A DNA stretch of 19,114 bases, from assembly GCA_045105515.1 (NCBI GenBank), contig JBGCDR010000135.1, forward strand, positions 1-19,114, written 5' to 3'. The notes under the pieces were generated by a model. That model was not told where the DNA came from and ran no database searches. It was given only the letters and a program-made list of their open reading frames with translations. Source of the DNA: Oligoflexales bacterium. GTDB lineage: Bacteria > Bdellovibrionota_B > Oligoflexia > Oligoflexales > Bog-1112. A program made the position numbers and the translations under genes. Below, in pieces: positions 1 to 19,114 of the stretch (its first letter is position 1; each line of letters opens with the position of its first letter).

Positions 1-94
1 CGCAGCTTCTTCAAAGTTAAGAGTCAGAATTGATAAGCTTCGTGATGAAATAGGTTACGCAGCAGCAGGTCTTTGGAACTATAAAATAACATAA
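1..94 (+). CDS. 3' end of an unidentified CDS running in from the left edge (…AASSKLRVRIDKLRDEIGYAAAGLWNYKIT*)
   Basis: Frame starting at base 2 is open to TAA at 92-94. The residue composition is protein-like, and it ends 22 bp before the stop of the convergent regulator gene. Confidence 0.5.
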   Translation, partial: AASSKLRVRIDKLRDEIGYAAAGLWNYKIT

Positions 95-116
95 ATTAAG
101 CTACCAAAGGGTTTTA

Positions 117-1601
117 TCAATTGTTAGACAACTCTATTGAGGTTATCTCGCTAACCTTAATATCGTGTTTCTTAATAAGTCGGTATATGTTTGCACGAAA
201 TTGACCTGAGAGCCTGGCGGCCTCAGTAATATTTCCAGAAGAAATTTTTAGAATTTTTTTGATGTAGGTTTTTTCGAATAGTTTTTTTGCTTCCATGAAA
301 TTTTCAGGCATCGTAAAAAATTCATGACCATTTTCATCTTGATTCAAGCTGATGGAAGATTTTTCGAGTTCCTTGAAAGGTAATAAATCTTCTAGGCGCA
401 TCTCGTTTGAGTCAGCAAGGATTACAGCCCTCTCTATAGCATTGCGCAGTTCTCTAATATTACCTGGCCAAGAGTAGCTTTTGATGCGGGCAAACACATT
501 GCTATTAGGACGGCGAATTTTTTTATTGAATTTTTGATTAAAAATCTGAACAAAGTTTTCAACTAGGCTTTCTATATCTTCTTTCCTGTCCTTAAGAGAT
601 GGGAGGTGCATGTGTAAGACCGAGAGGCGATAGAACAGATCTTCGCGGAACTTTCCCTTGTCACGTTCATAGTCTAAATCTCGGTTTGTCGCAGCAATGA
701 CACGTGTATTGACTTTTACAGTATTGCAAGAACCAACAGGCGTTACCTCGCGTTCTTGAAGTACGCGAAGAATCTTTGCTTGCAATTGTAGAGGCATTTC
801 GCCAATTTCATCTAGAAATAAGGTCCCCTTGCTGCAAATTTCAAAAAATCCTTTGCGGTTTTCTTTTGCATCAGTAAAAGCGCCTTTTTTATGACCGAAT
901 AGTTCGGCTTCTAAGAGGCTAGGAGAAAGCGCAGCACAATTTATAGCAAGAAAAGGTTGCGATGATCGTTTAGATAAGTTGTGGATTGCCTTCGCAATGA
1001 GTTCTTTACCTGTTCCTGATTCCCCACTTATTAGCACTGTGGAGTCAACATCTCGAATTCTATAGATTTTATTGATAATTTTAGTTAATTGGGTGCTCTT
1101 GCCAATGATTCCCAGTTTTTCTGTGTCAATTAAGGGAGTCACATCATCTTCATTTTCGATAGAAATAATTGAAGTGAATTTTTTGAGAAATTCATTAGGT
1201 GTATCTGTTTTAAGTAAAAATCCGGAAACACCAAGCTTCATAGCATCCACTGCCAGATTTACGGAGTCATGGGAAGTCAAGATGATTATTTGGGTAAGGG
1301 GTGCAGTTTGAATAATCTCCGAAACTGCCTCTAAGCCAGTTCCGTCACCAAGGTAGATATCCAAGATGATCGTGTCATAATATCTAGATAAAATCAATTT
1401 TCTAAGTGATTTTAAACTATCAGCTTCATCAACACTACAACCAATGCTCCTTAGCAAATTTGCATAAAGGTTAATGATATCATGGTTGTCGTCGACTATA
1501 AGCACTCTATTTTTCCTGAGTGGGTGTTTACCTTTCTGGCTTGCAGATTCGAGTTTGGGCGTTAGTTCGCATTGATTACCAATATCCTGTGATAGAGTCA
1601 T
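117..1601 (-). CDS. Sigma-54-dependent two-component response regulator (NtrC family: REC + AAA+ + Fis-type HTH)
   Basis: Receiver: VLIVDD…IILDIYL. AAA+: Walker A GESGTGKE, GAFTDA loop, Walker B LFLDEIGE, RVIAATNRDL, FREDLFYRL, WPGNIREL. C-terminal HTH: GNITEAARLSG…IYRLIKK. Start moved to ATG at 1601 (MTLSQD), which has AGGA upstream; the ORF-track start at 1688 has no evident RBS. Confidence 0.95.
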   Translation of the reverse strand: MTLSQDIGNQCELTPKLESASQKGKHPLRKNRVLIVDDNHDIINLYANLLRSIGCSVDEADSLKSLRKLILSRYYDTIILDIYLGDGTGLEAVSEIIQTAPLTQIIILTSHDSVNLAVDAMKLGVSGFLLKTDTPNEFLKKFTSIISIENEDDVTPLIDTEKLGIIGKSTQLTKIINKIYRIRDVDSTVLISGESGTGKELIAKAIHNLSKRSSQPFLAINCAALSPSLLEAELFGHKKGAFTDAKENRKGFFEICSKGTLFLDEIGEMPLQLQAKILRVLQEREVTPVGSCNTVKVNTRVIAATNRDLDYERDKGKFREDLFYRLSVLHMHLPSLKDRKEDIESLVENFVQIFNQKFNKKIRRPNSNVFARIKSYSWPGNIRELRNAIERAVILADSNEMRLEDLLPFKELEKSSISLNQDENGHEFFTMPENFMEAKKLFEKTYIKKILKISSGNITEAARLSGQFRANIYRLIKKHDIKVSEITSIELSNN

Positions 1602-1777
1602 GATACTTCCTGATCGAAATGAAAATTGGATTGCGTTCAAGTATTGATAATTGGAAGCCATTATGCTGGTCAGTTTGCTCCTACCCAATTGTAGTATATG
1701 AAATTAGGTATGTTTTGTTCAAGGTATTTCATCCGCTTTAGAAAACTGGCATGCATCTAGTGTACAGCATGGCTAAT

Positions 1778-2059
1778 TTAAGGTATTTGAAAAGATTTAT
1801 AGAGAGTGACTATGCCAATAACAATAAAAATACTCCCTCCTACTCTTTCTAACATTTTAATGGAGACGAAGTGCCCCAAACTGGCACCTGCAAGCACTCC
1901 AATCGCTGAAGCAAGTACCAGTGCACTCGCAGAACCAATGAAAACGTCAAGTGTGGAAGGAGAGGAAGTGGAAGCTCCAAAAGTAATCAACTGTGTTTTA
2001 TCTCCCAGCTCAGCTATAAAAACAGCGACGAAAGTAGATAATATGACTTTAAAATCCAT
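1778..2059 (-). CDS. TMEM165/GDT1 (UPF0016) family membrane protein, single-repeat (half-size) form; putative Mn2+/Ca2+ transporter subunit
   Basis: Signature AELGDKTQL (E-x-G-D-K-T) present once; three hydrophobic segments; 93 aa; AAGGG upstream. Confidence 0.9.
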   Translation of the reverse strand: MDFKVILSTFVAVFIAELGDKTQLITFGASTSSPSTLDVFIGSASALVLASAIGVLAGASLGHFVSIKMLERVGGSIFIVIGIVTLYKSFQIP

Positions 2060-2076
2060 GGCTTAATACCCTTGAT

Positions 2077-2952
2077 TTAAAACATTTTTTTTATATTGCG
2101 CCGTTTATTCCGCCTGAGAAGAGGCCTACGAGTTTGTAGTGGACTTTCTGGTTTTTTACTCGGTATTAATTTACGCTTGGGTTGATTAATTCGAGGTAAA
2201 GGAATTTTTCGCTGATTTTTTAATTCCGAGCTTAGGCCTTCAATTCTACGCTCCAAAATTTGTTGCCAGCTTTTTGTCTCCGATAATTCTAGTTGGAGTT
2301 GAATAAGAACTTGGTGGTTGCTCTGAATAAGGCCTATAGATTCAAGAAAAGCATCATTGATACTGGCAAGTCTATCTAGTTTAGTTTCTGTTTCCTGCCA
2401 ACCACTTTGGATTTGCTTGACTAAAGGCAGTAAAGTTTTGCTAAAAAATTCTTGCTGTATACGAGATAAGCTAAGTAAATTGCCGCCGTATTGCTTTGTT
2501 AAATTGATCAAATGGCTTTGGCTATCGGCAAGCGATTTGAGTGAACTTTTAGAATCCTGCCCTTTTTGCTCAAGCATTTTAGTGAGGTTTTGCTCGGTAC
2601 AGCTTAGATGGTCTAACAGCGATTTACTTTGTTCTGAGAGCTTTTCTGCTGCAGTATTTAGCATCTGTGATGACTTTTGGTGGCTTGCTGTTGCGCGTGT
2701 CCAACTTAAGTAGTTTTCTACATCATTGGGACGATAAAAGGGTCGAATGTAGCGTTCCACACGTTTGCGGCCAACTCTTAATTCATTTCCAGAAATTTGT
2801 CTAAGTCTCGAACGCTTAATTCCTAATTGCTGCATCACTTCTTCAGCATCGAGGGAGAACTCTTTGAAGTAGGGTTCATCTCCTTTTAACCAAAGGCTAA
2901 GGGGTAGCTGGTCATTACCTGAGACTGTTCCCGGCGTGTCTGATTTTTCCAT
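2077..2952 (-). CDS. Hypothetical protein with N-terminal MerR/excisionase-like helix-turn-helix, central coiled coil and basic C-terminal tail
   Basis: 291-aa ORF. LDAEEVMQQLGIKRSRLRQI…PFYRPNDVENY resembles a winged HTH of the HTH_17/MerR type. Heptad-rich L/Q/E/S middle; K/R/P-rich tail. Consensus-like promoter upstream. Confidence 0.75.
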   Translation of the reverse strand: MEKSDTPGTVSGNDQLPLSLWLKGDEPYFKEFSLDAEEVMQQLGIKRSRLRQISGNELRVGRKRVERYIRPFYRPNDVENYLSWTRATASHQKSSQMLNTAAEKLSEQSKSLLDHLSCTEQNLTKMLEQKGQDSKSSLKSLADSQSHLINLTKQYGGNLLSLSRIQQEFFSKTLLPLVKQIQSGWQETETKLDRLASINDAFLESIGLIQSNHQVLIQLQLELSETKSWQQILERRIEGLSSELKNQRKIPLPRINQPKRKLIPSKKPESPLQTRRPLLRRNKRRNIKKMF

Positions 2953-3005
2953 GTAAAAACAATACCTTAAATCTTGCGAGATTGGCGCTATTCTAGTTAA
3001 GGGCT

Positions 3006-3033
3006 ATTATAATGCAGATGTAGGCTGTTTCAA
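3006..3033 (-). promoter_or_regulatory. Sigma-70-type promoter for the HTH/coiled-coil gene and probably the GDT1 gene
   Basis: Minus strand reads TTGAAA-N16-TATAAT, with the -10 box about 54 bp upstream of the ATG at 2952. Confidence 0.6.
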
Positions 3034-3056
3034 TGGATTTGTATATTTTGAGGCAA

Positions 3057-4394
3057 CTATTTAAACTTAGCTGAGGGCAAACGTTTGGCATTGATCTCCC
3101 AATCATCTATGGTTTTATATTCCCTAAGAAGTTTTTCGTCTTTTTTATTTTCGACAAACAGTTTAATCGCCACATTGTGAAGACCTTCTGTAAAGGAAGT
3201 GAGGTCCAGGGATATGGCGAAGTTCACGGGGCTTTTTCCCAGTGAGTCGGCTGAGCTAGGCCTTGTTTTTAAATACCTTGATGAAGTGTTTTCTTTGTAG
3301 AACATTGGTACGTTTCCATGTCGCTGCATTTGTACTGATGGATCCAATTCAACGTATATCATGTAGTCATCAGATGTTGCTGTAAACCAGTAATGTTTTT
3401 TTACTTTCTTTTTTCCTTTTAAAAAATCAAGAATTGTTTTTTCCTGGTATTCTGGCATGTTAGTCTCGATATCGAGTGTGGAAGGATTGTCGATAAACGA
3501 AAATCCGTAGTAGAATTGACTGCCTTCATTTAAGATTCTTTTTCCATCCAAGGGGTTGTCTATTAATGCGGGAAGTATCACCGAATTAGAAAAGAACGAA
3601 ACCTCTGTATACATGCCAAGGTCAAAGTTCAGTTTCAGAACTTTATAATTAAAGTTGACCCTCGCGATGCAACGAATGGGTCCATCTTTATATGCTTCTA
3701 ATTCGCTATCGATGTTTTCTTGGTTGATGGTCAAAGTTAAAAAGTATTTGAGGTCAGCACGTAAAAACAATGTAGAGGCATCAATTAAGTGGTAAGGCTG
3801 TTTATTGCCATGATTTATAAAAACGTCATTTATGATGAGATAATTGTTTGGATTAAATGCATAGCGATACCTAGAGGTAAGAATCTCTGCATTTTTTAAA
3901 TTAAATGAAATATAGCTCAGTTTTGATGGAGGAGGAGGGTCGCTAAAATATGCCCCAACGTATATAGCTCCTACCTTTTTAGTTTTGGGGTTTATAAATT
4001 TGATTTCATAAAGGACAGAAGGTTTTTTTACGATCCATTTTGTGGGAATTTTTACTGGTCCCACATCATTTCCCATGACGCTCAGCTCGTCTTTAAAATC
4101 GAAGATTCCATTGCTCAATTTCTGATTGGGAAGTGGGCCTTTAGCTAAGATATAGTCCCCATAACGATCCTTTTCATCGATTTGAAAAGGGATAGGGATG
4201 GCCCTTCCATCGGGTGATGATTTAAACACTCGATACATTCCAACAGGATGATATTGGACAGCTCTGATCGTTTGCGCTGAAATTATGATCGGAACGGTAT
4301 GGATTCCAGCATATATGCGAACTGAAGCGAATAGCGAGATAGTGAAGCCACAAATAAGCCACCGCAATGGATTCCCTTCGGGAATTCTAATCAT
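3057..4394 (-). CDS. Hypothetical exported protein (445 aa)
   Basis: Long ORF with an N-terminal hydrophobic segment ending …SVRIYA (signal-peptide-like). The mature part is aromatic and beta-strand-like; no catalytic motif recognised. Confidence 0.8.
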   Translation of the reverse strand: MIRIPEGNPLRWLICGFTISLFASVRIYAGIHTVPIIISAQTIRAVQYHPVGMYRVFKSSPDGRAIPIPFQIDEKDRYGDYILAKGPLPNQKLSNGIFDFKDELSVMGNDVGPVKIPTKWIVKKPSVLYEIKFINPKTKKVGAIYVGAYFSDPPPPSKLSYISFNLKNAEILTSRYRYAFNPNNYLIINDVFINHGNKQPYHLIDASTLFLRADLKYFLTLTINQENIDSELEAYKDGPIRCIARVNFNYKVLKLNFDLGMYTEVSFFSNSVILPALIDNPLDGKRILNEGSQFYYGFSFIDNPSTLDIETNMPEYQEKTILDFLKGKKKVKKHYWFTATSDDYMIYVELDPSVQMQRHGNVPMFYKENTSSRYLKTRPSSADSLGKSPVNFAISLDLTSFTEGLHNVAIKLFVENKKDEKLLREYKTIDDWEINAKRLPSAKFK

Positions 4395-4795
4395 TTGTAT
4401 AAACCTATAGCTAAGAATGATATTAGTTATAATTTAACATGTTAATTCTAAATGATGCTAAGTTTATGAACTTATGAATGATGGAGCGCGAAAGATATGC
4501 TTAGGGCAAGAAAATTAGAAATGAGCAATTTTGTTTCTAAAAGTTGTGCTGTTTTATTGTTTGTCGGAATTTAAGGTGTCTTCATCTTGCCGTTATACCC
4601 AGTTTCGAAGGGATTTCGATAATACTCACTGATAATAGGGTATTAGCTAATAGGAATTAGATTGGAAAATAGGTCTATTTAAAGTAGATCAAATCATAAA
4701 AAATATTAAAAAAAACAAGCAATTAAAATATTTTACCTTTATATAGCTTCTAAGCTACCGACAACATTACTGAGCTGGTGTGATGAAAGATTACA

Positions 4796-7057
4796 ATGAC
4801 CAATAGACAAAAATCGCAAGAAAAATATCGCTCAATTACGGTTAAAATTTGGGCTGGAGTTATTATTATTAGCTCATGTCTTACCTTATTGACGACCTCA
4901 ATACAAGTTTACTCTGAATACCAAGCAGATTTAAGTGAATTAGATAGACGGATGAATCAGATCAAATATACTTATCTCGAACCTATAGCTTATAGCTTAT
5001 GGTCCTATACAGAAGACTTAATTGAAGTGAATCTAAAAGGTTTGATAGAACTTCCTGATATAAAATATGTAAGAATAATAGAAGATGATGATGAAGTAAA
5101 CTATGAATTAGGTAAGAAACCTGATGATTCTATCAAGAAAAAGACTTTTGATTTAATCTATGCCGAAGACCAACTGAATTATAAAGTTGGTAAACTAGAG
5201 GTCGTAGCATCCTTAAAGAGGATCAATAATAAAATTATCGATAAGATCATCTTTGTTCTGATTAGTCAATTTTTTAAGACATTTCTTGCATCATTTTTAA
5301 TTCTATTCTTAATCAATATGCTGGTAACCAGGCATTTACAATCGATGAAAAATTTCTTTGATAAGTATAATCCTAAATCTAAAAGTAAGCAAAAACTCTC
5401 TTTTTATAGGAAAGTTAATAGAAAAAAAGATGATATTGATTATTTAGGCGATTCAATCAATAGCATGGCTGACAACCTCAATGATCTTTATGAGAATATG
5501 GAGCAAAAAATTAATGAACGTACCACCCAGTTGCAAGAAAAAAATCGTGATATCCAGAATATTTTGAATAATATACATCAAGGTATTTTTACCGTTATGG
5601 AGGGGTGTGTAGTTCATCCGGAATATTCCTCTCATTTAGAATCAATCCTCGAAACTAAAAATATCGCCCATAAAGACCTGTGTTCTCTGCTTTTTTTAGA
5701 AAGTGATATATCTGCAAATGAAGTAAATAAGCTTAAATTAACACTTATGATGATGATTGGAGAAAAATATTTTTATACATGGAGCTTAAATAAGCATCTC
5801 TTGATGGATAGAATCGTAAAAAATTTTAAAGGCTGCAGAAAAAAAACCTTGGAGTTATCATGGTCAGCAATTTTAGATAGGGATGATGTTATCGAAAAAA
5901 TACTGATTACTGTTCGGGATGTAACTCAGATTATAGAATTACAGAAGCAGACTGGAGAACAAAAAGAAGAAATGCACATCTTGGAAATCATTTTAAACAA
6001 AGGGCCTAGATATGTTTCAAATTTTATTGAGACGGGCCGAGGATACATCCAAAAAAGTATAAGCTTAGTAAGTCAAGATAAGATTGAGATGAATTTAGTA
6101 AACGAGCTATTTAGAAATATTCACACTATTAAGGGTAATTCTATGACTGCTGGGTTTCAAATACTAGCAGAACGTATTCATCTTTTAGAAGATACCTGCA
6201 AAAAACTACAAAATGATATTTTATCCTTGGACAAAACGAAATTCCTTCAAGATCTAAGGAGAATAGATTATATCCTCATCCAGTACGAAAAAATATTTTT
6301 AGAAAAATTGGGGTCCATAAATAATATTTCAGAAACACTACCATTGCCTAAGAAATTTTTGAATATAGAGATAGATCTTCCAGAAAACCAGAAAAAAATA
6401 TCTATTGAATTAATGAACCAATATTATAAATCTCTTGCGCTAAATTTAGAATCGATTTTAGATCCAATATTAAGAAATTTAAACAAACTATCTAAACAGC
6501 TAGATAAGCTTAATCCTAAGGTGCAAATGATCGACGAGGAAAATATATTTTTTAAGAAAAAATTCTCTAATATTTTGGGAGATGTGCTCAATCATTGTTT
6601 GCGAAACTCTTTAAGCCATGGTATTGGATCGTCCAGGGAAAGAGCTGAATTAGGTAAAAGTGAAAATGGTTTAATAAAAGTACATCTATATAAAAAAAAT
6701 CAAGTTTATATTCTGGAAATAGAAGATGATGGAAGAGGTTTAAATCTAAAATCATTGTGCCAAAAAAGCTCAATAGACATAGATTTAAGCGAAACCAGAC
6801 AGCATCAAAAAATAGCTGAAACAATTTTTAAATCAGGAGTGAGCACTGCGATGAAGGAGTCTGGGGTTTCTGGGCGAGGGGTTGGGATGGATGCAGTCAA
6901 AGCTTTTCTAAAGGAAAACGACTGTGAAATTAAAATATCTTTTCTTGGCCCTCTGAAGGGAGGATTTCGTGCTTTTAAATTTGTTATCGAAATTCCTCAA
7001 AATCAGGTATTAGATACTTATCTTTATAAGGAGAACCAAGATGAACGAGCTGCCTGA
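4796..7057 (+). CDS. Membrane-bound CheA-like sensor histidine kinase (TM-periplasmic sensor-TM-HAMP-PAS-like-Hpt-HATPase; no CheW domain)
   Basis: Two TM segments; HAMP (DDIDYLGDSINSMADNL); signalling helix EQKINERT; Hpt motif LFRNIHTIKGNS. CheA-type ATPase boxes: NHCLRNSLSHGI, IEDDGRGLN, IFKSGVST, SGRGVGMDAVK. Confidence 0.9.
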   Translation: MTNRQKSQEKYRSITVKIWAGVIIISSCLTLLTTSIQVYSEYQADLSELDRRMNQIKYTYLEPIAYSLWSYTEDLIEVNLKGLIELPDIKYVRIIEDDDEVNYELGKKPDDSIKKKTFDLIYAEDQLNYKVGKLEVVASLKRINNKIIDKIIFVLISQFFKTFLASFLILFLINMLVTRHLQSMKNFFDKYNPKSKSKQKLSFYRKVNRKKDDIDYLGDSINSMADNLNDLYENMEQKINERTTQLQEKNRDIQNILNNIHQGIFTVMEGCVVHPEYSSHLESILETKNIAHKDLCSLLFLESDISANEVNKLKLTLMMMIGEKYFYTWSLNKHLLMDRIVKNFKGCRKKTLELSWSAILDRDDVIEKILITVRDVTQIIELQKQTGEQKEEMHILEIILNKGPRYVSNFIETGRGYIQKSISLVSQDKIEMNLVNELFRNIHTIKGNSMTAGFQILAERIHLLEDTCKKLQNDILSLDKTKFLQDLRRIDYILIQYEKIFLEKLGSINNISETLPLPKKFLNIEIDLPENQKKISIELMNQYYKSLALNLESILDPILRNLNKLSKQLDKLNPKVQMIDEENIFFKKKFSNILGDVLNHCLRNSLSHGIGSSRERAELGKSENGLIKVHLYKKNQVYILEIEDDGRGLNLKSLCQKSSIDIDLSETRQHQKIAETIFKSGVSTAMKESGVSGRGVGMDAVKAFLKENDCEIKISFLGPLKGGFRAFKFVIEIPQNQVLDTYLYKENQDERAA

Positions 7058-7083
7058 AAATACTTAAATTCAATTAGTTTATC

Positions 7084-7809
7084 TTAGATAGTTTTTTGAA
7101 AGTAGCTATTAACAATTTTACTAATTTCTCCAGTTTTTTCCAGATCCACTATTATTTTATTGAACTCTTGTATCCTATTTTTATATTTTGATTTTTGTGA
7201 CATCATGAAATGAAGAGGTAAAGGTGCCACTACAAATGAGCTTCCAGTTTCAAAATTGAGCTCCGTTACTACCTTTTGCAAAATATCTAGATCTCCTGCA
7301 ACAGCATCCACTTTTTTATCCTTTAGCATGCGTACTAGGTTTCCATATTTCGCTGCTTTTGTCCTTTTAAATGTGTTATTCCCATCATATGCTGGCCCTA
7401 AAGTAGCCTTTGATAATTCGCCTACTCTTTTTCCTGATAAGTTATTAAGACTTGAAACATTAAAACCTTTTTGCGGCAATATGCCCATTCGTATTGTCCA
7501 GTATTTTTCACCAATTTCGATACCTTTTGCCTTAGGGTCAGGTAAGGTTACAGTCAAATCACAAACTCCAGTAGAAAGATTCTTGATGATTCTTGGGTAT
7601 GGAGCAAAAATAATATTAGATTTTACGTTGGCTTTCTTAGCAAGAGCTTCTAGTATTTCAGCATTAATTCCTTTGTACTCATTGCGAACCTTTTCTCCCC
7701 ATAATTCTAGTTTTATTAGGCAAAAGTTTATTTTTACTTCGGATAAAGCATGCCGGCTAATCAAAGAAATAAAAATTAAAAATATCAAATTCTTAAACAG
7801 ATTCTTCAT
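7084..7809 (-). CDS. Periplasmic substrate-binding protein, family 3 (polar amino-acid type)
   Basis: Signal peptide MKNLFKNLIFLIFISLISRHALS; GINAEILEALAK, PYPRIIKNLSTGVCD, LSGKRVG, MLKDKKVDAVAG, GEISKIVNSY. Start taken as ATG at 7809, with an AAGGA RBS. Confidence 0.9.
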   Translation of the reverse strand: MKNLFKNLIFLIFISLISRHALSEVKINFCLIKLELWGEKVRNEYKGINAEILEALAKKANVKSNIIFAPYPRIIKNLSTGVCDLTVTLPDPKAKGIEIGEKYWTIRMGILPQKGFNVSSLNNLSGKRVGELSKATLGPAYDGNNTFKRTKAAKYGNLVRMLKDKKVDAVAGDLDILQKVVTELNFETGSSFVVAPLPLHFMMSQKSKYKNRIQEFNKIIVDLEKTGEISKIVNSYFQKTI

Positions 7810-7904
7810 TAATATTTTCCTTAATGGCTTTGAAATTTCTTCATCAACTATTTTAACATGTGATGAAAATCTCTCCCCAATAAGGAGAACTAGACCTGAA
7901 TAAT

Positions 7905-7921
7905 ACCTTGTGGCACAAGGT
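7905..7921. promoter_or_regulatory. Perfect inverted repeat ACCTTGTG-G-CACAAGGT, candidate transcription-factor operator
   Basis: 8-bp arms with a 1-nt spacer, in the divergent intergenic region between the SBP and RNase genes. The spacer is too short for an RNA hairpin of full length. Confidence 0.4.
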
Positions 7922-8201
7922 GGAACCAATGAAAATTACTAAAATGAAGTTTAGGATATTTGGGAGTTTTGCTTTAGTAAGGATAGGTGAGAGCATTCGG
8001 CGGATCAAAATTTTGCAAATTCCAACTTAACGCTAGAAGTACGAGTTTGCCTGACGTATACTTCACCTGCCCAAAACTTTATTGAAAGGGAGGTGTTACC
8101 CAGTTTAAGTTTCGAGCATTATCCCAAACATAGGTCTACTATTCACATACATCTAAAGTTGGTATTCACTTTAAGAATCATTTTACATAGGATGACCCTA
8201 A

Positions 8202-9776
8202 ATGATTAAGATGCTTTCTGTAACATTATTTTTTTTATTATATAGTTTTTCGACCCATGCATATTATCAACGCTTAGATCCTACTGAATTACCGTCTCAG
8301 TACTCTACTGCTAAAGACATTAAAAACCAATTTCTCAGGAATGCCATCGATAAAGGAGTCGTAGTAAGCTATTCTAAGGAGACAATTCAAACAGTTAATA
8401 AGTTTGCTAGCACCTCACTGGATTTTGAAGGCTTGAGCGATTTAACTCATCTGAAATTTGTGACCATTGACAACGATCATTCAAAAGATCTAGATCAAGC
8501 AATGTTTATCGAGTTTAGTGAGTCTCAAAAAAAATATACCCTATACTATGCAATTGCTGATGCCGCTTATTTTCTTAAGCCAGGATCTGAAATTGATATG
8601 CAGGCTGCTGATCGAGCTTTCACTACCTATCTTCCTGGCTTTGATATTCCGATTCTCCCTCGTCAGCTTAGTGAAGGTCTTTGCTCCTTAAATCCTCAGG
8701 AAAAGAGGCGTGCAATCGTTGTCATGGTAGAGTTCTCAGCAGATGGGAAGATTAGCAAGAAAGATTTTGCCCATGCAATTATAAGGAGTGTTGCTCAGCT
8801 TTCTTACCGGAAGGTGCAAGATTATTATGATCAGGGGCCTATTCATGAGTATGCTGGAACCGAGTTTCAAACGACCTTAGACAATCTTCAATCTCTTGGT
8901 TCAAAATTGGTGAAAAATGCGACAGCCCGTGGGGTGGTGGATTATTCTCCCACTGAATTAAGGATCGAACCAAGAGATAAGGATGGAAAAGCGGGTTACG
9001 ATATTATTCATTATAAGCGCTATCCAGTTGAACGCTATAATGAAAAAATATCGGTTACTGCCAATCAAATGGTTGCAGAGTATCTCCATGAGATGGGACT
9101 AAAATCTATTCATAGATACCATCCAAAAAGTGATGATTGGAAGTTTGCTAAAGCTAAGAGAAAGTTGAAAAATCTAATTAAAGGCACTTCTTTAAAAGGC
9201 CCGGTGCATAAGTATATTACTCGGATAACCACCCATCCTGCTCTTGATATCGCTTTAGGTATTATTTGTCGTATCAACGAAAAAGCTATCTATTCAGCTC
9301 AAGATGATGAACATGGGCATTTTGCGTTAAAGGTTGATCATTATGATCACTTTACTGCTCCTATGCGGAGGTATCAAGATGTCATCATTCATCGGATTCT
9401 ACTTGCAAGTATTAATAATGAATCGGTTCCTTACCAAACAAATGAAGCGAGTGTTCCTGAGTATTTGCGACATAGCTATATGGTTGAATATGCCGAATAT
9501 ATCACTGAAGTTGCTAAGCGTGAGGCCGAAATTGAACGAAAAAATGAGGATTTTGTTTCTTCACTTCTTTTGTACTCCCATAGAGATGAAAAGATATCTG
9601 CAAAAGTGAGTTATGTTTATAGTGGCAGCAAAGCTATGGTCTTGCCTAAAGGGCACTTAATTAAGCGCCTTGTATCAAATATTGGACAAGTTAAAGAAGG
9701 TGATATTTTAGATTTTGATTTGGAAGAGTCTGAAATTACAGACAACTTCATTTTGAATCTGATTGCGGCAGAATAG
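8202..9776 (+). CDS. RNase II/RNase R family (RNB domain) exoribonuclease with predicted signal peptide, lacking N-terminal cold-shock domains
   Basis: RNB motifs: DLTHLKFVTIDNDHSKDLDQA, AIADAAYF, RAFTTYLPG…PILPRQLSEGLCSL, HFAL…YDHFTAPMRRYQDVIIHRIL. Short S1-like C-terminus. N-terminus MIKMLSVTLFFLLYSFSTHA. AGGA upstream. Confidence 0.92.
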   Translation: MIKMLSVTLFFLLYSFSTHAYYQRLDPTELPSQYSTAKDIKNQFLRNAIDKGVVVSYSKETIQTVNKFASTSLDFEGLSDLTHLKFVTIDNDHSKDLDQAMFIEFSESQKKYTLYYAIADAAYFLKPGSEIDMQAADRAFTTYLPGFDIPILPRQLSEGLCSLNPQEKRRAIVVMVEFSADGKISKKDFAHAIIRSVAQLSYRKVQDYYDQGPIHEYAGTEFQTTLDNLQSLGSKLVKNATARGVVDYSPTELRIEPRDKDGKAGYDIIHYKRYPVERYNEKISVTANQMVAEYLHEMGLKSIHRYHPKSDDWKFAKAKRKLKNLIKGTSLKGPVHKYITRITTHPALDIALGIICRINEKAIYSAQDDEHGHFALKVDHYDHFTAPMRRYQDVIIHRILLASINNESVPYQTNEASVPEYLRHSYMVEYAEYITEVAKREAEIERKNEDFVSSLLLYSHRDEKISAKVSYVYSGSKAMVLPKGHLIKRLVSNIGQVKEGDILDFDLEESEITDNFILNLIAAE

Positions 9777-9920
9777 TATGATTTGCCACCGTAAAAAAGC
9801 CACTTGTACGAAATATCAGGCGTTTTATTCTCTATAGGGATAAGATGTGTCGCTTCCAATGCCCTTTTCTAATATAATTTAGCAATTAGCAATATTCTAG
9901 ATTTATTAGGAGAGGAAGAT

Positions 9921-10898
9921 ATGTCATATGAAAAGGCAAATCCAGCCCTTAGCAAGTTAATTATTTTTTTTATCCTTCTTCCAGGGTTTGCAGGTGCTGA
10001 GCCCTCGCATACCTCTTTAAGCTTAAGCAATGGCTCTCATGAAATATTTACTGAGCTATATGCTGATAATTCAGGCAAGAAAACTTCAGAAGTAGTTCTT
10101 TATATTACCGGGCAAGGTGATGCTATATCTATGTACGAATATTTGGTAAATGACTTCATTGATAAATTTGGCAGGGATATATTCTTATATGATGTAAGGG
10201 GACAAGGGAGATCGTCTGGAGCTCGTTGTCATATAGATGACTATAAAGATCACCTAGCAGACCTAGAAATTGTTATTAAACATATCATGAAATACTATGA
10301 GAAAATCCATATTGTTGCCCATTCGACAGGAGCTCTGATTGCTTCTCTATATGTATTAGAAGGGTTGGAATCAAGTGCAATAAAATCGTTGAGTCTTATT
10401 TCGCCTTTTTTTGGACTTGCAGGTCCTAGTATTTACCGAAAGTTTGCTGGATTTGCATCTAGGTTTGGTGCTAGCTCTTTAGGTTTAGGGCAAACTCAGG
10501 TTTTACCTTTCAATCCAGCAGTATATGTTTCCACTCGAAAAAATAATTTATTAACCCATGATCCAGAGTTTTATGAAAAGTTTAATGGGCATCCTGAAAA
10601 GTGTGGTACGCCTACATATTCATGGATACAAGCATCAATTTCCGCTCAGAAACGCTTGAAGGAGCTTAAACGCAAGGTTTCTATACCTTTTTTGATGCTT
10701 ACAGCTGGAGAAGATGGTGTTGTTTCCACGGAAAATGCAAAGCAACAGTGTGCTATATGGAATGAAGTAAATCAAGTTTCTTGTACTTATCATGAATATG
10801 AAGGGATGCGGCATGGTTTAATTTACGAAATCAAGGAAGTAAGAGAAGACCTTTATCATAAGATTGGTGAAATTTCACTAAATTCTTCATTAAAGTAA
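9921..10898 (+). CDS. Exported alpha/beta hydrolase, lysophospholipase L2 (PldB)/monoacylglycerol lipase-like
   Basis: DVRGQGRSSG; nucleophile elbow AHSTG; GTPTYSW; acid AGEDGVV; His GMRHGLIYE. Signal-peptide-like N-terminus ending FAGA. Strong RBS AGGAGAGG. Confidence 0.9.
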   Translation: MSYEKANPALSKLIIFFILLPGFAGAEPSHTSLSLSNGSHEIFTELYADNSGKKTSEVVLYITGQGDAISMYEYLVNDFIDKFGRDIFLYDVRGQGRSSGARCHIDDYKDHLADLEIVIKHIMKYYEKIHIVAHSTGALIASLYVLEGLESSAIKSLSLISPFFGLAGPSIYRKFAGFASRFGASSLGLGQTQVLPFNPAVYVSTRKNNLLTHDPEFYEKFNGHPEKCGTPTYSWIQASISAQKRLKELKRKVSIPFLMLTAGEDGVVSTENAKQQCAIWNEVNQVSCTYHEYEGMRHGLIYEIKEVREDLYHKIGEISLNSSLK

Positions 10899-10937
10899 TC
10901 TCTTTATTTTTAATACAACTTCTAATCATGAATTTAG

Positions 10938-12767
10938 CTAGATTTCTACATTACAAGCCTTTAATTTCTCTTCGTAGTTAGCTATTTCTTTTTGTCTTTC
11001 CCACATTGCAAAATATTCACCTTTTTGTTCCAGCAAGGTCTTGTGAGGGCCTTGCTCACTTATTTCTCCTTTTTTCAGTACGATGATATTATCTGCATGC
11101 ACGACAGTTGATAGTCTGTGAGCGATAATAATAGTCGTACGGTTTTTGCTTATGTCTTGTAATGCAGTTGCGATTTCTTTTTCAGTTTTTGTATCTAGCG
11201 CTGAGGTTGCTTCATCTAAGGCAAGGATAGGTGGATTTTTAAGGATCGTTCGGGCAATAGCTATCCGTTGTTTTTCTCCACCCGATAGTTTGAGGCCCCT
11301 CTCTCCCACCTGGGTTTCCATGCCTTCTTCTAAAGAATCGATGAAATTCATTATTTGTGCAGATTCCCCTGCTGTTCTTACTGCATCAATATTGGCATCA
11401 AGATCTCCGTACTGGATATTGTAGGCAATGGTGTCATTGAAAAGAACTGTATCTTGAGGGACGATGCCAATGTTTTTCCTTAATGAATCTTGATTAACAT
11501 CCTTTATTGACTGGCCGTCAATAATAATATCACCGGAATCTATTTCATAAAATCTAAATAAGAGTCGAACGATAGTAGACTTTCCAGAGCCTGTTTCTCC
11601 TACAATTGCAAGGGTTTGTCCAGGCTTAATTTTTAGGCTTAGGTCCTTCAATATTTGTCGGCTTTTGTTATAAGAGAAACAAACCTTTTTAAATTCAATG
11701 GTACCTTCTTTAACTTTAAGCTCTTCTGCGTCTTCTTTATCTAAGACTTCGGGGGTATTTTTTCTTACTGCCATCATCTTGTCCATATCAGTAAAACTTT
11801 GCTTCATCTGCCTATATACAAAGCCCAAAAAGTTGAGTGGTAGAAATAACTGCATCATGTAGGTATTAACCATGACAAACGATCCGATATCTTGCTCGCC
11901 TTTTTGTACATCTGAAAATGCCATATATAGGATTAAAACGGTTCCCAGAGCGATAATACCATTTTGTCCGGTATTGAGCAGGCTGAGAGAGTTTTGACTT
12001 TTTATTGCAGCAGATTCATAGGATCGTAAAGCTTTATCAAAACGACGGTATTCATTTGTTTCATTGTTGAAATATTTCACTGTTTCGAAATTAAGTAGGC
12101 TGTCTATAGCTTTTGTATTTGCTTTTTCATCGCTGCGGTTCATCGAACGTCTATATTTAAGCCTCCATTCAGTACAAATAAGGGTGAAGAGGCAGTAAGT
12201 GAAAACTGTGAAAAAGGTAACTGCAGCATAGGTCCAGTTGAAGTAATAACTTAATAAGATTGTTACAAAGAACAACTCAATAAAGGTTGGAACGATATTG
12301 AACAACATGAAAGAAAGTACAAATTGGATTGCTGAGGTGCCCCGTTCAATGACCCGTGATAATCCCCCAGTCTGTCTACTAAGATGATAGTTGAGGGAAA
12401 GTTTATGCAAGTGTTCAAAGGTCTCTAAAGCAATAGCTCTTTTGCTAGCCTGCGCAACCTTTGCAAATATAAAATCGCGTAGTTCGCCAAATGCCGATTG
12501 TGCAAATCTTACGCTGCCGTAAGCTAAGATCAAAAATATCATAAGGCTACTTCTGCTAGACTCGCTATTGAGCTCATTGATCATATCTTTGTAGAGGATA
12601 GGCAAGCCAGAACTTAGCGCTTTTGCAATAATTAGACACAGTAGGGCCAGTATCACTCGAATCTTTACACTGGCTTGTTTATCAGGCCAGATATAACGCC
12701 AGAGAGACTTTAAGGTGTGGAGATGATTTTGCTTCTCCTCGGAAGCGGCTTCTTCTTCTCGTTGCAC
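10938..12767 (-). CDS. atm1: ATM1/ABCB7-type ABC exporter (fused permease + ATPase)
   Basis: HLSRQTGGLSRVIERGT, AIDSLLNFETVKYFNNE, PLNFLGFVYR; Walker A GETGSGKST; Q-loop VPQDTVLFNDTI; signature LSGGEKQR; DEATSALD; IAHRLST. GTG start with AAAGGAGG RBS. Confidence 0.95.
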   Translation of the reverse strand: MQREEEAASEEKQNHLHTLKSLWRYIWPDKQASVKIRVILALLCLIIAKALSSGLPILYKDMINELNSESSRSSLMIFLILAYGSVRFAQSAFGELRDFIFAKVAQASKRAIALETFEHLHKLSLNYHLSRQTGGLSRVIERGTSAIQFVLSFMLFNIVPTFIELFFVTILLSYYFNWTYAAVTFFTVFTYCLFTLICTEWRLKYRRSMNRSDEKANTKAIDSLLNFETVKYFNNETNEYRRFDKALRSYESAAIKSQNSLSLLNTGQNGIIALGTVLILYMAFSDVQKGEQDIGSFVMVNTYMMQLFLPLNFLGFVYRQMKQSFTDMDKMMAVRKNTPEVLDKEDAEELKVKEGTIEFKKVCFSYNKSRQILKDLSLKIKPGQTLAIVGETGSGKSTIVRLLFRFYEIDSGDIIIDGQSIKDVNQDSLRKNIGIVPQDTVLFNDTIAYNIQYGDLDANIDAVRTAGESAQIMNFIDSLEEGMETQVGERGLKLSGGEKQRIAIARTILKNPPILALDEATSALDTKTEKEIATALQDISKNRTTIIIAHRLSTVVHADNIIVLKKGEISEQGPHKTLLEQKGEYFAMWERQKEIANYEEKLKACNVEI

Positions 12768-12862
12768 GGGACCTCCTTTGTTGTAATATCCCCAACAAGC
12801 CTAGCAAAAACATACATTAATGTCATGGATCACTCGGCGAAAGATAATTGCTGTGCTTCTTT

Positions 12863-12871
12863 TGATACAAT
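12863..12871 (+). promoter_or_regulatory. Possible extended -10 promoter element for the NERD-helicase gene
   Basis: TG-A-TACAAT in the divergent intergenic region; no clear -35. Confidence 0.3.
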
Positions 12872-12929
12872 AAAGAGACCATAAATCAGATTTATGAAAT
12901 TCCTTAGGTTCATGTGGGAAAGGTCGCCT

Positions 12930-14933
12930 GTGAAAATATATCCTGATACTAAAAAAACCAAGGTCATTTTTTCCAGCAGGGCAGAAGAGCTATTCTACAA
13001 TCTTTGCCGCACCACATTATCGCACCACTGGAAAGTCTACCATTCAGTTAATTTGTCTCAATTTGAGGGCGAGGATGGCCTTAAAGATAATGAAATGGAC
13101 TTTTTGCTTTACCATCCTCTCTATGGAATCTTTGTGGTCGAAGTTAAGGGTGGAAGGATCAAATATGAGGCAGAGCAACAGCAGTTTTACTCCTTGAATA
13201 GACATGGAGAGAGCTTCACCATTAAAGACCCTTTCAAGCAGGCTCTTGTTTGGAAAAGTCGATTCTTACGTCTGCTTAAAAAAAATCACCTAAAGGTGCC
13301 TGTAACCCACTTAGTTTGCTTTCCGTCGGTCACTGCAAAGGATTTTGCAAGCACTGCAGGAATCAATAGTGGTCTAATTATGGGGCGGGATGAAATTAAT
13401 GACATGGAACGTTATCTGAGTAAAACTGCAAAGATATCCCATCCGACACATTTTCTACAATTTCGTGATATTGGTACTGAGCTTGATGGTCTTCTTGTTG
13501 GTAAGAGTTTCACAAGCCGGCTATACATTAGAGATTACATTGATGGGCATGAGCTTAGGGTTCGTGATGTTGAAACAATTTATGATTCTCTAGTGACACC
13601 AATTACCAGCAGCCAAAAGCTTGGAGTTGAAGGCGAAGCTGGGACAGGTAAAACCATGCTGGCTCTACTTATTGCTAAACACTTCCGAGATTTAAGCAGA
13701 AAGGTACTGCTCCTATCGTCAAACCCAATTCTTAATTTATTTCTTAAGCAAGAAACAGGAAAAGGAATCGAGGTAGAAACCTATTCAGGAATTGCAGAAG
13801 CCCATGGTGTCAATCTATTAAACCCTCCTTCTGGTTATGAAGGGAGTCGCTCTGATTGGGTGCAGATTGATGGACCCGTATTGCTGAAAGATTCTATTGC
13901 AGCAGACTTGAGTGTTCCTCCTTACGATGCGATCATCTGCGATGAAGCTCAAGATGTTCAACCATTCTGGTGGGAAGCTTTTGAAGAATTACTTACTCCA
14001 GAGACAGGATGTCTGTATTTATTTTTTGACCGTTCACAGGGTATTTTTGGCTCTGGGGGTGCTGATCGTAAATTTAACCCCGATGATACCCTTCCGATCT
14101 CTCCACCTTTTTTCCCCCTCGTGCATAACTACAGGACTACTAGGGAAATAGCAGGTTTTGCCAGACCTTTTCGTACTGGCGCAACAGTTCTACAAAGTCA
14201 TTGTGGACGCCTTGGCTATAGTCCATCGCTGATTGTTTATAAAGATAAGGAAGATTGTATTAGGCAATTGGTCAAGGTGCTCCGAAACCTTACCCGTGAT
14301 GAAAAAATCAAAGCCGAAGAAATCACTCTACTTTCGGCTCGTGATCCGAGAAGTAGGGAATCTGTTTTATCGGGGCACGATGAAATTGCTAAATTTCCAC
14401 TTCATCGCCTAATTTTTCATAAAAAGAAGAAATGGAAGCAAACCAGGGCTCCTGCAGGGCACCTCTCAGTAGCAACTATCAGTGCTTTCAAAGGTTTAGA
14501 AACTAAGATCGGAATCCTTATTAACCTTAGTGAGTACAATTTGCCATTGAACAATCCAATTATGTCTAGCCTAGTCTATGTAGCCTGCACCAGGGCTAAG
14601 CATATGCTTTATATCTGTGTTAAAGAGGGAGATCCCAAGTTAAAAGAGCTTGAAGATGCCCTATCCCGAATTAAATCTGCAGGAGCACTTGTATTGGAAG
14701 GATCTGAACATGATTTTGAGTTTACTGGTAGAGTAAGTCACTACAACCCATCTCGTTGTGGATGGCTTACGGTGGAAGATGCTGCGTTTGAAAAAAGTAC
14801 GATTATGTTTTTTCCTTCAGATGTAGAAAAAAATGGATTGGCACATGAATTAAAAGTTGGGGTCAAATTAAAATTTAGACCCAAAGTGGAAGGTCCTATC
14901 ACCATCGCAAGTGATCTTAAGTTGGTGATCTGA
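12930..14933 (+). CDS. NERD nuclease / superfamily-1 (UvrD-like) helicase with C-terminal cold-shock-like OB domain
   Basis: NERD/PD-(D/E)xK motifs NEMDFLL…VVEVKGG and DPFKQA. Helicase: Walker A GEAGTGKT, Walker B ICDEAQD, NYRTTREI, motif V TISAFKGLE, motif VI YVACTRAK. Last ~70 aa are CSD-like. GTG at 12930 (GAAAGG upstream) is preferred; ATG at 12894 is the alternative. Confidence 0.9.
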   Translation: MKIYPDTKKTKVIFSSRAEELFYNLCRTTLSHHWKVYHSVNLSQFEGEDGLKDNEMDFLLYHPLYGIFVVEVKGGRIKYEAEQQQFYSLNRHGESFTIKDPFKQALVWKSRFLRLLKKNHLKVPVTHLVCFPSVTAKDFASTAGINSGLIMGRDEINDMERYLSKTAKISHPTHFLQFRDIGTELDGLLVGKSFTSRLYIRDYIDGHELRVRDVETIYDSLVTPITSSQKLGVEGEAGTGKTMLALLIAKHFRDLSRKVLLLSSNPILNLFLKQETGKGIEVETYSGIAEAHGVNLLNPPSGYEGSRSDWVQIDGPVLLKDSIAADLSVPPYDAIICDEAQDVQPFWWEAFEELLTPETGCLYLFFDRSQGIFGSGGADRKFNPDDTLPISPPFFPLVHNYRTTREIAGFARPFRTGATVLQSHCGRLGYSPSLIVYKDKEDCIRQLVKVLRNLTRDEKIKAEEITLLSARDPRSRESVLSGHDEIAKFPLHRLIFHKKKKWKQTRAPAGHLSVATISAFKGLETKIGILINLSEYNLPLNNPIMSSLVYVACTRAKHMLYICVKEGDPKLKELEDALSRIKSAGALVLEGSEHDFEFTGRVSHYNPSRCGWLTVEDAAFEKSTIMFFPSDVEKNGLAHELKVGVKLKFRPKVEGPITIASDLKLVI

Positions 14934-14951
14934 ATTTCCTTAGGGGAAGAA

Positions 14952-15007
14952 ATACCCCCCAGAGCAACCTGCTTCTGGCAGAATAAGGTTTTGTTGTTGG
15001 GGGGCAT
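14952..15007. terminator. Long imperfect hairpin between convergent genes, probable terminator/stabilising stem
   Basis: CCCCCC (14955-60) pairs with GGGGGG (14999-15004), with inner AACCT/AGGTT and TTCT/AGAA stems. On the minus strand the stem is followed by TATTTCTT. Confidence 0.5.
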
Positions 15008-15041
15008 ACGAGTGAGTAGAAGCTAAGTATTTCAGGTTTCA

Positions 15042-17255
15042 CTAGTATAATGAATAAAGCATCTCACGATATTTGGGTAGTGACCATAGGTGGTCATCAA
15101 CATGTAACTCTAACCAATTTGAAGTTATGTTGACTTCCTCCATGATTTTTACACCATCTTCTGCCAGCACGTGGCCTAGAGCGGTTTCGTCATCTGTTGC
15201 CTCTGTTTTGGCTATCAGACTACTTAGCTTATCACGCCCAGTTATGAGTTCATCCACCTTAGCGACGAATTTACGATAAAATTCCTTTTGTACTTGAGAA
15301 GCTTTACCCAATACTTCGTCTTGATAGTCTAGACTTTGACCTAAAACCTGAAGTTGAAGTTGAGCTGCGGGCAGAACATGACTTGAAATAAGGTCTTCTT
15401 GGCACTTAAGCTCGATAATTTTTTTAAGGTTGTATTCCTCAATGAGAACATTGTATCGAGAAACCAATTCATTTTGGCTCTTGTAAATACCCTGCTCAAT
15501 TAGCATTGATTGGGTTTTTTCGTCCTTCAGTACGGAAAGCGCTTGAGGAGTGTTAATGAGGTTAGGTAAGCCACGCTTTTCAGCCTCTTGTCGCCAATCC
15601 TCCGAATATCCATCCCCTTCGAATAGGATATTCTTAGTAGCGAGATAGGTGTCTTTAATTACTTCAATGATATCTTGCTTGCTCGGAGTTCCGTTGCTTG
15701 CTTTGGATTTTAGTAGCGCATTCATTTCTTTCAAAGACTCTGAAACTGCTGCATTCAGGTAGGTAATTGACTTACTTATGCTTTGACTAGCACCTAAAGC
15801 CCTAAACTCAAATTTATTACCAGTAAATGCGAAAGGGGAAGTGCGGTTGCGATCAGTATTGTCTTTGGCTATAATTGGAATCTTCGATAAGTCTAGTTGA
15901 ATCTCTTGTTCTGCGGTTTTAGGAGATTTTTCATATGCGATAGCATCATAAATTCCCGTTAGGGTTTCACCTAAGAAAACACTCATGATAGCCGGGGGAG
16001 CTTCGTTTGCGCCTAATCGGTAGTCATTACCGGCGGATGCTACACTACTTCTCAGCAAGCCACCCCAATCATGAACAGCCTTGATTACTGCTGTTAAGAA
16101 GTAGAGAAAACGAATATTTTCAGCAGGGTGTTCGCCTGGGTTAAGCAGATTGACGCCTTCTTCCGTGGCGAGTGACCAGTTTAAATGTTTCCCCGATCCA
16201 TTGATATCTGCAAACGGTTTTTCGTGGAAAAGTGCTACAAGACCATGACGGCTTGCGACTACTTTGCTTACTTCCATAACTAGTTGATTATGGTCAGTCG
16301 CCAAATTTGCAACTTCGAAAATAGGTGCACTTTCGCACTGACCGGGGGCAACTTCATTGTGGCGAGTTTTGCATGGAACTCCGAGCCTGTAGAGTTCATA
16401 CTCACATTCCATCATAAAATTTAGAACTCTTTGTTTGATCGCACCGAAGTAATGATCTGCCAATTGCTGGTGTTTCGGAGGAACTCGGCCAATGATTGCT
16501 CGGCCACTTTCAACCAGGTCGGGTCTTAGGTCACCAAGGGAGCGATCGACGACAAAGTATTCTTGCTCAGGCCCGCATGTACTAACAACGTGTCCATCTT
16601 TTTCTTCACCCAATAGTTGCAAAGCTTCCTCGGCGTATTGGCTTACCGAAGAAAGAGAACAAAGAAGCGGAGTTTTCTCATCGAGAGATTCTCCCGAATA
16701 AGAAATAAAGATAGATGGAATACAAAGGGTTAAACCATTCTTTGTTTCCACAAGGAACATGGGTGAACTAGCATCCCATGCTGTATAACCCCTGGCTTCA
16801 AAGGTCGAGCGTAGGCCTCCACTAGGGAAGCTGGAAGCATCGGGTTCTTGCTGCATCAGTTCGGTGCCAGTAAACTTTTCAATAGGTGTGTCGTCTTTAC
16901 CGAAAGACAAGAAAGAATCATGTTTTTCAGCAGTTGCACCTGTTTGTGGTTGGAACCAATGGCAATAGTGGGTTGCACCTTTTGATAAGGCCCAGTGTTT
17001 GACAGCGGCTGCAACCCGGTCAGCGAGTTCGGGTGTGACACGCTTTTTACCTCTTGGGGCAGCTCTTAATACTGCCAAGTCCTGGTCAGGGAGAGCATTT
17101 TTCATCATGTCCCAACCGAAGGTATTACAGGCGAAATACTCAGACACTGGAGTTTGAGTGCCATCCTCTTTGAGGGGTTTGTCGAATCTGCGGAGCGTCC
17201 GACTGTTTGTTTTTTGTATGGCTAGTCTTCGGGCTGCTGATCGAGAGTTATCCAC
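15042..17255 (-). CDS. glnN: Glutamine synthetase type III
   Basis: 737 aa. GATHYCHWFQP…AEKHDSF, EPDASSFPSGGLRSTFEARGYTAWD, RHNEVAPGQ, HEKPFADINGSGKH, RLGANEAPPAI, DRNRTSPFAFTGNKFEFRA, LPKYREML. GTG start with AGAGG RBS. Confidence 0.97.
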   Translation of the reverse strand: MDNSRSAARRLAIQKTNSRTLRRFDKPLKEDGTQTPVSEYFACNTFGWDMMKNALPDQDLAVLRAAPRGKKRVTPELADRVAAAVKHWALSKGATHYCHWFQPQTGATAEKHDSFLSFGKDDTPIEKFTGTELMQQEPDASSFPSGGLRSTFEARGYTAWDASSPMFLVETKNGLTLCIPSIFISYSGESLDEKTPLLCSLSSVSQYAEEALQLLGEEKDGHVVSTCGPEQEYFVVDRSLGDLRPDLVESGRAIIGRVPPKHQQLADHYFGAIKQRVLNFMMECEYELYRLGVPCKTRHNEVAPGQCESAPIFEVANLATDHNQLVMEVSKVVASRHGLVALFHEKPFADINGSGKHLNWSLATEEGVNLLNPGEHPAENIRFLYFLTAVIKAVHDWGGLLRSSVASAGNDYRLGANEAPPAIMSVFLGETLTGIYDAIAYEKSPKTAEQEIQLDLSKIPIIAKDNTDRNRTSPFAFTGNKFEFRALGASQSISKSITYLNAAVSESLKEMNALLKSKASNGTPSKQDIIEVIKDTYLATKNILFEGDGYSEDWRQEAEKRGLPNLINTPQALSVLKDEKTQSMLIEQGIYKSQNELVSRYNVLIEEYNLKKIIELKCQEDLISSHVLPAAQLQLQVLGQSLDYQDEVLGKASQVQKEFYRKFVAKVDELITGRDKLSSLIAKTEATDDETALGHVLAEDGVKIMEEVNITSNWLELHVDDHLWSLPKYREMLYSLY

Positions 17256-17297
17256 AAGAACCTCTTGCTATATGCTGGGTTAATCTTAAACATTGGC

Positions 17298-17339
17298 AGT
17301 TTACCAAACAATCTAAAGTATCAAACTCATTTTTTTTTA
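17298..17339 (-). promoter_or_regulatory. Possible sigma-70 promoter for glutamine synthetase
   Basis: Minus strand: an A-tract (UP-element-like), then TTGATA, 15 nt, then TAAACT preceded by TG (extended -10), about 43 bp above the start. The spacer is short, so this is tentative. Confidence 0.3.
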
Positions 17340-17914
17340 TGCGCAGTGTACTTTAATTTGGCACGAATTTGGGCACGTATGGCTATAAGCCTAAAAGCTT
17401 TGTAGTTTGATGGGGGGCAGAAACATTTTGCAGAACGACAACTTTGGCATATTAGCAGCGTTGCGTTTGGGTGACATTTTTCAAACCTAAAAATTAGGCG
17501 AGAGTTGCTAGTCAAGACCTAAGCAAAGAATATTCCCGGGCTCAACTATTTGAAAGAGGCGATTCCATTGCTTTTTTCTGCGAAGCCCTCATCCCAATCC
17601 ATGGAGTCAAAGTTGCGAACAAACAGACTCTTTGCACACCAGGAGATGCCTGTCCGAACCAGTTTTTTTCCGATTTTCCTGTATCTACTTTTAACGATAA
17701 CTCACCGTTTGAAAATGAAGTTAATATAATAGAAAATCTTGTACTTTCCTGTCCAAAAAAGTTCGATCTCTTTGTGCGACTTTGGAAGGTGGAAGCTAAT
17801 ATATATAAAGTGTCCAATAATGTAGATTAGTTAATCGTTGGCATTGATTTATTCTTTGTCAATTCATAATCAGAGATATGTTTTCATGGAAAATATATTT
17901 TAATCTCAGCAAGC

Positions 17915-18337
17915 TTATTTACTATCTTGATTTAATCTGCAAGAAAACTGATTCCTATGGATCGGCGAATTTCCTGAACTATCGATTGCTCTCAAAGTGA
18001 AATATAATTTCTCCCCAACCTTTTGTAAGCTCCCTTTCGCTGTAATTTCATTTTCCGATTTATATTCTAGATTTGCCACCGTCCTAGAATTATTCCAAAA
18101 AAAGTGAGATCTTAATGAATTAGCTCTTTCATATTTGCCCTTTATATGAAAGCCACAATCATCTAAATATATATTTTCACAATTAAATTGATCTATTTTT
18201 ACAGTCTTTTTTTCAGTTTTATCACCAAATTCACAAATTCCCTTCCATGTTCCTCCGAAATTTTCACAACTATTTTGTTGTGCTAAACCGATATTAGATA
18301 TCAGTAGATATGCTGTATATATGATCAATCCCCTCAT
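17915..18337 (-). CDS. Small exported cysteine-containing hypothetical protein (140 aa)
   Basis: ATG at 18337 with GAGG RBS. Signal peptide MRGLIIYTAYLLISNIGLA; mature part SCENFGGTWKGICEF… with five Cys and an alternating beta-strand pattern. Confidence 0.8.
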   Translation of the reverse strand: MRGLIIYTAYLLISNIGLAQQNSCENFGGTWKGICEFGDKTEKKTVKIDQFNCENIYLDDCGFHIKGKYERANSLRSHFFWNNSRTVANLEYKSENEITAKGSLQKVGEKLYFTLRAIDSSGNSPIHRNQFSCRLNQDSK

Positions 18338-18557
18338 AATATTCCTCGCTTTCAAAAATATTTTGCTAAGAGCAATATAGAAATAGATGTAGAAAAATGC
18401 AAGACAGACCAATTTTTACCATATATGTTATATTTCTTGAAATTTAAGGGTGTAGAATAAAAAATTTCAAAAAGGCTTAGTTTTCTTACCTTAGAATTGA
18501 TTTAATGCGCATTTTTTACTATAAGGACTATGGATAAATATAATGTAAGGGAAGGTA

Positions 18558-19002
18558 ATGAACATATTTAATCGTATAATTATAGCTATTTTCCTTTTAA
18601 TATCATCTATTTCTGCTGCTACTCCATCACCAAAAATAACCGATGAACAAAAAAAATCTATAGTGCTCACGATAACAAAAACTATTTTAGGAAAAAATAT
18701 CTCACAATTTCTATCTATAAGTGTTGCAACTGGCCTGAAAAATTCCAAGGCAGAAGCTAGAAATAATACCGAACAACTTATTGATAAAAAGGCTATAGAG
18801 ATTTTTGAGATTTTTGAGAATGCTTTAAGAAAAAGTTCAAAAATAAATATTAAAGTGATCGAAAAATCTGATAGTAAAGGCTTTGAAAAAATATTTGAGT
18901 GGCGTTTTAGAAAATAAAGTTGCACTGCTCAAATATTTAAAAATAGATGAAGATCAAAAGGATGTCTATTTAAAAGAGTTGTCTAATTTTTTAACCGGCT
19001 AA
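18558..19002 (+). pseudogene. Exported helical hypothetical protein, apparently interrupted by a +1 frameshift (intact ORF as read: 18558..18917)
   Basis: GGAAGG RBS and signal peptide MNIFNRIIIAIFLLISSISAA. The +1 frame is open from 18859 to 19002 and continues naturally (ENLIVKALKKYLSGVLENKVALLKYLKIDEDQKDVYLKELSNFLTG*) if one A is removed from the A5 run at 18862-18866 or the A6 run at 18886-18891. Confidence 0.6.
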
Positions 19003-19114
19003 TATTATTATTTTATATGATTATTATGTAAATATTGATAAGCTGATCCCAAACGTAATTCTGGGAGGGCTTGATATGTTTATTTTCATGTTACCGGAAA
19101 GACAAGTGAAATCA

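What the first reader, a model, noticed from the sequence alone, without database searches (positions are those of the whole stretch)
8202..9776. RNase II/R-family exoribonuclease that appears to be secreted
Seen: residues 1-20 (MIKMLSVTLFFLLYSFSTHA|YYQ) have a basic n-region, hydrophobic core and small-residue cleavage site. The RNB domain begins only about 25 residues later, so both N-terminal cold-shock domains are absent. Residues matching E. coli RNase II Y253 (RAFTTYLPG), Y313 (QLSYRKV) and R500 (PMRRY) are kept. Established: bacterial RNase II/R enzymes are cytoplasmic 3'-5' exoribonucleases, and the usual exported RNases belong to the T2, barnase or endonuclease-I-like families. Inference: this is a housekeeping RNA-decay fold repurposed for export, to digest environmental or prey RNA to nucleoside monophosphates. 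I know of no described exported member of this family.
Basis: partly seen in the sequence, partly recalled or inferred. Interest (0 to 1): 0.75.

Follow-up and report, generated by a model that had tools for sequence, protein, structure and literature searches.

The report
Exported RNase II-family ribonuclease clade
An uncultured bacterium from a nucleotide-scavenging lineage encodes an RNA-degrading enzyme of a family that normally works inside the cell, but this one carries a conserved export signal, so it probably acts outside the cytoplasm, which has not been described for this family.

Summary
ORF 8202..9776 (+) encodes 524 aa. It has a Sec-type signal-like N-terminus (residues 1-20), an RNB catalytic domain (Pfam 255 bits) and a C-terminal S1-like OB fold. 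It has no cold-shock domains.

- **The hydrophobic segment cannot be skipped.** A stop codon precedes M1, and no start codon lies between codons 4 and 78.
- **The signal is conserved and clade-specific.** All 19 signal-bearing relatives found (29-78% identity for the 16 aligned) form one clade, SH-aLRT 96. The tree was built without the N-termini.
- **No canonical rnr/rnb was found.** The genome's only other RNB gene is a signal-bearing paralogue. 123 of 131 genomes of the phylum show no RNB match at E<=1e-20. PNPase is present.
- **The lineage scavenges nucleotides.** All 16 genomes of the family carry strong ATP/nucleotide-translocase (TLC) matches, six full-length in this genome.
The fourth catalytic Asp (E. 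coli D210) is Gln. This is a fixed trait of a large subfamily (174 of 248 proteins compared) whose other active-site residues stay near-invariant. Its activity is untested.

Best reading (0.55): a Sec-exported 3'-5' exoribonuclease that harvests foreign RNA. Export and activity are inferred only; no signal-peptide predictor, expression data or proteomics were available. Three look-ups of earlier scan notes showed no such finding.

The parts
8189..8192 (+). Shine-Dalgarno-like AGGA, 9 nt upstream of the ATG
   Evidence: Read directly from the sequence. An in-frame TAA at 8199-8201 precedes M1.
8202..9776 (+). Whole ORF, 524 aa plus stop: signal-bearing short RNB-domain protein
   Evidence: Orthologues of 64-78% identity are also full length: P0002 and P0003 are 524 aa, P0004 is 546 aa.
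8202..8261 (+). Predicted Sec/SPI signal peptide, residues 1-20 (MIK / 13-residue hydrophobic core / STHA)
   Evidence: In the AF2 model it is a helix of low confidence; the 10-residue blocks 1-10 and 11-20 have pLDDT 64 and 51. No alternative start exists before codon 78. No predictor such as SignalP was available.
8262..8438 (+). N-terminal part of the mature protein, residues 21-79: conserved YYQRLDP strand and two helices that replace CSD1/CSD2
   Evidence: DSSP gives strand 22-25 and helices 37-50 and 59-70. The part from about residue 35 aligns with the N-terminus of signal-less short homologues such as P0047.
8439..9413 (+). RNB catalytic domain, residues 80-404
   Evidence: PF00773, 255.3 bits against a cut-off of 29.3. 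The same coordinates come from the genome search.
8469..8498 (+). Motif I, residues 90-99 (D-NDHSK-D-L-D-Q). These correspond to E. coli D201, D207 and D209, with Q in place of D210.
9354..9371 (+). Motif TAPMRR, residues 385-390; R389 corresponds to E. coli R500
   Evidence: Invariant in the 17-sequence clade alignment. R500 column confirmed.
9471..9581 (+). Long linker helix, residues 424-460
   Evidence: DSSP on the AF2 model.
9585..9773 (+). C-terminal S1-like five-stranded OB fold, residues 462-524
   Evidence: Strands 465-474, 477-482, 489-492, 502-509 and 518-522. VIA matches to the Tex S1 domain (Z 5.9) and CspA (Z 5.4). The domain is also included in the full-length alignments to RNase R and RNase II up to their S1 domains.

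Best explanation
The gene encodes a short RNB-family 3'-5' exoribonuclease (RNB domain plus S1-like OB fold, no cold-shock domains). It is made with a cleavable Sec signal peptide and works outside the cytoplasm, either in the periplasm or, after type II secretion, outside the cell.

There it would thread the 3' ends of single-stranded foreign RNA (prey, host or environmental) into the RNB channel. It would hydrolyse them processively to 5'-nucleoside monophosphates, and the cell would salvage these.

**Shown here:**
- the domain make-up and fold;
- conservation of the active site apart from D210Q;
- a signal-like N-terminus that cannot be skipped and is conserved through one clade;
- the lack of canonical RNase II/R in the genome and in most of the phylum;
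- the presence of PNPase, many nucleotide translocases and GspD secretins.

**Inferred:**
- export and cleavage after A20;
- catalytic activity with Gln at the fourth metal-ligand position;
- the substrate, the final location and the salvage role.
For: 1. **The N-terminus has the signal-peptide pattern and cannot be skipped.** It has K3, a 13-residue hydrophobic core and T-H-A before the predicted cleavage site. A stop codon lies directly upstream, and no ATG/GTG/TTG occurs between codons 4 and 78. The 68%-identical orthologue in genome G001 shows the same layout.

2. **The pattern is conserved across relatives.** All 16 relatives P0002-P0015, P0022 and P0028 (29-78% identity) have a basic n-region, a roughly 9-17-residue hydrophobic core and a small residue at -1. 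So do the divergent P0153 and P0176, the latter if it starts at M12.

3. **Signal-bearing proteins form one clade.** Both trees were built without the N-termini. The 17 signal-bearing rows formed one clade among 119 rows (FastTree, support 97). The 19 signal-bearing rows formed one clade among 55 rows (IQ-TREE, SH-aLRT 96). No row outside the clade has such an N-terminus.

4. **A periplasmic-family protein in the same window has a look-alike leader.** The solute-binding protein (PF00497, 7084..7929 -) has a similar leader when read from its internal Met.

5. **The gene is an accessory gene, not a housekeeping one.**
   - Any RNB domain was found in only 6 of 31 related genomes.
   - Only 8 of 131 genomes of the phylum matched at E<=1e-20. 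Five hold signal-bearing forms and three hold signal-less short forms.
   - PNPase is present at 941 bits against a cut-off of 525.

6. **The lineage scavenges nucleotides.** This genome has six full-length TLC/NTT translocases. All 16 genomes of family f1 have strong matches, and only one of the other 115 genomes does.

7. **No RNase T2 was found** in the genome.

8. **A route out of the periplasm exists.** Two GspD secretins score above the cut-off.

9. **The active site is under purifying selection.** Among the 174 Q-type proteins compared, D201 is kept in 174, D207 in 171, D209 in 174, Y253 in 171 and R500 in 172.

10. **The fold is intact.** The AF2 model has pLDDT 93.9, and VIA gives Z 39.9 to E. 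coli RNase R.
Against: - The signal call rests on reading the sequences and on crude hydrophobicity scores. There are no expression, proteome or activity data.
- **The active-site motif is incomplete.** The fourth Asp of DxxxxxDxDD is Gln. [quoted passage not shown] I know of no tested Q-type enzyme.
- **No cytoplasmic RNB enzyme was found.** The genome's only two RNB genes both carry the hydrophobic N-terminus. One could argue that one of them must serve the cytoplasm.
- **Salvage is not obligatory.** purH and purM are present.
- **The transporter link is weak.** From recall, not tested here, NTT transporters mainly carry nucleoside tri- and diphosphates. A link from 5'-NMP to these transporters is therefore speculative.
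- **The paralogue may have another topology.** The paralogue subclade (P0005-P0008) has a second, moderately hydrophobic conserved segment after the signal. If that segment spans the membrane, the topology of those proteins would flip.
- **The genome is incomplete.** It is a 90.9%-complete, 461-contig assembly, so absences are 'not found'.
Confidence: 0.55

Rival explanations
1. Exported but not cleaved. The N-terminal segment acts as a signal anchor, so the RNB domain is tethered to the outer face of the inner membrane and faces the periplasm.
For: The positive n-region followed by a hydrophobic segment gives an N-in, C-out orientation. P0153 has a 20-residue hydrophobic stretch, long enough to span a membrane.
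Against: Most hydrophobic cores are only about 9-15 residues. All are followed by a polar c-region with small residues at -3 and -1. That pattern is typical of cleaved signals.
Confidence: 0.1
2. A membrane-tethered enzyme that faces the cytoplasm. The hydrophobic N-terminus would hold the lineage's only RNase II-like enzyme at the inner membrane for ordinary RNA decay, as with other membrane-associated RNA-decay enzymes.
For: The genome has no signal-less RNB enzyme. Passages of PMC8136821 report H. pylori RNase R at the inner membrane and mention amphipathic-helix anchoring of E. coli RNase E and RNase II. The paralogue subclade has a second hydrophobic segment that could bring the domain back inside.
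Against: - The charge distribution follows the positive-inside rule for N-in, C-out: there is K/R before the core and no basic cluster after it.
- The cores are too short for a transmembrane helix.
- The window's subclade has a single hydrophobic segment.
- 123 of 131 genomes of the phylum have no RNB match at E<=1e-20, and PNPase is present. A cytoplasmic RNB enzyme is therefore dispensable in this phylum.
Confidence: 0.1
3. An exported RNB-fold protein that is not a conventional nuclease. With Gln in place of the fourth metal-binding Asp, it would bind RNA or have altered chemistry (different metal, different substrate).
For: Q99 aligns with E. coli D210. PMC8097288 passages give DxxxxxDxDD as the signature of all known active members.
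Against: - Gln is fixed in 174 of 174 proteins of the subfamily.
- D201, D207, D209, Y253, H484 and R500 stay at 171-174 of 174.
- Known pseudonucleases such as Ssd1 lose the site altogether (passages).
- A carboxamide oxygen can still ligate Mg2+ (inference).
Confidence: 0.12
4. An exported offensive RNase. It would be delivered to prey or host cells to destroy their RNA as a killing or subversion factor, with nutrition secondary.
For: The signal peptide is conserved. The lineage has the nucleotide-parasite hallmark of many NTT genes. Secretins are present.
Against: No immunity-like small gene or delivery domain lies next to the gene; its neighbours are a solute-binding protein and an alpha/beta hydrolase. 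Nothing shows a route into a target cytoplasm. Known RNase toxins are endonucleases (recalled).
Confidence: 0.1

Closest known systems
E. coli RNase II (rnb; PDB 2IX0/2IX1)
   Same: It shares the RNB fold plus a C-terminal S1 domain: VIA Z 37.1, model residues 38-523 against chain residues 156-643. D201, D207, D209, Y253, N397, H484 and R500 are conserved, and E390 aligns with E277. The expected chemistry is hydrolytic, processive 3'-5' degradation to 5'-NMP (established for RNase II).
   Different: - There is no CSD1 or CSD2.
- D210 is Gln.
- The N-terminus is a signal peptide rather than RNase II's cytoplasmic N-terminus.
- Scores against the RNase II equivalog models fall far below their cut-offs: 174.7 against 641.9 and 186.4 against 542.
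RNase R (E. coli 5XGU; M. genitalium 7DCY/7DID; B. subtilis 8CDU)
   Same: These are the best sequence and structure matches: phmmer E 3e-38, Foldseek TM 0.80, VIA Z 39.9.
   Different: TIGR02063 scores 261 bits against a cut-off of 597.85. Only model positions 217-639 are matched, so CSD1/CSD2 and the basic C-terminal tail have no counterpart. RNase R has DxDD rather than DxDQ. In both trees the canonical RNase R rows form a separate clade, support 100.
Deinococcus radiodurans RNase II-family protein (PDB 2R7D)
   Same: It is a solved short bacterial RNB protein of 469 residues without the two cold-shock domains (the domain make-up is recalled). VIA gives Z 33.5 over model residues 33-523.
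   Different: No signal peptide is reported for it (recalled). Sequence similarity is low: 19% identity in the structural alignment, and phmmer matches only residues 78-212. I could not read its motif I here.
Periplasmic RNase I of E. coli (RNase T2 family)
   Same: It is the functional analogue: a Sec-exported broad-specificity RNase of a Gram-negative envelope (recalled, textbook).
   Different: It has an unrelated fold and is a metal-independent endonuclease that yields 2',3'-cyclic and 3'-phosphates (recalled). No T2 homologue was found in this genome.
Yeast Ssd1 and other RNase II-family pseudonucleases
   Same: It is an RNB fold with a departure from the DxxxxxDxDD signature: VIA Z 30.6 to 7AM1; passages of PMC8097288.
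   Different: Ssd1 has lost the active site altogether, and its RNA channel is blocked by loop insertions (passages). In this protein three of the four Asp and the other catalytic residues are near-invariant across 174 proteins.

Membership tests
RNB-domain superfamily (Pfam PF00773) | Match to the RNB profile above Pfam's gathering score | tested here: met
   255.3 bits against a cut-off of 29.3; residues 80-404 cover profile positions 3-324 of 326.
RNB-domain superfamily (Pfam PF00773) | RNB fold with a C-terminal S1-type OB domain | tested here: met
   AF2 model with pLDDT 93.9 and pTM 0.90. VIA gives Z 39.9 to 5XGU and 37.1 to 2IX1, each over about 450-460 aligned residues.
Active RNase II-family nucleases | Four-aspartate motif DxxxxxDxDD (E. 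coli D201, D207, D209, D210), as defined in passages of PMC8097288 | tested here: not met
   Three of the four are present (D90, D96, D98). The fourth is Q99.
Active RNase II-family nucleases | Other catalytic and RNA-clamping residues (E. coli Y253, R500, E390) | tested here: met
   Y143, R389 and E277 align with them. All three are invariant or near-invariant in the clade.
Active RNase II-family nucleases | Measured 3'-5' exoribonuclease activity that releases 5'-NMP | not testable with these tools
   This needs purified protein.
RNase R (NCBIfam TIGR02063 / NF008648 equivalogs) | Whole-protein score above the curated cut-off | tested here: not met
   261 against 597.85, and 146.9 against 982.
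RNase R (NCBIfam TIGR02063 / NF008648 equivalogs) | Two N-terminal cold-shock domains (CSD1, CSD2) | tested here: not met
   Only profile positions 217-639 of 711 are matched. There are no Pfam OB_RNB or CSD2 hits. The structural alignment starts at RNase II residue 156.
RNase II (NCBIfam TIGR02062 / NF003455 equivalogs) | Whole-protein score above the curated cut-off | tested here: not met
   174.7 against 641.9, and 186.4 against 542.
Sec / signal peptidase I signal peptides | Basic n-region, hydrophobic core of about 7-15 residues, and a polar c-region with small residues at -3 and -1 | tested here: met
   MIK / MLSVTLFFLLYSF / STHA, then YYQ. The same pattern is read in the 18 other clade members.
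Sec / signal peptidase I signal peptides | Positive call by a trained predictor (SignalP, DeepTMHMM), or demonstrated cleavage | not testable with these tools
   No predictor was on hand and there are no proteomic data.
Lipoprotein (signal peptidase II) signals | Lipobox ending in Cys at +1 | tested here: not met
   There is no Cys in residues 1-25.
Tat signals | Twin-arginine motif in the n-region | tested here: not met
   The n-region is MIK and has no RR.

The most novel reading that the evidence does not exclude
This is the first exported branch of the RNase II/RNB superfamily. A nucleotide-parasitic or predatory Oligoflexales lineage belongs to a phylum where canonical RNase II/R was hardly found. 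It put a signal peptide on a short DxDQ-type RNB enzyme and uses it outside the cytoplasm to turn host or prey RNA into 5'-nucleotides. This feeds a salvage system that also includes its many nucleotide translocases. Gln at the fourth metal-ligand position would then mark a catalytically competent, so far unstudied active-site variant of the family.
Probability: 0.3. Interest if true: 0.75.

Novelty: new variant of a known kind. Interest (0 to 1): 0.6.

Why it matters
RNase II/R/Dis3 enzymes are textbook intracellular RNA-decay enzymes. An exported branch would add a new enzyme class to the extracellular and periplasmic nucleases, one that is hydrolytic and processive and that directly yields 5'-NMP. 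It would also suggest how host-dependent or predatory bacteria mine foreign RNA.

Independently of export, there is a large and tightly conserved DxDQ subfamily: 174 of the 248 proteins compared here. It questions the working rule that the four-aspartate motif is required for activity in this family. A simple assay of one member would settle that.

Tried and rejected
- **Promoter and terminator scan of 7900-10000.** It found 8 promoter-like sites against 6.7 expected and 1 terminator-like site against 1.2 expected. This is chance level and gives no transcription-unit information.
- **Sequencing runs.** Three DNA holders were listed, all from one study and all possible sources of this DNA. No RNA holder was listed, so nothing can be said about expression.
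- **Crude hydrophobicity threshold.** In one search it wrongly flagged P0039 and P0072, whose hydrophobic stretch is not at the N-terminus. In one search it flagged 7 of 121 new proteins, and by eye only P0153 and P0176 look like signals.
- **Automatic n/h/c-region parser.** It mis-segmented several sequences; for example, it cut the window's core after 7 residues. I relied on reading the sequences instead.
- **Literature on E. coli RNase II D210 mutants.** The search 'D210N' + 'RNase II' returned mostly RNase H1 and APE1 papers. The search 'D201N' / 'D207N' / 'ribonuclease II' returned nothing. The effect of a change at D210 is therefore not documented here.
- **Motif I of the D. radiodurans protein 2R7D.** I tried to read it through a second PDB search, but the chain did not rank high enough to be printed.
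- **Gene neighbourhood.**
  - The alpha/beta-hydrolase gene with its own signal lies downstream both in the window and in the same-genus orthologue locus L043, where one gene is inserted between.
  - A GDPD-like gene follows the RNB gene in L047.
  - This is too little and too closely related to count as conserved synteny.
- **De novo purine synthesis.** It is not missing: purH and purM are present. An auxotrophy argument for salvage was dropped.
- **Earlier scan notes.** Look-ups by sequence and by words found nothing.
Full report
**What is in the sequence**

ORF 8202..9776 (+) starts with ATG and encodes 524 aa. An in-frame TAA (8199-8201) lies directly before M1, and AGGA (8189-8192) lies 9 nt upstream. 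Upstream of the catalytic motif, the only possible start codons in the frame are codons 1, 4, 78 and 87. The 68%-identical orthologue in the same-genus genome G001 offers only codons 1, 4, 68 and 87. The hydrophobic N-terminus is therefore part of the protein, unless translation skipped conserved residues 21-77.

Residues 1-20 read MIK / MLSVTLFFLLYSF / STHA, followed by YYQ. That is a basic n-region, a 13-residue hydrophobic core, and Thr and Ala at -3 and -1. There is no Cys (no lipobox) and no twin arginine.

**What the protein is**

- Pfam RNB matches residues 80-404, at 255.3 bits against a cut-off of 29.3.
- The curated RNase R and RNase II models match far below their cut-offs, for example TIGR02063 at 261 against 597.85. 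They match only from model position 217 onward.
- An AlphaFold2 model built on a 48-sequence alignment has mean pLDDT 93.9 and pTM 0.90. Its only weak part is the N-terminal helix 2-18, where the 10-residue blocks score 64 and 51.
- The model aligns to E. coli RNase R with Z 39.9 (model 33-523 against chain 131-639). It aligns to E. coli RNase II with Z 37.1 (model 38-523 against chain 156-643). The Foldseek TM-score to M. genitalium RNase R is 0.80.
- The last 60-70 residues form a five-stranded OB fold like S1 and cold-shock domains, Z 5.4-6.2.

The protein is therefore an RNB domain plus an S1-like domain, without CSD1 and CSD2.

**Active-site residues**

I aligned the protein with E. coli RNase II, taken from NC_000913.3. 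D201, D207, D209, Y253, N397, H484 and R500 are kept, and Y313 aligns with Y203.

**The signal is conserved and specific to one clade**

- The word-indexed protein search found 4938 relatives among 8000 scored candidates.
- The 16 relatives P0002-P0015, P0022 and P0028 are 29-78% identical to the window protein. All start with K/R, then a hydrophobic core of about 9-17 residues, then a small residue at -1.
- A profile search of 1.84 billion representatives found 25,720 relatives at E<=0.001. The signal-bearing group makes up the top nine representatives (595-742 bits), followed by a drop to 462 bits.
- Among the 121 new proteins in that list, two more divergent ones look signal-bearing: P0153, and P0176 if it starts at M12.
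- I built the trees from sequences cut 45 residues before motif I, so the signal itself did not enter. In FastTree the 17 signal-bearing proteins are one clade among 119 rows, support 97 (P0061 was dropped for lacking the motif). In IQ-TREE the 19 are one clade among 55 rows, SH-aLRT 96 (P0135 was dropped by my motif filter). P0153 and P0176 sit on long branches, so their exact place is unsure.
- The signal sequences themselves vary freely while keeping the pattern, as real signals do.
- The solute-binding protein of the same window (PF00497, a periplasmic family) has a look-alike leader when read from its internal Met.

**The subfamily and the Gln**

- Of the 119 best hits that carry the motif, 88 have DxDQ and 31 have DxDD. 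The DxDD rows carry the CSD and S1 Pfam domains of RNase R. The two types are separate clades, support 100.
The set is biased towards relatives of the query.
- Within the 174 Q-type proteins, D201 is kept in 174, D207 in 171, D209 in 174, Y253 in 171, H484 in 172 and R500 in 172.
[quoted passage not shown] They also state that D201, D209 and D210 are thought to hold the Mg2+, and that homologues lacking some of these residues may be assumed to be pseudonucleases.
- Passages of PMC8943300 describe the two-metal model and the inactive D209N mutant.
- The near-perfect conservation of the rest of the site argues for a working variant site rather than a decayed one. That is inference. I found no assay of a Q-type member.

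**Genome and lineage**

Source names on relatives read Oligoflexales and Oligoflexia. The window's assembly has 6.29 Mb in 461 contigs and is 90.9% complete.

- It has only two RNB genes: this one and a 47%-identical paralogue (L002 1120..2907 -, identical to P0005 apart from the called start). The paralogue also carries a signal-like N-terminus.
- Nothing in the genome reaches the RNase R cut-off.
- Among 31 related genomes, 6 have any RNB domain, and all six are in family f1.
- Among the 131 genomes of the phylum, 8 match the protein at E<=1e-20.
  - Five hold signal-bearing forms: G000 and G001 with two each, and G005, G006 and G010 with one each.
  - Three hold signal-less short forms: G007, G045 and G098.
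It fails in an informative way, because the phylum largely does without RNB enzymes and this gene is an accessory.
- PNPase is present at 941 bits.
I confirmed six full-length TLC genes in this genome. Strong matches occur in all 16 genomes of family f1 and in only one of the other 115.
- RNase T2 and UshA-type 5'-nucleotidase were not found.
- purH and purM are present.
- Two GspD secretins exceed their cut-off.

**How it most likely works**

The protein is made with a Sec signal and cleaved after A20. It folds outside the cytoplasm into a funnel-shaped RNB domain capped by an S1-like domain. It binds 3' ends of single-stranded RNA and degrades them processively to 5'-NMP.

Lacking the cold-shock domains, it probably has a shorter RNA-binding path than RNase II or RNase R. 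By analogy with RNase R, whose unwinding is ascribed to such domains (recalled), it probably also lacks helicase-like activity. Both points are inference.

A 5'-NMP product would suit salvage better than the 3'-phosphates made by T2- or barnase-type secreted RNases (established chemistry, recalled). Direct uptake of nucleoside monophosphates is reported for Bdellovibrio (recalled; not seen here). The final location (periplasm, surface or medium) cannot be told from the sequence.

**Rival readings**

- An uncleaved periplasm-facing anchor.
- A cytoplasm-facing membrane tether. The precedent is inner-membrane RNase R in H. pylori, and the amphipathic helices of E. coli RNase E and RNase II (PMC8136821 passages).
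- An exported pseudonuclease.
- An offensive effector against prey or host RNA.

**Novelty**

Four searches found no paper describing an exported or signal-bearing RNB enzyme. The terms were:
- 'RNB domain' + 'signal peptide';
- at least three of RNase II / periplasmic / secreted / exoribonuclease / Bdellovibrio;
- 'RNase R' + 'signal peptide' + 'periplasm';
- 'Oligoflexia' + 'ribonuclease'.

I saw only the listings of these searches, plus the passages named above. The library lacks most subscription journals, so this is 'not found', not 'not in print'. Look-ups of earlier scan notes by genome, by sequence and by words showed no such finding.

**Limits**

- No trained signal-peptide predictor was available.
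- No RNA run holds the gene.
- There are no proteomic or enzymatic data.
- The genomes are incomplete assemblies of related organisms, so the counts across them are not independent.

Noticed in passing
L002 1120..2907 (-) = G000 contig C53; P0005-P0008: The paralogue subclade (590-609 aa) has the signal-like N-terminus and then a second, conserved, moderately hydrophobic motif of the type K/R-[AT]-L-M-x-[LF]-[SG]-[LM]-M-x-S-[PN]. A poorly conserved linker of 60-100 residues follows before the RNB domain. The motif could be a membrane-associating segment, a second span that flips the topology, or a pro-peptide.
   Followed up: partly
window 8469..8498 and 174 of 248 proteins compared: A large RNB subfamily has DxxxxxDxDQ instead of DxxxxxDxDD. 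It includes short forms of about 475-650 aa and long forms of about 730-790 aa from many phyla. Gln is fixed and the rest of the active site is near-invariant. Position E390 of E. coli RNase II is mostly Glu in the Q-type (152 of 174) and mostly His in the D-type (64 of 74). I found no assay of any Q-type member.
   Followed up: partly
131 genomes of the window's phylum; 31 relatives: RNB-domain proteins, and therefore RNase R and RNase II, were not found in 123 of 131 genomes at E<=1e-20 with this query. With the Pfam model they were not found in 25 of 31 relatives. This is unusual for bacteria; 11 of the 14 control genomes have the domain.
   Followed up: partly
G000 contigs C74, C181, C166, C40, C393, C190: The genome has six full-length TLC/NTT nucleotide-translocase paralogues. 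Strong matches occur in all 16 genomes of family f1 and in only one other genome of the phylum. Many f1 genomes are small, at 1.8-3.5 Mb, which suggests a host- or prey-dependent lineage.
   Followed up: partly
window 9921..10898 (+); L043 7153..8151 (+): An alpha/beta hydrolase (Pfam Hydrolase_4) with its own signal-like N-terminus lies downstream of the RNB gene, both in the window and in the same-genus orthologue locus.
   Followed up: partly
L047 3322..4161 (+): In L047 a protein that by eye looks like a glycerophosphodiester phosphodiesterase, with a signal-like N-terminus, starts 26 bp after the RNB gene. It was not scanned against Pfam.
   Followed up: partly
window 12894..14933 (+): A 679-aa protein combines an N-terminal NERD nuclease-related domain with helicase domains (SLFN-g3_helicase, UvrD_C).
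   Followed up: no
window 4796..7057 (+): A 753-aa sensor protein has a periplasmic CHASE5 domain, an Hpt domain and an HATPase_c domain. It lies between the RNB gene's neighbours and is absent from the orthologous locus L043.
   Followed up: no
window 2077..2952 (-) and 3057..4394 (-); L043 460..1332 (-) and 1437..2789 (-): Two adjacent genes (291 and 445 aa in the window) have no Pfam match. ORFs of matching length and order (290 and 450 aa) lie upstream of the RNB orthologue in L043. They were not aligned. The L043 450-aa protein begins with a hydrophobic segment; the N-terminus of the window's 445-aa protein was not read.
   Followed up: no
window 15042..17255 (-): A type III glutamine synthetase of 737 aa (GSIII_N, Gln-synt_C, Gln-synt_C-ter).
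   Followed up: no
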